The position numbers and the translations under genes were made by a program. A stretch of DNA of 64,000 nucleotides from an uncultured Actinomycetota bacterium (GTDB lineage Bacteria > Actinomycetota > Actinomycetes > CAVWCF01), in the NCBI GenBank assembly GCA_963753435.1, contig CAVWCF010000001.1, positions 1,636,502-1,700,501 on the forward strand. The letters run 5' to 3'. Shown here piece after piece: positions 1 to 64,000 of the stretch; positions within the stretch are counted from its first letter, which is position 1, and the number at the start of each line of letters is the position of its first letter. The notes below the pieces were generated by a model, which was given only the letters and a program-made list of their open reading frames with translations, did not search any database and was not told where the DNA came from.

Positions 1-89
1 CACCTGGATTCCGAATAGCACCGCTGTCGTGGTGATCGTTCCGTACAGGACACGGTCGATCCAATGCCGTGCCTTGAGTGCCGCCTCGG

Positions 90-1742
90 TCACGTCGGCG
101 GCCTTTGCAGGATGTCGTCGGCGTCGATGATCCGGTACGCGTACCCCTGTTCGGCGAGGAACCGTTGCCGGTGCGCGGCGAAGTCCGCGTCAACGGTGTC
201 GCGAGCCACGACCGTGTAGAAGTGCGCGGTGCGCCCGTCGCCCTTGGGGCGCAGCACCCGGCCCAGGCGTTGCGCCTCTTCCTGGCGCGAGCCGAACGTT
301 CCGGACACCTGGATGGCCACCGACGCCTCCGGCAGGTCCAGGGAGAAGTTGGCCACCTTGCTGACCACCAGCACCGGCAGATCACCATCGCGAAACGCGG
401 CAAAGAGCGCCTGGCGCTGCTTCACGGGTGTCTCACCGGTGACGACCTCCGCGCCGAGTTCATCGGCGAGGTCGTGGAGTTGGTCCAGGTACTGACCGAT
501 CACCAGGATCGGTTCGCCCTCGTGCTCGGCCAGCAGTTTGCGGACAACCGCCTTCTTGGTCGGGGTCGCCGCAGCCAGGCGGTAGCGCTCCTCCGGCTCG
601 GACACCGCGTACGCCATCCGCTCGCCGTGCGGCAGCGTCACGCGCACCTCGACGCAGTCCGCCGGCGCGATCCAGCCCTGCGCCTCCATGTCCTTCCACG
701 GCGCGTCGTACCGCTTGGGGCCGATCAGGCTGAACACGTCGTCCTCGCGTCCGTCCTCGCGCACCAGCGTGGCGGTCAGTCCCAATCGCCGGCGCGACTG
801 GATGTCGGCGGTGAACCGGAACACCGGTGCGGGCAGCAGGTGCACCTCGTCGTAGATGATCAGCCCCCAATCGCGCTCATCGAACAGCTCCAGGTGCCGG
901 TAGACGCCTTTGCGACGGGTCGTCATCACTTGGTAGGTGGCGATGGTTACCGGGCGGATTTCCTTCTTCGCGCCGGAGTACTCGCCGATCTCCTCCTCCG
1001 TCAGCGAGGTCCGAGCCAGCAGCTCGTCGCGCCACTGCCGGGCGGCGACCGTGTTGGTGACCAGGATCAGCGTCGTCGCCTGCGCCAGCGCCATCGCCGC
1101 GGCACCAACGATGGTCTTGCCCGCCCCACATGGCAGGACGACAACCCCGGAGCCGCCGTGCCAGAACGCCGCAGCGGCATCGCGTTGGTAGTCACGCACC
1201 TGCCAGCCGTCTTCGTTGAGACCGATCTCGTGCGCCTCGCCGTCGACGTAGCCGGCCAGGTCCTCGGCCGGCCAGCCCAGTTTGGTCAGCAGTTGCTTGA
1301 TGGTGCCGCGTTCGGACCGGTGCACGATGACCGTGGCCTCGTCCACACGACCGCCGACGAGGGGTTGCACCTTCTTGTGCCGAAGCACTTCGGCCAGCAC
1401 CGCCGGATCGGTGCTCTCCAGCACCAGCCCGTGCGCCGGGTGGTTGAGCAGGCGTAGCCGCCCGTAGCGCGCCATCGTCTCGGCGATGTCCACGAGCAGG
1501 GCATGCGGGACCGGGTACCGCGAGTACTGCAACAGCGTGTCGACAACCTGCTCGGCGTCGTGCCCGGCGGCCCGCGCGTTCCACAGCGCCAACGGGGTGA
1601 CGCGGTAGGAGTGCACGTGCTCGGGCGCCCGTTCCAGTTCGGCGAACGGCGCGATCGCGAGCCGGCAGTCGTCCGCCTGCGGGTGATCGACCTCAAGCAG
1701 CAGCGTCTTGTCGCTCTGCACGATCAGCGGCCCATCGGTCAT
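90..1742 (-). CDS. XPB/Ssl2 (ERCC3-like) DNA repair helicase
   Basis: Actinobacterial XPB N-terminus (GPLIVQSDKTLLLEVDH), Walker A LPCGAGKT, DEVH box, RED motif, motif VI QRLGRVLR. Confidence 0.95.
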   Translation of the reverse strand: MTDGPLIVQSDKTLLLEVDHPQADDCRLAIAPFAELERAPEHVHSYRVTPLALWNARAAGHDAEQVVDTLLQYSRYPVPHALLVDIAETMARYGRLRLLNHPAHGLVLESTDPAVLAEVLRHKKVQPLVGGRVDEATVIVHRSERGTIKQLLTKLGWPAEDLAGYVDGEAHEIGLNEDGWQVRDYQRDAAAAFWHGGSGVVVLPCGAGKTIVGAAAMALAQATTLILVTNTVAARQWRDELLARTSLTEEEIGEYSGAKKEIRPVTIATYQVMTTRRKGVYRHLELFDERDWGLIIYDEVHLLPAPVFRFTADIQSRRRLGLTATLVREDGREDDVFSLIGPKRYDAPWKDMEAQGWIAPADCVEVRVTLPHGERMAYAVSEPEERYRLAAATPTKKAVVRKLLAEHEGEPILVIGQYLDQLHDLADELGAEVVTGETPVKQRQALFAAFRDGDLPVLVVSKVANFSLDLPEASVAIQVSGTFGSRQEEAQRLGRVLRPKGDGRTAHFYTVVARDTVDADFAAHRQRFLAEQGYAYRIIDADDILQRPPT

Positions 1743-1794
1743 GGCCGGGTCCCTTCGTTCTGCCGCCTGGCTACTGACGACCGTTGGTGTGACT

Positions 1795-4080
1795 TCATTC
1801 CGCCGCCCGCACCCCGGTGATCCGGTGCACGGCGAACGTGTGCACCTCGCCGCGGGCGTGGTCGAACCCGGTTAGCCACCCGGTGGCGACGCTAAGCGGG
1901 TCCACGGTTCGCTGCGAGGAGGCGCCGCCGTCGTCGACGTAACCCAACACGACTGTCTGTCCGGCGGAGGCGGCCGAACGTAACGCGGCCAGCACCTCCC
2001 GGGTGGCCAGCTTCGGGATCGCTCCGGCCGCGGCCGGACCGGCTATCCGCGGCGCCGCCTGGCTGGCGGCCGCCTTCTCGCCGGCACGCAACGCCCGGAC
2101 TGCTGCGGCCAACAGTCGGTCATCGGGAGTGGCCGGCAGCGGCTGTGGTGGCGGCGGGCTGGCGCGTCGCGGCCGCCGACGCTGGCTGACCGGGATTCCG
2201 GCGAGGTCCTCCTCGACCGCCGACAGGCCCGCCTGGGCCAACGTTGCGGTCACGGTCTCGGGATCCTCCGGTGTGGCCAGGACATTGGCCGACAGCCTGC
2301 GTAGCCGCAGACCCGCGGCGGCCGGGCTGGCCAGTAGTTGCGCCAGGGCCGCCTCGTCATCACTGCGGATCACCGCGCCGACGGCGCCGACCCGCACGGC
2401 GCCGTGGCGGCGCGCGGCGTCCGAAACCAGATAGGTGAGGGCCTGCGGCACCTCCGTGCGGCTGCTGGCGGTCAGGAAGGCTTGGATCTCCGCGCCGCTG
2501 CGGCCGGCATCCAAACCGCGGCGCAGTGACGCCTCGGTGAACCGGAACACCGTTGCGCCGCCGGTGGACTCCAGGTCGGCCAACAGCGACAACTCCCGGC
2601 GCAATTCGCTCGTCGGCGGCCCGGGGACCACAGCCGTCAGATCCGCCTGCAGCAGGAAGTGGTTCAGCGGCGTCGGCCAGGACCCGGCCAGCGCATCCGC
2701 CGCCGGCTCCGGGTCGTCCTGGACCAGCAACCGCGCGGCGGTACTCAATGACCCCGAGGCAGCCACACCCAACCGTTGGGCCTCCTCGAAGACCGCGGCC
2801 ACCAAGTCACCCCGGAAACCAGCCGGCCGTCGCGGCAGCACCCAGGCCACCCGCTCGACCAGCGAATCCGCATCGGTGATCGACCCCGGCGGCAGAGCCG
2901 CCCATTCCAGCAACGCCGTGGTGCGCACCAGGGGAGCGGCCGGCCGCTCCAGGGCGTCGGCCAGGGCGCTGATGGCCCGACCGCGGGCGTCCTCGGTGCC
3001 GACCAGGCCCGGTGGCCGGGTCGAGTGCAGCCAGCCGGTCGCCAGGTCCAACCAGCGCCGCTCCGGGGCCCGCGTCAGCCAAAGGTCGTATTGCGTGGTC
3101 GGTCGCCACTCGTCACCGTCGACACCGAGCAGGCCCGCGGCTCGAGCAGCCTCGGCCAGCAGCACCACGGTGCTCTCATCGACGTCCAGGCCGGTCGCGG
3201 CGCGGCGCAGGTCGCGGACCCCAACCCCGCCGGAGCGCAGGAGCCCCGGCGGATCCTCCGCGAAGGAGGCCAGGAGGTCCTCAGCCAGCCGCACCACCTC
3301 CAGCGCCCTGGCCGCCGCCTCGGCGTCCACGTCTGCGGCCCTTCGGGTGGTGAGCGCCTGCCATGTTGGTTCGGTCCCGGCGACGCGCACGACCCCGTCC
3401 CGCAGGTGCAGCCCTACCTCGCGCGGCAGGACGATGACATCCGGGCCGGTGCGGACCGCCAAGTGGTTGGCGACCAGCCAACCGCCGGGGGAGTCCGGGT
3501 CGTCCAGGGCGCGGCCGCGGCCCGTGGGCGGACCGTCGGCCAGGCGCCGCAGCAGGGCGATCGCCGCCTCCGGTGCGCCGACCAGCGCCGCCTCAACCCC
3601 CGCCGGCTCGAGCGCGGTGACGCCCAACCGATTGGCGGCAGGTCCCAGGCCGCACGGATGCGAGCCAACGGCCTCGATCACCCCGACCAGCGGACGCAGC
3701 CGGTCGCCGTCGCGGACCACGAGCCCCAGGTGCTGGAGTCGGTTCAGGCAATCGCGCACCGCCGTGACGGCCGGACCGCGCGACCCGGCGCCTTTTGATG
3801 GTAGGCCCATCGCCTCGGTCAGACCGGCCCAAGTAGCGGCGTCGCCGAGGACGACCAGCACCTCCGCGACGTCCAGCTGCAGGCGGTCCAGAGTGTCGAG
3901 CGCGCGTGCCGCCGACGCTGCCGACGCAGCTCGTCGGGCCAGCGCCGCCAGGGAGGCCGGCATCGGCGTCAGCAGGTCCGGGCGGTCGGCCAGCAACGAG
4001 GCCAGCCCGTCGTCGTCGCGGCCACGGAGGTCGTCCAGCAGCAACTCGACCGCGGTCGACGGCGAGACGGAAGTGGACAT
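1795..4080 (-). CDS. XPB-associated protein (Helicase_C_3 domain plus C-terminal WYL-like domain)
   Basis: LLQADLTAVVPGP and ATVFRFTEASLRRGLDAG motifs; C-terminal YVD..QRTVDP..FDH..TFAVHRI is WYL-like; sits upstream of XPB. Start moved to ATG 4080 (4086 possible) because the longer ORF overlaps the csp gene. Confidence 0.88.
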   Translation of the reverse strand: MSTSVSPSTAVELLLDDLRGRDDDGLASLLADRPDLLTPMPASLAALARRAASAASAARALDTLDRLQLDVAEVLVVLGDAATWAGLTEAMGLPSKGAGSRGPAVTAVRDCLNRLQHLGLVVRDGDRLRPLVGVIEAVGSHPCGLGPAANRLGVTALEPAGVEAALVGAPEAAIALLRRLADGPPTGRGRALDDPDSPGGWLVANHLAVRTGPDVIVLPREVGLHLRDGVVRVAGTEPTWQALTTRRAADVDAEAAARALEVVRLAEDLLASFAEDPPGLLRSGGVGVRDLRRAATGLDVDESTVVLLAEAARAAGLLGVDGDEWRPTTQYDLWLTRAPERRWLDLATGWLHSTRPPGLVGTEDARGRAISALADALERPAAPLVRTTALLEWAALPPGSITDADSLVERVAWVLPRRPAGFRGDLVAAVFEEAQRLGVAASGSLSTAARLLVQDDPEPAADALAGSWPTPLNHFLLQADLTAVVPGPPTSELRRELSLLADLESTGGATVFRFTEASLRRGLDAGRSGAEIQAFLTASSRTEVPQALTYLVSDAARRHGAVRVGAVGAVIRSDDEAALAQLLASPAAAGLRLRRLSANVLATPEDPETVTATLAQAGLSAVEEDLAGIPVSQRRRPRRASPPPPQPLPATPDDRLLAAAVRALRAGEKAAASQAAPRIAGPAAAGAIPKLATREVLAALRSAASAGQTVVLGYVDDGGASSQRTVDPLSVATGWLTGFDHARGEVHTFAVHRITGVRAAE

Positions 4081-4197
4081 CCGCATCACGCTACCGGCGT
4101 ACCGGTGCCAACGCAGAATCGGTTTGATCGCCGCGACTGGCCGCTCCGCTGCCGATCGCGGTCTACCCTGGGCCGCTGCTGACGACAGGGGGATGAC

Positions 4198-4581
4198 GTG
4201 CCCACCGGCAAGGTGAAGTGGTTCGACGCCGAAAAGGGATTCGGCTTCCTCGCCAACGATGAGGGCGGGGATGTGTATGTGCACGCCTCCGCGCTGCCGG
4301 AGGGCACCCCGGCGCTGCGCCCAGGCGCCCGGGTGGAGTTCGGCATCGCCGCGGGGCGCAAGGGGGATCAGGCGCTGAGCGTGCGGGTGCTGGACGCTCC
4401 GCCGTCCCTGGCCGAAGCCAACCGGCGCGACCCCGAGGACATGGCCGCGGTCATCGAGGATCTGATCAAGGTTCTGGAACGCATCGGCGGCAGCCTGCGG
4501 CGGGGCCGGTACCCGGCCAGCATCGAGGCCAGCCGCGTCGCCTCGGTGCTGCGCGCAGTCGCCGACGACCTGGACGCCTGA
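4198..4581 (+). CDS. Cold-shock domain protein with actinobacterial C-terminal extension (CspB-type)
   Basis: PTGKVKWFDAEKGFGF (RNP1) and DVYVH (RNP2). Confidence 0.93.
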   Translation: MPTGKVKWFDAEKGFGFLANDEGGDVYVHASALPEGTPALRPGARVEFGIAAGRKGDQALSVRVLDAPPSLAEANRRDPEDMAAVIEDLIKVLERIGGSLRRGRYPASIEASRVASVLRAVADDLDA

Positions 4582-4604
4582 CCGGCGCCGTACCCTGGGT
4601 CCTG

Positions 4605-5360
4605 ATGAACGCGACAGAAACCGTGGACAAGGTCTGCGCGGCCGCCGTGGAGGTGGCTCGGCAGGGGCTGATCGACGCCGGCGTGGACAGCGTCGGCGAG
4701 CACCTCGGCGTCCTCGCTGACGGAGATCGCGCCGCCACCCACCTGTTCGCGTGCACCGATCGCGGCTACCCGGGCTGGACCTGGTCGGTCACGGTGGTTC
4801 GGCCGCCGCGCGGCCGTACCGCGACAGTGGCGGAGTCGTGCCTGCTGCCCGGCACCGATGCAGTACTGGCTCCCGCCTGGGTGCCCTGGTCGGAGCGGCT
4901 GCAGCCCGGCGACTTGGGCGTCGGAGACGTCCTGCCCGCCCCGGATGGCGACCCGCGACTGGCACCGGGCTGGTCCGGCGCCGACGACTTGGCCGAAGGC
5001 GAACTCGACCAGGTGCGTTCGATCGTCTGGGAGGCCGGGCTGGACCGACGGCGCGTCCTGAGCCTGGACGGGCTGTACTTGGCCGCCGACCGGTGGGTCA
5101 ACTCCGAGCACGGGCCGGATGCGGCCGTCGCGCAAGCGGCGCCGGGGCAGTGCGGCACCTGCGGGTTCCGCGTCGCGATCAATGGCCTGCTGGGTCAGGC
5201 GTTCGGGTTGTGCGCCAACGAGTACTCACCCAGTGACGGCTCGATCGTGTCCCTGGACCATGGCTGCGGCGCCCACTCCGAGGCCAGCACCACCTCCGGC
5301 GTGCCCGTCACCGAGACGGCGTGGGACAGCACCGGGTTCGACGAGTTGGGTCACGCCTGA
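4605..5360 (+). CDS. DUF3027 family protein
   Basis: GYPGWTWSV, LAPAWVPWSERL, DPRLAPG, CxxCGF and DHGCGAHS motifs; conserved neighbour of csp. Confidence 0.9.
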   Translation: MNATETVDKVCAAAVEVARQGLIDAGVDSVGEHLGVLADGDRAATHLFACTDRGYPGWTWSVTVVRPPRGRTATVAESCLLPGTDAVLAPAWVPWSERLQPGDLGVGDVLPAPDGDPRLAPGWSGADDLAEGELDQVRSIVWEAGLDRRRVLSLDGLYLAADRWVNSEHGPDAAVAQAAPGQCGTCGFRVAINGLLGQAFGLCANEYSPSDGSIVSLDHGCGAHSEASTTSGVPVTETAWDSTGFDELGHA

Positions 5361-5370
5361 CCCGTACCAG

Positions 5371-5577
5371 CTAGCGGCGCCGGTCCCGGCGGCGCAGTGC
5401 GTAGCCGAACCCGAAGATGCCCAAGCCGATTCCCACTAGGCACGTGGTCACCCACCACGACCGGTCGGCGTTGAGGTAGTCCCCGGCCAGCAGCCCGATT
5501 AGGACGAGCGTCCAAACGACGGTGCCGACGAGGAACGGGACGGCTCCGTCGGACTGCCACGATTCGGGCTCATGCAC
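5371..5577 (-). CDS. Small two-TM membrane protein (DUF2530-like)
   Basis: VGTVVW...WWVTTCLVGIGLGIFG followed by a basic tail RRRDRRR. Confidence 0.75.
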   Translation of the reverse strand: MHEPESWQSDGAVPFLVGTVVWTLVLIGLLAGDYLNADRSWWVTTCLVGIGLGIFGFGYALRRRDRRR

Positions 5578-5624
5578 GCCTTCAGCGTAGGTGCTGCGAC
5601 CTTCGCCGGTGGGATGCTCGGGCC

Positions 5625-6164
5625 GTGCGCTTGTTCGCCGCGGTGTGGCCCACCGAAGAAGTGCGCGCGGCGATCTCCGCGACCGTGCTGCGAATGCGTA
5701 AGGAACCCGCTGCGGCTGACTGGCGGTGGGTGCGACCGGAGCATTGGCACGTGACCGTGGCGTTCTACGGAACTGTCACCGAGTCGCAGTTGCCCGAGTT
5801 GATTCGGCGGTTGGAGTTGGCCGGTCGCCGCCGGTCTCGCTTCGAACTGGAGTTGGGACACCCCGGCCACTTCGGTGACCGCGTTGTCTGGCTCGGCCTC
5901 GACGGCGACCGGGACGCGCTGCGGCGCCTGGCCGAAGGTGCGGCCGCAGCCGGCCGCCGGGCTGGGGTGGAGCTGGATTCGCGGCGGTTTCGCCCGCATC
6001 TGACGTTGGCGCGCAGCCGCCACGGCGGGGACGCCGCCCGCCTGCTCACGGTCGCGGTGCCCGCGCTCTCCTGGCCGGTGGACACCTTTGCCTTGGTGCA
6101 GTCGCGCACCGGGCCTCGGGTGCAGTACGACGCACTTGCCGAGTTCGGTCTGAGCGGCGGCTAG
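5625..6164 (+). CDS. thpR: RNA 2',3'-cyclic phosphodiesterase (2H family)
   Basis: RLFAAVWP start; two HxT motifs (WHVTV, PHLTLAR). Confidence 0.9.
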   Translation: MRLFAAVWPTEEVRAAISATVLRMRKEPAAADWRWVRPEHWHVTVAFYGTVTESQLPELIRRLELAGRRRSRFELELGHPGHFGDRVVWLGLDGDRDALRRLAEGAAAAGRRAGVELDSRRFRPHLTLARSRHGGDAARLLTVAVPALSWPVDTFALVQSRTGPRVQYDALAEFGLSGG

Positions 6165-6175
6165 CCTCGCTGATC

Positions 6176-6259
6176 GTGGATCCCCGAACCCGGCGCTGGT
6201 TGGTCCCGCTACTGCTGGTGGGGTTGCTGGTCGTGGTCGTCATCGCGGCGGTGAGTTAG
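6176..6259 (+). CDS. Putative 27-aa single-pass membrane micro-protein (MDPRTRRWLVPLLLVGLLVVVVIAAVS)
   Basis: GTG..TAG ORF read directly from the sequence, below the ORF-track cutoff; basic N-terminus plus one hydrophobic helix; fills the gap between thpR and the next gene. Confidence 0.5.
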   Translation: MDPRTRRWLVPLLLVGLLVVVVIAAVS

Positions 6260-6284
6260 TGACGACCGGACCGGCTGGGCGCTG

Positions 6285-7295
6285 ATGGGCGTGCTCGCAC
6301 CGGTCGCACTGGCCGGGATGTTGGCCCTGGCGGCCGTCATCAATCCGGGGCCGGAACTGGCCGGGTCGGTCGATCGGGTGCTGTCGGACCCGGCGATCAC
6401 CGAGTCCAGCGGACTGGCGCTCAGCGCACGTTTCCCAGGTGTTCTGTACACACACAACGACTCCGACGGTGACCCGGTCGTGTTCGCCGTCGACACCTCC
6501 GGCACCACGGTGGCGCGGCTGAATCTGGCCGACGCGCCGGCCCGGGATTGGGAAGCGATGGCGGCCGGAAGCCAAGCAGGCGTTCCGGTGCTCTGGGTTG
6601 CCGACATCGGCGACAACATCTCCGGCTGGGAGTCGGTGCGACTGCTCAAGTTCACCGAACCGGCAGAGCTGACCGACCAATCCGTGCAGTGGGAGCGGTT
6701 CGACCTCGTCTACCCGGACGGCCCGCACAACGCCGAAACGTTGCTGCTGCACCCGGACGGCCGGATGTGGATTGTCACGAAGGAGGCGTCCGGGCCGGGC
6801 ATCTACGCCGTGCCGCAGCCGCTGCGAGCCGGCGCGACCAACCAGTTGACCCGGGTCGCCGAGGCTCCTACTGGAGTAACCGACGGCGCAATCGACGCGG
6901 CCGGACGAGTGGTACTGGTCGACTACGTGTACGCCTACACCGCCGACTCGATCGACGGCCCGTGGGTGCGTTCGCCGTTGCCGTTCCGCCCCCAAGGGGA
7001 ATCGGTGACATGGGACGGCGCGGACCTGCTGGTGGGCAGCGAAGGCGGCAACTCCGAGGTGTTGCGGATCTCGACCGAGCCCCTCGATGGCGCGGCGGCC
7101 GACTCGTCGACGCCGCCGGCAACCGACAGCAACGGCGCCGCACCCGCGCCCGGAGCGGCCACGGGGACGGGCGGTGGCTTGCCCGGGTGGGCGCCGTGGG
7201 CGGTTGGTGCCGCCGTGGGCACGCTGGTCGCCGTGGTCCTGATTCGCCAGCGTCGCGACGACCAGCAGTCGGCGCCGCGTACTGACGCCGACTGA
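6285..7295 (+). CDS. Secreted, C-terminally anchored beta-propeller-like hypothetical protein
   Basis: Signal-like N-terminus; ESSGL, THNDS, DWEAMA, DIGDN, NAETL motifs; low-complexity linker, C-terminal TM and RQRR. Confidence 0.7.
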   Translation: MGVLAPVALAGMLALAAVINPGPELAGSVDRVLSDPAITESSGLALSARFPGVLYTHNDSDGDPVVFAVDTSGTTVARLNLADAPARDWEAMAAGSQAGVPVLWVADIGDNISGWESVRLLKFTEPAELTDQSVQWERFDLVYPDGPHNAETLLLHPDGRMWIVTKEASGPGIYAVPQPLRAGATNQLTRVAEAPTGVTDGAIDAAGRVVLVDYVYAYTADSIDGPWVRSPLPFRPQGESVTWDGADLLVGSEGGNSEVLRISTEPLDGAAADSSTPPATDSNGAAPAPGAATGTGGGLPGWAPWAVGAAVGTLVAVVLIRQRRDDQQSAPRTDAD

Positions 7296-7301
7296 CCGTT
7301 C

Positions 7302-9618
<2,317 letters not shown>

Positions 9619-9732
9619 CTGGCGGCTCCTTGAACGGTCGAATCGGCGCTCACACTACTTGCGGTCCCGGGACGGCCAGATCGGGGACCTTCGCCCACTG
9701 CGGGCACCTGGGTTCTGCGGCAGAGTCCGGCC

Positions 9733-10302
9733 ATGGCGGGAGAACGCAGGTACTGGTGGGTGGTGCTGGTCGCAGGTGTCGTGGGGGTCGCGGCCACGAT
9801 CACCCAGATCGTCGAGCGCATCACCTTGGCCAAGGACCCCGACGCGGAGTTGGTCTGCGACTTCAGCAGCACCGTCAGCTGTGGCGGCGTGCTGACCGCC
9901 TGGCAGAGCTCGGCGTTGGGCATCCCGAACGCCACTATCGGATTGGCCGTCTTCGCCTTCTTCACGTCCGCGGCGGTATCGGGGCTGCTGGGCAGCCAGG
10001 TGTCCAGGGCGTTCCGGTACGTGCTGGTCGGCCTCGCGCTGTTCATGCTGGCGTTCACGCTCTGGTTCCTGTTCCAGTCGACGTTCGTCTTGAACGCGGT
10101 CTGCGTCTACTGCCTGGCGATCGGGCTGGCGGTCGTGTCAACGAACTTCGCCGCCCTGCGGTTGCTGGTGGCCGACGGCGGCCTCGACCGGGGCGGGGTC
10201 GTCGGGTTCGGGCGTCGGTTCGTGACCAGCGGCGACGACCGCTGGTTGTGGCTGGCGCTGGTGGTCGGCATCGGCGCGGCGATGTTCCTAGTGCTTAGCT
10301 GA
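9733..10302 (+). CDS. Vitamin K epoxide reductase (VKOR) family protein
   Basis: CDFSSTVSC loop cysteines, GIPN, CVYC redox motif, multiple TM helices. Confidence 0.9.
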   Translation: MAGERRYWWVVLVAGVVGVAATITQIVERITLAKDPDAELVCDFSSTVSCGGVLTAWQSSALGIPNATIGLAVFAFFTSAAVSGLLGSQVSRAFRYVLVGLALFMLAFTLWFLFQSTFVLNAVCVYCLAIGLAVVSTNFAALRLLVADGGLDRGGVVGFGRRFVTSGDDRWLWLALVVGIGAAMFLVLS

Positions 10303-10344
10303 ACCGTCGTGCGCTGTCGTCGGCCACCGTGCTAGGAACAGGTC

Positions 10345-10983
10345 GTGACCGACTTCGATGCGATGCGGCGGCAGTACGCCGACGAGGGGCTGGACGAGTC
10401 GGCGCTGTCGCCCGACCCGCTGGCGCAGGTGGGGCTGTGGCTGACCGAGGCGATCGACGCCGGTGTCCGTGAGCCGAACGCAATGGTTCTGGCAACCGCC
10501 TCACCGGACGGTCGGCCCAGTGCCCGCACGGTGTTGCTCAAGGAGCTGGACCAGCGCGGTTTGGTCTTCTATACGAACCTGGGGTCGGCCAAGTCCAGTC
10601 AACTGATCGCTAATCCGCGCGCTGCGGTGGTCTTCACTTGGATCCCGCTGGAACGGCAGGTGCGCGCGTCCGGGCACGTTGAGGCGATCAGCGACGCCGA
10701 GGCGGACGCCTACTTCGCATCCCGACCGCGGGAGGCGCAACTCGGCGCCTGGGCCAGCCCCCAGTCGCGGCCGATCCCCGACCGGGAGTGGCTGCTGGAT
10801 CAGGTCGCCAAGATCGAGTCGCGCTTCGGTGACCAGCCGCTGCCCCGGCCGGAGACCTGGGGCGGCTGGCGGGTCGTGCCGGACGAAGTCGAGGTTTGGC
10901 AGGGCCGTGCGCATCGCCTGCACGACCGCATCCGCTACCGACGGCAGGGTGAGGTCTGGCTGCGCGACCGGCTCGCTCCGTGA
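10345..10983 (+). CDS. pdxH: Pyridoxine/pyridoxamine 5'-phosphate oxidase
   Basis: EPNAMVLAT, RTVLLK, FYTN..S.K, GAWASPQS, RLHDR, RLAP. Confidence 0.96.
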   Translation: MTDFDAMRRQYADEGLDESALSPDPLAQVGLWLTEAIDAGVREPNAMVLATASPDGRPSARTVLLKELDQRGLVFYTNLGSAKSSQLIANPRAAVVFTWIPLERQVRASGHVEAISDAEADAYFASRPREAQLGAWASPQSRPIPDREWLLDQVAKIESRFGDQPLPRPETWGGWRVVPDEVEVWQGRAHRLHDRIRYRRQGEVWLRDRLAP

Positions 10984-12248
10984 GTGGCGGCTTTCGCCGC
11001 ATCAGCAGGACCGTGGTCGCCGATGTGCGGCCGTTGCGCGCCTCCCGCGCCTTCCGCCGGCTCTGGGTGGGCGGCACCGTGTCCAACCTCGGGCAGCAGA
11101 TGGCCACCGTCGCGGTGGCCATCCAGGTGTTCGACATCACCGGCAGTTCATTGGCCGTTGGGCTGCTGGGTGCCTTCGGGGTCGTGCCCTTGGTGGTGTT
11201 CGGCCTCTACGGCGGTTCCATCGCCGACGCATTCGATCGACGACTCGTGCTCCTGGTCGCCTCCGCCGGGATGGCGGTCTGCAGCGTCGTGCTCGCCGTC
11301 CAGGCGCTGGCCGGATGGGGCCAGGTCTGGGTCCTGTACGCGGTGGTGGCTGCGCAGTCGGGCTTCTTCGCAGTAACCAACCCCGCGCGGCAGGCGATCA
11401 TCCCGCGGCTCATCGGCGACGAGATGCTCCCGGCCGCCAATGCCCTGCAGCAGGTCACGTGGAATCTCGGTTTCACGGTGGGGCCGCTGCTGGGCGGCGC
11501 GCTGATCGCCATCACCGGCGACGTGACCGTTGCCTACCTGGTCGACGTGGCCACGTTCGGTGCGGCGCTGTATGCGGTGTACCGCCTGCCTTCAGTGGCG
11601 CCGGAGCGCCACGATGGCGAGCAGCAGCGCGCCGGATGGGCGGCGGTCGCTGAGGGGTTGTCGTTCCTGCGCGGCAAGAAGAACCTGCTCATGACGTTCC
11701 TGGTCGACCTCAACGCCATGATCTTCGGGATGCCGCGAGCGCTGTTCCCGGCGATCGCCGGCGCTTTCTACGGCGGCGGGGCTGTTGTCGTCGGTGCGCT
11801 GAGCGCGGCGCCCGCCGTCGGCGCCCTGCTGGCCGCGGTCTTCTCCGGCACTTTGGGCCGGGTCCGGATGCAGGGCCGCGCTGTGCTGATCTCGGTAGTC
11901 GTCTGGGGCACCGCGATCGCACTGTTCGGTGCCACGAACATCCTGTGGGTCGGCCTGTTGTTCCTCGCGATCGCCGGGGCGGCGGACATGGTCAGCGCGG
12001 TGTTCCGGTCCACGATCCTGCAGGTGGCCACCCCGGACGCGCTGCGTGGCCGGCTGCAAGGGGTATTCATCGTGGTGGTGGCCGGCGGTCCCCGCCTCGG
12101 CGACGTGGAGTCCGGTGTCGTTGCGGAATGGTTCGGCGAACGGGTGTCGGTGATCTCCGGGGGCGTCATCTGTGTGCTCGGTGTCTTCGCGCTTGCGGCA
12201 CTGTTCCCGGCGTTCGCGCGCTACGACGCCCGGGACCCGCAGCCCTAG
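10980..12248 (+). CDS. MFS transporter (EntS/MFS_3-like)
   Basis: About 12 TM segments; GSIADAFDRR motif A; PDALRGR; start overlaps the pdxH stop. Confidence 0.9.
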   Translation: MSGGFRRISRTVVADVRPLRASRAFRRLWVGGTVSNLGQQMATVAVAIQVFDITGSSLAVGLLGAFGVVPLVVFGLYGGSIADAFDRRLVLLVASAGMAVCSVVLAVQALAGWGQVWVLYAVVAAQSGFFAVTNPARQAIIPRLIGDEMLPAANALQQVTWNLGFTVGPLLGGALIAITGDVTVAYLVDVATFGAALYAVYRLPSVAPERHDGEQQRAGWAAVAEGLSFLRGKKNLLMTFLVDLNAMIFGMPRALFPAIAGAFYGGGAVVVGALSAAPAVGALLAAVFSGTLGRVRMQGRAVLISVVVWGTAIALFGATNILWVGLLFLAIAGAADMVSAVFRSTILQVATPDALRGRLQGVFIVVVAGGPRLGDVESGVVAEWFGERVSVISGGVICVLGVFALAALFPAFARYDARDPQP

Positions 12249-12252
12249 CCGG

Positions 12253-12514
12253 CTACTTGTGACGCTTCTTGCTCCCCTTGCCGTCCTTCTTCTTCGCCTT
12301 GGCGTCCTTGTTCTTCTTGTCGTCCTTGTTGCGCGGCTTCAGCTTTCGCTTCTTGTCGCGTTCCTTCTTCTTGCTCTTGGTCTTGCCTGACTTCAGGTTC
12401 GGGTCGAGTTGCGGTGGCAGGGGGATGAGGGCCGCATCCGGTGCGGTCTCCACATCTGCCGCCTTCGGCCACGTGTCGCTGACCACTGTCGGTACCGGGA
12501 CCGCGGCCGACCAC
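12253..12514 (-). CDS. Small Lys-rich basic protein; probable +1 frameshift just after GTG 12514 (alternative in-frame start GTG 12486)
   Basis: AAG-coded KSKKKERDKKRK...KKDGKGSKKRHK tail in the GC3-consistent frame; GGAGG precedes GTG 12514, which is one base out of frame. Confidence 0.55.
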
Positions 12515-12554
12515 TGTCCCTCCGTGTAGCGCAGCGCCGGTTTCGGTTGCGGGT

Positions 12555-13340
12555 TCACGCGGTTCCCCGCAGCAGTGGCCCGGTTGCGCTGCGGTGTTTG
12601 AGGATCCGGTCCAAGTAGTCCTCGAAGACGTCGGATACCTCGCGCGCGCCCTGGGATCGCCAAACCTGGACGGGGACGCACGCCCCGGCGGCCTGCTGAA
12701 CCGCCACCCGTTCCGGGATCGGCGGGGTGAACAGCAGGTGCCCGTGCGCTGCCGTCAACTCGTCCATCCGGTAGCGATGCTCGGTCGCCTGCGCCCGCCA
12801 CCGGTTCACCACGATGCCGCCGGCCTGCAGTCGCAGGTTGTCGGCGCGAGCGGCGTCCACCGCCTCAAGCGCCTGCTGGGCGCCGTGCAGGGAGTACAGG
12901 CTCGGCTCGGTTACGACCAGTGCGAGCGTGCTGGCGGTGAGCGCGTTTCGCGTCAGCGAACCGAGTGACGGTGGGGTGTCGATGAGGACGACGTCGTAGT
13001 CGGTCAGCCCACCCATGGCGATGCGGAGCGATGCCGGCGGCAATGCGGCCGGTCCGGTGAAGTAGTCCAAGGTTCGCGAGCCGACAACGCCGTGGACGTT
13101 GGGCCCCCACTCGCTTGCCGACACCGCCGCTGCCAGTGCCCCGGGCGCCGGGTGCGCCAGCACCTGGGCCGCGGTCGTGAACGCCCGACCCAAATCCAGT
13201 CCGGTCGAGGTGTTCGCCTGTGGGTCGAGGTCGATGACGAGCGTGCGCAGGCCGCGATCCCACGCAGCGCCGGCCAAACCGAGGGTCACAGTGGTCTTGC
13301 CGACGCCGCCCTTGAGACTCAGGACCGACGCCACCAGCAT
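12555..13340 (-). CDS. Orphan ParA/Soj-family ATPase
   Basis: Deviant Walker A KGGVGKTT, DLDPQAN, DTPPSLG. Confidence 0.92.
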   Translation of the reverse strand: MLVASVLSLKGGVGKTTVTLGLAGAAWDRGLRTLVIDLDPQANTSTGLDLGRAFTTAAQVLAHPAPGALAAAVSASEWGPNVHGVVGSRTLDYFTGPAALPPASLRIAMGGLTDYDVVLIDTPPSLGSLTRNALTASTLALVVTEPSLYSLHGAQQALEAVDAARADNLRLQAGGIVVNRWRAQATEHRYRMDELTAAHGHLLFTPPIPERVAVQQAAGACVPVQVWRSQGAREVSDVFEDYLDRILKHRSATGPLLRGTA

Positions 13341-13424
13341 CGAAACAGGGTACGACCGGTAGTCAAGTCGCGCTGTCCGGTTGGCGGAGTCTGAGCGGTG
13401 CCGGTGGGTGCCGACGCTGGCTGG

Positions 13425-14780
13425 CTACGGCCCGGCCACTTCCCGATAGCGCAACAGGGCCTCGTCGCGTTCGGCCGCGTGGTCGACGATGGGCTCCGGG
13501 TACTCAGCAGCAGCCGGGTGCGCCCACGGTTCGTGCACTGCCGGACCGGGAACGCCGCGCAGCTCGGGCACCCACTGGCGCACGTAGTCGCCGTCGGGGT
13601 CGAAGCGCCTTCCTTGCGTCACCGGGTTGAAGACCCGGAAGTAGGGCGCTGCGTCCGTGCCGGTTCCGGCCACCCACTGCCAGCCGTGCTGGTTGCTGGC
13701 CAGATCCCCGTCGATGAGGTTGCGCATGAACCACGCCGCCCCGCGGGTCCACTCCTGGTGCAGGTCCTTGACCAGGAAACTGGCAGTCACCATGCGCACC
13801 CGGTTGTGCATCCAGCCGGTGTGCAGCAACTGCCGCATGCCGGCGTCGACGAACGGGTAGCCGGTGCGACCTTGCGTCCACGCGGTGAACGCGTCATCGG
13901 CTGTCGGTCCCGCGTCGAACCGCATGCCCTGCAACTGGGGGCGCCAGTAGTTGCGGGCGGAGTCGGGGGCGTGCCAGAGCACGTCGGCGTAGAACTCCCG
14001 CCACGCCAGTTCCCGGCGGAACACCTCTGCGCCTTCGGAGTCGTCCAGGTCCGCCAGGAGCGTGCGCGGGTGGATCTCGCCCCAGCGCAACGCCGCGGAC
14101 AGCCGCGAGGTGCCGTCCAGGTCCGGGCGATTGCGGTCCGCGCCGTAGTTGCTGAGCGCCGCATCACGGAACTGGTCCCATCGCTGTCTTGCGGCGGCTT
14201 CGCCCGCGGCCGCGCTTTGGCCTTGGTCAGGAGTCGGCTCGGGGATGGCGTCTCCCGCCGGCGGCGGCAACCAGTCGGCGGTGTCGGCGTCAGTGCTGGC
14301 CGGTGATCGCCACCCGTGGCTGACCCACCCCCGGTAGAACGGGGTCCAGACCCGGTACGGGTCGCCGTCCGGTTTGCGCACCCGGCCGGGTGCGACCGCG
14401 TAGGGCGAACCGGTGCGCAGCAACTCCACGTCGGCATGGCGCAAGGCGTCGGCCGCCTGTTCGTCGCGTCGGCGCCCGTACGGGCCGTAGTCCGCGCTGA
14501 CGTGCACTGTCCGCGCCCCGACCTCTTCGGCTACCGCGGGCACGACCGCGGCCGGGTCGCCCCGGCGGATCAGCAACTTCCCGCCGAGTGAGTCGTTGAG
14601 TGCACGCAGCGACGCCGCCAGTCGGCCGCGGCGCGCCGGGCCTGCCGGCGACCACAGTTTCGGGTCGAGCACGAATAGCCCGAGGACACCATCCGGGCCG
14701 GCTTCGGCGGCTTCGCGTAGCGCTGGGTGGTCGCCCAGGCGTAGGTCACGTCGAAACCAGAGCACCGCGCGGTCAGCCAC
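13425..14780 (-). CDS. phrB: Deoxyribodipyrimidine photolyase (class I CPD)
   Basis: WFRRDLRLGDHPAL, TSRLS, ELAWREFY, GRTGYPFVDAGMRQL, WMHNRVRM; start taken at GTG 14780. Confidence 0.95.
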   Translation of the reverse strand: MADRAVLWFRRDLRLGDHPALREAAEAGPDGVLGLFVLDPKLWSPAGPARRGRLAASLRALNDSLGGKLLIRRGDPAAVVPAVAEEVGARTVHVSADYGPYGRRRDEQAADALRHADVELLRTGSPYAVAPGRVRKPDGDPYRVWTPFYRGWVSHGWRSPASTDADTADWLPPPAGDAIPEPTPDQGQSAAAGEAAARQRWDQFRDAALSNYGADRNRPDLDGTSRLSAALRWGEIHPRTLLADLDDSEGAEVFRRELAWREFYADVLWHAPDSARNYWRPQLQGMRFDAGPTADDAFTAWTQGRTGYPFVDAGMRQLLHTGWMHNRVRMVTASFLVKDLHQEWTRGAAWFMRNLIDGDLASNQHGWQWVAGTGTDAAPYFRVFNPVTQGRRFDPDGDYVRQWVPELRGVPGPAVHEPWAHPAAAEYPEPIVDHAAERDEALLRYREVAGP

Positions 14781-14818
14781 TAGGTAAGAATGTCGCGACC
14801 AGCGGCGGAGGGCGAGGC

Positions 14819-15502
14819 GTGAGCGACCTGATCGACACCACCGAGATGTACCTGCGCACGGTGTTCGAGCTGGAAGAAGAAGGCGTCGTCCCGCTGCGGG
14901 CGCGCATCGCCGAGCGGTTGGAGCAGTCCGGCCCAACGGTCAGCCAGACCGTGGCGCGCATGGAGCGCGACGGGTTGCTCACCGTGGAGGGCGACCGGCA
15001 CCTGGAGTTGTCCCCGGCGGGTCGCGAGATGGCTACGCGCGTCATGCGAAAGCACCGCCTGGCCGAGTGCCTGTTGGTCGACGTCATCGGCTTGCCGTGG
15101 GAGGACGTGCACGCAGAAGCCTGCCGCTGGGAGCACGTCATGAGCGAGGCGGTCGAGCGCCGGATCCTTTCGATGCTTGATCACCCGACCGTGTCGCCCT
15201 TCGGCAACCCGATCCCCGGCCTGGACGAGCTCGGCCAACAGCAGCCGCCGCCGGTAGACGGCGTCGTCGGCCTGTTGGACGTTGCCGGCGATGAGGCGCG
15301 CCGGGTGGTGATCGCCCGCATCGGGGAGCCGTTGCAGGCCGACGCGACCTTGATGGCCTCGTTGAAGCGGGCGGGAGTGCAACCCGGGCAGGTGGCCAAG
15401 GTCAGCCGATCACCCGGAGGAGTGCTGATCGGGTCTGGCGGGGAGTACGCGGAGTTGGGTCCGGACGAGGCCGCATTGGTCTTCGCGACCGTCGTGGGCT
15501 GA
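14819..15502 (+). CDS. ideR: DtxR/IdeR iron-dependent repressor
   Basis: DLIDTTEMYLRT, MRKHRLAE, HAEACRWEHVMS, SPFGNPIPGL, FeoA/SH3-like C-terminus. Confidence 0.93.
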   Translation: MSDLIDTTEMYLRTVFELEEEGVVPLRARIAERLEQSGPTVSQTVARMERDGLLTVEGDRHLELSPAGREMATRVMRKHRLAECLLVDVIGLPWEDVHAEACRWEHVMSEAVERRILSMLDHPTVSPFGNPIPGLDELGQQQPPPVDGVVGLLDVAGDEARRVVIARIGEPLQADATLMASLKRAGVQPGQVAKVSRSPGGVLIGSGGEYAELGPDEAALVFATVVG

Positions 15503-15521
15503 TACCCCCCGGGGGTATGAT
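15502..15521 (+). promoter_or_regulatory. CsoR/RicR/CstR-type operator ATACCCCC-C-GGGGGTAT overlapping a TATGAT -10 element
   Basis: Perfect 8-1-8 palindrome at 15502-15518 with C/G tracts flanked by AT; TATGAT at 15516-15521; directly upstream of the CsoR-family gene. Confidence 0.85.
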
Positions 15522-15567
15522 CAGGGCAGTACCGGTAGACGAATCCGGTCCCGGCCGAGGGGGCGCC

Positions 15568-15837
15568 ATGCAGTTGGAGCCAGAGGTGACCAAGGACGTT
15601 GTCACCCGCTTGCGTCGAGTGCAGGGGCAGATCGCCGGCATCGCGCAAATGCTTGAGGACGGCCGCGACTGCTCTGACATCGTCACCCAGTTCTCCGCCG
15701 CGAGCCGGGCGCTGAGCCGTGCCGGGTTCAAGGTGGTGGCCTCCGGGCTGCGCCAGTGCGTCACCGCCGAGGACGCCGGTGAACCAAGCGACCTGTCCCG
15801 CGAGGACCTCGAACGGCTGTTCCTCTCCCTCGCCTAG
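15568..15837 (+). CDS. CsoR/RcnR-family repressor (C-x-C fingerprint, no His ligand)
   Basis: RLRRVQGQIAGI, RDC.DIVTQ, GLRQC, LERLFLSLA. Confidence 0.9.
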   Translation: MQLEPEVTKDVVTRLRRVQGQIAGIAQMLEDGRDCSDIVTQFSAASRALSRAGFKVVASGLRQCVTAEDAGEPSDLSREDLERLFLSLA

Positions 15838-15846
15838 GCCCACCCA

Positions 15847-15969
15847 CCTTGAATGCGCCTTTCAGGCGAATAGGCCGTTGCTGAGCGGTTCCATCCAACG
15901 AAACGCGCGCATTGCCACTGGGTGAGACGACCCCAGCGCGGTCTAGTGGCCAGAAAGCCGCATTCAAGG
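15847..15969. repeat. MITE/REP-like element with about 31-bp imperfect terminal inverted repeats
   Basis: CCTTGAATGCGCCTTTCAGGCGAATAGGCCG versus reverse complement of the right end CCTTGAATGCGGCTTTCTGGCCACTAGACCG. Confidence 0.65.
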
Positions 15970-17625
15970 GGTTGACAGCGATTGGGTGGTGGCCGCGTCG
16001 GCATCCGCGTCGTAGCCGCCGCGGCCCGCAAGCACCACCACGGCTCCCACCGTTATCGGCACCAGCAACGCCAGGAACGCCACATCCAGCGATCCGGTCA
16101 ACTGCGACACCCCGCCGACCAGGCCCGGCCCCAACGCGCCGCCGAGGATCAGCAGGAACTGCGTAGCCGAGAAGCCCAGCCCACGGATCCGCGCCGGGAT
16201 GACGTCGGCAACCGCCGCCGTCAGGTTGGGCAGCGCGGCGGAGCTGAAGCAGTTGGTGGTGAACAGCAGCAGCACCTGCAGCCAGAAGATCGGCACCAGG
16301 ATCGCGATCGCCAAGTTGATGCCGAAGAGGAACAGCCCAACGCCGCCGAGTTGCAGCCGCCAGTTCGGGCGGACGCGGTGGTAGCGGTCACCCAGCCACG
16401 AACCGATGATCGTTCCGACCAGGATCCCGAAGAACCCGACGCTGCCGGCGATGGCGGCGGCCGCCCCCTCCTCCAAGCCCTGGGTGCGCGACAGGTAGCT
16501 GGGCAGCCAGAAGAACAACCCGGCCGTCCCGAAGAACGTGATCGCCAGCCCGACGACGACGTACCGGTACGTGCGGACCGCCCAGAGTTGGGCGAACACC
16601 TGCCGGATCGACGGTTGCGCCGACTGGGCCGTGGTTGACGATTCAGATGCAGTCGCCGACTCCGCCGGAACTATCGGCGAATCGTCGGCGGTCGCGCCGT
16701 CGGCCAGCGCTCCGATGCGGTCGCCGATGCCACGCGCCGGCTCGCGTAGGCGGCTGACCAGGAAGGCGATCACGACTCCAGGGATGGCCACCGCGAAGAA
16801 CGCCGCCCGCCAGCCGAACGCCTGCGTCAACACGCCGCCGAGCACCACGCCCAGCGGCAGGCCGCCGAAGTACGCGAACTTGTCGATGCCGTAGGCCCGC
16901 ACCCGGGACTTGGGTGGGTAGTAGTCCGCGATGAGGCTGTTGACCAACGGCTGTTCCATCTGGGCGGCGGCTCCCAGCAGCACCCGCATGATCAGCAGGA
17001 ACACGAACGTCGTGGCGATCCCGGAGCCCAGGGTGAGTACCGACCAGGACAGGACCACGAACGCCAGCAGGCGGGTGCGCGTGCGGGTATCCGCCAGTCG
17101 CCCGGCCGGGATCACCAACAGCAGACCGGCCAGGGCGGCGGCAGTTGCCAGCCCGCCCCCGGCGGCGTCGCCGATGCCGAACTCCTCCTGAATTGCCGGT
17201 AGAGCCCCGGCGACGATGTTGGCTTCGATGCGGTCGACCAGGGTCACCAACGCCAGCAGCGCCGCCACGCTCCAGCCGAAGGGTGCGGCCCTCTGCACCG
17301 GTACCGGGACCGGTGACCGTCCGGCGAAGGCGGCCAGCAGCACCGACCCCGGCGGTGCGGCGGGTGGCCGGGCCGGTGGTTCTGGCGTTCCCGGCCCAGG
17401 CTGCCCGTCGGCCGCCGGGGGTACTGGTGGCGGGGCCGGTGGTTCTGGGGTTCCCGGCCCAGGCTGCCCGTCGGCCGCCGGGGGTACTGGTGGCTGGGCC
17501 GGTGGTGCTGGGGGCGGGGGCGCAACGGGACTCGGCGCCGACGCGGGTTGCGCGGGCGGCGCGACCGGAACCTGATCCGGCGGCCGGTGCCGCAGGAATG
17601 ACGGCCCGGGGGTCGGTTGCGACAT
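15964..17625 (-). CDS. MFS transporter (spinster-like) with long Pro-rich N-terminus
   Basis: About 12 TM; DR in TM1, GRLADTRTR motif A, SLIADYYP..R; start taken at ATG 17625. Confidence 0.88.
   Translation of the reverse strand: MSQPTPGPSFLRHRPPDQVPVAPPAQPASAPSPVAPPPPAPPAQPPVPPAADGQPGPGTPEPPAPPPVPPAADGQPGPGTPEPPARPPAAPPGSVLLAAFAGRSPVPVPVQRAAPFGWSVAALLALVTLVDRIEANIVAGALPAIQEEFGIGDAAGGGLATAAALAGLLLVIPAGRLADTRTRTRLLAFVVLSWSVLTLGSGIATTFVFLLIMRVLLGAAAQMEQPLVNSLIADYYPPKSRVRAYGIDKFAYFGGLPLGVVLGGVLTQAFGWRAAFFAVAIPGVVIAFLVSRLREPARGIGDRIGALADGATADDSPIVPAESATASESSTTAQSAQPSIRQVFAQLWAVRTYRYVVVGLAITFFGTAGLFFWLPSYLSRTQGLEEGAAAAIAGSVGFFGILVGTIIGSWLGDRYHRVRPNWRLQLGGVGLFLFGINLAIAILVPIFWLQVLLLFTTNCFSSAALPNLTAAVADVIPARIRGLGFSATQFLLILGGALGPGLVGGVSQLTGSLDVAFLALLVPITVGAVVVLAGRGGYDADADAATTQSLSTP
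17370..17506. repeat. 63-bp tandem repeat (about 2.2 copies) encoding PPVPPAADGQPGPGTPEPPAP
   Basis: GGCCGGTGGT recurs at 17371, 17434 and 17497 with near-identical units. Confidence 0.9.
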
Positions 17626-17693
17626 TGTGCCCTTCGTCGGCGGCCAACTTGGGACCATAGTGACAGCAGGAAGCCAGCTGCGGGAGGAAGGCG

Positions 17694-20339
17694 ATGACCC
17701 ACCCGGCCGTAGCGCCGTCTGAGGTACGCCACCACGGGCTGCCGGCTTCGGAGGTGGTGGTGCTCCTTGGCACCGACCCCGCCGACGGGCTGCGTTCGGA
17801 CGAAGCGCAGGCGCGACTGCAGCGGTTCGGGCCGAACGTCCTGCCCCGACTGCAGCGCGCCGGGCCGTTGCGGCGATTCGCGCGCCAGTTGAACCACCCC
17901 CTCATCTACGTGCTGCTGGTCTCGGCCGCACTCACCGGGTTGCTGGGCGACGGGGTCGCGTCCGCCGTGATCCTCGGCGTGGTCGTTATCAACGCGATCG
18001 TCGGCTACGTACAGGAAAGCCGGGCCAACTCCGCCCTCGATGCCTTGCGGGCGATGACGCCGACGACGACTTCACTGGTCCGCGACGGCACGGTGGTGCA
18101 GCTGAACTCCGAGCGGGTGGTTCCCGGTGATCTGGTCGTGCTGACAGCAGGTGACAAGGTCCCCGCGGACTTGCGCCTGGTGCAGGTGGAGCAACTAGAG
18201 GTGGACGAGTCGGCGCTTACCGGCGAATCGCTGACGGTCGCCAAGCACGCCTTGGCGTTGCCGATCGAGACCGCGTTGGCGGATCGGCTCAACATGGCCT
18301 ACTCCGGAACTCTCATCACGCGCGGCACGGGTCGCGGTGTGGTTGTGACCACGGGCGCCGAAACCGAACTTGGTCGGATCCATCGACTCGTTGGCGAATC
18401 GGAGCCGGTCCCGACCCCCTTGGCGCGCAAACTGGCCACGTTCAGCAAGTGGCTGACCGTCGCCATCGTGATCCTCGGAGCGTTTGCCTTCGGGGTAGGC
18501 GTGTGGCGCGGTGAGCCCATCGTCGACATGGTCACCGCCGGGGTTGCGCTGGCGGTGGGCGCCATCCCGGAGGGTTTGCCGGCGGCGGTCACGATCACGT
18601 TGGCGATCGGTGTGTCCAGGATGGCCCGCCGCAACGCCATCGTCCGCAGCCTGACCGCTGCGGAAACCCTCGGCGGCACCACGGTGATTTGCACCGACAA
18701 GACGGGCACGCTGACCCACAACCGGATGTCGGTGCGGAACATCTGGGTGGACGGTGCGGAGGTTTCGACGCCGGTGCTGCAAGCGTCCGGGGTCACCGCC
18801 CGCCTGCTGCACGCCGCGGCGCTGTGCAGCGACGCCCCCGTGCCGCGGGTGGGTGTCGACCCCGTGGGTGACCCCACCGAGGTCGCCCTGGTGCTGGCGG
18901 CTGAGGAAAGCGGGTTGGACGTGCACGCGCTGCGGGCGGCAGCGCCGCGAACCGACACGTTGCCGTTCGAATCCGGGCGACGACTGATGGCCACTGTGCA
19001 CGACACGCCGTCCGGCTCGGTGTTGTTCGTCAAGGGTGCGTTGGAGGACGTGCTGCGGACCTGTAACCGTGTGGGCACGTCCGGCGGCGACGCACCGCTG
19101 GACGAAGCTGCGGTGCATGCCGCTGCGGACTCAATGGCGGCGCGGGCGTTGCGGGTGCTGGCGGTGGCCGAGGTTGAGACCGAACCGGGCACTTCCGCCG
19201 AGGAAGCGTTGGCGGCGCAGCAGTGCCGACTGCTCGGCTTGCAAGCAATGGCCGACCCACCGCGACAGGACGCGATCGCCGCAGTGGCCTCGTGTCACCG
19301 CGCCGGGATCGACGTGAAGATGGTGACCGGCGACCACGTTCTGACGGCGACCGCGGTGGCGGCCCAGGTCGGTCTGGAAGCCAAACCGGGCGCTGCCAAG
19401 GCGGTAACCGGGGCCCAGCTGGGGGACGCGGCGGTGCTGCCGATCGAAACGATCGACTCCGCAAGCGTGTTCGCGAGGGTGACCGCCGAGCAGAAGCTGC
19501 GGATCGTCGAGTCGCTGCAGCGCGCTGGTTCGGTGGTCGCGGTCACCGGCGACGGCGTCAACGATGCGCCCGCGCTGCGTCAAGCCGACATCGGCGTGGC
19601 CATGGGGCGCAGCGGCACCGACGCGGCCACCGAAGCCGCGGACATGGTGCTGACCGACGACGACTTCGCGACCATCGAAGCGGCCGTTGAGGAAGGGCGG
19701 GGGGTACGCGACAACGTCACCAAGTTCATCACTTGGACACTGCCGACGAACCTGGCCGAAGGCCTGGTCATCCTCACGGCGATCCTGGTTGGCTCGACGC
19801 TGCCGATCCTGCCGGTGCAGATTCTCTGGATCAACATGACCACGGCTGTCGCCTTGGGGCTCATGCTCGCGTTCGAGCCCAAGGAAGCCGGGATCATGGA
19901 CCGGCCACCGCGCGACCCGGACGAACCCATCCTGACGCGCGCGCTGGTGTGGCGGGTCATCCTGGTTTCGGTGCTGACGTTGGCCGCGGCGTTCGGCTTC
20001 TTCGAGTACGCGCTGAGCGCCGGCGCATCAGTTGAGGTTGCGCGCACCATCGCGGTGAACACGTTCGTGGCGATAGAAATCGCGTACCTGTTCAACTGCC
20101 GGTCCCTGGACCGACCGTTGCGGCAGCTGCGGTTCTTCAGCAATCCCGCTGCGCTGTACGGAGTCGCCATCACGATCGCCCTGCAGGCGTTGTTCACCTA
20201 CACCGCGCCGTTCCAGCAACTGTTCGAAACCGCGGCCATCGGGCCGATGGCCTGGTTGGCCATCGGCGCCGCGGCGATCGTCAGTTACCTGGTCGTTTCG
20301 GTGGACAAGTGGGCGGCGCGGCGCAGCAGGCGCTCCTGA
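17694..20339 (+). CDS. P-type cation-transporting ATPase (type IIA, CtpF-like)
   Basis: TGES, IPEGLP, DKTGTLT, KGA, TGD, GDGVNDAPAL, QILWIN. Confidence 0.95.
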   Translation: MTHPAVAPSEVRHHGLPASEVVVLLGTDPADGLRSDEAQARLQRFGPNVLPRLQRAGPLRRFARQLNHPLIYVLLVSAALTGLLGDGVASAVILGVVVINAIVGYVQESRANSALDALRAMTPTTTSLVRDGTVVQLNSERVVPGDLVVLTAGDKVPADLRLVQVEQLEVDESALTGESLTVAKHALALPIETALADRLNMAYSGTLITRGTGRGVVVTTGAETELGRIHRLVGESEPVPTPLARKLATFSKWLTVAIVILGAFAFGVGVWRGEPIVDMVTAGVALAVGAIPEGLPAAVTITLAIGVSRMARRNAIVRSLTAAETLGGTTVICTDKTGTLTHNRMSVRNIWVDGAEVSTPVLQASGVTARLLHAAALCSDAPVPRVGVDPVGDPTEVALVLAAEESGLDVHALRAAAPRTDTLPFESGRRLMATVHDTPSGSVLFVKGALEDVLRTCNRVGTSGGDAPLDEAAVHAAADSMAARALRVLAVAEVETEPGTSAEEALAAQQCRLLGLQAMADPPRQDAIAAVASCHRAGIDVKMVTGDHVLTATAVAAQVGLEAKPGAAKAVTGAQLGDAAVLPIETIDSASVFARVTAEQKLRIVESLQRAGSVVAVTGDGVNDAPALRQADIGVAMGRSGTDAATEAADMVLTDDDFATIEAAVEEGRGVRDNVTKFITWTLPTNLAEGLVILTAILVGSTLPILPVQILWINMTTAVALGLMLAFEPKEAGIMDRPPRDPDEPILTRALVWRVILVSVLTLAAAFGFFEYALSAGASVEVARTIAVNTFVAIEIAYLFNCRSLDRPLRQLRFFSNPAALYGVAITIALQALFTYTAPFQQLFETAAIGPMAWLAIGAAAIVSYLVVSVDKWAARRSRRS

Positions 20340-21082
20340 TGCAGCGTGGCCTCGCTGTCGAGGCACTCCATCAACTCCAGGGCGTTGCCCCACGGATCCC
20401 AGCCGTATCCGACGATCGCATGCCCGCCCGGCATCGTGACTGGCGGCGCATGCCAGGTCATGCCCTTGGCTGACAGCGCGGTGTGAACGACGTCGATTTC
20501 GGTCACGTCGAGGCAGATGTGATTCGCCCCGAGGTCGCAGATGTGCGGTGCGCCGGTGGGGCCCTCGTGCTCGTGCACGGTCACCGGGCCCACCTGCGCC
20601 CACCAGTCGGCGACCGGGTCGGGCGTGACCGCCCGCAGGGCCACATCGGTCAGTTGCAGGAGGACCGGGGATCCGCCGTCGGCGGGAGCTGGTTGTTCCG
20701 TCTCGTGCAGCAGCAGCCGGATGCCCGCGGGGTCCAGCACTGAACCGTCTGGCAGCACCCGCCCGCCGGTGGCGACCGCGGCGTCGCGGACCCGGCTGGC
20801 GTCAGTGACCGCCCAGGTCAGCGGCCCGAAGCCCGGCCCGGTGGCGCGCTCCGGCACCGGCGAATGGAACTGGAACGCCTCCAGGAAGACGTTGCCGGCG
20901 TTGATCACCACCACTTCGGCGGCGGAATCCACCAGCCCCAGTCCGGCGTCGGCGGCCACGTTGCCGCTGGACCAGGCGAATGACGCCGATTGGCTCATAC
21001 CTAGGTGCGTGCAGTAGAAATCGCACACTGAAGTCAGGTCGGGTGCCGAAATCCCGACGTGATTGAGGCCAAGGATTCCCAT
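20285..21082 (-). CDS. Two-module VOC/glyoxalase family protein
   Basis: GLNHVGIS..FY, GANHICL, DPWGNALELME. Confidence 0.8.
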   Translation of the reverse strand: MGILGLNHVGISAPDLTSVCDFYCTHLGMSQSASFAWSSGNVAADAGLGLVDSAAEVVVINAGNVFLEAFQFHSPVPERATGPGFGPLTWAVTDASRVRDAAVATGGRVLPDGSVLDPAGIRLLLHETEQPAPADGGSPVLLQLTDVALRAVTPDPVADWWAQVGPVTVHEHEGPTGAPHICDLGANHICLDVTEIDVVHTALSAKGMTWHAPPVTMPGGHAIVGYGWDPWGNALELMECLDSEATLHQERLLRRAAHLSTETTR

Positions 21083-21094
21083 GCGTCCCACCGT

Positions 21095-21110
21095 AGTGAC
21101 GCACGTCACA
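21095..21110. promoter_or_regulatory. Putative CRP/GlxR site AGTGA-N6-TCACA
   Basis: 9/10 match to TGTGA-N6-TCACA between divergent VOC and rbpA-like genes. Confidence 0.55.
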
Positions 21111-21129
21111 CGGTCGTGACGGACCGGGT

Positions 21130-21155
21130 GGATTAGACGGAGCGAAGCGGGGTAA
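21130..21155 (+). promoter_or_regulatory. Putative SigF/SigB-type promoter GGATT-N15-GGGTAA
   Basis: Motif pair about 40 bp upstream of the rbpA-like start; GGAGG RBS follows. Confidence 0.45.
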
Positions 21156-21195
21156 TCCCGCGTCGAAGGTTCATCCCCTGCAATCGGAGGTTGCT

Positions 21196-21564
21196 GTGAC
21201 CGCGCTACGTGGTTTCCGGCTGACGAGCTACTCCTACGAGGACGGCGCCGACGTCCGTCCCGTCGAGATGGTTCCGCACACCTACTTCTGCCCGCTCGGT
21301 CACTCCCTGACGCTGCGCTTCGCCGCCGACGCTGAGGACATCCCCGACACTTGGGATTGCCCCAAGTGCGGTCGTTCCGCGCACGCCGACGAGACCTCCG
21401 CGCACCGGCTGCGGGCCACCGGTGAGGGCACCGCGCTGTCCAACCCGCGGTCCGAGGCGGCCACCAAGACCCATTGGGACATGCTGCGCGAGCGTCGTAC
21501 CGACGCCGAACTGGACGCCCTCCTCGAGGAGCGTCTGGAGCAGCTGCGCACCACCGGTCGCTGA
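21196..21564 (+). CDS. rbpA: RNA polymerase-binding protein RbpA family (divergent copy)
   Basis: ALRG.RL..SYE, YFCPLGH...WDCPKCG, KTHWDMLRERRT.AELDALLEERL. Confidence 0.88.
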   Translation: MTALRGFRLTSYSYEDGADVRPVEMVPHTYFCPLGHSLTLRFAADAEDIPDTWDCPKCGRSAHADETSAHRLRATGEGTALSNPRSEAATKTHWDMLRERRTDAELDALLEERLEQLRTTGR

Positions 21565-21706
21565 CCTAACTCCGGTCGCAACAAGCGCGCGGGCGAGATC
21601 GCCCGATCAGCGCAGCGGTCGTTCAAGTACCACCTGAAGCAGACCCGATCCATCGGTGACGGTCCTGCGCTGCCCTGCGGCGTCGGCGCCGCCAGCGCAA
21701 CAGGTC

Positions 21707-21743
21707 CGATGCCCGGCCACCACGGGGGAGTGGCCGGGCATCG
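21707..21743. terminator. Stem-loop between convergent rbpA-like and oxidoreductase genes
   Basis: 14-bp perfect stem CGATGCCCGGCCAC / GTGGCCGGGCATCG. Confidence 0.7.
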
Positions 21744-21748
21744 TGCTG

Positions 21749-22897
21749 TCACGGCGACGTGTTGCTGAACCGGGCCGGCGAGACACTGTCGACCTCCGCC
21801 TGGCTGACTCCGGCCGGGAGCGGCCCGCCCTCGATCAGGGCGGCCACGAGCGCACCGGCCGCCGGAGCGGTTTGGATGCCGAAACCGCCCTGACCAGCGC
21901 ACCAATGCAGACCCGGCACCTGCGGGTCCGGGCCCAGCACGAGTCCCCGGTCCGGGGCGAAGGTGCGTAGCCCCGCCCACTCGTGTTGCACGGCGCGGAT
22001 CTGCAAGGTGGTCGCGGCATTGATCTCCTCGATGGCTCCGGCCACGTCGACCATCTCCACCCGGGCGTCGACCGGTTCGGAAGGGGTCTCATCCGCAGGG
22101 GAGCACAACAGGCCGTCGCCTTCGGGCTTGAAGTAGTAGCGCTCCGCAACGTCGTGCACCAGTGGCCAACCGCGGGCCTGCGGGTACGGGCCCACCGTGA
22201 ACGCCGTTCGCCGCAGCGGTTGCAGCCCCACCGGTTGCGCCTGGCCCATCACAGCAACGATGTCGGCCCAGGCGCCGGCGGCGTTGACCACGTGGCGGCA
22301 GCGGATCGGTCCGGAACTGGTGAGCAGCCGCCACCGGTCGTCGACGAACCGCAACCCCAGCACCTCACAACGAACCCGGACCTCACCGCCGCTTCGGCGC
22401 AGTCCCTTGATGAACGCGGCGTGCAGCGCCGCCACGTCGATGTCGCTGGCGTCCGGCTCGTAGACGCCGGCCACGGCCGCCTCGGGCCGAAGCACCGGGC
22501 AGAGTCGGCGCACCTCGTCGCCGTCGATCAGTTGGATGCTTGGCACCAGCCGCCGACCGTCCTCGGCTTTCTGCCGCAGCAGGTCCAGGTCGGACTCGCG
22601 CCCGACTTCCAGCATGGGCCGTGGGCTGAGCAGCGAATGGGGAACCAGGTCGTCCGGGGGCTCCTGCAGGAAAGACCGGGAGGCCAGGGTGAGTCGGCGT
22701 ACCGTCTCGTCGCCGTAGTTCTCCAGGTACTGCGCGGCGCTGCGACCGGTGGTGTGGAACGCGAGTTCGCTTTCCCGCTCGACGAGAATCACGCGCGCAC
22801 CAGCTCGGGACGCCCAGTAGGCGACCGACGCGCCAGCGATCCCGCCGCCGATCACCGCCACGTCGGCGGTGTCGGTCTTGTCGACGATTGCAGTCAC
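21749..22897 (-). CDS. FAD-dependent oxidoreductase (DAO/DadA-like family)
   Basis: VIGGGIAG, HTTGRSAA, VNAAGAWAD, WAGLRTFAPD, GQGGFGIQTAPA; start taken at GTG 22897. Confidence 0.9.
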   Translation of the reverse strand: MTAIVDKTDTADVAVIGGGIAGASVAYWASRAGARVILVERESELAFHTTGRSAAQYLENYGDETVRRLTLASRSFLQEPPDDLVPHSLLSPRPMLEVGRESDLDLLRQKAEDGRRLVPSIQLIDGDEVRRLCPVLRPEAAVAGVYEPDASDIDVAALHAAFIKGLRRSGGEVRVRCEVLGLRFVDDRWRLLTSSGPIRCRHVVNAAGAWADIVAVMGQAQPVGLQPLRRTAFTVGPYPQARGWPLVHDVAERYYFKPEGDGLLCSPADETPSEPVDARVEMVDVAGAIEEINAATTLQIRAVQHEWAGLRTFAPDRGLVLGPDPQVPGLHWCAGQGGFGIQTAPAAGALVAALIEGGPLPAGVSQAEVDSVSPARFSNTSP

Positions 22898-22951
22898 CGG
22901 CTCATCCTGGCGCCTGCTGCGATCCGCGTGCGGCACTTCTAGGCTCTGCGC

Positions 22952-23923
22952 ATGTGGGATTCGGTGCGGCACCGCGCCGCGCACCTGGTGCGACCGCACT
23001 CCCACGACACCACGGACAAGGTCGACAGCGCCCTGGCGACCAGCCGAGAGGGGCTGCGCGCGCTGTGGCTGTCGTTCCTGGCGCTCATGGTCACAGCGGG
23101 ACTGCAAGCGATCGTGGTCGTATTCACCGGCAGCGTGGCGCTGCTGTCAGACACGCTGCACAACCTCGCCGATGCGTTGACGGCGATCCCAATCGCTATC
23201 GCTTTCCTCCTGGGACGGCGGCAGGCGACGCGGGCGTACACGTACGGCTTCGGCCGCGCGGAGGATCTCGCCGGGCTGGTTGTGGTGCTGTTCATCGCTG
23301 CCTCGGCGTTCTCCGCCGCGTACACCGCGATCCGGCGTTTCGTCGAGCCGCAGGAAGTCGAGTACGTCGGCGCGGTCGCCGCGGCCGGGGTGATCGGCTT
23401 CATCGGCAACGAGCTGGTCGCGCGCTACCGCATCAGGGTCGGCCGCCGGATCGGCTCGGCCGCCCTGGTCGCCGACGGGTTGCACGCGCGCACCGACGGG
23501 TTGACGTCGCTGGCGGTGCTGGTGTCGGCCGTTGGCTTGGCAATCGGTTGGGAGTGGGCCGACCCGGCGGTGGGCCTGCTGATCACCGTGGCGATCCTGT
23601 ACGTGCTGCGCGACGCCACCCGGCAGGTGTGGCGGCGGCTGATGGACGCCGTCGACCCCGACCTCGTCGACGCCGCCGATGCCGTGCTGCGAGAGACACC
23701 TGGCGTGGTGGACGTGCGCAATCTCCGGCTGCGCTGGACCGGTCACGACCTGCGCGGTGCGGTCGATCTCGAAGTCGCGGCGGATCTGTCCTTGCGGCAG
23801 GCGCACGCAATCGCCGAGGACGCCGAGCACCGACTGATCCACGCCATCCCCCGGCTGCAGTCCGTGGCGGTGCACACCGACCCGGCCGGGTACGAGCACA
23901 CCGACCTGGACCACCACCGATAA
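22952..23923 (+). CDS. Cation diffusion facilitator (CDF) metal exporter
   Basis: PHSHD N-terminus, SVALLSDTLHNLAD, YGFGRAED, ADGLHARTD, C-terminal HTDP. Confidence 0.93.
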   Translation: MWDSVRHRAAHLVRPHSHDTTDKVDSALATSREGLRALWLSFLALMVTAGLQAIVVVFTGSVALLSDTLHNLADALTAIPIAIAFLLGRRQATRAYTYGFGRAEDLAGLVVVLFIAASAFSAAYTAIRRFVEPQEVEYVGAVAAAGVIGFIGNELVARYRIRVGRRIGSAALVADGLHARTDGLTSLAVLVSAVGLAIGWEWADPAVGLLITVAILYVLRDATRQVWRRLMDAVDPDLVDAADAVLRETPGVVDVRNLRLRWTGHDLRGAVDLEVAADLSLRQAHAIAEDAEHRLIHAIPRLQSVAVHTDPAGYEHTDLDHHR

Positions 23924-23955
23924 GTGCCTGAACCACCGATGAGAGGAATGCGTCG

Positions 23956-24480
23956 ATGAGCGCTGCACACCCGTGGCTGGAGCCGCAGTCCTGGCCCACC
24001 GAACCGCTGCCGCGGGCGGCGTTGGAGCGCGAGATCGAGCGGGTGTTGACGCTGACCAACATCGGCTACTTGGCGACCATCGCCAAGGACGGTTCGCCGA
24101 TCGTGTCGCCGGTGGAGTTCTACGCCGACGGTTTGACCGTCTACGTCTACCCACAACCGAAGTCGCCGAAGTTGGCCGCGATGCGCCGCGACCCCCGCGT
24201 GTCCTTCGCCGTGGCCAACCCGGTGGCTGGTTGGGCCAGCGCGTTCGGCGTGCAGATGTTCGGATCGGTCGACCTGCTCGAGGCCGACTCACCGGACTAC
24301 GCGCGCGGCATGGAGGTCTTCAAGTGGATCACCTCCTACTGGGAGGTGGGCCGACCGCTGGAAAGCGGACCGCCCACGGGCACGCTGATGCGGCTGGCGC
24401 CGGAGCGGGTGGTCCTCACTCAGCACTTCCTGCGGCGCGACGGGTACGCGCCACGCCAGACCTGGCGCCGGGAGGACTAG
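23956..24480 (+). CDS. Pyridoxamine 5'-phosphate oxidase-like (split beta-barrel FMN/F420-binding) protein
   Basis: YLATIAKDGSPIVSPV, SPKLAAMRRDPRVSF. Confidence 0.8.
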   Translation: MSAAHPWLEPQSWPTEPLPRAALEREIERVLTLTNIGYLATIAKDGSPIVSPVEFYADGLTVYVYPQPKSPKLAAMRRDPRVSFAVANPVAGWASAFGVQMFGSVDLLEADSPDYARGMEVFKWITSYWEVGRPLESGPPTGTLMRLAPERVVLTQHFLRRDGYAPRQTWRRED

Positions 24481-24713
24481 CCGAGCGCGAGGTACTGGCC
24501 CGATCCCGCCAAGACGCACCTGTAGTGCGAGAACGCACCCTTGGTGCCCAAACGCATCCGGCGCGGATGCGATCTGGCTTCAACGTTGCCAACCAGTCAG
24601 CGTCCAGCGCGAACTTGGGCGATACGCGCATTCCCCAGTGGGATTAGTGGGACGCTGACGTGCGACCTTCAGGCCGCACTTGAATCCGAAACCCTCCCCG
24701 AAGGGAGACGTTC

Positions 24714-24998
24714 ATGGCGCGTTTGCATGCTGAGTTCACTGTTGGCGACTACGGGCAGTGGAAGGCAATGTTCGACAACGATCCCGCCGGCCGACAGGCC
24801 GGTGGCGTCCGCTCGTACCAGATCAGTCGAGGTGTCCAGGAACCCAACCACGTGCTGCTCGACATGGAGTTCGATGACTCCGCGACGGCCGAGGCATTCC
24901 TGGAGCGGCTGCAGCCGGTCTGGTCATCGGCCCCGGCTGGGGCGATTCAGTCACCGACTGGAATCGTTGTCGAAACCCAGGACGTGGTGAGCGTCTAG
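24714..24998 (+). CDS. Small dimeric alpha/beta-barrel (ABM-like) hypothetical protein
   Basis: V.DY..WK..FD.DP..R...GV...I.R...PN.V...EFD pattern; GGGAG RBS. Confidence 0.7.
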   Translation: MARLHAEFTVGDYGQWKAMFDNDPAGRQAGGVRSYQISRGVQEPNHVLLDMEFDDSATAEAFLERLQPVWSSAPAGAIQSPTGIVVETQDVVSV

Positions 24999-25056
24999 CG
25001 ACCCATTCGGCGCCGTCGCGCTGGCGCTGGCGACGCTGCCCCCGGCCGCAGAGCCG

Positions 25057-25704
25057 CTATTGGACAGTAGCCAGCAGGAACGCTGAACGGGACGCCAATA
25101 GGCCGCGAAGAACCAGGAATCCGACCAGCCCACCGGCGATCAGGTCCGAGGCCCAGTGCGTCCCGCGCAGGATCGAGCACGCGGTGACGACCGCCCACGG
25201 TCCCCACAGCCAACCCCGGCTCAGTCGCGGTTCGCGGCCCAGCAGTTCGGCGGTGAGTACGGCGGCCACGCCCCAGAAGACGACTGCGCCGGCGGCGTGC
25301 CCGGAGGGGAACGCCAACCCGCCGTCCCACCAGTCGGCCACCGGTTCGTGCGGGAAGTTGCGCCCGAGGATGACTTTGAGGCCCCCGGTCGTGAGCGTGA
25401 ACGCCAGTGGTGTGGCCAAGGCGAGCAGCAGCGGCGCCCACTGGCGACGGCGCACCGCCGCGGCGACGCCGAGGGCCAGGACCAGGACGGTGAGCGGGCC
25501 GCGCTGACCGACGACCTCGAGAACCCGTAGGGCCGAATCCCACTCGGTACCGGCGGCTCGGGACACCGAGACCGTGATTCGGCCGTCCAACCGTTCGCCT
25601 AGCGGGCTGAGGGCGAACAGGAACAGCGCGACGAAACCGAGGGCCGCGGTCACTACCGCGGCGTCGGACAACTCCCGGCGCAGCCCGGCATACCAGTCGG
25701 CCAA
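25057..25704 (-). CDS. PAP2-family membrane phosphatase
   Basis: K.ILGR.FP, FPSGH, HWASDLIAG motifs; start uncertain (TTG 25704 assumed). Confidence 0.8.
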   Translation of the reverse strand: MADWYAGLRRELSDAAVVTAALGFVALFLFALSPLGERLDGRITVSVSRAAGTEWDSALRVLEVVGQRGPLTVLVLALGVAAAVRRRQWAPLLLALATPLAFTLTTGGLKVILGRNFPHEPVADWWDGGLAFPSGHAAGAVVFWGVAAVLTAELLGREPRLSRGWLWGPWAVVTACSILRGTHWASDLIAGGLVGFLVLRGLLASRSAFLLATVQ

Positions 25705-25802
25705 TCGAATACCCCCGTGACGCGCGCCCGTCGGCGCGCCGCCAATACTGCCTGAGGCCGCTCGCACACCCAAGCCGGGGGAAGCTGCCGTTCCGCCGCC
25801 GG

Positions 25803-26471
25803 TCAGGCGGTGAGCGTCGCTGAGGTGAACCCGACCTCGAAGGCGCGGCACCAGATGACCACCGAGGTGAACCGGGTCAGGTCGACGTCAGCTCCGATGG
25901 CGTACTGCTGGTCGCCAACGTTGCCCTTGAGCGCGCCCAAGTCCACGACCTCGCCCAGTTCTGCGCCGCTGGCCGGATCACCCTCGGCCAGGTAGACGCG
26001 CAGGTCCGGTCCCGGGTCGGTCTCGAAACCGGTGAACGTCAGCACCGAGGTGCCATCGGGGTTGGTGAGGATGGTGGCCGTCCCCGCGCCGGGGTGGGCG
26101 ATGGGCGCGAACTGGCCGGAGGCGACCTCCTCGACCCCCACTACCTCGGCCGTGACCACTTCTTCGTTCACGGTGCGGTCGAGCACCGTCGGCAAACCCA
26201 CCAGCAGCGTGACGGCGATCGAGGCCAGGCCGAAACCGGCGCCCAAAGGCAGCCACAGGTCACGACGGCGGCGCACCAACAGGTAGCCGCCCACGAGGAC
26301 GGCGCCGAACCAGGCGGCAGTCAGCAGCATCGCCACCTGGTCGTTGTTGGCCAGTCGGCCCATCGCGAAGACGCCGACCGTGAGCACGGCCAGGATCGCG
26401 ACGAACGCGCCGACCTTGCCGGGTATCGACGTAGTGGGTGCGTCGGGTCGCTTGGTGGGTAGCAGTTGCAT
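25803..26471 (-). CDS. Membrane protein with DM13 domain
   Basis: Three N-terminal TMs; GPDLRVYL, LGALKGNVGDQQY, SVVIWC..F; GAGGAGG RBS before ATG 26471. Confidence 0.88.
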   Translation of the reverse strand: MQLLPTKRPDAPTTSIPGKVGAFVAILAVLTVGVFAMGRLANNDQVAMLLTAAWFGAVLVGGYLLVRRRRDLWLPLGAGFGLASIAVTLLVGLPTVLDRTVNEEVVTAEVVGVEEVASGQFAPIAHPGAGTATILTNPDGTSVLTFTGFETDPGPDLRVYLAEGDPASGAELGEVVDLGALKGNVGDQQYAIGADVDLTRFTSVVIWCRAFEVGFTSATLTA

Positions 26472-26544
26472 TGAGTCCTCCTCGGTCATGGCTGCCAACG
26501 CGCCGCGCCGCGGGACTTGTTCCGGATCAGTCCTTACGGAGTTC

Positions 26545-28047
26545 TCACGAGCGGCCTAGCACCGTAGGCATCCGCATCCGCGCCAACCGGCCCACCGAGT
26601 CGACGCTGCGCCCGTAGCCGCGCCCGCTGACGGTCAGCCGGAACTCGCCGGTGTCCAGTTGTGAGGACAACTCCGCCCAGTGCTCGCCGTGCTCCCAGCG
26701 CTGCTGCAAGGCGTTCGCGGTGGCGGTGAAGGAGAACTCCCCGGCGAAGGCGGGATGCTCGTTGCGCAACCGGACGGCGTTGAGGGTGGCCCGCACCACC
26801 GGCCGCCGCAGCGCGGACGCGATCTCGCTGCGGGTGTAGCGGTGCCGGTTGATATCGCGAGCCTCGCCGGTCTGCGCCAACAGCGCCTGATCGTTGGCCC
26901 CGGCCAGCAGCCCCACGTAGTACAGCTGCGGCAGGCCCGGGGTGAACAGTTGAATGAGCCGCGAGAGCAGGTGCAGGTCGTCGTCCTGACCGACCGCGCT
27001 GTACCAGGTGCAGTTGAGCCGGTATCGGTTCAGTTCTGCGGGGCTGCGTTCGTTGGCGCGCTGAGCGCCGTCACCGGTGTGCTCGTAGACGTGAGCGAAC
27101 AGCGCCTCGATCTGCTCGTCGTTCAGCAGCCCTTCCAGACCCCGCGGGTCATCGGCGGCGTCGATGATGCCGATGCCGTCGTGGGTGTCCAGAACCGTCA
27201 ACGCGTTGTGGGGCCGCTTGGCCAACCATCTCGCCAGCGGTTGGGAATCGCCGGTGAGGATGCCGTGCAGCACCAACGGGGCCAGCGCGAAGTCGTACAC
27301 GTAGTCGACGCACTCGGCCAGCCGCCACTGGTAGGAGTGGTGGGCGTGAACCTCAGCGACGGTCTTGACGCCCATCTCGCCGGCCAGTTCGGTCACCCGC
27401 TGCAGCCCGTCGAGGGTGTCGGGGATGAGGAAGCAGGAGGTGCCCGCCTTCTTGATGGCGTAGCCGACGGCATCCAGCCGGACCAGGCGCACGCCGTTCT
27501 CGGCGAGCAGGAACAACGTGTCGCGCAGGTAGTTCAACGCGCCGGGGTCGAACAGGTCCAGGTCGACCTGGTCGCGGGTGAACGTCGTCCACAGCAACCT
27601 CCTGGTGCCGTCGTCGAAGTCCATCGGGGTGAACGGCAACCCGGGTCGCGGTCGGTAGATGGCGGCCAGGTCGTCCTGGGATGCGCCTTCGGGGAAGACC
27701 TTGCCGTAGGTGAGGAACATGTTCGCGAACTCGGACTCGTCGCCCTTGGCGCAGAAGTCGCGGAACTGTTCGGATTGCGCGGACATGTGGTTGACGATCA
27801 GGTCGGCCATCACATTGGTCTGTCCGGCCAGCCAGCGCACGTCCTCCCAGGTGCCCACCCGCTCGTCGACGCGTTGGTGATCGATCGGGTCGAAGCCCGC
27901 GTCGGCGCCGTCGATGCGTTCGTAGAACGGCAGCAGGTGTACGCCGTCGAAGGCGTCCTCCAGCGGTCCGCTCAGCACCTGCGCCAGTCCGCGCAGTGAT
28001 CCGCCCAGCCGGTCGGCGTAGGCGATCAACTGGGCGGGTTCGCGCAT
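26545..28047 (-). CDS. GH13_18 sucrose-phosphorylase-family glycoside phosphorylase
   Basis: QLIAYADRLGG, DGADAGFDPIDH, YRPRPG, RLDAVGY (nucleophile), AEVH, VLDTHDGIG. Confidence 0.9.
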   Translation of the reverse strand: MREPAQLIAYADRLGGSLRGLAQVLSGPLEDAFDGVHLLPFYERIDGADAGFDPIDHQRVDERVGTWEDVRWLAGQTNVMADLIVNHMSAQSEQFRDFCAKGDESEFANMFLTYGKVFPEGASQDDLAAIYRPRPGLPFTPMDFDDGTRRLLWTTFTRDQVDLDLFDPGALNYLRDTLFLLAENGVRLVRLDAVGYAIKKAGTSCFLIPDTLDGLQRVTELAGEMGVKTVAEVHAHHSYQWRLAECVDYVYDFALAPLVLHGILTGDSQPLARWLAKRPHNALTVLDTHDGIGIIDAADDPRGLEGLLNDEQIEALFAHVYEHTGDGAQRANERSPAELNRYRLNCTWYSAVGQDDDLHLLSRLIQLFTPGLPQLYYVGLLAGANDQALLAQTGEARDINRHRYTRSEIASALRRPVVRATLNAVRLRNEHPAFAGEFSFTATANALQQRWEHGEHWAELSSQLDTGEFRLTVSGRGYGRSVDSVGRLARMRMPTVLGRS

Positions 28048-28078
28048 TGGCAAAGAATGGCATTGCCCGCCCGGTCGG

Positions 28079-29455
28079 TCAGCCCAGCGGCTCGAATCTC
28101 GCGGTGAAGTGCCGCAGGCTGCTCGGCTGCGACGCGATCCGGTAGCCGCGCAGGGCGGACGCCTCGGCGGCGACGCGGGTGCACACCTCGATCACGTAGT
28201 CGATGTGGGACTGGGTGTAGGTGCGCCGGGGGATGGCCAGGCGCACCAGATCCATGGCGGCCGGGGTCTCGGTGCCGTCGGGGGCGCGACCGAACATGAC
28301 CGTGCCGATCTCGCAGCCGCGCACCCCACCGGTCTCGTACAGGGCCACAGCCAACGCCTGTCCCGGGTACTGCAGCGGCGGGATGTGCGGCAGCAGGGAC
28401 CGGGCGTCCAGATAGACGGCGTGCCCGCCGATGGGTTGCACCACTGGGACGCCGGCCTCGGCAAGGGCTTCGCCCAGGTAGGCGGTGGAGCGGATGCGGT
28501 AGCGCAGGTAGTCGTGGTCGACGGACTCGGTGAGGCCCTGCGCCAGCGCCTCCAGGTCGCGCCCGGCCAGACCGCCGTAGGTCGGGAAGCCCTCGGTGAG
28601 GATCAGCAGCGTGCGGCATTGCTCGGCCAGGGCGTCATCGTTCATCGCCAGCCAACCGCCGATGTTGCCCAGCGGGTCCTTCTTGGCGCTCATGGTCATG
28701 CCGTCGGCCAGCGCCGCCATCTCGCGGACGATGTCGGCGACGTCGCGATCGCCCTGACCGTCCTCGCGTTCGCGGATGAACCAGGCGTTCTCGGCGAACC
28801 GGCAGGCGTCCAGGAACAGCGGTTTGCCGTAGCGGTCGCAGACAGCGCGGACCTCGCGCAGGTTGGCCAGGCTGACCGGTTGACCGCCGCCGGAGTTGTT
28901 GGTGACGGTGACCATGACCACCGGAACGTCCGCGGCGCGGTCCGCCAGCAGGTCATTCAGCGCGGCGGTGTCCAGGTTTCCCTTGAACGGATGCCGGCTG
29001 GCGGGGTCGCGGCCCTCGGCGATGACCAGGTCGACGGCTTCGGCGCCGGTGTATTCCACGTTTGCGCGGGTGGTGTCGAAGTGGGTGTTGCTCGGCACCA
29101 CCTTGCCGGGGCCACCGACTGCGGTGAACAGGATCTTCTCCGCAGCGCGTCCCTGGTGGGTTGGGATCACATGCTCGAAGGGGAACAGGTTGCGCACCGC
29201 GTCGAGGAAGACGAACCAGCTGGGGGAACCGGCGTAGGACTCGTCGCCGCGTTGGATCGCGGCCCATTGGTCGCGGCTCATCGCACCGGTGCCGGAATCG
29301 GTGAGCAGGTCGATCAGCACGTCGGTGGCGCGCAGCCCGAAGAGGTTGTATCCGGCCTCTTCCAGGGCCTGTTTGCGTTGGTCCCGGGTGTTCATGTGCA
29401 GTGGCTCGACGGCATGGATCCGGAACGGCTCGATGATCGTGCGGAACTCGTCCAT
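28079..29455 (-). CDS. tnaA: Tryptophanase / beta-eliminating lyase
   Basis: EPFRI, DLLTDSGT, HQGRAAE, MSAKKD PLP lysine, EGFPTYGGL, RLAIPRR, LRHFT; tyrosine phenol-lyase not excluded. Confidence 0.85.
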   Translation of the reverse strand: MDEFRTIIEPFRIHAVEPLHMNTRDQRKQALEEAGYNLFGLRATDVLIDLLTDSGTGAMSRDQWAAIQRGDESYAGSPSWFVFLDAVRNLFPFEHVIPTHQGRAAEKILFTAVGGPGKVVPSNTHFDTTRANVEYTGAEAVDLVIAEGRDPASRHPFKGNLDTAALNDLLADRAADVPVVMVTVTNNSGGGQPVSLANLREVRAVCDRYGKPLFLDACRFAENAWFIREREDGQGDRDVADIVREMAALADGMTMSAKKDPLGNIGGWLAMNDDALAEQCRTLLILTEGFPTYGGLAGRDLEALAQGLTESVDHDYLRYRIRSTAYLGEALAEAGVPVVQPIGGHAVYLDARSLLPHIPPLQYPGQALAVALYETGGVRGCEIGTVMFGRAPDGTETPAAMDLVRLAIPRRTYTQSHIDYVIEVCTRVAAEASALRGYRIASQPSSLRHFTARFEPLG

Positions 29456-29521
29456 GGCGTCACCTTGGCCAATGGCGGGGACGCTGCGTGGGAGAATGGT
29501 GTTTTGGTGAAGGGGAGACTC

Positions 29522-30115
29522 ATGAGACGTGCGTTGATCATTCCGGCGTTGGCGGCGGCCCTCCTTCTGGCCAGTTGCGGCGGCGACGGCGATGAGGACG
29601 CGTCGAGCACCACCAGCCCGTCCAGCTCTCCTTCGGCCAGCCCTTCCGCCAGCCCGTCCGTGAGTCCGTCACTTGAGGGCGCCGGCTTCGGTCCCTTCAC
29701 CTCCGATGCCGCGGGCACGCGGGTCTCGTTCCTCACCGATGTGCGGGTTGCGGCACAGGCTGGCTTCGACCGGGTTGCGTTGCAGTTCGACGGCGCCGTT
29801 CCCGGCTACCTAATCGAGTACTACGACGGGCCCTACCTCAACACCGCGGGCAACGAGGTGGACATTGAGGGCTCAGCCTTCATCCGGTTGATCATGGAGC
29901 CGGCCAGCGGCGTGGACCTTTCGGTCGACCCCTTCGTGGAGACCTACGAGGGACCGGACCGGATCAGCTCCGACACGGTCAACGTGACCGAGGCGGTTCT
30001 GGTCGACGACTTCGAGGCCAACATGGTCTGGGCGATCGGCGTCAACGAGAAGAAGCCGTTCGCGGTGTCCATCCTGGAGGACCCGAACCGCCTGGTGGTT
30101 GACGTACTGCAGTAA
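29522..30115 (+). CDS. Lipoprotein with AMIN-like domain
   Basis: Lipobox LASC, Ser/Pro linker, GFDRVAL.F, DFEA..VW.IGV, PNRLVVDV. Confidence 0.85.
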   Translation: MRRALIIPALAAALLLASCGGDGDEDASSTTSPSSSPSASPSASPSVSPSLEGAGFGPFTSDAAGTRVSFLTDVRVAAQAGFDRVALQFDGAVPGYLIEYYDGPYLNTAGNEVDIEGSAFIRLIMEPASGVDLSVDPFVETYEGPDRISSDTVNVTEAVLVDDFEANMVWAIGVNEKKPFAVSILEDPNRLVVDVLQ

Positions 30116-30166
30116 TGCGGGGGCCGACTTCCGTGCGACGGACTGCCTGTCGTTTGTGGTGAAGCG

Positions 30167-32902
30167 TTACTGCGGTTCGGAGCCCTGAGCGGCAAGAGGT
30201 GCGGACCGTTCGACTGCGGCCAGCTCCGGCCCAAGGAAGGCTTCAATTACCTTCGCGTCGGCCTGGACCTCGTCCCCCGTCCCGGTGGCAATGACCTCCC
30301 CCAGATCCAGCGCCATGAACCGGTCGCACACCGCCCGGAGCAGGGTCATGTCGTGGTCAACGACGACCAGCGTCACCCCCTGGGCGTGGACTTTGCGCAG
30401 TAGGCGCGCAAGGCCGGGTATTTCGGCGTGAGCGATACCGGCAGATGGTTCGTCCAGCAGCAGGACCCGTGGTTGCAGGGCCAGGTCGGCGGCCAGTTCC
30501 GTCATCCGCCGGATTCCCGTAGGTAGGGATCCGACCACCTCGTCGGCATACGGCAACAGGCCAAGCGATTCGAGCGTGCCGTCGACATCGGTCATGCCGC
30601 GCGACTGGTCGGCGGCGATGTGCAGGGTCTCGCGCACGGTCATGGTCGGGAAGAGCAGCGCGTTCTGGAACGACCGGACGAGGCCATCCCTGGACCGCAA
30701 GTGGGCTGCGCGCGCGGTGACGTCGCGCCCGTTGTAGCTGACGCGTCCTTCGTCGGGTCGAACGAAGCCGGCGGCCATCTCGAAGAGGGTGGTCTTGCCG
30801 GCGCCGTTGGGTCCGATGATCGCAACTGCTTCGCCCGGTCGGACGGAGAGGGAAACGTTCCGCACGGCCCGGACCCCGCCGAACGACTTGGATAGCCCAC
30901 TGATTTCCAGCACCGGGTCCGCCGTGCCGGCGGCGTGTGCTGGCAATTCCAGCTCAACGCGATCCGTGTACGGGGTTGAGCGCTCCACGGGCTCGTCGCT
31001 GACTTGTGTCGGATCCATACCGCGCAGCCGGGCCACCTCCTCGACTATCCAGTCTCGGATCGGTAGCAGGACCGTGATGAAACCCCCTGGGCGGAAGAGG
31101 ATCAACGCGAGGAACAGCAACTGCAGGCCCGCGGTTGCCACGATGTCCAACCCCGCAAGCCCGGGAACGCCGCCGACTAGCAGCGAGCCCAGAAGTGGCC
31201 CAGAGATTGCGGCAAGGCCACCGACCGCTGCCATGACGACGACCTCAATGCTCGCCGTTGCGGGGAACTCCGTGGCGGTGAGCAAAGGCCGTGAGTGCGC
31301 AAACAGGGATCCGCCCAAACCCGCCAGGCCACCGGCGATGGCGAAGGCTTGGACCCGGCGCCGAACACCGGATACCCCCAAGGCACGGGCGGCGCCTTCG
31401 TTGTCGCGCAGGGCTACGAGGTCAGCGCCCAGCCGGCTACGCACCACTCGCCAGGTGAACACGACCGCGACCGCAAGCACGCCCAACGCGTAGAAGTAGT
31501 ACTTGCTGGGTGTGTCCAGTTCCAGGGAGCCGATGATCGGCTGGGCAGTGGCCAGGCCGTCACCGAGCGCCCACTCCTGAGGCAGGATCCAGGAACGTGC
31601 TGCCAGCGCGAAGGCGAGAGTGGTGATTGGCAGCACCAGCCCGCGGGAACGCAGTGCGGGCAGACCGAGCAGCAATGAAGTGAGCGCGCCCACGAGTACG
31701 GCAGCCACGGGTCCGGCGAAGAAGACGCCGGTGGCGTCGACCGCCCGGATCGAGGCGACGGCCGCTACGCCTGCGACCGCGAACTGGCCCAAAGACAACT
31801 GGCCGGCGCGTCCCGTCAGCAGGAATACCGACAGCGCGACGATCCCGAAAGCGATGACCGTGGTCAGGGTGAGGGAGGAGGCGTTGTCCGTGAAGAGCGG
31901 CAGCACAAAGACGGCCGATGCAAACAGTGCGACGGACATGACCGGACCGAAGTGGCGCGCGACGAAGAGTCCGGAGTACGCCTTGGAGATCGGCCGCAGA
32001 CTGAGCAGGGTCCAGTTGCCGTCAGAGTCGGACTGCCTGCCGGCCTTCGGCGGGCGGAGCAAGAGCACAACCAGGGCGATCAGCGTGAGGATCAGGTCGA
32101 CCACTCCGCTGGTGGCGTTCTGTGCTCGCGCGATCGTGTCGAGCAAGCCCACCGCGATTCCGGCCGCGAAGGCCACGGACACGCGATCGAAGCGAGCCAC
32201 GGCAGCAGCGATGAGGCCCCGCAACATGAGCGACGGGCCCAGCACCCCGAGGGCGTCGACTCCTTGTGTGGGCCAGAGCAGGATCGCGGAGAACGCTGCG
32301 ATGCCGCCGGCGATCGCCCACGTTCGCCCAGCGATCTTGTGCGGCGAGATCCCCGCTGCCCACGCGGCATCAGGATTGGCGGATGTGGCCCGAATAGCGG
32401 TCCCGAAGCGGGTTCTGCGCAGCAGCAGCAGCAGCGCTGCGATCAGCAGCGGGCTGAGGACCAAGAGGGCTGTGTATGACGGGACGACCACGAAGTCGCC
32501 CACTTCGAACGATGGGAATCCGGGGGGAGTCGGGTAACTGGAACCCACCTGGGCGTCGGTGTTCACCGCGAACGAGGCGGCAAGAAGGAACTGGGCCAGC
32601 AGCAGGGTGACCACCACACCCATGAGGCGGGGTTGATCGGCCAGCCGTCGCACGATCGCTTGCTCCGTGGCGGTCGCAACGCCGGCTGCGAACAGGACGC
32701 CAACCACGAACGCGAGCCAGTAGGGAACCCCGTAGCTGACGACCAGCGTGCCGACCAGCGCCCCGCCAAACGCGCCCAGCGCGCCTTGGGCGAAGTTGAT
32801 GAACCGGCTGACCTTGTAAACGAGGACCAGGCCGACGGCCAGCAGTCCGTAGGGGATCCCGACGATGATTCCTTGCAGGATGATGCCGGCGTTAATGGTC
32901 AC
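30167..32902 (-). CDS. Fused Liv-type ABC transporter permease-permease-ATPase (LivH-LivM-LivG)
   Basis: AVGLVLVY..INFAQG, GQLSLGQ, LRDNE.AA..LG, GPNGAGKTT, LLLDEP. Confidence 0.9.
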   Translation of the reverse strand: MTINAGIILQGIIVGIPYGLLAVGLVLVYKVSRFINFAQGALGAFGGALVGTLVVSYGVPYWLAFVVGVLFAAGVATATEQAIVRRLADQPRLMGVVVTLLLAQFLLAASFAVNTDAQVGSSYPTPPGFPSFEVGDFVVVPSYTALLVLSPLLIAALLLLLRRTRFGTAIRATSANPDAAWAAGISPHKIAGRTWAIAGGIAAFSAILLWPTQGVDALGVLGPSLMLRGLIAAAVARFDRVSVAFAAGIAVGLLDTIARAQNATSGVVDLILTLIALVVLLLRPPKAGRQSDSDGNWTLLSLRPISKAYSGLFVARHFGPVMSVALFASAVFVLPLFTDNASSLTLTTVIAFGIVALSVFLLTGRAGQLSLGQFAVAGVAAVASIRAVDATGVFFAGPVAAVLVGALTSLLLGLPALRSRGLVLPITTLAFALAARSWILPQEWALGDGLATAQPIIGSLELDTPSKYYFYALGVLAVAVVFTWRVVRSRLGADLVALRDNEGAARALGVSGVRRRVQAFAIAGGLAGLGGSLFAHSRPLLTATEFPATASIEVVVMAAVGGLAAISGPLLGSLLVGGVPGLAGLDIVATAGLQLLFLALILFRPGGFITVLLPIRDWIVEEVARLRGMDPTQVSDEPVERSTPYTDRVELELPAHAAGTADPVLEISGLSKSFGGVRAVRNVSLSVRPGEAVAIIGPNGAGKTTLFEMAAGFVRPDEGRVSYNGRDVTARAAHLRSRDGLVRSFQNALLFPTMTVRETLHIAADQSRGMTDVDGTLESLGLLPYADEVVGSLPTGIRRMTELAADLALQPRVLLLDEPSAGIAHAEIPGLARLLRKVHAQGVTLVVVDHDMTLLRAVCDRFMALDLGEVIATGTGDEVQADAKVIEAFLGPELAAVERSAPLAAQGSEPQ

Positions 32903-34176
32903 GCCCCGACCTCCGCCGCGATGGATCCGGACAGATACACCGAGGCCAATCGGTCCGGGGATTCGCGCAGTACGTCGGCGGGCTCATCAAGGACGATGCG
33001 GCCGCGTTCCATCACGCTCAGCCGGTCGGCGAGGTTGAGTGCGACGTTCGCGGACTGTTCAACCAGCAGGACGGCCGTTCCTTCGTGGGCGATGGTTCGC
33101 ACCAGTTCCATGAGTTGGCCGACGATTCGTGGCGCCAGTCCCAGCGAGAACTCGTCGATGAGCAGCACCTTGGGCTGAACCAGCAGCGCCTGCGATACCG
33201 CGAGCATCTGCTGCTCGCCGCCGGACAGCGTCGATGCCACCTGCTCGGATCGCTCTCCCACCCAGGGGAACATTTCCTTGACCCGATCGATGCGCCGGTT
33301 CAGTTCGCGCTCCGGCTCCGTGGACCGGTACGCGAACATGCGCAGGTTCTCTTCGACTGTCAGGGGACCAAAGAGGGCGTTCCCGCCAATCACCAGACTG
33401 AGGCCCAGTTCGGCTCGTCCGGCCGCGGTTAGGGGCGTCACGTCGAATCCGTCCAGGTGCACCGATCCACTCTGGGCTCGTTGCAGGCCCGCGAGGGTGC
33501 GCAGGGTGGTGGTCTTGCCGGCCCCGTTGTTGCCGAGCAAGGCCCGGATTTCGCCTGGCTGTAGGGACAGATCTACATCGAACAGCACGTGGACCTTGCC
33601 CAGGACAACGTCCAGACCATCGGCGACCAGCGCGGGCTTGTCAGTGGGTCGGTGCCCGGCTGCGATCGTTGCGTAGATCTCCTCCAGTGGGGCCGCATCT
33701 GGGGACACCAGCGCCCGCGCGTCCTCACGAAGGGACGGTTCGGGCCGAGGTGGGCGCTGGTAGGCAAGCCAGGCCGCGATGAGCACGTGCAGTCCGATGA
33801 CGATGAATGAGGCGATCGTGAGGACGGTGTAGATCGTGCCCTTGCCTACCGCGCTCTGGCTGAGCAAGTAGAGGAGCAGAACCAGGTAGGCGGCGTAGCC
33901 GTTGATGGTGCGCAGGGTCCAGCGCGGGGCCGGGAAGCCGAAGACGTAGAAGGAGTAGGCCGCGTGGGACAGCAACAGCACGGTGGCGATCACCTGTGCC
34001 CCCACATCCACGGCGGCCAGCCACGATCCGAGGGCACCGTCGGGCCACTTGTCGTGCATCCAGGCGGCCAGGTAGCTGAAGGGAAACATGATCAGCAGGG
34101 CCCAGCCCAGACGTCTGTTCCATCGGGTGATCCCACGTTTGCGGTCGGTGCGTGCTTCAACGCCGATGCTGGTCAT
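32899..34176 (-). CDS. LivF-type ABC ATPase fused to an N-terminal 4-TM cytochrome-b-like domain
   Basis: GNNGAGKTT, LSGGEQQMLA, IDEFSLGLAP, VEQ; the first ~140 aa are four hydrophobic helices containing His. Confidence 0.88.
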   Translation of the reverse strand: MTSIGVEARTDRKRGITRWNRRLGWALLIMFPFSYLAAWMHDKWPDGALGSWLAAVDVGAQVIATVLLLSHAAYSFYVFGFPAPRWTLRTINGYAAYLVLLLYLLSQSAVGKGTIYTVLTIASFIVIGLHVLIAAWLAYQRPPRPEPSLREDARALVSPDAAPLEEIYATIAAGHRPTDKPALVADGLDVVLGKVHVLFDVDLSLQPGEIRALLGNNGAGKTTTLRTLAGLQRAQSGSVHLDGFDVTPLTAAGRAELGLSLVIGGNALFGPLTVEENLRMFAYRSTEPERELNRRIDRVKEMFPWVGERSEQVASTLSGGEQQMLAVSQALLVQPKVLLIDEFSLGLAPRIVGQLMELVRTIAHEGTAVLLVEQSANVALNLADRLSVMERGRIVLDEPADVLRESPDRLASVYLSGSIAAEVGA

Positions 34177-34232
34177 TGACCGCTCCCGGATGGTGGTTGC
34201 CGAGTGGTTTTACCCGGAGGACTCTGGGCGGA

Positions 34233-34329
34233 ATCGTGGAGGCTGCTTCGCCAAGAGTCAACGGTTTGTGCGAAATTCTTGAGAAGTTGTGCGAAATCTC
34301 TTGACTCGCATCTGCCGGTGCCGCACTCT
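34233..34329. promoter_or_regulatory. Back-to-back promoters flanking a TTGTGCGAAAT direct repeat
   Basis: Minus strand TTGACT-N17-CACGAT; plus strand TTGACT (34301)-N17-CACTCT; TTGTGCGAAAT at 34266 and 34287. Confidence 0.6.
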
Positions 34330-34392
34330 GGGCACTTCCAAACGCTGTGGAGGCGGTTCGGGCCGCCTTCGCCGATCGAAAGGACCCCGCCG

Positions 34393-35716
34393 ATGCCGGT
34401 GGCCCTAACCACTCGACTCGTTCTTGGCGCCGCTGCGGGCGCCTTGGTCTTGTCGGCCTGCAGCGCCACCAGTTCTGGTGAAGGTGGGGAACAAGACGCT
34501 GAGCGCACGGGCCCTGGCGTCACGGCCGAGTCGATCAAGGTGGGTTTCGTCACGCTCAAGAACGCGGCTGGCGGCGGCGGATTCGTTTCCGCTGATCAGG
34601 GCGACACGCAGGCACAGGTCGACGCCATGGTCGCGGCGATCAACGACTCCGGAGGGATCCTCGGGCGCAACGTTGAATCCGTCATCAAGGAGTTCGACTC
34701 CTCGCTCGACTCCGCGCAGTACGAGAACGAACTGTGCACCGCCTTCACCCAGGACGAGGGCGTCTTTGCGGTGGTCCTTCTTGGGCAACGCGAGGCCAGT
34801 GCGCGTACTTGCTACCGGGACGCGGACACGCTGATGCTGGACATGTCCGGGATTGCCTTGGCCGCTTCGGTGTATTCCGACCTCGCCCCGCATTTCTGGG
34901 CGCCGGGCAACACCACCTTGGACGCCTACGCGGCGAGCATGGTCCCGGTGCTTCAGGAAAACGGCTTCTTCAACGGGGCCGCTGTCGGCGTCCTGGTGGA
35001 GAAGGACCCGAACTATCAATCAGTCTTCGACGATGTGCTTGAGCCGGCCTTGCAAGCTGCCGGTGTGAGCGAGGTGGTCACTGCTGAGATCGATCAGACG
35101 AACGCGTCCAACGCCGGGGCAACCGCTGGAGCCGCGGTTCGCGCGATGAAGTCCGCGGCCGTGGAAGAACTCCTCTTCCTGGGCCGGCCGGACAACCTCG
35201 GGTACTTCACCCTGCTGGCCAAGGACCAGAAGTTCTTCCCGCGGTTGGGTGTTGGCACGTTCGAGGACCCGCAGTTCGCCAGCGCCAACCCGTTGGTGAT
35301 CCCGCCAGAGTCCCTGCAGGGTGCAGTCGGCATCGGCTTCTCCGCTATCAAGGACGGGGTGTCGGCGGAGTACCCGTTCCCGGCCCCGGGTGCGGAGAAG
35401 GAGTGCATCGACATCTACGCAGCGGCAGGGATCTCGTTCGCTGGCCGCCCTGAGGCCAGGACCGCGCTGGGGTACTGCGACGCACTCAGCTTCCTGCAGA
35501 CGGCCGCAGCGCGAGCTCGACGAAGGGTCGCCGGTCAACGCCGACACGGTGGCCGACGGCGCGGCCGGACTCGCCGACCAATGGCAGGCCGCTTCATCAC
35601 TGAGCACGGAGTTGAGCGAAGGACGCTACGCGCCAGCGGCCAGCGCCCGCCCGCTCATCTACTCCGGGCCCGCATTCACCTACGCCGGAGATCCGGCACC
35701 CCTCCGAACCCCCTAG
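34393..35716 (+). CDS. LivK-like ABC substrate-binding lipoprotein; apparent +1 frameshift near 35512
   Basis: Lipobox LSAC, PGVTAESIKVG, INDSGGILGR; protein-like sequence continues as ELDEGSPVNADT... in the next frame to TAG 35716. Confidence 0.82.
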
Positions 35717-35717
35717 C

Positions 35718-35755
35718 GAAGTCGCCGGGCCGAGCGCGCTCGGCCCGGCGACTTC
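35718..35755. terminator. Perfect 38-bp palindrome after the binding-protein gene (stabiliser or attenuator)
   Basis: GAAGTCGCCGGGCCGAGCGCGCTCGGCCCGGCGACTTC is self-complementary; no U-tract. Confidence 0.7.
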
Positions 35756-35776
35756 AACCGAAAGGAGCAGAAGGCG

Positions 35777-36520
35777 ATGGAGAAGTGGGCTTTCCTAGCC
35801 ATCGCGCTTGCCGAGGTGGCCCTGTTCGTCTGGGTGTTCCGCATCTGGCGTCGGGGCCGAAAAGTCCGGGTCTCGGAGGTGCTGGTCTTGATGGTCATCC
35901 TCACCGGGGTGATCTACGACAACACACTGCTTGCCTTCGGCGGAGACTGGTTCGGCATCGGTCCTACTCATGAACTGCTGAGCTACCCGCGCTACCTCAT
36001 GCACGGCCTGTTCACGCCGCTGCTGATCATCTTCTGCGCGTTGTCAGCGGATCGGATGAATGTTCCTGGATACCGCTCTCGGGAAGTCATCACCATCTGG
36101 GGCGCTGTGACGTTCTTCGCCATCTGGTTCGGTCTGATCGGTGACCTCATCAACCTGAGGATCGCCCCGGAAACGGTTGACGGTCTCGTTTCCTACAAGC
36201 ACGTGGGTGAGTTGGGGCCGCCGATAGCGGAGATCCTGACCGTTGTGAGCATGCTGATCATCGGCGGTGCGATGCAGCGGTACGCGCGTTGGCCCTGGGT
36301 CTTCGTATCGGCGTCGGTGATGTTCGTGATCGCGCTGTTCTTCATCGACAACGGCGTGCTGGCCAACATCGGTGAGCTGGTCCTCCTGACCGCCTGCGCG
36401 GCCACGGGGGCCGAAGCGATCCGCCGGGTTACGGCGGAACGTGAAGAGAAGAAGGCCATGGCACTGCAGGAAGCCGCCGCCAGGCGGGCCGACCGGTCCG
36501 CAAGCGAGGTCCCCGCCTGA
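35777..36520 (+). CDS. About 7-TM membrane protein of unknown function
   Basis: AAAGGAG RBS; hydrophobic helices with polar motifs YDN and RY..H..FTP. Confidence 0.8.
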   Translation: MEKWAFLAIALAEVALFVWVFRIWRRGRKVRVSEVLVLMVILTGVIYDNTLLAFGGDWFGIGPTHELLSYPRYLMHGLFTPLLIIFCALSADRMNVPGYRSREVITIWGAVTFFAIWFGLIGDLINLRIAPETVDGLVSYKHVGELGPPIAEILTVVSMLIIGGAMQRYARWPWVFVSASVMFVIALFFIDNGVLANIGELVLLTACAATGAEAIRRVTAEREEKKAMALQEAAARRADRSASEVPA

Positions 36521-36538
36521 TCCGACCCAAGTCGTGGG

Positions 36539-36991
36539 CTACGGGTGCGGCGGGCCGGGGGCCGTGCGCCGGCGGGAGGAGAACTTGACCCCGAGGGCAA
36601 TGTGGACGGCTATCGACAGGTACATGAGGACGGTCAAGTAGCCGTGCCAGGGATCCCACCCGAAGGTGGTTTGCGACGCCAGCACGATCACTAGGAGCGC
36701 GTAGCCGAAGTAGATATGGAAGACGCGCAGCGTGCGCCGAAACGGGACCCTGCCGAACACGTAAAGGCTCAAGCCTGCGTGCAGAAAGAGGACCACGATC
36801 ATCGCGATCTGCAGCGCCCAGGCCAGCCCCCGGTAGCTGAGGCCGACGGAGTCGCCCAGAACAACTGGGTCTGATGCTGACGTGCGGTAGGTCACGTCGG
36901 CCAGGACCAGCAGGACCAGCAGCACCCAGCTAACTGCCCGGTTTGTGACCCCGAGCCGCTGCTTACGTCGTAGCGCCGCCGACGGCATCAT
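36539..36991 (-). CDS. 4-TM His-containing (cytochrome-b-like) membrane protein
   Basis: LHAGLSLYVFG, FHIYFGY, AVHIALG; aligns by eye with the N-terminus of 32899..34176. Confidence 0.75.
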   Translation of the reverse strand: MMPSAALRRKQRLGVTNRAVSWVLLVLLVLADVTYRTSASDPVVLGDSVGLSYRGLAWALQIAMIVVLFLHAGLSLYVFGRVPFRRTLRVFHIYFGYALLVIVLASQTTFGWDPWHGYLTVLMYLSIAVHIALGVKFSSRRRTAPGPPHP

Positions 36992-37653
36992 CAGGACGCG
37001 ACCAGTGTGGAGTTGGTCATGAGTGAACTGTCCAACTGCGACCAGTACGCGTCCAGAGCTTCGTAGGGATCAGCCGATTTCGGGTCGTCGATCGCGGCGA
37101 GCACGGCGGCGTGGAGTTCGGCGCGCGCGTCCAGTTGCGGCATGTTCGCCAGCAGCCGCAACAGCCGCATGAGCCGGGCCCACACGGAGTAGACCGCTCT
37201 GGCCAGTTCCTGGCTGCCGCTGGCAGCGAGGAGTTTCTCGTCGAAGCGCTCTGCTTCCAGCAGGGCGGAGGCCATGTCACCGGACGCGTAAGCCAGGTCG
37301 AAGTCCACGCCGATTCGCTTCAGCACCCCCTTGTCCGCCGCGGTAACGCGAGGGATGGACCAGCGGTAGACCGTCTCCCAGAGCAACGCTCCGACTCGCA
37401 GGAGGTCGGCGGCCACCTCGTGAGTGAGCGGGGAGACGAGTGCGCCACGGTTCGGCTGGACCTCGACCAGACCCTCAGCCGCCAAGTGGGCGAAGGCCTC
37501 GCGGAGGGGGGAGTTGGAGACGCCGAAGCGCTCCATGATCACCTCGGTGCGCAGCGGCGTGCCGGCGGCGAGGCGGCCCTCGATGATGTCCGCCCGCAGG
37601 GCGGCGACGATGACCTCACGGCTGGAACCGTGGGTCCGCTTCAGCGACGCCAC
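36991..37653 (-). CDS. GntR-family (FadR/FCD) transcriptional regulator
   Basis: LRADIIEGRL..G..L, FGVSNSPLREA..L.AEGLV..PNRG; start uncertain. Confidence 0.88.
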   Translation of the reverse strand: MASLKRTHGSSREVIVAALRADIIEGRLAAGTPLRTEVIMERFGVSNSPLREAFAHLAAEGLVEVQPNRGALVSPLTHEVAADLLRVGALLWETVYRWSIPRVTAADKGVLKRIGVDFDLAYASGDMASALLEAERFDEKLLAASGSQELARAVYSVWARLMRLLRLLANMPQLDARAELHAAVLAAIDDPKSADPYEALDAYWSQLDSSLMTNSTLVAS

Positions 37654-37707
37654 CGGGCCACCAACCTCTCGTTCGGCCCTTGGGGCCTGCCCAAGGCTAG
37701 TCGGAAC

Positions 37708-37742
37708 GACAACGGCCCCCGGGGGCACCGGGGGCCGTCGTC
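37708..37742 (-). terminator. Stem-loop downstream of the LPXTG gene
   Basis: ACGGCCCCCGG / CCGGGGGCCGT inverted repeat. Confidence 0.55.
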
Positions 37743-37751
37743 ACTATCCGG

Positions 37752-38531
37752 TCAGGAAAGAGTTCCCCGGCGAAGACGTCCGCCGAAGACCAGGGCGGAG
37801 CCGAGGAGCAGGGCACCCAAGCCCACGGCGAGCAGGGTTCCGGTCGCCGGCGCGCCGGTGTCCGGCAACGTGCCGCCTTCCTTGCCGCCGGTGGTGCTGG
37901 CGGTCGCGGTGCTGTCCGTGGACCCGGAGTCCGCACTCGCCGAAGGGGACGGGGTAGGCGAGGGCGAAGCCGCCGTGAACGACACCGGCTGAACCGCAAC
38001 TGCACTGCCGGAAACCGTGCCTACGACGAACTGGCAGGCGCCGGACTGGGTGCAGTCAACGGTGCGTCCGTCCCCGGTGGTGATGGAGGCGGGAACGACA
38101 ACGGAGGCCGAGCCGGAGGGGCCGGTGGAGAACTGGTAGCTCGGGCCGCCCAGGGTCGGGCATTCGTCGATTCCGTTGATGGCGGGCACCGCACAGACGC
38201 CGACACCGACCTGCTCGGCGGGGAAGCCGCTGAAGGACACCGTCACGGAGGCACCCGGTGCGTAAGAAGAGGGGGACAGGCTGGTGATCTCGGCAGCGGC
38301 CAGGGTCGACACCGAACCCGCCTCGGCGGTCGGGTCAAGCGCGGCCTCCGCCTCGGTGGCTGCTTCTTCGGCGGGCGCTTCGGTGGCCTCGGTCACCTCC
38401 GTGGTCTCCTCGGGCGCCGCCTCCTCAGCAAACGCGGTGCCGACGCCTCCCAGGAGGCTGCCGGCGAATGTGGTTGCGGCCACCGCCGCACCCAGCGCCA
38501 TGCGCGTTCGGTTCATCTGGATCCATCCCAT
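37752..38531 (-). CDS. Sortase-anchored (LPDTG) surface protein with neocarzinostatin-apoprotein-like domain
   Basis: Signal peptide (AFA), acidic linker, VTVSFSGF..C..C...TVDCT..ACQ...VSF pattern, LPDTG plus TM plus RLRR. Confidence 0.82.
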   Translation of the reverse strand: MGWIQMNRTRMALGAAVAATTFAGSLLGGVGTAFAEEAAPEETTEVTEATEAPAEEAATEAEAALDPTAEAGSVSTLAAAEITSLSPSSYAPGASVTVSFSGFPAEQVGVGVCAVPAINGIDECPTLGGPSYQFSTGPSGSASVVVPASITTGDGRTVDCTQSGACQFVVGTVSGSAVAVQPVSFTAASPSPTPSPSASADSGSTDSTATASTTGGKEGGTLPDTGAPATGTLLAVGLGALLLGSALVFGGRLRRGTLS

Positions 38532-38598
38532 CCCTAGTTGTTCAGCCCCGGCCGGGGTCTGCTTGAGGTTGTCGACTGTCTTCAGTTGGAGGTGCGCG

Positions 38599-39102
38599 TC
38601 ACTTGAAGGAGAGCGGGATCTTGGCGATCTTCACTCCGGACAGGTCGGTCGCCACGATTACGCAGGCGTCCGGGGTGTTCGCATCACAGGTAAGCGCAGG
38701 GGGAGCGGTGTTCCCCAGCGGTCCGTTGATGATGACGATCTCCCCGGCACCCGACCCGGTCGCATCGGCGGTAACGAGCTTGTTGCTGGTGCCGCCGAGC
38801 AGGGCGCAGTCCTGGGGTCCGGAAAGGGGCCGACCGTCGTTGGCGCAGATCGTGATGTCGACCTGCTCGTCCGGCACAAAGCCGCTGAAGGACACGGTGA
38901 CGGTTTCGCCGCCGGCGTAGGGGCCTGGCGGGTCAACGGTTGCGGAAACCTCGGCTGCGGCCGACTCGGATGGCGTCGGCTCCGATGCTGACGGCGAGGG
39001 ACTGTCCGTCGATGCGGAGTCGGCGTTTGACGAGTCATCGCTGCTGCATCCGGTAATTACTAGGACAGCGGCTGTTGTCAGCAGCAGTAGAACTCGACGC
39101 AT
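38599..39102 (-). CDS. Lipoprotein with neocarzinostatin-apoprotein-like domain
   Basis: Lipobox ITGC; TV.P...G.TVTVSFSGF, four Cys, VTADATGSG, IPLSF; GGAG RBS before ATG 39102. Confidence 0.82.
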   Translation of the reverse strand: MRRVLLLLTTAAVLVITGCSSDDSSNADSASTDSPSPSASEPTPSESAAAEVSATVDPPGPYAGGETVTVSFSGFVPDEQVDITICANDGRPLSGPQDCALLGGTSNKLVTADATGSGAGEIVIINGPLGNTAPPALTCDANTPDACVIVATDLSGVKIAKIPLSFK

Positions 39103-39164
39103 CACTTTCTCCCCTCCGCAGGGCGGTTGCCCTGGTGCGGAATCAGAGCGGTCCTTGGGCGAGA

Positions 39165-39206
39165 TGTCAAGAGATTTCGCGAAATACCTCGTTTCGATGC
39201 GAAATA
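39165..39206 (-). promoter_or_regulatory. TTGACA -35 with adjacent ATTTCGCGAAAT palindrome and second GCGAAAT
   Basis: GCGAAATCTCTTGAC (minus strand) is identical to 34291-34305. Confidence 0.65.
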
Positions 39207-39310
39207 GATGCGGGGCGCTTCGGCAATTGGAGTGGTCGGGCCCGCGCACATGAGGAGCCGGACGCTCGGTGCAGCGGCGCGAACTGGGATGTCCTGCCAC
39301 CCTCAGCTGC

Positions 39311-39886
39311 ATGCCCGCCGATGCGCCGCTGGTCCACTTGGAGACCCGGGCGGAACTGCGCGAGTGGCTGCACGCCAACCATGACGGCGACATCTCCGCG
39401 ATCTGGTTGGTGCAATGGCGCACCCCCACCGGCCGCCCGGCGATCCCCTATGACGATGTCGTCGAGGAGTGCTTGTGCTTCGGCTGGATCGACTCGACGG
39501 TCCGCAAGTTCGATGAGGAGCGTCGCGGCCTCTACCTGAGCCGCCGCAAGAGGGGCGGCACCTGGTCGGCGGTGAACAAGCGGCGCCTGGAGCACCTGCT
39601 CCCCTCCGGCCTGATGCAACCGTCGGGGCTGGCCGCGATCGAACGCGCCAAGGCCGACGGTTCCTGGACCGTCCTGGATTCCGTCGAGGCGCTGGAGATG
39701 CCGGAGGACCTGGCCGCCGCGCTGGACGCCGCACCCTCGGCCCGCGACAACTACGAGTCGTTCAGTCGCAGCATCAAGAAGCAGATCCTGTGGTGGATCG
39801 TCAGCGCGAAACGGGAGCAGACGCGGCACAAGCGGATAGCTGAAGTCGTGGCAGCAGCGCAGTCAGGCAAGGCGCCAGTCGGATAG
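39311..39886 (+). CDS. YdeI/OmpD-associated (OmdA) family protein
   Basis: WLHANH, EECLCFGWIDS, WSAVNK, AKREQTR.KRI. Confidence 0.88.
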   Translation: MPADAPLVHLETRAELREWLHANHDGDISAIWLVQWRTPTGRPAIPYDDVVEECLCFGWIDSTVRKFDEERRGLYLSRRKRGGTWSAVNKRRLEHLLPSGLMQPSGLAAIERAKADGSWTVLDSVEALEMPEDLAAALDAAPSARDNYESFSRSIKKQILWWIVSAKREQTRHKRIAEVVAAAQSGKAPVG

Positions 39887-40047
39887 CGCGGTCGCCATCT
39901 CCAGGTCACTGACGTGAGTCCGGATGTCGGCCAACGGCGGGCTGGAGGCGCCGAAACCACGCCGCCCGCCTAAGCGCACCGATATCTTCAGAGCCTGTTG
40001 GAGTAGTTCGCGCTGCGCCGGTGCGGGCCGGAAACCGGAGGTTGTGC

Positions 40048-43000
40048 GTGCGTTCGTGCGTGAGTTGCTCGACCGAGTTGCCCGCGGGCGCTCGGTTCTG
40101 CCTCGAGTGCGGCACCCCGGTTGCCCGCGTTTGCCCGGCGTGCGGAACCCCGGCCGAGCGGGGCCGCTTTTGCGGCGAGTGCGGCACCCAACTGTCGGCG
40201 GAGCCGCCGGATCAGGGCGACGCCCTGGTGGCCGAGCGACGCGTCACTTCGGTCCTGTTCGCGGACCTGGTCGGATTCACGCCGTTGTCGGAGAGCCGCG
40301 ACTCCGAAGAGGTTCGCGACTTCCTGTCCCGCTACTTCGCCGAGTGCCGCACCGTCATCGGTCGTTACGGCGGAACGGTGGAGAAGTTCATCGGCGACGC
40401 GGTGATGGCCGTCTGGGGCGTGCCCAGCGCGCGCGAGGACGACGCCGAACGTGCGGTTCGCGCCGGGCTGGAGCTCACGTCGGTAATGGCCGGTCTCGGT
40501 GAGGAGGTCGGCGTCGCCGGCCTGTCGATGCGCGTTGGTGTGGTGACCGGCGAAGTAGCGGTCACCGTCGGCGCAACGAACGAGGGAATGGTTGCCGGCG
40601 ACGCCGTCAACACGGCTGCTCGCGTGCAGGCAGCCGCCGCCCCCGGTGAGATCTGGGTGGATGACGCCACCCACTCGCTCACCGCCGCCGCCATCGCCTA
40701 CGAGGACGTGGGCGAGCATGAGCTCAAGGGCAAGTCCGGGCCCGTGCACCTGCATGCCGCGCGCGCCGTGGTCGCCGACGTCGGCGGCGAGCAGCGCGTC
40801 GACGGGCTGGAAGCGCCGTTGGCTGGGCGCGATCGGGATCTGCGGCTGCTGAAGGAGTTGTTCCACGGCACCGAGGAGTCCCAGCGACCCAAGCTCGTCG
40901 TGGTCGACGGTGAAGCCGGCATCGGCAAGTCGCGGCTGGCGTGGGAGTTTGAGAAGTACGTCGACGGTCTGGCCGCGGTTATCCGCTGGCATCGCGGCCG
41001 GTGCCTTTCCTACGGCGACGGTGTCGCCTTCTGGCCGCTGGTCGAGGCGGTGCGCGCGCGGCTGGGGCTCAGCGAAGGTGACTCCGGGGCGGTCGTGGCC
41101 GAGCGACTGGAAGAAGGCCTGGCGACCTACGTCCCCGATGGCGACGAACGCGACTGGCTGCGGCCGCGACTCGGCACCCTGGTCGGCGTCGAGCGCTCGG
41201 GGGCCTTCCCCCAGTCGGAGTTGTTCGTGGCTTGGACCACCTGGTTCGAGCGGGTGGGCGCGGAAGCGGCCGCGCTCGTTCTGGTTGTCGAGGACGCCCA
41301 GCACGCCGACGAGGGGATGCTCGACTTCCTGGAGCACCTGTTGGCGAACGCGCAGTCGGCGATCTTCGTAGTCGCCTTGGCCCGGCCGGAGCTCCTGGAG
41401 CGGCGGCCAGGCATCGGCGGGCGCCGGGCGTCGGTGATCCGGCTTGATGCTTTGGACGGCAAGTCCATGGAGCGGCTCGTGGACGGGCTCGTCGAAGGCC
41501 TGTCGCCGGAGGACCGGTCGGCCATCGCAGATCGATCAGAGGGTGTTCCGCTTTTCGCCGTTGAGACGCTGCGGGCCCTGATTGACCGCGACGTCGTCGT
41601 CCCAAGTGGCGGTCGGTATGTAGTCGCCGACGACGCGAAGTTGGATCTGGAGGTCGTGGGGGCACCCGCCACCCTGCACGCGCTGGTAGCGGCGCGGATC
41701 GATGCGCTGTCCAGTGACGAGCGTCGGATCGTCGCCGATGCCAGCGTGCTTGGCATGGTTTTCACCAGGGATGGCCTGTTGGCGCTCGGCGCCGAACCGG
41801 ATGTCGTCGACCAGTGCCTGGATTCGTTGCAGCGCAAGGAGATCTTCTCGGTCCAGCAGGACCGGTTCGCCGCTGATCGCGGGCAGTTGCGCTTCGTGCA
41901 AGCAGTCGTTCGTCAGGTCGCCTACGGCACGCAGTCGCGCCGAGACCGTAAGCGCCGGCACCTGGCCGTGGCCGACTACATGTCCGGGCTGCCGGACGCC
42001 GACACCGACTTGGCGATGGTCATCGGTCAGCATCTGCTGGACGCCGTAGACGCGTCTTCTGCCAACGACGACGACGTTGCAGCACTTAACGAACGAGCGT
42101 GTCTGCTGCTGGAGAAGGCCGGGCTTCGATCCCGCGCCCTCGGTTCCATGGCCGAAGCACATCGCCTTTTCGCCGGTGCGCTCGAACGGGCTGCGACCCC
42201 ACTGGACCAGGCGCGGCTGGGAGTGGAGGCCGCCACCGCCGCTTCGGACGCGGGCGAATTCGCGCAGGCCGCCGAGATCGCGGCGACCGCGGCCGAGCAG
42301 TACGACTCGCTGGGGCTGCCGATCGAGGCCGGGTTCGCGGCCGGCATCCAGACTCAGTGCTTTGCCCTGATGCTCGACCCGGATGCCGCGATCGAAGCGG
42401 GCAGCGGTCGGTGGGACGCGCTTCAGGGCGTCGCCGGCGCCGAAGCAGCGCTGATCAGCCTTGGCAAGGGTCTGGGGATGGCCTACAACGCGCGCAGTGA
42501 GGTCGACACGGCCGGCGAGGTCTGTCAGGTGCGGTTGCGCTCCGCCGAAGCCCTGGGCGAGCCGGAGCAAATTGCCCAGGCGATGCTCGCAGTAGGCGTG
42601 CACTACGGCTTGACCGGGTTCCCCGAGACCTCGCGGGCACTGACCGATGCCGCGGCCCGCATCTGCCGCGAGGAGGACAAGCACCTGGAGGTCCTCGCCC
42701 ACTCCCTGAACAACCTCGCTGCGTTCCACATCAGCCGCAATCTCGAAGTTGCCGAGGAGTCCGCCCGCGAGGGGCTGGCCGTGGCGCGGCGGGCGGGGGT
42801 CGCGGGTTTCGCCGACTACAACATGTTGAACCTGGCGATCGTCCTGTGGCTGTCCGGTCGCATCCAGGAGGCGACGGAGTTGCTCGACGATGCGCGCGAG
42901 TGGATCTCGTTGCCAGTACTGCAATTGGCGGTGCTGTCGCTGGACAACCGGATTCGCGAGGCGGTGGGGCGTCCACCGACCGATCTGCCTGAGGTCAAAG

Positions 43001-43566
43001 ACACCGATGTGGGCGCCATCGTGATGGCCGATGTCGCGATGGCCCGTGCCATGCATGCGGGTGAATTCGACGAGGCCGCCAAGTTGGCCGAGTCGTCCCT
43101 GCCGCAGTTGTTGTCCAGCACGGGGATCGACGACGACTTCATGTGGCTGTGGCCGGAGATGGTTCGCTCCTGTGTGGCCGCTGGTGACACGGCCCGAGCA
43201 GAGCGCCTGCTTGCTCCGGTTGAGGATGCGGCCAAGGGGATCGTCTCGCCGGCGGTCTCGGCGGAGTGGCGCTGGCTTCGGGGTCTGGTGGCGGCGCTTC
43301 GCGGCGATGCCCCAGAGCAGGTGGAAGCCGACCTCCGGCGGGGCATCGCCGAACTGGACGATTTCGGGGCGCGTGGAATGCGCGCCCAGGCGCAGGAGGA
43401 CCTGGCCCGTTGGCTCGTGGAGCAAGGCCGGGCCTCCGAAGCCCAGGAGTTGGTCGCGCTCGTGCGCGCCGAGTACACGGAGATGGGCGCCGACGGGTGG
43501 CTGCAGAAACTGAACTCGTGGGCGGCGAGCAGCGTGGAACTGCCGGCCACATCCCCGTCCCGCTGA
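40048..43566 (+). CDS. Class III adenylate/guanylate cyclase with double zinc ribbon, STAND AAA ATPase and TPR-like region
   Basis: Four CxxC; LFADLVGFT, EKFIGDAVMA, GDAVNTAAR; GEAGIGKSRL, VEDAQHAD; GGAGG before GTG 40048. Confidence 0.92.
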   Translation: MRSCVSCSTELPAGARFCLECGTPVARVCPACGTPAERGRFCGECGTQLSAEPPDQGDALVAERRVTSVLFADLVGFTPLSESRDSEEVRDFLSRYFAECRTVIGRYGGTVEKFIGDAVMAVWGVPSAREDDAERAVRAGLELTSVMAGLGEEVGVAGLSMRVGVVTGEVAVTVGATNEGMVAGDAVNTAARVQAAAAPGEIWVDDATHSLTAAAIAYEDVGEHELKGKSGPVHLHAARAVVADVGGEQRVDGLEAPLAGRDRDLRLLKELFHGTEESQRPKLVVVDGEAGIGKSRLAWEFEKYVDGLAAVIRWHRGRCLSYGDGVAFWPLVEAVRARLGLSEGDSGAVVAERLEEGLATYVPDGDERDWLRPRLGTLVGVERSGAFPQSELFVAWTTWFERVGAEAAALVLVVEDAQHADEGMLDFLEHLLANAQSAIFVVALARPELLERRPGIGGRRASVIRLDALDGKSMERLVDGLVEGLSPEDRSAIADRSEGVPLFAVETLRALIDRDVVVPSGGRYVVADDAKLDLEVVGAPATLHALVAARIDALSSDERRIVADASVLGMVFTRDGLLALGAEPDVVDQCLDSLQRKEIFSVQQDRFAADRGQLRFVQAVVRQVAYGTQSRRDRKRRHLAVADYMSGLPDADTDLAMVIGQHLLDAVDASSANDDDVAALNERACLLLEKAGLRSRALGSMAEAHRLFAGALERAATPLDQARLGVEAATAASDAGEFAQAAEIAATAAEQYDSLGLPIEAGFAAGIQTQCFALMLDPDAAIEAGSGRWDALQGVAGAEAALISLGKGLGMAYNARSEVDTAGEVCQVRLRSAEALGEPEQIAQAMLAVGVHYGLTGFPETSRALTDAAARICREEDKHLEVLAHSLNNLAAFHISRNLEVAEESAREGLAVARRAGVAGFADYNMLNLAIVLWLSGRIQEATELLDDAREWISLPVLQLAVLSLDNRIREAVGRPPTDLPEVKDTDVGAIVMADVAMARAMHAGEFDEAAKLAESSLPQLLSSTGIDDDFMWLWPEMVRSCVAAGDTARAERLLAPVEDAAKGIVSPAVSAEWRWLRGLVAALRGDAPEQVEADLRRGIAELDDFGARGMRAQAQEDLARWLVEQGRASEAQELVALVRAEYTEMGADGWLQKLNSWAASSVELPATSPSR

Positions 43567-43608
43567 GCGGCCGCCGATTCGACCCGGTCGGGTCCTAGCA
43601 GCGCCCGA

Positions 43609-43836
43609 TCAGCTTGTTCCGGACTCGCGGATGCGGTCGCGCGCCCGCCATCGGGCAATGCGTGGAAGCTGCCACTTGATGACGCCGGTCCAGAACACCA
43701 CCGCGATAACGCCGAACTTGTAGACGTTGTTGACGGTGTCTGAGTAGCCATCGGCTGGCAGGAAGAAGAAGTACGCGGAGATGGACAGGCCGAAGAGGAA
43801 GTGGACCCAGCGCAGTGCCTTGTTCCATGTCTTCAT
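43609..43836 (-). CDS. Small two-TM membrane protein
   Basis: LRWVHFLFG ... VVFWTGVIKWQ.PR; GC3-biased codons. Confidence 0.7.
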   Translation of the reverse strand: MKTWNKALRWVHFLFGLSISAYFFFLPADGYSDTVNNVYKFGVIAVVFWTGVIKWQLPRIARWRARDRIRESGTS

Positions 43837-43896
43837 GCGGCGACCGTAGCGATCAGCGGGAGATTGCGAGGCAAACTCACGCTTTAGGCTCACCGC

Positions 43897-45150
43897 GTGC
43901 GACAGCCGGGCGGAATCGGCGCGTTCTCGCTCCTGTCCGGCGCACGGTGGTTCCCGGTGGGCCTTGGCCTCTCGGTGCTCGTCCTCATCATGCAGTCACG
44001 GGGACTGTCCGTGGCGGCGGTCGGCCTCGTGGTCGGCGTCTACTCGATAACCACCCTTGCCCTGGAGCTGCCGACCGGCGCTCTTGGGGACGCCTGGAGC
44101 CGCAACCGCGTAGTCGTTCTCGGCGCGCTGACGGAGATGTGTGCGTTCCTGCTGCTGGCGGTAGCACCGGGCTTCGCAACGATGCTTGTTGCTGCGGTGC
44201 TCCTTGGGGCCGGAAGCGCGCTGGTCACCGGACCGCTGCCGGCTTGGTTCGTCGACGCCAAACTCGCAGTGGATGCGGACAGCGACCTGCGCCCGGGTCT
44301 GGCGCGTGGACAAGCCGCGGAGACGGTGGCCCTGGCCTTGGGCATAGGCGTCGGCGGCCTCCTGCCCGGGCTCGTGGGGGAGCAGTGGCTGGGCCTGCCG
44401 TCAGGCGGAGACGCGGTGCTGGTCTCCCTTTCGGTGCCGCTGCTGCTGGCCGCGGCCGCGGAACTGCTGTTTGCCGTCCTGGTTGTGGTCTTGATGACCG
44501 GGCCGGATCACCGGAATGAAGCGACCGGTTCGGTTTCGCAGGCGATGCGCACGGCGATCGGCGATGCCCTGCGACTGTCGCGGCGCAGTCGCATTGTTCG
44601 ACTGTTGTTGGTCGGAGTTGTTGCCGTCGGATTCGTCCTGTCCGGCATGGAGCTGTTGATTCCTGGGGAACTGTCCGCGATCCAGGGCGACCCGGAGTCC
44701 GGTGCGGCGACCTACGGCCTGCTGGCTGCTGTCGGGTTCCTGCTCGGCGCAGTGGCGGCGCTTGCGTCTCCGGCCGCTGCCCGCCGGGCCTGGCCGGGTT
44801 CCCCGGCGAAGTTGGTTGCGGCAAGTGCGCTGGCCGGCGCCCTCGGGGTCGCGGGCATCCTGTTCGGCGGGCTGGGTGCGGTCGCCGGGGGATACGTCTG
44901 GGTCTACACGTTGCTTGCGTTCATCGGCCCACTCACTGCGGACCTGCTGCACCGGCAGGCAGACGCCTCGATCCGTAGCACCGTGTTGTCCATCGAATCC
45001 ATGGCGATCGGGGTCGGCGGGATCACCGGTTCGGTGGCCCTGGGCCTGCTCAGTTCGACATTCGGCACTGGGGTCGGCTTCACGGTCATGGCCGTGGCAC
45101 TGCTCGTAGCAGCTGGTTCCTACGCGCGGATCTCCAGCCAGGCCAGGTGA
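43897..45150 (+). CDS. MFS transporter
   Basis: LELPTGALGDAWSR, IRSTVLS, about 12 TM. Confidence 0.88.
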   Translation: MRQPGGIGAFSLLSGARWFPVGLGLSVLVLIMQSRGLSVAAVGLVVGVYSITTLALELPTGALGDAWSRNRVVVLGALTEMCAFLLLAVAPGFATMLVAAVLLGAGSALVTGPLPAWFVDAKLAVDADSDLRPGLARGQAAETVALALGIGVGGLLPGLVGEQWLGLPSGGDAVLVSLSVPLLLAAAAELLFAVLVVVLMTGPDHRNEATGSVSQAMRTAIGDALRLSRRSRIVRLLLVGVVAVGFVLSGMELLIPGELSAIQGDPESGAATYGLLAAVGFLLGAVAALASPAAARRAWPGSPAKLVAASALAGALGVAGILFGGLGAVAGGYVWVYTLLAFIGPLTADLLHRQADASIRSTVLSIESMAIGVGGITGSVALGLLSSTFGTGVGFTVMAVALLVAAGSYARISSQAR

Positions 45151-45191
45151 GCGGAAAACGGGCACTTGGGGGCGAAGGAGCGCGGCCGGAT

Positions 45192-45220
45192 GTGACTTTG
45201 GCGCCGCCAGCCCGTACGCT
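45192..45220 (+). promoter_or_regulatory. Putative housekeeping-sigma promoter GTGACT-N17-TACGCT
   Basis: Exact 17-bp spacing, in an intergenic region between convergent genes. Confidence 0.5.
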
Positions 45221-45382
45221 TTGGGCAGCATCTCGCATTGTGGATGCCCGGGACGCCCGCAAGATGCTCCCGGTTCTGTGCTCGAAACGCTCACGTTTCA
45301 GCCTCGGAATGCCGAATCTTGACCCAGCCGCCTGGCGTGTTTGCGCCGCGGCTGGCGCAGTGTGTGAAAGGAGGTCGCCGAA

Positions 45383-45418
45383 ATGCGCGACCAAGATTTC
45401 GGTCCCTGGGACGACTGA
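45383..45418 (+). CDS. Candidate 11-aa micropeptide MRDQDFGPWDD within a structured small transcript
   Basis: Near-perfect SD AAAGGAGGT about 7-8 nt before ATG; promoter upstream and hairpin downstream. Confidence 0.4.
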   Translation: MRDQDFGPWDD

Positions 45419-45439
45419 CGTTCCATACCTAAACGTTGA

Positions 45440-45473
45440 ACTGAGGGGAGCCCTGAACGGGGCTCCCCTCAGT
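45440..45473. terminator. Intrinsic terminator-like hairpin (possibly bidirectional)
   Basis: 14-bp stem ACTGAGGGGAGCCC / GGGCTCCCCTCAGT. Confidence 0.75.
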
Positions 45474-45483
45474 CGTTAACGGC

Positions 45484-45867
45484 TCAGTTCTGCGCGGCGG
45501 GGCGCTTCCTCGCGGCGTTCTCCTGGATCCGTTCGGTCACGACCAGCCGCACCACGTCCGCCGGCAGCGGCTCATCGGGGGTGAAGTGCAACGTGGCACC
45601 GGAGACCGTGACCCCGCGCAACTGTTCGCTGAGCCTCCGAACCAGCGGCGGGCTCATGGTGAACAGGCTGCAGTGTTTCGTGGCCGCGCCGTAGCCGACG
45701 AGCATGCCGTCCTGGGCGAACGTGGGCACTTGGTAGCTGATCAGTTCGCGCGCCTCGGGGGCGATGGAGCGGATCAGCTCCCGCAGGTCTTGCAGGGCTC
45801 GGCGAACGTCTTCTGGCTGGTTCGCGAGGTACGCGTCGACGTCAGCGGGCCCGGTGGTATTAGCCAT
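45484..45867 (-). CDS. DUF1801/YdhG-like (iron chaperone) protein
   Basis: VDAYLA..P..R..L..LR..I..APEA.E.ISYQVPTF, TLHF..EPLP. Confidence 0.85.
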   Translation of the reverse strand: MANTTGPADVDAYLANQPEDVRRALQDLRELIRSIAPEARELISYQVPTFAQDGMLVGYGAATKHCSLFTMSPPLVRRLSEQLRGVTVSGATLHFTPDEPLPADVVRLVVTERIQENAARKRPAAQN

Positions 45868-45937
45868 GGCCACATGCTGACGCGCATCGCCGCCGCTTGT
45901 CACCAGGGGTTTGCAGTGGATCGGGTTCGGCCCGGGG

Positions 45938-46868
45938 CTAGGCGAACGCGTAGCTCACCCCGGTCAGGTCTTCGGACGCCTGCCAGAGCCTGGCTGCGAC
46001 GTCGGCGTCGTAGGCGGACTCGGCCGCGTGCACGAGGACCGGTGCACCCCGAGTCTCCGCGATGCCACCGGGGCCGTAGTACTCCCCGCCTTTGACTTCC
46101 GGATCGGTGACCGCGCGCAGCGACGGCAGCGCGCCGCGAGCCGCCGACTGCGCCACGATCGGCAGCAGGGGTTCGCTTACCGCCAACAGCACCGAAGTGA
46201 TGCCGCCGGGACGTTGGCGGAACAGGCTGGTCGCGGCAGCGCCGGGGTGCGCGGCCACCGCGATGCAGTCCGCGCCGGCTTGCGACGAGGCGCCGCTGCA
46301 GTTCGAACGCGAACAACAGGTTCGCCAGCTTGGACTGCCCATACGCAGCACCGGGGGAGTAGTTGTCCTCGGCGTTGAGGTCCTCGAAGTTGATGCGCCC
46401 ACCACGGTGCCCGCTGCTGGAGACGGTGACGACGCGGGAACCGGGTGTGCCTAGCAGTTGCGGCATCAGGTGCCCGGTCAGCGCGAAGTGGCCGAGGTGG
46501 TTCACGCCGAACTGGGTCTCGAAACCGTCGACGGTCCTGCCGTACGGGGGGATCATCACGCCGGCGTTGTTGATGAGCCCGTCCAGGCGGTCGTGGTCGG
46601 CAGTCACGGCTTTGGCGGCGGCTGCAACCGAACTCAGGTCGGCGAGGTCCAGGTGCACCGTTGCCACCGCGCCGGGCGCGCCGGTGCGCCGGATGCGTTC
46701 GGCTGCGTCCGCACCCTTGGTGAGGTTGCGGACGCCCAGCAGCACGGTGGCGCCGTGTTGGGCCAACGCCCGCGCGGTCTCCAGGCCGATGCCGCTGTTG
46801 GCGCCGGTGACCAGGAACGTGCGCCCGGTCTGGTCACCGATGTTGTCCTCAGACCACGAGTCAGTCAT
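45938..46868 (-). pseudogene. SDR oxidoreductase (retinol-DH-like) with apparent +1 frameshift near 46285; may be a sequencing error
   Basis: TGANSGIG, NNAGVM, GVNHLGHF, YGQSK in one frame; AAHPG, GALPSL, GEYYGP, LWQASE.LTG in the next. Confidence 0.8.
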
Positions 46869-46969
46869 ACGAACAGTCTCCCCCGAGTCGTGACGGCACG
46901 CCCCCGCAAGGTTGCCAGGGCTGACGTGTAGTCGCTTCGACGATAGGTTTCGCCCACCTAGGGGGTCTC

Positions 46970-47985
46970 ATGCGCACACTCGTATCGCTGCTAGCCGGCG
47001 GCGCCTTGGCGGCGACCGCGCTGGTCGTGGCCGGCCCGGCTGCGGCGGCACCACCGGCCGACAACCCCGGTGCCGAGCACCGGCGGATCGTCGACTACTG
47101 GACGCCGGAGAAGGTGGCGCAGGCGAAGTCCGCAGACCGGGTGCTGGACACCAAGGGCCGCGTCGCACCGGCCGCGCGCGGCGGCGGCGGGACCAAAGGC
47201 AAGCCCGGCGGCGGTGGCGACTCCGGCGGCGGTGGCTCGACCACCAGCGTGCTGGGGGCGTCCTGGACCGGCGGCGGTGCGGTGCTGAAGACCACCGGCA
47301 AGGTGCTGTTCTCCCTCAGCACTGGTGACTATGTGTGCTCGGCCAGCCTGGTCAACGACGGGGTTTCCGGTCGCGCGATCGCGGCCACGGCCGGGCACTG
47401 TGTCTACGACGAACGGGCCGGTCAGTTCGCGACGAACTGGATGTTCGTGCCCGGCGTTCGACTCCGCCCCGACGTTCAACTGCAGCGCCACGGCGTTCGG
47501 TTGCTGGACCGCGTCGGCCCTGGTGACCACGACGGCTTGGTCCGGCGGGGACTTCAACGGCGACATCGGGTTCGCCGTGCTGGGTGCCGGCGGCAAGTCC
47601 GGCGGCCAGGCCGACGACGTCGTTGGTGCGCAGGCGATCGCGTTCAACACGCACCCACCCCACGTTCGTGCACGCGTTCGGCTACCCGGCTGAGGGCAAG
47701 TACTCCGGCAGCGACCTCGTCTACTGCGCCGGCACCGACGCCGCGGACCGGTACAGCTCCGGCTCCACCACTTACGGGGTGTCGTGCTCGTTGAACGGCG
47801 GCAGCAGCGGTGGTCCGTGGTTCCGCGACTTCGTCACCAACACCGGTGTCGGCACGGTCACTTCGGTGAACTCCTACACCTACCGCGGCGTGAAGAACCG
47901 CATGTTCGGTCCCTACCTGGGCTCGTTGGCGCAGAACACGTTCAACACGGCCAAGGCTGCGACGGGCAACTCGCTCGTCGGGTAG
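46970..47985 (+). pseudogene. Secreted trypsin-like (S1) serine protease with two apparent +1 frameshifts (about 47453 and 47655); may be sequencing errors
   Basis: Signal peptide, YWTPE, TAGHC (frame 1), DIGFA (frame 2), GYPA and GGSSGGPW (frame 3). Confidence 0.82.
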
Positions 47986-48099
47986 CGGCTACCGGCGGGG
48001 CCGCTTCCGAACGAGCCCTTACCCAACTGCAGTCTGCTGCGCCTCTGTCAAGCCCCACCTCTTGCCTGCCGACAGGTAGACAGACTGGGGGAGGCGGCG

Positions 48100-48879
48100 G
48101 TGGGTGAAGTGCCCCGTGTGGCGGTCTTGTTCGACTGCGACAACGTTCCCGCCACGGCGGTCGAACCAGTTCTCACCGAGTTGGCTGCCCACGGCACGAT
48201 GAGCATCAAGCGCGCCTACGGGGACTTCAGCGGCCCGCAGTTGAAGGCTTGGGCACCGGTATGCCGGGAGTTGGCCATCCATCCGGTGCAGCAGTACCCG
48301 AACCGCCCAGGCAAGAACGCGACGGATTCGGCACTGATCATCGACGCTATGGATCTGCTGTATCAGACCGAAACCGACATCTTCTGCATCATCTCCAGTG
48401 ACAGCGACTTCACTCGGCTCGCCAGTCGACTGCGGGAATCCGGAAAGCACGTTCATGGCGTCGGCGCGAGGGTCGCGCCCGCGGCCTTTCAGAATGCTTG
48501 CGACCGATTCACCCACTTGGAACTGCTGCTGAATGGAACAGGTGACGAGATCGCGGGTAACGCCGTTGAAGAACGCGCCAACCCCGAGTCACGTACACGG
48601 ACTGAAACTGGGGCGCCGGCTCAGACCCCCGACGGAGGCGCTGAGACACCGGTTGTCGCGAAGCTGCTGCACCGGGCGATCAAGGCATCCATCAAAGAGG
48701 ATGGGTGGGCGCCCTTGTCCGCTGTCGGGTCCTACCTGATCTCCTCGCACCCCAGTTTCGACACCCGGACTTACGGACACGCGAAACTCAGCGACCTCGT
48801 ACAGGCTCAGCCAGGTATCAAGGTTCGCAAGCGCACCTCCAGTGGCGGGACCGCGGTCCTCTGGGTACGCCAGACCTAG
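48100..48879 (+). CDS. NYN-domain protein with C-terminal OST-HTH/LOTUS domain
   Basis: FDCDN, RAYGD, GKNATD..L.IDAMD, SSDSDF, FD.RTYG..KLS.L. Confidence 0.92.
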   Translation: MGEVPRVAVLFDCDNVPATAVEPVLTELAAHGTMSIKRAYGDFSGPQLKAWAPVCRELAIHPVQQYPNRPGKNATDSALIIDAMDLLYQTETDIFCIISSDSDFTRLASRLRESGKHVHGVGARVAPAAFQNACDRFTHLELLLNGTGDEIAGNAVEERANPESRTRTETGAPAQTPDGGAETPVVAKLLHRAIKASIKEDGWAPLSAVGSYLISSHPSFDTRTYGHAKLSDLVQAQPGIKVRKRTSSGGTAVLWVRQT

Positions 48880-48902
48880 TTCTGTTGGAGCTGCGGGTGG
48901 GA

Positions 48903-49478
48903 CTAGCGGTCGCGTAGCCCCTTGCCCGCCAGGATCGCGGGCACGCAGGCGTCGATGCGGCGTTGCCGGGTCTCGGACTGCTTGGCGCTGCCGAAGTGCA
49001 GGTTGTACTCCCGGCGCCGTCCCGGGGTGAGGGCGTTGAAGGCCTCGCGGAAGTCGGCGTCGGAGTCCAGGCGTTGTTGCAGCTCGTCAACGGGGACCAT
49101 TTCGGGGGCAGGCCCGACCTCAGCACCGGATTCCTCGACGGCGATGGCCTCGGCGACGTAGGCGCCGATCGTTTGCGCCAGTTGCTCGACTTGTTCGGCC
49201 GACGTCAGGCAGATGCGCAGTGCCGACCTTGTCTGCTCACCCTGGCTCTGCAGGATCTGCTCGGGGTCGGACAGCAGCGCCCCTTTGAAGAACATGACCG
49301 CCAGGAAGTCCTTCATCTCCTGCAGGATCAGGATGTTCTTGCCGCCGTGGCTGTAGCAGGGCTTGCCCCACTTGATGGATTCGTCCAGGCCGGCGCTTAG
49401 CAGGATCGGGCGGACCGCGGCGATCTCGTCGGGCCACAGTTTGGATCGGGCGACGTACTCGTCGACCTTGGCGTTCAC
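48903..49478 (-). CDS. YdeI family protein (DUF1801 plus OmdA)
   Basis: IKWGKPCY, FFKGALL.DP, LTPGR.R.Y, AKQSETR..RI. Confidence 0.88.
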   Translation of the reverse strand: MNAKVDEYVARSKLWPDEIAAVRPILLSAGLDESIKWGKPCYSHGGKNILILQEMKDFLAVMFFKGALLSDPEQILQSQGEQTRSALRICLTSAEQVEQLAQTIGAYVAEAIAVEESGAEVGPAPEMVPVDELQQRLDSDADFREAFNALTPGRRREYNLHFGSAKQSETRQRRIDACVPAILAGKGLRDR

Positions 49479-49506
49479 CCGCGCAAGGTAGCGGGCGGGG
49501 TGCCGA

Positions 49507-50058
49507 TCAGCTGCGCCCGGACTTGCCCGCGCCCTTGCCCTTGTTCGCCTTGGCCGGCTTCTGCTTGTCCGGCTTGGGGCCCTCGTCCGCCTTGTCGTCA
49601 TCCTCGGACTCGTCGGCGGACTTCTCTTCTTCGGACTCAGACGCTTCGGCGTCGTCCTTGGCCGGCTTGCCGCAGTCGTCCTGGGCGGCAGCAGCCATCA
49701 GCGCGCCCCGCTCGGCGCCGCTGAGTGCCCGCCGTTCTTCACTCTTGGCCACTCCGGAGACGTACTCCCCGTGGTTGCGGACCCCCTCGGGGCATTCGGG
49801 CGCGACCACTTCGGATTCGGCTTTGGCTTGCTCGGACTCGGACTCGGACTCGGACTCGGTCTTGGGCTCGGGTGACTCCGTGCCCTCCGACTCGTTCTCG
49901 GACCCCTCTTCCTGGGTGGGGGTGATCTCGGGGCTGGGGGTGATCTCCTCGGTCGTGATCGGCGCGGGTTCGGTCGGCACGTTTTCGGCCGCCATGGCGA
50001 CCCCGCCACCGACCAGCACCGTTGCGACTACTGCCGGGACCACGCTCTTCCAGGACAT
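49507..50058 (-). CDS. Secreted low-complexity acidic protein with NHGEYVS motif and Lys-rich tail
   Basis: Signal peptide (AMA), ES repeats, two Cys, GGAGG upstream. Confidence 0.72.
   Translation of the reverse strand: MSWKSVVPAVVATVLVGGGVAMAAENVPTEPAPITTEEITPSPEITPTQEEGSENESEGTESPEPKTESESESESEQAKAESEVVAPECPEGVRNHGEYVSGVAKSEERRALSGAERGALMAAAAQDDCGKPAKDDAEASESEEEKSADESEDDDKADEGPKPDKQKPAKANKGKGAGKSGRS
49831..49859. repeat. (CTCGGA)n hexamer microsatellite encoding ES repeats
   Basis: About 4.8 perfect copies. Confidence 0.85.
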
Positions 50059-50193
50059 CCCTGATTCCCCTCCGTTGGACTCCGTGCCGCCATCATCGTC
50101 CCGCCAAAGGCACGGATTCAATCAATCGGGCCGATTCACCCGCACGGATCAGCCGGGGCGAGCGAACGATCGGCCCGTCCTGCCGGTCCAGGA

Positions 50194-50766
50194 TCAGGTG
50201 TGCGACTGACCGCCGACCAGCACCAGGTCGACGAGTCGCCGGGCGGTCGCGTTGCTGGCGGGCGATCCGAGCAGCGCACGCACGTGCAGCGGATTGACCA
50301 TCGCCTCCCACAGCAGCGTCGCATCGACGTCCGATCGGATTTGCCCTGCGCGTTGCGCGGCGGCGATCACGTCGGTGGCGAGCCGGTAGCGGCCGGTGAG
50401 GAAGGACCTGGTGACCTGGAGCGTGTCGGGGTCCTCGGCTCCGGCGGCGACTACGGCGCGCAACAGCGCACCCCCGGTGGGCGATCGCAGCACCTTGGCG
50501 ACGGAGACGGCCAGCGTGTGCAGGTCGGCGATCGGATCCCCGGTGGTGACCGGCGGGACTGCCGCGTTGGCGAGCCGTTCAGCGGCGGCGCCGATCAATG
50601 CCGGCCGGGTCGGCCAGCGGCGATACACGGTGGTCTTGTGCACGCCAGCGGCCGCTGCGACGTCTTCCATGGAGAACCCGGCGCCGCGCTCAGTGATCAG
50701 CGCCAGGGTGGTGTCCAGGACGGTGTCGGCGACGGCCTCACCGCGGCGGTGGGTGGGCTCAGCCAC
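50194..50766 (-). CDS. TetR/AcrR family regulator (TetR_C_11-like)
   Basis: VA..AGVHKTTVYRRWP, RAGQIRSDVD. Confidence 0.9.
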   Translation of the reverse strand: MAEPTHRRGEAVADTVLDTTLALITERGAGFSMEDVAAAAGVHKTTVYRRWPTRPALIGAAAERLANAAVPPVTTGDPIADLHTLAVSVAKVLRSPTGGALLRAVVAAGAEDPDTLQVTRSFLTGRYRLATDVIAAAQRAGQIRSDVDATLLWEAMVNPLHVRALLGSPASNATARRLVDLVLVGGQSHT

Positions 50767-51241
50767 GCTCGGCCCGTTCCTTGCAGGCGGCGTTCATCGC
50801 AGCGAAGGCGTCGGCGGTGGCGCCGGTGAGCATGCCGCGCGCGAGCGGGATCAATGCGCCGGTGAGCCGCTCGGCGTGGACGAGTCGGCAGTGGTCGTCA
50901 TCGATCGGCTCAATGGTGAACGAGTGCCGGCCGTCGAACAGGCCCTTGATGCCAAGGTGGCCGAGCCAAGCGAAGCGGTGGCCGGGGTCGAGCTCAACCA
51001 CGGTGGGGCGGAACGTCGTGGGGCGGCGGCCAGGCAGGTTCAGAGTGACGTCAAGGCGGCCACCGAGTGCGATAGGTCCGGTGAACGACGTGATGAACGG
51101 GTTCCAGTCGGGGTAGTCGTCGGTGTCGGTGAGGATCCGCCAGACGGTGTCGGCGGGGGCGTTGATGGCGGTGTCGATCCGGATGTCCACGGCGAACGCA
51201 GAGCTGTCGACGTGGCGGGTGGTGTGTTCGGTGGCTGGCAC
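50759..51241 (-). CDS. SRPBCC domain protein
   Basis: INAP..TVW.ILTD..YPDWNPFI, FDGRHSF, FAAMN.A.K.RAE. Confidence 0.88.
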   Translation of the reverse strand: MPATEHTTRHVDSSAFAVDIRIDTAINAPADTVWRILTDTDDYPDWNPFITSFTGPIALGGRLDVTLNLPGRRPTTFRPTVVELDPGHRFAWLGHLGIKGLFDGRHSFTIEPIDDDHCRLVHAERLTGALIPLARGMLTGATADAFAAMNAACKERAERG

Positions 51242-51249
51242 GGGGTGCT

Positions 51250-51314
51250 CCTATCGCAACAAGTGATGCGATAGGTCTATCACAGTGTTCTGCGCTAACG
51301 CAACAAGAGTTGCG
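51250..51314. promoter_or_regulatory. Two palindromic operators CGCAAC-N4-G(A/T)TGCG, probable TetR sites
   Basis: CGCAACAAGTGATGCG at 51255 (extended CCTATCGCA..TGCGATAGG) and CGCAACAAGAGTTGCG at 51299. Confidence 0.7.
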
Positions 51315-51320
51315 AAGAAG

Positions 51321-51393
51321 TGCCCCCGGCAGGATTCGAACCTGCGACACACGGTTTAGGAAACCGTTGCTCTATCCCCTGAGCTACGGGGGC
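51321..51393 (-). tRNA. tRNA-Arg(CCT); CCA not encoded
   Basis: GCCCCCG acceptor stem, TAGCTCAG..GGATAGAGC D-arm, ACGGT-TTCCTAA-ACCGT anticodon arm, GGTTCGAATCC T-loop. Confidence 0.97.
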
Positions 51394-51579
51394 GGGACGT
51401 GCGTAATTGCGTGCGGAAAACCTGGCTGGAGTTCTCGCGGTGGTGTTCGTCTCGCCGTGGCGGCGATTCTAGGTGCCGGTAGGGGCCGGATTGGTCGTCG
51501 CGGGACGGTCGTTGCTGCCTGATCTTGGTGGTGGGGCATGCCGAAGCGCCCGCGGGTAGCGGGGTCTGGAGGGGACGGG

Positions 51580-53118
51580 TCAGGCGACCAGGTCGGGTGG
51601 CGGTGCGTGTTGTCGGGTGATGGCGCGTTGCCATACGTGTAGTGCCCAGGCGTTCTGCGCCATGGCGGCGAGCAGGATGACGATGGTCTGCCGGTGAACG
51701 CCCCAGGCGGGCAGGCGTTGCTTGTGGAAGGCGAATTCGAGTTGGGCGTTCAGCGATTCGGTGTCCGCACGCATCCCGTAGAGGCGGTCGTAGTTGGTGT
51801 CGTCGATGGCGACGGCGCGGAGGTACTCGCCGCGGTGGAACCCGGATGCCTCGTCGGCGGCGACGGGGGTAAGCGGTTCCCACCACTTGTGGGTGGTCCC
51901 GGTCGCTGCGCACTTGAGGCGGTGCTCGGCATACAACGCCCAGCTGCCGTCGGCCTTGGGCTGCCGTTTGATTCCGCCGCGGAGGATGGGTTGGTAGTCA
52001 GGGGTCCCATCGACGGTGAGGACCTTCTCGAAGAGCCCACCCCCGGCGGCCCACAGGTCATGGCCGCAGTCGGCGAACGCCTTCGTGCGGGCGCGGGATG
52101 CTGGAAGTGGTTTCGCGGCGTGGCCGTAGCCGTTGGTGATGATCCCGCCGTGCTTCTTGTCTTTGCGTCGCGGTGGTGAGATGACGAGGCGGCCGGTGGC
52201 GGCCTGCACGGTGCTGATGTGGGTACCGCGCAGCGCCCCGTCGGTGACGAACCCGACGACACCGGGGGATTCCGAAGCAATGTCGATGGCGAGATCGGTG
52301 AACGGACCGCCCTCACCGCGACCGTCTTTGGTGATCCGTTGGATCCCACATACGACCCGATGCCCTGTCATCGGCGACCGAATGGAGGCGATGGCGTACT
52401 TAGATCCCCAGACGACGTCCTCGGTGCCCCCTTCGCCGTGGCGCCCGCGGGCTGGGTCCTGTCGGATGGGCCGGATCTCCCCGGTTCTCCGGTCGACTCG
52501 TTCAGTGTCCGTGGTTCGCAGGGGGGAGCTGAACACTTTCCCGTCGATGCCGACCAACCGGGTGCGGTCCGGTTTCGACCACGACAGGCCGTCCGGGTTG
52601 GCCAGGCCGACTTCATGTGCACGGGAGATTCCCAAGACGAGCTGCGTCGCGGTCAGATGCTCGAGGTGCCCGTCGAGTCGTCGGGTCAGATAGCCGTACT
52701 GGTCCCGGGTCGGTCCGCGGTCGGGGATCGGTTCGTCGGGTGGCAGGTTCGGCAGGGCTGCTTTCACGACCAGCGCCCAAAGCCCCGGCTCGGCCAAGTT
52801 GCGGGCGGCGGCTGCGGCGGAGCCGAACACGCTGATGGACTGGCCGAGGAGCAGCACCGCCCAGGTTGGGTGTTTCCGCGGCCGCCCACCGACCTTCGGG
52901 TCCCTCTGCGTCCATTCATCGATCCGATCCGCCAGGGCGAACAGGTGCGGATCGGCAGCGATCGCCTGCAAATGCGTGATCAGGGTTTGAGCGTCGTCGG
53001 CCTTCTCCCGCGCCGTCTGCCTTCGCAATACGAAGACGGCTTCGCGGACCTGCTCCGTGGTGGCGCCGTGCAGCCGCCGCCCCCTTCCAGGGGCCACCGC
53101 CGCACGACGCGCCGACAC
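51580..53118 (-). CDS. Divergent DDE transposase (IS4/IS5/IS1182-like architecture)
   Basis: GGRPR N-terminal motif; LVGIDGK (D1); WGSKY; FVTDGA (D2); YGMRADTESLN fits Y-x2-R-x3-E. Confidence 0.72.
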   Translation of the reverse strand: MSARRAAVAPGRGRRLHGATTEQVREAVFVLRRQTAREKADDAQTLITHLQAIAADPHLFALADRIDEWTQRDPKVGGRPRKHPTWAVLLLGQSISVFGSAAAAARNLAEPGLWALVVKAALPNLPPDEPIPDRGPTRDQYGYLTRRLDGHLEHLTATQLVLGISRAHEVGLANPDGLSWSKPDRTRLVGIDGKVFSSPLRTTDTERVDRRTGEIRPIRQDPARGRHGEGGTEDVVWGSKYAIASIRSPMTGHRVVCGIQRITKDGRGEGGPFTDLAIDIASESPGVVGFVTDGALRGTHISTVQAATGRLVISPPRRKDKKHGGIITNGYGHAAKPLPASRARTKAFADCGHDLWAAGGGLFEKVLTVDGTPDYQPILRGGIKRQPKADGSWALYAEHRLKCAATGTTHKWWEPLTPVAADEASGFHRGEYLRAVAIDDTNYDRLYGMRADTESLNAQLEFAFHKQRLPAWGVHRQTIVILLAAMAQNAWALHVWQRAITRQHAPPPDLVA

Positions 53119-53127
53119 GATCCCCGA

Positions 53128-54120
53128 CTACCCCCGCACCACGACAGCGGCCGCGTCGCCACGAATCTGGTCCGCCCACGCCGCCTGCCAATCGGCGTCG
53201 AGACGCCGCCGAGCAGCATCGAGGGACCGCAGACCCAGGACGTCGGCGACGTCTTCGACGCGGCCCGTCAAGGCGTAGCGGCGGTTCGCCGCATACGACT
53301 GCAACGACCCTGCCCGCACCCCGGCCCGATCTATCCCTGCCGCACGCAACGCCCGATGCAACGTGTGGGCAACCGCGGGAGCCAGGCTCTGCGGCTGATA
53401 CCGGTCCAGTGGCTGGCCCATCGCCAACGGCGCGGTGCCCGTATCAAACTCGACCCGCTTCCGCGCGGCCGCCCTACGCAGGGCGTCGACCCGCTGGTCC
53501 AGGGTCGCCACGGCCGCTGGCTCCAGCGCGACCACCCGAGGTCGGGATTGACCACGGCCCGCCAACCGCAGCGTCGCCGCCCTCGGGTCGAAATCAGCCA
53601 CCAGTGCCGCGGCGATGTCCGCCTGCGCGGCGCCCGCCAACGCCAACTCCACCGCCGCCGGGGACACTGTGTCCGCCGTCGACAATCGACCCGCGACCCG
53701 AAGACGCGCCACCTCCGACGGCGTCAGCGGCGGAATCGGACCCGGCGACCGATCGGGAGTGATTACGTCGGCTGGCACCAGGGCGGGATCCACCCAGCCG
53801 CGATCCACCCAGATCCGCGCTGCGGCCCGGAGCGCTCCCTGCCGGCCCCGCCGGGTCTGTGCCGCCACCGGCTGGCCCGCTCGCGCCCGTGACCCCGGCG
53901 ATACCGCGCTCACCGGAGCCGCCACCCACGCCCGACACAACCCAGGCGTCAGATCCGCTAGCGACGTGACGCCCGACGCCGTCGCGAACCGCGCGAACGT
54001 CTCGAGATGCCGTACGTAGAGCTGCTCCGTCCGAGGCGTCAGCCCCCCGGCCGCTCGGCGTTCAGCCCACGCCGCGGCAACTTCCGCCAGCCCGTTCGCC
54101 AGCGAAACTGATTCGACCAT
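53128..54120 (-). CDS. Tyrosine-recombinase (XerC/Int-fold) homolog, predicted catalytically inactive
   Basis: Core-binding-like TPRT..LY..HL..F; PLTPSEVARL; box I ELALAGAAQADI; AGRGQSRPRVV; box II AGSLQSYAA and VADVLGLRSLDAARRRL; GGAGG before ATG 54120. Confidence 0.75.
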   Translation of the reverse strand: MVESVSLANGLAEVAAAWAERRAAGGLTPRTEQLYVRHLETFARFATASGVTSLADLTPGLCRAWVAAPVSAVSPGSRARAGQPVAAQTRRGRQGALRAAARIWVDRGWVDPALVPADVITPDRSPGPIPPLTPSEVARLRVAGRLSTADTVSPAAVELALAGAAQADIAAALVADFDPRAATLRLAGRGQSRPRVVALEPAAVATLDQRVDALRRAAARKRVEFDTGTAPLAMGQPLDRYQPQSLAPAVAHTLHRALRAAGIDRAGVRAGSLQSYAANRRYALTGRVEDVADVLGLRSLDAARRRLDADWQAAWADQIRGDAAAVVVRG

Positions 54121-54271
54121 CACCGCCTCCGTTCTGCCGATCCGGACCACCCGAACCGTCTACTTCAAGTTGTAAGCCCCGACGGCGCGCATTTGTGTTC
54201 ACACTTCTGCGGCCGAATCAGCCCTCCGCCTCCAGAGAACAACCCCTGTCACGTCACACCGAAGTTAAAGG

Positions 54272-54315
54272 TTCAGAACCACCAACATTCTGAAATGTGA
54301 GTGCATGGATGTCAA
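54272..54315 (-). promoter_or_regulatory. Promoter TTGACA-N17-CAGAAT overlapped by inverted repeat TTCAGAA-N9-TTCTGAA
   Basis: TGTCAA at 54310-15 and ATTCTG at 54287-92 on the plus strand; inverted repeat at 54272-54294. Confidence 0.7.
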
Positions 54316-54348
54316 CCGTTGTCTGGGGCCGCCGCTACGGTCCGTGTT

Positions 54349-54552
54349 GTGGGGAAGCGCGTGGACCTGGACGACCTGGCTGATGCCGGCGATGTTGCGC
54401 GCCTGTTGGGTCTCGCCAACTCCGGCGCCGTCTACGTCTACCTGAATCGTTACCCGGAGATGCCGAGGCCGGTGTTCGACCGTGGCCCAGGCAAGGCGAA
54501 GCTGTGGCTTCGGTCAGAGGTGGCCGAATGGGCGGCTCAGCGGCGTGCATAG
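54349..54552 (+). CDS. AlpA/excisionase-like winged-HTH protein
   Basis: DL.DAGDVARLLGL...VYVY..RYPEMPRP...LWLRSEVAEWA. Confidence 0.75.
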   Translation: MGKRVDLDDLADAGDVARLLGLANSGAVYVYLNRYPEMPRPVFDRGPGKAKLWLRSEVAEWAAQRRA

Positions 54553-54904
54553 TTGTCGCGGCCCTCGTGTTGTCGCGGGACGTCGCCAGCGCAGTAGTCC
54601 TCGGACTGGCGCCCCGAACTCGGTGTTTCGGCACCTACGGAGGTCCGCGGATGTGGCCCGGCCGGCAGTGGAGTGGGCAAGCGCCTAGCCACATCCGCTG
54701 AGACCCGAAGCCGGGACTGCGCTGAGGTCCCGCACGTGCGCGCGAGGTGGGGTACCCAGGCTGCGTTGCCCGTATTGGTTCCAGCAGATGTCCGACAAGG
54801 ATCGCTGAACAACCCTTGACGTTTGCGGCAAGCAACGAGAGCCTGCATCTGACGGGGATGTCCGCGGAACTCGCCATGCCGGCGGGTATCCAGGGAGGCC
54901 CACG

Positions 54905-55447
54905 ATGAATCGATTCCTACTCGTTGCACTTGCCTTGCTCCTCGCGTCGGCCGGTTGCGCCTCGGACTCGGCCGACAGCGGTGCCGCGAACACCGCTGAC
55001 ACCACTGACAGCCAGGGCACGGACGACCAGGCGGATACGAGCGGGGCCGACACCATCGTCGATCCGCAGCCGCCCGGCACTGGATACGCAGCCGTGGACG
55101 GGCTGGAGTTCACATTGACCGAGATCGGTGGGTTGGCCTGCACCATTAGCCAAGACGCCGTCACCTTCTCGTTCATCATGGGTGACAACGAGGTCGTCAT
55201 AGGCGGCGGGGCCAACCGCTATGAAGATGGATGGCTCGGCAACATCGATCTGCGCGTGGCCAACCCCACCGATGAGCCGGGGCCCGTCAGCTACTACCCG
55301 GACCTGATGGCTGACGGCGATGGAATCGCCGTCAATGGATCGAGCATGTCCTACGACGGTCCCATGAAGAAGCAGCCGCCGAACGACGGTACGAACCCGG
55401 CACCGGTCGACGCCGGCACCGGCACCATCAGCGTGACCTGCCCGTAG
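54905..55447 (+). CDS. Hypothetical lipoprotein
   Basis: Lipobox SAGC, acidic linker, terminal ISVTCP with a second internal Cys; GGAGG RBS. Confidence 0.8.
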   Translation: MNRFLLVALALLLASAGCASDSADSGAANTADTTDSQGTDDQADTSGADTIVDPQPPGTGYAAVDGLEFTLTEIGGLACTISQDAVTFSFIMGDNEVVIGGGANRYEDGWLGNIDLRVANPTDEPGPVSYYPDLMADGDGIAVNGSSMSYDGPMKKQPPNDGTNPAPVDAGTGTISVTCP

Positions 55448-55730
55448 GGGCGTCACGACGGCGCAGACTGGGAAGCGGCGGGCCTCGGACTCACTGAGTC
55501 GTTTGATGTGTAGTTGGAGTGCTCGCATTTTGTGCCGGTGCCGAGTAGATGTACTAGCGAATAGTGGTTGCCCACCTGCGTGCGACCTGGGGCCACTGGC
55601 GTATGTGATGAGGGAACGAGCCGATCGAGCCTGTAGCGGTCCCAATACTGCCGCGAGCGCCGCAGAGGGGCATGCAACTCGCAGAGGCCGTAGCCAGCGT
55701 CGGCGGCCTGAAGCATGCCTACCGGAGGCG

Positions 55731-56051
55731 TCAGGCTTTCGTGACGGTGAGCAGGACGACCGCATCGGCGAGAGCTGTGACACCGTGTCGTCGCTGCGGT
55801 ACTGCGGCCAGGTCACCGGTCGCAAGTTCCATGGAGTCTGGCCCGGAGTGCAGTCGCACCCTGCCGTGGAGTACTTGCAGCGTTGCCTCGCCCGGATTCT
55901 CGTGGTCCTGGAGCGACTCGCCGGCTACCAGTGCCATCAGGACCTGACGGAGCCGGTGACCGGAGCCACCGATCAGCAGTTCCGAGTGTCGGCCGTTGGC
56001 AGACGTGGCCGCGCGTGCCAGTGCCTCCTGTGCGATGACCGTGACGTTCAT
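55731..56051 (-). CDS. Cupin-domain protein
   Basis: L.DHENPGEATLQVL.G, RHGV.A; ATGA overlap with the narI stop. Confidence 0.85.
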   Translation of the reverse strand: MNVTVIAQEALARAATSANGRHSELLIGGSGHRLRQVLMALVAGESLQDHENPGEATLQVLHGRVRLHSGPDSMELATGDLAAVPQRRHGVTALADAVVLLTVTKA

Positions 56052-56803
56052 CGCTTGCTCACCGGCTCCCATCCACGCAGCGGGTCGCGGCTGCCGAGGC
56101 GTTCGGTGTCCCTGGATCGGTACACCACAGCCGGCCGCGACAGGTAGCCGATCGGTGCGCTGAAGATGTGGACCAACCTGGTGAACGGGATCATCGCGAT
56201 CAGGATCAGCGACGCCATCGCATGCATACGGAACGACAGCGGTGCCTCAACCATCGCCTCGCCATCGGGGTTGAACCAGAAGATGCTGCGGAACCACTCC
56301 GCGACCGTGTCCCGGTAGTTGTAGCCGCCCTCGAACTCCCCGGTGATATTGAAGAGGTTGATACCGATGGTGTTGAACGCGCCCAGGAGGATCGTCGAGG
56401 CGAGCACTAGGTACATGGCCTTGTCCATGGGCGTGGTCACCCGGAAGACCGGCCCGACCATGCGCCGCCGGTAGATGAGAATCACCAGCCCGCTGACGAC
56501 CATCAGCCCCGCAATCGTGCCGGCGGTCACTGCGACCAGGTGGTAGAGGTCCTCGCTGATACCGGCGGCCTCGGTCCACGACTCCGGGATGACCAGCCCG
56601 AGGATGTGTCCGCCCAACGCGAGCAGGATGCCGAAGTGGAACAGTGGGCTGCCCAGCCGCAGCAATCGGCTCTCGTACATCTGGCTGGAGCGCGTGGTCC
56701 AGCCAAACCGGTCGTACTTGTAGCGCCAGAACATGCCGACGGCGAAGACCGCTAGCGCAACGTACGGGAGAACCTCCCAGACGAACTTCTGCAAGGTGGT
56801 CAT
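56048..56803 (-). CDS. narI: Respiratory nitrate reductase gamma subunit
   Basis: RY.YD.FGWTTRSSQ, LFHFGIL, GH..G, WFRSI, PFTRLVH. Confidence 0.96.
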   Translation of the reverse strand: MTTLQKFVWEVLPYVALAVFAVGMFWRYKYDRFGWTTRSSQMYESRLLRLGSPLFHFGILLALGGHILGLVIPESWTEAAGISEDLYHLVAVTAGTIAGLMVVSGLVILIYRRRMVGPVFRVTTPMDKAMYLVLASTILLGAFNTIGINLFNITGEFEGGYNYRDTVAEWFRSIFWFNPDGEAMVEAPLSFRMHAMASLILIAMIPFTRLVHIFSAPIGYLSRPAVVYRSRDTERLGSRDPLRGWEPVSKR

Positions 56804-57426
56804 TTGCGCACCCCAACTCCGGTCAGTTCCGCGGGTCCGAACGGCTCCAGGCCCACCTGCTCGGTCGGTGGCCCCTGAACCGCCAGCACCGACGCGGCCT
56901 CCAGTTCGGCCGAGTCGGCCGGCGGCAACGTTTCGATTACTACGTCGATGACGTCCGCATACGACGACCCGGCCTGGCGCAGCGACGTTCGCAACAACTC
57001 CAGCCCCCGGCGGTGCTGTTGCAGCAAGGCCACGGCTTCGGTGGGGGCGTCGATGCTGAACTCCAGCACCACGGGCAGGAAGTCCGGCAGTTCGGAGTCG
57101 TCGAATCGCAGACCGGCGGCCGCGTAGACCTCCTTGAACCGCACCAGCGCCATTCCGCGCAACCGGGTGTCGCCGTTGAGGTAGTACGACAGGTACAAAC
57201 AGCACCGCCGTTTCTGGTCGAACGTCTCCACATAGTCGGCCTGACGCTGCATCAGCGGTTCCGCCAACGCTGAGTCGATGAACCCGACTAGCCCAGCACG
57301 CAGTTTCGTCGGCAACCCAGCGGCCACGGTCCGCAACTCGAGCAAGGTCGCCTCAGCGCCCGTCTCCGAATCCGGGTAGAGGAGCAGTCGCCCGGCTAGC
57401 GCCCGCGCCAACGTCTCACTTGTCAT
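56800..57426 (-). CDS. narJ: Nitrate reductase molybdenum cofactor assembly chaperone
   Basis: YVETFD, LYLSYY..GDTR.RG.AL, ELPDFLPVVLEF. Confidence 0.95.
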   Translation of the reverse strand: MTSETLARALAGRLLLYPDSETGAEATLLELRTVAAGLPTKLRAGLVGFIDSALAEPLMQRQADYVETFDQKRRCCLYLSYYLNGDTRLRGMALVRFKEVYAAAGLRFDDSELPDFLPVVLEFSIDAPTEAVALLQQHRRGLELLRTSLRQAGSSYADVIDVVIETLPPADSAELEAASVLAVQGPPTEQVGLEPFGPAELTGVGVRK

Positions 57427-59074
57427 CGTCAGCTCCTTGTTTGGGCGGGAACATTCCTGGCGGTGGCTCGCCGCCGCCCCACGTGAGGAGATCCACCGAA
57501 CCGGACTCGGGCAGGTCCGAGTGCCGCTCTGCTTCTGCGCGCAGGCGAGTCAGGTGGAACGACTCCACCGAAGCCGGGCTTGGACGCACTTCACCAGTTG
57601 CGGATACCGCACCCATCCCGGGGCCACCCGACACGTCCAGGCTGCAGCCCTCCAGGCTCTCCTCCAGGGCCGCTGCCTGTTCGGCGTGTGCCGCCGGTAT
57701 CACGTAGCGCTCCTCGTATTTGGCGATGGCCAGCAGCCGGTACATCTCCTCCAGCTGCTCCACTTCCAAGCCGACCGCGGCCGGAATCGACACGTCGGGC
57801 TCGCGACCCAGGTTCACGTCGCGCATGAACGAACGCATGGCGGCGAGTTTGCGCAAGGCGGCGTCCACCGGTCCGGCATCGCCGGCCGACAGCAGCCCGG
57901 CCAGGTAGTCGATGGGGATTCGCAGCGCCTCTATCGCGCCGAACAGGTTGCCGGCCGATTCGCCGTCATTGCCGGTGTTGGCTAGCGCGTCGACCACTGG
58001 CGACAGCGGCGGGACGTACCAGACCATGGGCATGGTCCGGTACTCCGGATGCAGCGGAAGCGCGACGCCGTAGACCTTGGCCAAGGCGTAGACAGGTGAA
58101 CGCTGCGCAGCCGAAATCCAGTCCTCCGGCATACCACCGGCCCGGGCCCCGGCAACGACCTCGGGATCGTTGGGGTCCAGGAGCAGATCCAACTGAGCGG
58201 CGAGCAAGTCCTTGTCGTCCTTGACCGACGCTGCGGCGGTCACCTTGTCTGCGTCGTACAGGAACAGACCGAGGTAGCGGAGTCGACCGACGCAGGTCTC
58301 CGAACACACCGTTGGCATGCCCACCTCAATGCGCGGGTAGCACAGCGTGCACTTCTCCGCCTTGCCCGTGCGGTGGTTGAAGTACACCTTCTTGTACGGG
58401 CAGCCGGAGATGCACATGCGCCAGCCGCGGCAGCGGTCCTGATCGACCAGCACGATTCCGTCTTCAGCGCGCTTGTACATCGCCCCGGACGGGCAGGACG
58501 CCACGCAAGCCGGGTTCAGGCAGTGCTCGCAGATGCGCGGCAGGTAGAACATGAACGTCTTCTCGAACTCCAGGCGCACCTGGTCGCCGATCGACTGCAG
58601 GATCGGATCACCGGGCGCCGTTTCCGGTGCCCCACCGAGATCGTCATCCCAGTTGGCGCTCCATTTGATGGCCATGTCCTTGCCCGTGATCATCGACTTC
58701 GGCCGCGCCACCGGAACGGTGTCCGTCGCCGGCGAGGAGATCAGGTTGTCGTAGTCGTAGGTCCACGGCTCGTAGTAGTCGTCAAGACTCGGCAACTTCG
58801 GATTGGCGAAGATCGTGGCCAGACGCTTGAGTCGCGAGCCACCCTTTAGTCGTAGCCGGCCGCGACGGGTCAGTTCCCATCCGCCCTTCCACTGCTCCTG
58901 GTCCTCGTAGCGACGCGGGTAACCGAGGCCCGGACGTGTCTCCACGTTGTTGAACCACACGTACTCAGTGCCCGAGCGGTTCGTCCACGTCTGCTTGCAG
59001 GTGACCGAGCACGTGTGACACCCGATGCACTTGTCCAGGTTCATCACCATGCCCAGCTGGGCCATGACGCGCAT
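57416..59074 (-). CDS. narH: Respiratory nitrate reductase beta subunit
   Basis: NLDKCIGCHTCSVTCK, CEHCLNPAC, CRGWRMC, PLHPEYRT. Confidence 0.98.
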   Translation of the reverse strand: MRVMAQLGMVMNLDKCIGCHTCSVTCKQTWTNRSGTEYVWFNNVETRPGLGYPRRYEDQEQWKGGWELTRRGRLRLKGGSRLKRLATIFANPKLPSLDDYYEPWTYDYDNLISSPATDTVPVARPKSMITGKDMAIKWSANWDDDLGGAPETAPGDPILQSIGDQVRLEFEKTFMFYLPRICEHCLNPACVASCPSGAMYKRAEDGIVLVDQDRCRGWRMCISGCPYKKVYFNHRTGKAEKCTLCYPRIEVGMPTVCSETCVGRLRYLGLFLYDADKVTAAASVKDDKDLLAAQLDLLLDPNDPEVVAGARAGGMPEDWISAAQRSPVYALAKVYGVALPLHPEYRTMPMVWYVPPLSPVVDALANTGNDGESAGNLFGAIEALRIPIDYLAGLLSAGDAGPVDAALRKLAAMRSFMRDVNLGREPDVSIPAAVGLEVEQLEEMYRLLAIAKYEERYVIPAAHAEQAAALEESLEGCSLDVSGGPGMGAVSATGEVRPSPASVESFHLTRLRAEAERHSDLPESGSVDLLTWGGGEPPPGMFPPKQGADDDK

Positions 59075-62000
59075 CAGTACTGCACCTCCTGCGAGCGCCG
59101 GCGGATCACTGTGACTTCGTCACGCTGATTACCGGTGGGGCCGTAGTAGTTGAAGCCGTAGGAGAACTGGCCATACCCGCCGATGAGGTGAGTGGGTTTC
59201 AACAGCAGCCGGGTCAACGAGTTGTGAATCCCGCCGCGTTTGCCGGTCGCCTCCACTCTCGGGACGTCCACCGTCCGGTCCTTCGCGTGGTACATGAAGA
59301 CCGTCCCCTCCGGCATTCGGTGGCTGACCACGGCACGGGCGACCACCACGCCGTTGCGGTTGACCGCCTCGATCCACTCGTTGTCCTTGACGCCGATCTT
59401 GGCTGCGTCCTCGACGCTCATCCAGATGTCCGGACCACCGCGAGACAGCGCCAGCATGAAGAGGTTGTCCTGGTACTCCGAATGGATGGACCACTTGGAG
59501 TGTGGCGTTAGATACCGGACGGCAACTCCGACCTCGTCGACGTCACCGATCTTCGGGTAGCCGGAGAGCACGTGCAGATTCAGCGGCGGTCGGTAAACCG
59601 GGAACCACTCTCCCGACTCAGCCATCCAGTCGTGGTCGACGAAGAAGTGTTGGCGACCTGACAACGTGTGCCAGGGCTTGAGTCGTTCGACATTGATGAC
59701 GAACGGGCTGTAACGCCGGCCGCCGTGTTCGCTGCCGGACCACTCCCAGGAGGTGACCACTGGCTGTGGTCGCGCCTGTGTGTCGGCGAACGTGATCTGG
59801 GTGCCCTCGTGGTCCTCGGCCAAGTCCGCCAATCGCTGCCCCGTGCGCTGCTCCAGTTGCTTGAAGCCAGCGACGGCCACTTGGCCGTTGGAAACGCCGG
59901 ACAGGGTCAGGATCGCCTCGCAGGCCTGTTCCGCCGTCTTCAGTTGGGGGCGGCCGTCAGCAACGCCACCCTGGGTGGTCCCGTTGACTCGACGAAGCCG
60001 CTCCACCGATTCCGGCTGCTTCAGGGTCACACCCTTGACGACGGTGCCGAGGTTCTCCACGTTCGGACCCAGGCTGCTCATCATGTCGGAAAGCGCCCCA
60101 TAGTCGCGTTCGACCACCATCAGCCCGGGCATCGTCTGACCGGGGATCGGCTCGCACTCTCCCGCCTTCCAGTCGAGAACCCGGCCACCCGGCTGCGCCG
60201 TCTCCCCAGGAGTGTCGTGCTGCAACGGCATCGCCACCAGGTCCTTGCGGACACCTAGGTGCTTGGCCGCCAAGCGGCTGAACACCTTCGCCATGTCCTG
60301 GAACGCGTCGTAGTCACTCCGGGTCTGCCACGGCGGCGCGATCGCGGCATTGAAAGCGTGGATGAACGGGTGCATGTCCGTGCTGGACAGGTCGTACTTC
60401 TCGTACCAGGTCGCCGCCGGTAGCAGCACGTCCGAGAACAGCCCGGTCGACGTCATCCGGAAGTCCATGCTGACCAGCAGATCCAGCTTCCCTACCGGGG
60501 CTTCCTCGCGCCAAACGACGCTTTCGGGCCGCGATTCCGGCGGAGTCTCGACCGCGTTGCCGACGGCACCATCCGCGCCGAGCAGGTGGTGCAGGAAGTA
60601 CTCGTTGCCCTTGCCGGAACTGCCCAGCAGATTCGCGCGCCAGACGGTGAGCACCCTTGGGAAGTTGACCGGGTTGTCCGGGTCCTCTGCAGCGAATCGC
60701 AGCGAGCCGGACTTCAGTTGCTCGACCGTGTAGTCCGCGGGGCTCACACCGGCGGACTCGGCCTCGTCCACCAGGTCCAAGGGGTTGCGGTCGAAGGTCG
60801 GGTAACTCGGCGTCCACCCCATGCGGGCCGCCTGCGCGAGCGTGTCGGCCATCGCCTTGCCCGCGAACGAACCATGACCGGTCTTGGCGGCGATCTGCTC
60901 CGCACCGAACGCGTCGTACCGCCACTGGTCGGTGTTGAGGTACCAGAACGAAGTGCCGGCCATCTGCCGCGGCGGCCGTCGCCAGTCCAAGCCGAAGGCC
61001 AGTTGCGCCCAGCCCGTGAACGGCCGCGCCTTCTCCTGCCCGACGTAGTGCGCCCACCCGCCGCCGTTCTTGCCCTGGCATCCGGTCAGTAGCACCAACG
61101 CGATGATGGCTCGGTAGATGGTGTCGGAGTGGTACCAGTGGTTGGTTCCAGCCCCCAGGGCGATCATTGAACGCCCCCCGGACTCCAGCGCATTGGCGGC
61201 GAACTCCCGGCCGATCCGCTCCACGGTGTCTGCCGGCACGGAGGTGATCTCCTCCTGCCAAGCGGGCGTGTACGGGGAGTCGGCATCGTCGTAGCCCCTG
61301 GCCCATTGCCCGGGCAGACCATCACGGCCAACCCCGTACTGGGCCAGCAACAGGTCGTAGACCGTCGTGACCTTGCGGCCCGCAACGGTGCGCACCGGCA
61401 CGCCGCGCCGAATCACCTCGCCGCGCTCATCGGCATCTCGACCGATGTCGAAGCGCGGCAGAAGGACTTCCACCGAGTCCGCGCCGGGGTACACGCTCAG
61501 CAGCGGGTCAACGCCCTCAAGGTCCAGGTTCCACCGACCCATGCCGGAGTCGGTGTGCCGGAAGCCCAACGATCCGTTGGGAACGACCGGCTCGCCGCTC
61601 GTCGAATCCAGCAGGACGGTCTTCCACTCCTGCTTGTCCCCGTCCTGGCCCAGGTCGGCGGCCGTCAGGAACCGTCCGGGAATGTAAGCGCCGTCCTTCT
61701 CGTCCAGCGTCACCAACATCGGCAGGTCGGTGTACTGCTTGGAGTAGTCGACAAACGCGGGGGTGGGCGAGTCGACGTAGAACTCCTTGAGAATGACGTG
61801 GCCCATTGCCATCGCCAGCGCGCCATCGGTTCCTGGGTGCGCGGCCAGCCACTCGTCGGCGAACTTGGTGTTGTCGGCGTAGTCGGGGCTGACCGTCACG
61901 ACCTTCTGTCCGCGGTAGCGGGCCTCGGTCATGAAGTGGGCGTCCGGGGTCCGCGTCGTGGGGATGTTCGAGCCCCACATGATCAGGTACGAGGCGTTCC

Positions 62001-62772
62001 ACCAGTCCGCGCTCTCGGGAACGTCGGTCTGGTCGCCCCAAACCTGCGGAGAGGCGATCGGCAGGTCGCAGTACCAGTCGTAGAACGACAACATCGCCCC
62101 GCCGATCAGCGACGTGTAACGGGCGCCGGCGGCGTGGGAGGCCATCGACATCGCCGGAATCGGCGAGAAGCCAGCGACTCGGTCCGGACCGTACTTCTTG
62201 ATGGTGTGCACCTGAGCGGCGGCCACGATCTCCAGCGCCTCATCCCAGGAGGCGCGCACCAGACCACCCTTGCCACGCCTGGACTTGTAATGGCGAGTGG
62301 CCTCTTCGTTGTCCATAAGCGCCGTCCACGCGTCCACGGGGTCGCCGCCGACGGCTGCCTTGGCGTCGCGGTACAACTGCAACAGATCGGCGCGAACGTA
62401 CGGGTAGCGGATGCGGGTAGGGCTGTACGTGTACCAACTGAATGCCGCCCCCCGCGGGCAACCCCGGGGCTCGTACTCGGGCGAATCCGGACCGACCGAC
62501 GGGTAGTCCGTCTCCTGTGTCTCCCAGGTGATGATCCCGTCCTTGACGTAGACCTTCCAGGAGCAAGAGCCGGTGCAGTTGACCCCGTGCGTGCTGCGCA
62601 CCACACGGTCATGGCTCCAGCGGTTTCGGTAGAAGACATCGGCCTCACGGCCGCCAACCAGGTTCAGCGTCCGCCCGTCGCGGCTGACCTGATCCTTGCT
62701 GAAGAAGCGTCGAGTGGAGATGAGCGCACTGGTTAGTGCGTCCTCTCCCAGGCCAGTTGCTCCGGTGCTCAT
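59074..62772 (-). CDS. narG: Respiratory nitrate reductase alpha subunit
   Basis: RSTHGVNCTGSCSW, EPRGCPRG, SFYDWY.DLP, TPHSKWSIHS, GPTGNQRD; start taken at ATG 62772. Confidence 0.98.
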   Translation of the reverse strand: MSTGATGLGEDALTSALISTRRFFSKDQVSRDGRTLNLVGGREADVFYRNRWSHDRVVRSTHGVNCTGSCSWKVYVKDGIITWETQETDYPSVGPDSPEYEPRGCPRGAAFSWYTYSPTRIRYPYVRADLLQLYRDAKAAVGGDPVDAWTALMDNEEATRHYKSRRGKGGLVRASWDEALEIVAAAQVHTIKKYGPDRVAGFSPIPAMSMASHAAGARYTSLIGGAMLSFYDWYCDLPIASPQVWGDQTDVPESADWWNASYLIMWGSNIPTTRTPDAHFMTEARYRGQKVVTVSPDYADNTKFADEWLAAHPGTDGALAMAMGHVILKEFYVDSPTPAFVDYSKQYTDLPMLVTLDEKDGAYIPGRFLTAADLGQDGDKQEWKTVLLDSTSGEPVVPNGSLGFRHTDSGMGRWNLDLEGVDPLLSVYPGADSVEVLLPRFDIGRDADERGEVIRRGVPVRTVAGRKVTTVYDLLLAQYGVGRDGLPGQWARGYDDADSPYTPAWQEEITSVPADTVERIGREFAANALESGGRSMIALGAGTNHWYHSDTIYRAIIALVLLTGCQGKNGGGWAHYVGQEKARPFTGWAQLAFGLDWRRPPRQMAGTSFWYLNTDQWRYDAFGAEQIAAKTGHGSFAGKAMADTLAQAARMGWTPSYPTFDRNPLDLVDEAESAGVSPADYTVEQLKSGSLRFAAEDPDNPVNFPRVLTVWRANLLGSSGKGNEYFLHHLLGADGAVGNAVETPPESRPESVVWREEAPVGKLDLLVSMDFRMTSTGLFSDVLLPAATWYEKYDLSSTDMHPFIHAFNAAIAPPWQTRSDYDAFQDMAKVFSRLAAKHLGVRKDLVAMPLQHDTPGETAQPGGRVLDWKAGECEPIPGQTMPGLMVVERDYGALSDMMSSLGPNVENLGTVVKGVTLKQPESVERLRRVNGTTQGGVADGRPQLKTAEQACEAILTLSGVSNGQVAVAGFKQLEQRTGQRLADLAEDHEGTQITFADTQARPQPVVTSWEWSGSEHGGRRYSPFVINVERLKPWHTLSGRQHFFVDHDWMAESGEWFPVYRPPLNLHVLSGYPKIGDVDEVGVAVRYLTPHSKWSIHSEYQDNLFMLALSRGGPDIWMSVEDAAKIGVKDNEWIEAVNRNGVVVARAVVSHRMPEGTVFMYHAKDRTVDVPRVEATGKRGGIHNSLTRLLLKPTHLIGGYGQFSYGFNYYGPTGNQRDEVTVIRRRSQEVQY

Positions 62773-63431
62773 GGGGCCCCTTCCGGAAGGGTGCGCAGAT
62801 GTGCGACGCACAAGGAATCGCGCACGAATGAGTCAAGCCGATCGAGACCTACGGGGGAACCCAGTTCGGCGAAGAAGCCGGCCAGCAACGCGGCATGGAC
62901 TGAACACACCGAGGGCTGCCGCCGCGCCAACTCTGCGAACGGGCACGAGGTCAGGTAGATGCGGTCACCGAGAGGTTCGCCTTGAGCTTCGAAACCGAGC
63001 TCCCCCATTGCCGCAACGGCCAGTTGGGTTGCGGTCGCAGCAGTCAGTGGCTCATCGGAGTTGCGGGCAACACGCACCCGATTGGCCCAGGACCGGCCGG
63101 CGGCACGAGCCGCCTCGTCGCTGTCCATCTGCGCGATCCCGGCAGCGAGTTCAGCTGCCAGTTGCTGGTAGGGATTGGTGGTCGCGGGGGCCGCAGCGCG
63201 ATACAGCACCCGTGGCCGACCCGGCTCAGATCGCTCCTCTGTGTCCCGCTCCGCCTGCCCGAGGTCGACGAGCATTTGCAGGTGTCCGCGCACGGTGTTC
63301 GGGTGCAGGCCGCTTCGCTGACTGAGTTCGGCGACGTCGAGGGGTACCGCCGATTCGTGCAGCAATTCCAGCAGCCGCTGCCGCGACGAGGCCGCCGCGG
63401 ACGCCGGGTCCGCCTTTTCTACAAACGTCAC
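62769..63431 (-). CDS. ArsR-like wHTH regulator with Cys/His sensor domain (ArnR/SufR-like)
   Basis: GLHPNTVR.HL..L, PGRPR..Y, CPF..LA..P.VC.VH and a C-terminal Cys; stop overlaps the narG start. Confidence 0.85.
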   Translation of the reverse strand: MTFVEKADPASAAASSRQRLLELLHESAVPLDVAELSQRSGLHPNTVRGHLQMLVDLGQAERDTEERSEPGRPRVLYRAAAPATTNPYQQLAAELAAGIAQMDSDEAARAAGRSWANRVRVARNSDEPLTAATATQLAVAAMGELGFEAQGEPLGDRIYLTSCPFAELARRQPSVCSVHAALLAGFFAELGSPVGLDRLDSFVRDSLCVAHLRTLPEGAP

Positions 63432-63513
63432 CGTAAGAACTCCGATTCCACGGGTGGAAGCACCATCTCGCCACCCGGCCACTGCCGCGCAGTGGCCACA
63501 GCCCCTCATCTTC

Positions 63514-63561
63514 AGGTCAAAAGTCCCGAGAGAAAGGAGGTTGAGTCGGGACTCGACTCCC
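63514..63561. promoter_or_regulatory. Two DosR/DevR-like boxes
   Basis: GGGACTTTTGACCT (minus strand, 63514-27) and GGGACTCGACTCCC (63548-61) between divergent nar and narK. Confidence 0.6.
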
Positions 63562-63615
63562 TGACCCGAACGCAAGTTCGTGAATACGGTGGCCGCGACA
63601 TCGAGAGAGGGATTC

Positions 63616-64000
63616 ATGGTCACCACCGAGGCCGCGCCAGGCCGCTATCGGGTCCTCGTCCTCAGCACCATCGCGTTCACCTTGATGTTCGCGGTTTGGC
63701 TGCAGTTCGGCATCCTCGGCGTGCCGATTCAGGAGGAGTTCGACCTCACCGACACACAGTTCTATTGGCTCACCGCCGTCCCGATCCTCAACGGATCGAT
63801 CTGGCGCATGCTCACCGGAATCCTCGCCGACCGGTACGGCGGCAAGTTGGTCCTGACGGTGATGCTCCTGATGACGGCGATACCCACGCTAGCGCTCAGC
63901 CAGGTAACGAACGTCGCGGTTCTCTACGTGCTCGCGTTCCTGATCGGTTTCGCCGGCAACTCCTTCTCCACCGGCATCGCCTGGAACTCCGCCTGGTTCC
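63616..64000 (+). CDS. narK: Nitrate/nitrite transporter, 5' part (runs off the window)
   Basis: Translated by hand: STIAFTLMFAVW, PILNGSIWR..GILADRYGGK, GFAGNSFSTG..W.SAWF. Confidence 0.9.
   Translation, partial: MVTTEAAPGRYRVLVLSTIAFTLMFAVWLQFGILGVPIQEEFDLTDTQFYWLTAVPILNGSIWRMLTGILADRYGGKLVLTVMLLMTAIPTLALSQVTNVAVLYVLAFLIGFAGNSFSTGIAWNSAWF

Follow-up and report, generated by a model that had tools for sequence, protein, structure and literature searches.

The question raised by this locus is what a tyrosine recombinase deprived of its catalytic residues is doing directly upstream of a DDE transposase, beside a tRNA-Arg gene. The pair lies in a window of 64,000 nucleotides (the whole stretch of DNA analysed) from an uncultured member of the Actinomycetota, and the original prediction was that the recombinase fold has been repurposed as a target selector or end-synapsis factor that steers a simple DDE enzyme to tRNA-adjacent sites. 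As explained below, we favour, at a probability of roughly 0.6, the reading in which a Tn5-like enzyme joins the element ends and the dead recombinase positions it at the tRNA gene without a TnsC-type ATPase; the selector role taken by itself, as judged from sequence comparisons, is about equally probable.

The positions and strands of the open reading frames (Table 1), the 9-bp gap between the recombinase and transposase genes and the ribosome-binding site of the former (GGAGG, 5 nt upstream of the ATG) are all as first described, and the promoter attributed to the recombinase ORF corresponds to a TTGACA-17-CAGAAT match upstream of it (54315-54287, minus strand; one found by consensus scan versus 0.2 +/- 0.5 expected), a predicted promoter. 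Both genes are single-copy in the 2.17-Mb assembly, whose relatives mark the host as an actinomycete. A tRNA-Arg(CCT) gene does adjoin the unit, 186 bp from the transposase stop codon; since this gene is on the minus strand, the element is located at its 5' end and not at the usual 3' end. The span of 51580 to 54552 initially assigned to the unit is too small, the right end reaching 51394, and no Pfam or NCBIfam match was found that would back the designation of the small ORF as xis/AlpA-like. This ORF probably starts at the GTG at 54349, and relatives of its product were detected by tblastn (48-68% identity, E<1e-15) in 11 related loci, where the gene is divergent from the recombinase gene or its remnant; the product is probably a helix-turn-helix DNA-binding protein, and may act as a regulator or an end-binding accessory. 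Imperfect inverted repeats, possibly terminators, occur at 51254-51315, just past the tRNA gene, and at 54635-54710, past the small gene.

Table 1. Features of the element and its target (positions in the window)
Feature	Position	Strand	Basis or remark
DDE transposase, Tn5/IS4-like, 512 aa	51580..53118	-	D192, D293, E454
Dead tyrosine-recombinase-fold protein, 330 aa from ATG	53128..54120	-	core-binding and catalytic-type domains
Small divergent gene, ~67 aa	54349..54552	+	tblastn relatives; ORF as first called 54301-54552
tRNA-Arg(CCT) gene, target, intact	51320..51393	-	ARAGORN and junction alignment
tRNA bases 1-8, GCCCCCGT, right-hand duplication copy	51386..51393	-	junctions in relatives
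Right end: terminal inverted repeat GGGACGTGCG (inward reading) and conserved sub-terminal block	51394..51422	.	related loci
-10-like hexamer TAGAAT in right end, toward tRNA; predicted replacement promoter	51466..51471	-	junction survey
Sigma-70-like promoter match, aimed at the recombinase-transposase pair	54287..54315	-	consensus scan, 10/12 matches
Candidate decayed left end, not secure; ACGTGCGG core 54737-54730 on - strand	54728..54765	.	
Candidate outer edge of variable slot, not secure	54765		read-run contigs matching from there on

The catalytic loss claimed for the 53128-54120 protein is borne out by alignment with the two intact Xer-type recombinases of the same genome. The catalytic set R-K-H-R-H/W-Y reads A/R/G/Q/L/R: box I G-x-R has become GAA, GKG is GRG, HxLRH is GSLQS, LGH is LGL, and the tyrosine is replaced by arginine. 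The core-binding and catalytic-domain tyrosine recombinase fold is nevertheless present, the model of the 330-aa protein aligning end to end with two-domain Xer/Int structures in a comparison that includes those of MrpR and SroF (PDB 8a0a, 9rd5). Searches gave no Pfam match and only a weak XerC match in NCBIfam (E 0.011), and 499 representatives at E<=1e-10, a count that may include active recombinases. Close homologues have lost the catalytic residues as well: the set required of an active recombinase is incomplete across 124 relatives, the catalytic Arg-I being kept in 5 and the Tyr in 4, while neither catalytic His is among the eight commonest residues of its column and a new motif, G-x-x-S-L-D, is common to these proteins. 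As anticipated, dN/dS is below 1, with values of 0.21-0.34 in all eight recombinase pairs. One related locus (L099, G299:C1:846224-848234), at a tRNA-Arg(CCT) gene, carries two dead recombinase genes in tandem followed by one broken transposase.

For the 512-aa protein, the apparently complete D-D-E triad is confirmed, together with the motif Y-x2-R-x3-E, and none of the 22 aligned transposases, at 20-51% identity, has lost the D, D, R or E. Its best fold match is Tn5 (PDB 1mm8; 10% sequence identity), so that the RNase H/DDE fold is present, in a Tn5-like form. No Pfam family matched this protein, the NCBIfam match to IS1380 was weak (E 0.065, 11.8 bits versus a cut-off of 180), and its atlas neighbours are unnamed, one cluster having DDE_Tnp_1 on 10% of its members.

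The two genes travel together well beyond this genome. Starting from the recombinase, the transposase is directly next in 9/10 metagenome loci, the tenth contig ending inside the gene, and in 15/15 loci from a 401-genome sample of the phylum (20 recombinase matches at E<1e-46, above a gap; the genome under study and three matches in one unpublished genome were left out, and one locus holds two matches). Starting from the transposase, a recombinase gene (8) or its C-terminal remnant (2) lies upstream in 10 of the 11 loci that retain the 5' part. In almost all loci the recombinase gene runs up to or into the start of the transposase gene, and the identities of the two proteins co-vary (20 pairs, rho 0.65, 0/5000 permutations). 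The only partnerless full-length transposase seen, at L105, is distant and not at a tRNA gene; a single case is too little for a control. The same gene pair is found in the plasmid records Streptomyces mirabilis pI, Mycobacterium kansasii pMK12478 and M. intracellulare pMyong1, the dead recombinase being intact on the first two and broken on the third.

The insertion site could be defined from junctions in relatives, which confirm, at base-pair resolution, the prediction that tRNA genes are specific insertion sites. In 26/43 loci (18 Arg-CCT, 6 Arg-TCT and 2 Lys-TTT) a tRNA begins 176-227 bp past the transposase gene, on the same strand, and the junction alignment places the conserved element end against tRNA base +1; the other 17 mostly show the same end, the first bases of a tRNA and the inverted repeat of a further copy, or reach a contig edge, and L031, L036 and L042 are fragments without the end. 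Among distant loci, 12/15 are at a tRNA gene (Arg-CCT 5, Phe-GAA 3, Lys-TTT 2, Ala-TGC 2). At tRNA genes the orientation is always the same, with the transposase end toward the tRNA, which is intact after insertion. The end is missing before eight of nine tRNA-Arg(CCT) genes of other genomes used as controls (three of them from the unpublished genomes G434, G423 and G430), and in this genome the right end occurs once and does not precede any of the other 47 tRNA calls.

Inverted repeats are present at both ends in relatives, with 10-bp core repeats in register, and the element ends begin AGG/GGG. The target duplication is 8 bp and its sequence follows each target; a 9-bp duplication was rejected because the ninth base differs from the tRNA at L098, L129, L168 and L174, and with 8 bp both ends are in register. 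A search of 401 genomes of the class for exact end-to-end junctions, with no sequence imposed on the spacer, gave 19, of which 17 contain a tRNA-Arg 5' octamer, all 19 coming from one family of genomes that overlaps with the genomes of other locus sets; tandem junctions in general are mostly from one genome family and shared between locus sets. Extra octamer copies at the junctions L022, L023, L037 and L174 fit repeated duplication. Copies not at tRNA genes (the three plasmid copies, L105, L108, L183 and L187/L188) may represent a second route, off-target events or rearranged relics. In the distant branch formed by L107 and L190 (G264:C21), the spacer seems to be displaced upstream of the tRNA start by about two bases, with a possible length of 9 bp, and at L129 (G557:C185:1115-1142) the terminal bases of the two ends, T and G, are exchanged around the same octamer. 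At L005 (3215-3520), a complete three-gene core adjoins a tRNA-Lys(TTT) gene whose 3' half is lost past the anticodon arm, probably cut off by another element.

Which tRNA genes are used bears on how they are recognized. A search pattern combining the element end with a tRNA start, whatever the acceptor stem, matched 34 times in 27/401 genomes, versus 6 for a reversed control, and the 30 pattern loci that were read comprise 15 Arg-CCT, 13 Arg-TCT, 1 Lys-TTT and 1 non-tRNA site, and no Arg-CCG. In this genome the Arg-CCG tRNA has the same first 26 bases as the target, yet it is unoccupied; therefore, recognition either extends past base 26, in which case a separate DNA-binding selector is suggested, or insertion at heavily used tRNA genes is not tolerated. 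Host tolerance could explain the missing Arg-CCG, because the targets of the close clade read rare codons (AGG 2.9, AGA 1.0 and AAA 1.7 per 1000 here, versus CGG 26.3 and TTC 26.6), but the existence of a Phe-GAA clade argues against its being the full explanation. In the recombinase tree the Phe- and Ala-targeting proteins form their own supported clades (100/99 and 100/100), although kinship alone could give this result, kin sharing targets whichever protein reads them, and the Lys-TTT users are scattered among Arg-CCT users, so that the correspondence between protein and target is not one to one.

A TA[ACG]A[AC]T hexamer is found in the right end 71-84 bp upstream of the tRNA in 50 of 53 end-tRNA junctions, which include some sites fetched twice, against a background of 0.5%. 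At L098 the outer left junction retains a hexamer of similar sequence, stranded 13 bp ahead of the duplication. These observations suggest that the element displaces the native tRNA promoter and supplies its own. At L113/L214 (G411), L198, L219 and L220, a right end with its -10 box precedes a tRNA-Arg gene and no transposase is nearby, as if the end had been kept as a tRNA promoter.

In the mechanism that we propose, the Tn5-like DDE transposase would, on the model of Tn5/IS4 chemistry, cut and join the element ends through a strand transfer staggered by 8 bp. The recombinase-fold protein would clamp the tRNA gene, probably on the DNA encoding the D-arm through the anticodon arm, at a distance of 25-40 bp from where insertion takes place, and would recruit the transposase without a TnsC-type ATPase. 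The -10 box of the right end would re-supply the promoter, which would make the insertion tolerable and renew the target site for a further copy, and the small divergent gene would regulate the pair or bind the ends. A more far-reaching version holds that two working proteins suffice for Tn7-like, base-exact and oriented insertion, with a domesticated integrase reading anticodon-arm DNA and docking a Tn5-type transposase at base +1, the promoter replaced, cassettes stacking array-like, and integrase change bringing retargeting; we advance it tentatively, at slightly less than even odds.

A different division of labour, in which recognition of the tRNA gene falls to the transposase and the dead recombinase binds the ends, for synapsis or excision, or regulates transcription, has perhaps a quarter of the probability to itself. 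Integrase-fold repressors provide a precedent for the regulatory role, for which a separate small divergent gene is already available, and the close abutment of the two genes in nearly every locus weighs against a transposase that finds its target alone. Moreover, discrimination apparently takes place 25-40 bp from the cut, which is beyond the known reach of Tn5-type enzymes. It is rather unlikely that targeting is indirect, through tRNA promoters or the transcription machinery in a Ty3-like manner, with the choice of tRNA reflecting the insertions that survive: insertion at the mature 5' end, beside the promoter, and the restriction of the close clade to rare-codon tRNAs would suit such a model, but the sister clade is found at Phe-GAA, whose TTC codon is a frequent one, and at Ala-TGC, and the position is base-exact though the DNA upstream of tRNA-Arg genes is not conserved. 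More improbable still is that the end-octamer-end arrangement is an attP-like core integrated by a tyrosine recombinase acting in trans, whether XerC/D of the host or a further integrase, and that the DDE gene is carried along as a passenger. Inverted repeats flanking an 8-bp spacer do resemble a tyrosine-recombinase core site and the genome encodes two intact Xer-type enzymes; against this, the DDE triad is kept over the whole range of identity, and the spacer changes with the target and octamers pile up, a behaviour of duplications unlike conservative exchange. That the recombinase is a decaying integrase lying by chance beside an insertion sequence is very improbable, for despite the missing Pfam match, the weak XerC similarity and the many broken element copies, it is contradicted by the many representatives (even if some are active recombinases), the shared replacement motif, dN/dS well under 1 and the near-obligate linkage.

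With regard to the copy in the window, the genes and the right end are intact and no left end is recognisable, for which reason this copy may itself be immobile. A genome search did not find the left-hand copy of the duplication, no left end in this genome passed the left-end profile search, and no genuinely empty allele of the locus came to light. On the minus strand of the window the 8-mer core of the left repeat has a single occurrence, at 54737; contigs obtained from two runs, belonging to two studies, begin to match the window at 54765 and carry unlike DNA ahead of that point. On the basis of the ACGTGCGG core and this match edge, we tentatively regard the element as probably free of cargo, ~3.35 kb long and decayed at its left end.

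In relatives, stacks of copies and shortened derivatives with varied cargo are observed, the units between left and right ends measuring 0.9-5.1 kb, often with only the 3' part of the transposase left, and carrying regulators, transporters, and metabolic and surface-protein genes. Two complete elements, L008 (4.1 kb) and L098 (5.0 kb), have a copy of the duplication on either side; they contain the three genes and small ORFs without Pfam matches, and no ATPase (TnsC AAA+) or TniQ/TnsD gene was found inside them. The family is present in ~7% of the sampled actinobacterial genomes (end motif in 27/401, with one chance match, and transposase in 29/401). No description of such a transposon family was found in the open-access literature searched, and we consider it very likely that the family is real and apparently undescribed. 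At L003 (2167-8453, Nocardioides agariphilus), where the left end was not located, HmaA/HmaB defence genes lie directly upstream of the three-gene core.

Compared with the IS4 family and Tn5 (IS50), the element shares the fold, the D-D-E triad with Y-x2-R-x3-E, the short terminal inverted repeats and a similar duplication length, which is 9 bp in Tn5; it differs in its two additional conserved genes, in targeting tRNA genes to the base and in a single orientation, and in tandem stacking, besides the 10% identity and the absence of any Pfam or NCBIfam family above cut-off. Tyrosine integrases of phages and islands that use tRNA genes have in common with it the integrase fold, the small divergent gene and a restored tRNA target; their usual crossover is in the tRNA 3' half, whereas here the catalytic residues are gone, there is no long duplicated tRNA 3' part and the 5' end is hit. 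Membership of the Tn7-like group is not supported by ends that begin AGG/GGG and not TGT/ACA, nor by a duplication of 8 bp, that of Tn7-like elements being 5 bp.

The closest parallel for the protein pair is found in Tn6022-type Tn7-like transposons, in which TnsF, whose tyrosine-recombinase domain is inactivated, goes with a DDE system that uses a fixed chromosomal site; zinc fingers at the N terminus precede tandem core-binding domains in TnsF, which acts together with TniQ and targets comM, and Tsy requires active tyrosine recombinases (Faure et al. 2023, PMC10293859). Set against that account, a dead tyrosine-recombinase protein beside DDE transposition at a fixed site is common to both, but here it is a plain two-domain Xer-like protein without zinc fingers or tandem core-binding domains, the transposase is Tn5-like, neither TnsC nor TniQ was found, and insertion is at tRNA base +1 with an 8-bp duplication. 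The tRNA-targeting Tn7-like elements and CASTs (I-B2, I-D, V-K) rely on TnsD/TniQ or guide RNAs and typically have TGT/ACA ends (PMC11406308); they too are DDE transposons for which tRNA genes serve as safe attachment sites, with a dedicated selector and displaced insertion, whereas no TnsD/TniQ, guide RNA or TGT/ACA ends are seen here, and the present element inserts within the initial bases of the gene, apparently supplying a promoter. MrpR and SroF are integrase-fold prophage repressors (PMC10516654, 10.1101/2025.11.27.690993), and likewise reuse the tyrosine-recombinase fold for DNA binding, with no transposase partner mentioned in the text consulted.

The protein-guided, site-specific DDE transposons compared here are Tn7-like and depend on TnsC/TniQ-type parts. 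If our preferred reading is true, the pairing of a Tn5-type transposase with a single dead integrase would solve the same problem a second time, independently and on a far smaller scale, and the tyrosine-recombinase fold would have been co-opted twice as a selector. In that case the element would also lend itself to compact integration at a single site in GC-rich bacteria, natural variants being available for five or more tRNA targets. The starts of tRNA genes are a spot that island finders tuned to 3' ends would miss.

Two minor observations may be added. The plasmid copies of the module (L236-L238: NZ_CP074103.1, NC_022654.1 and NC_020275.1) are a possible route of spreading, and the two from Mycobacterium have a family-type right end and a -10-like box without a tRNA. 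Beyond the element, the nitrate-reductase cluster region of the window (55744-60403) has a second copy, 92% identical, that opens contig C5 (G000:C5:1-4659) and represents a paralogue or a strain variant in the assembly.
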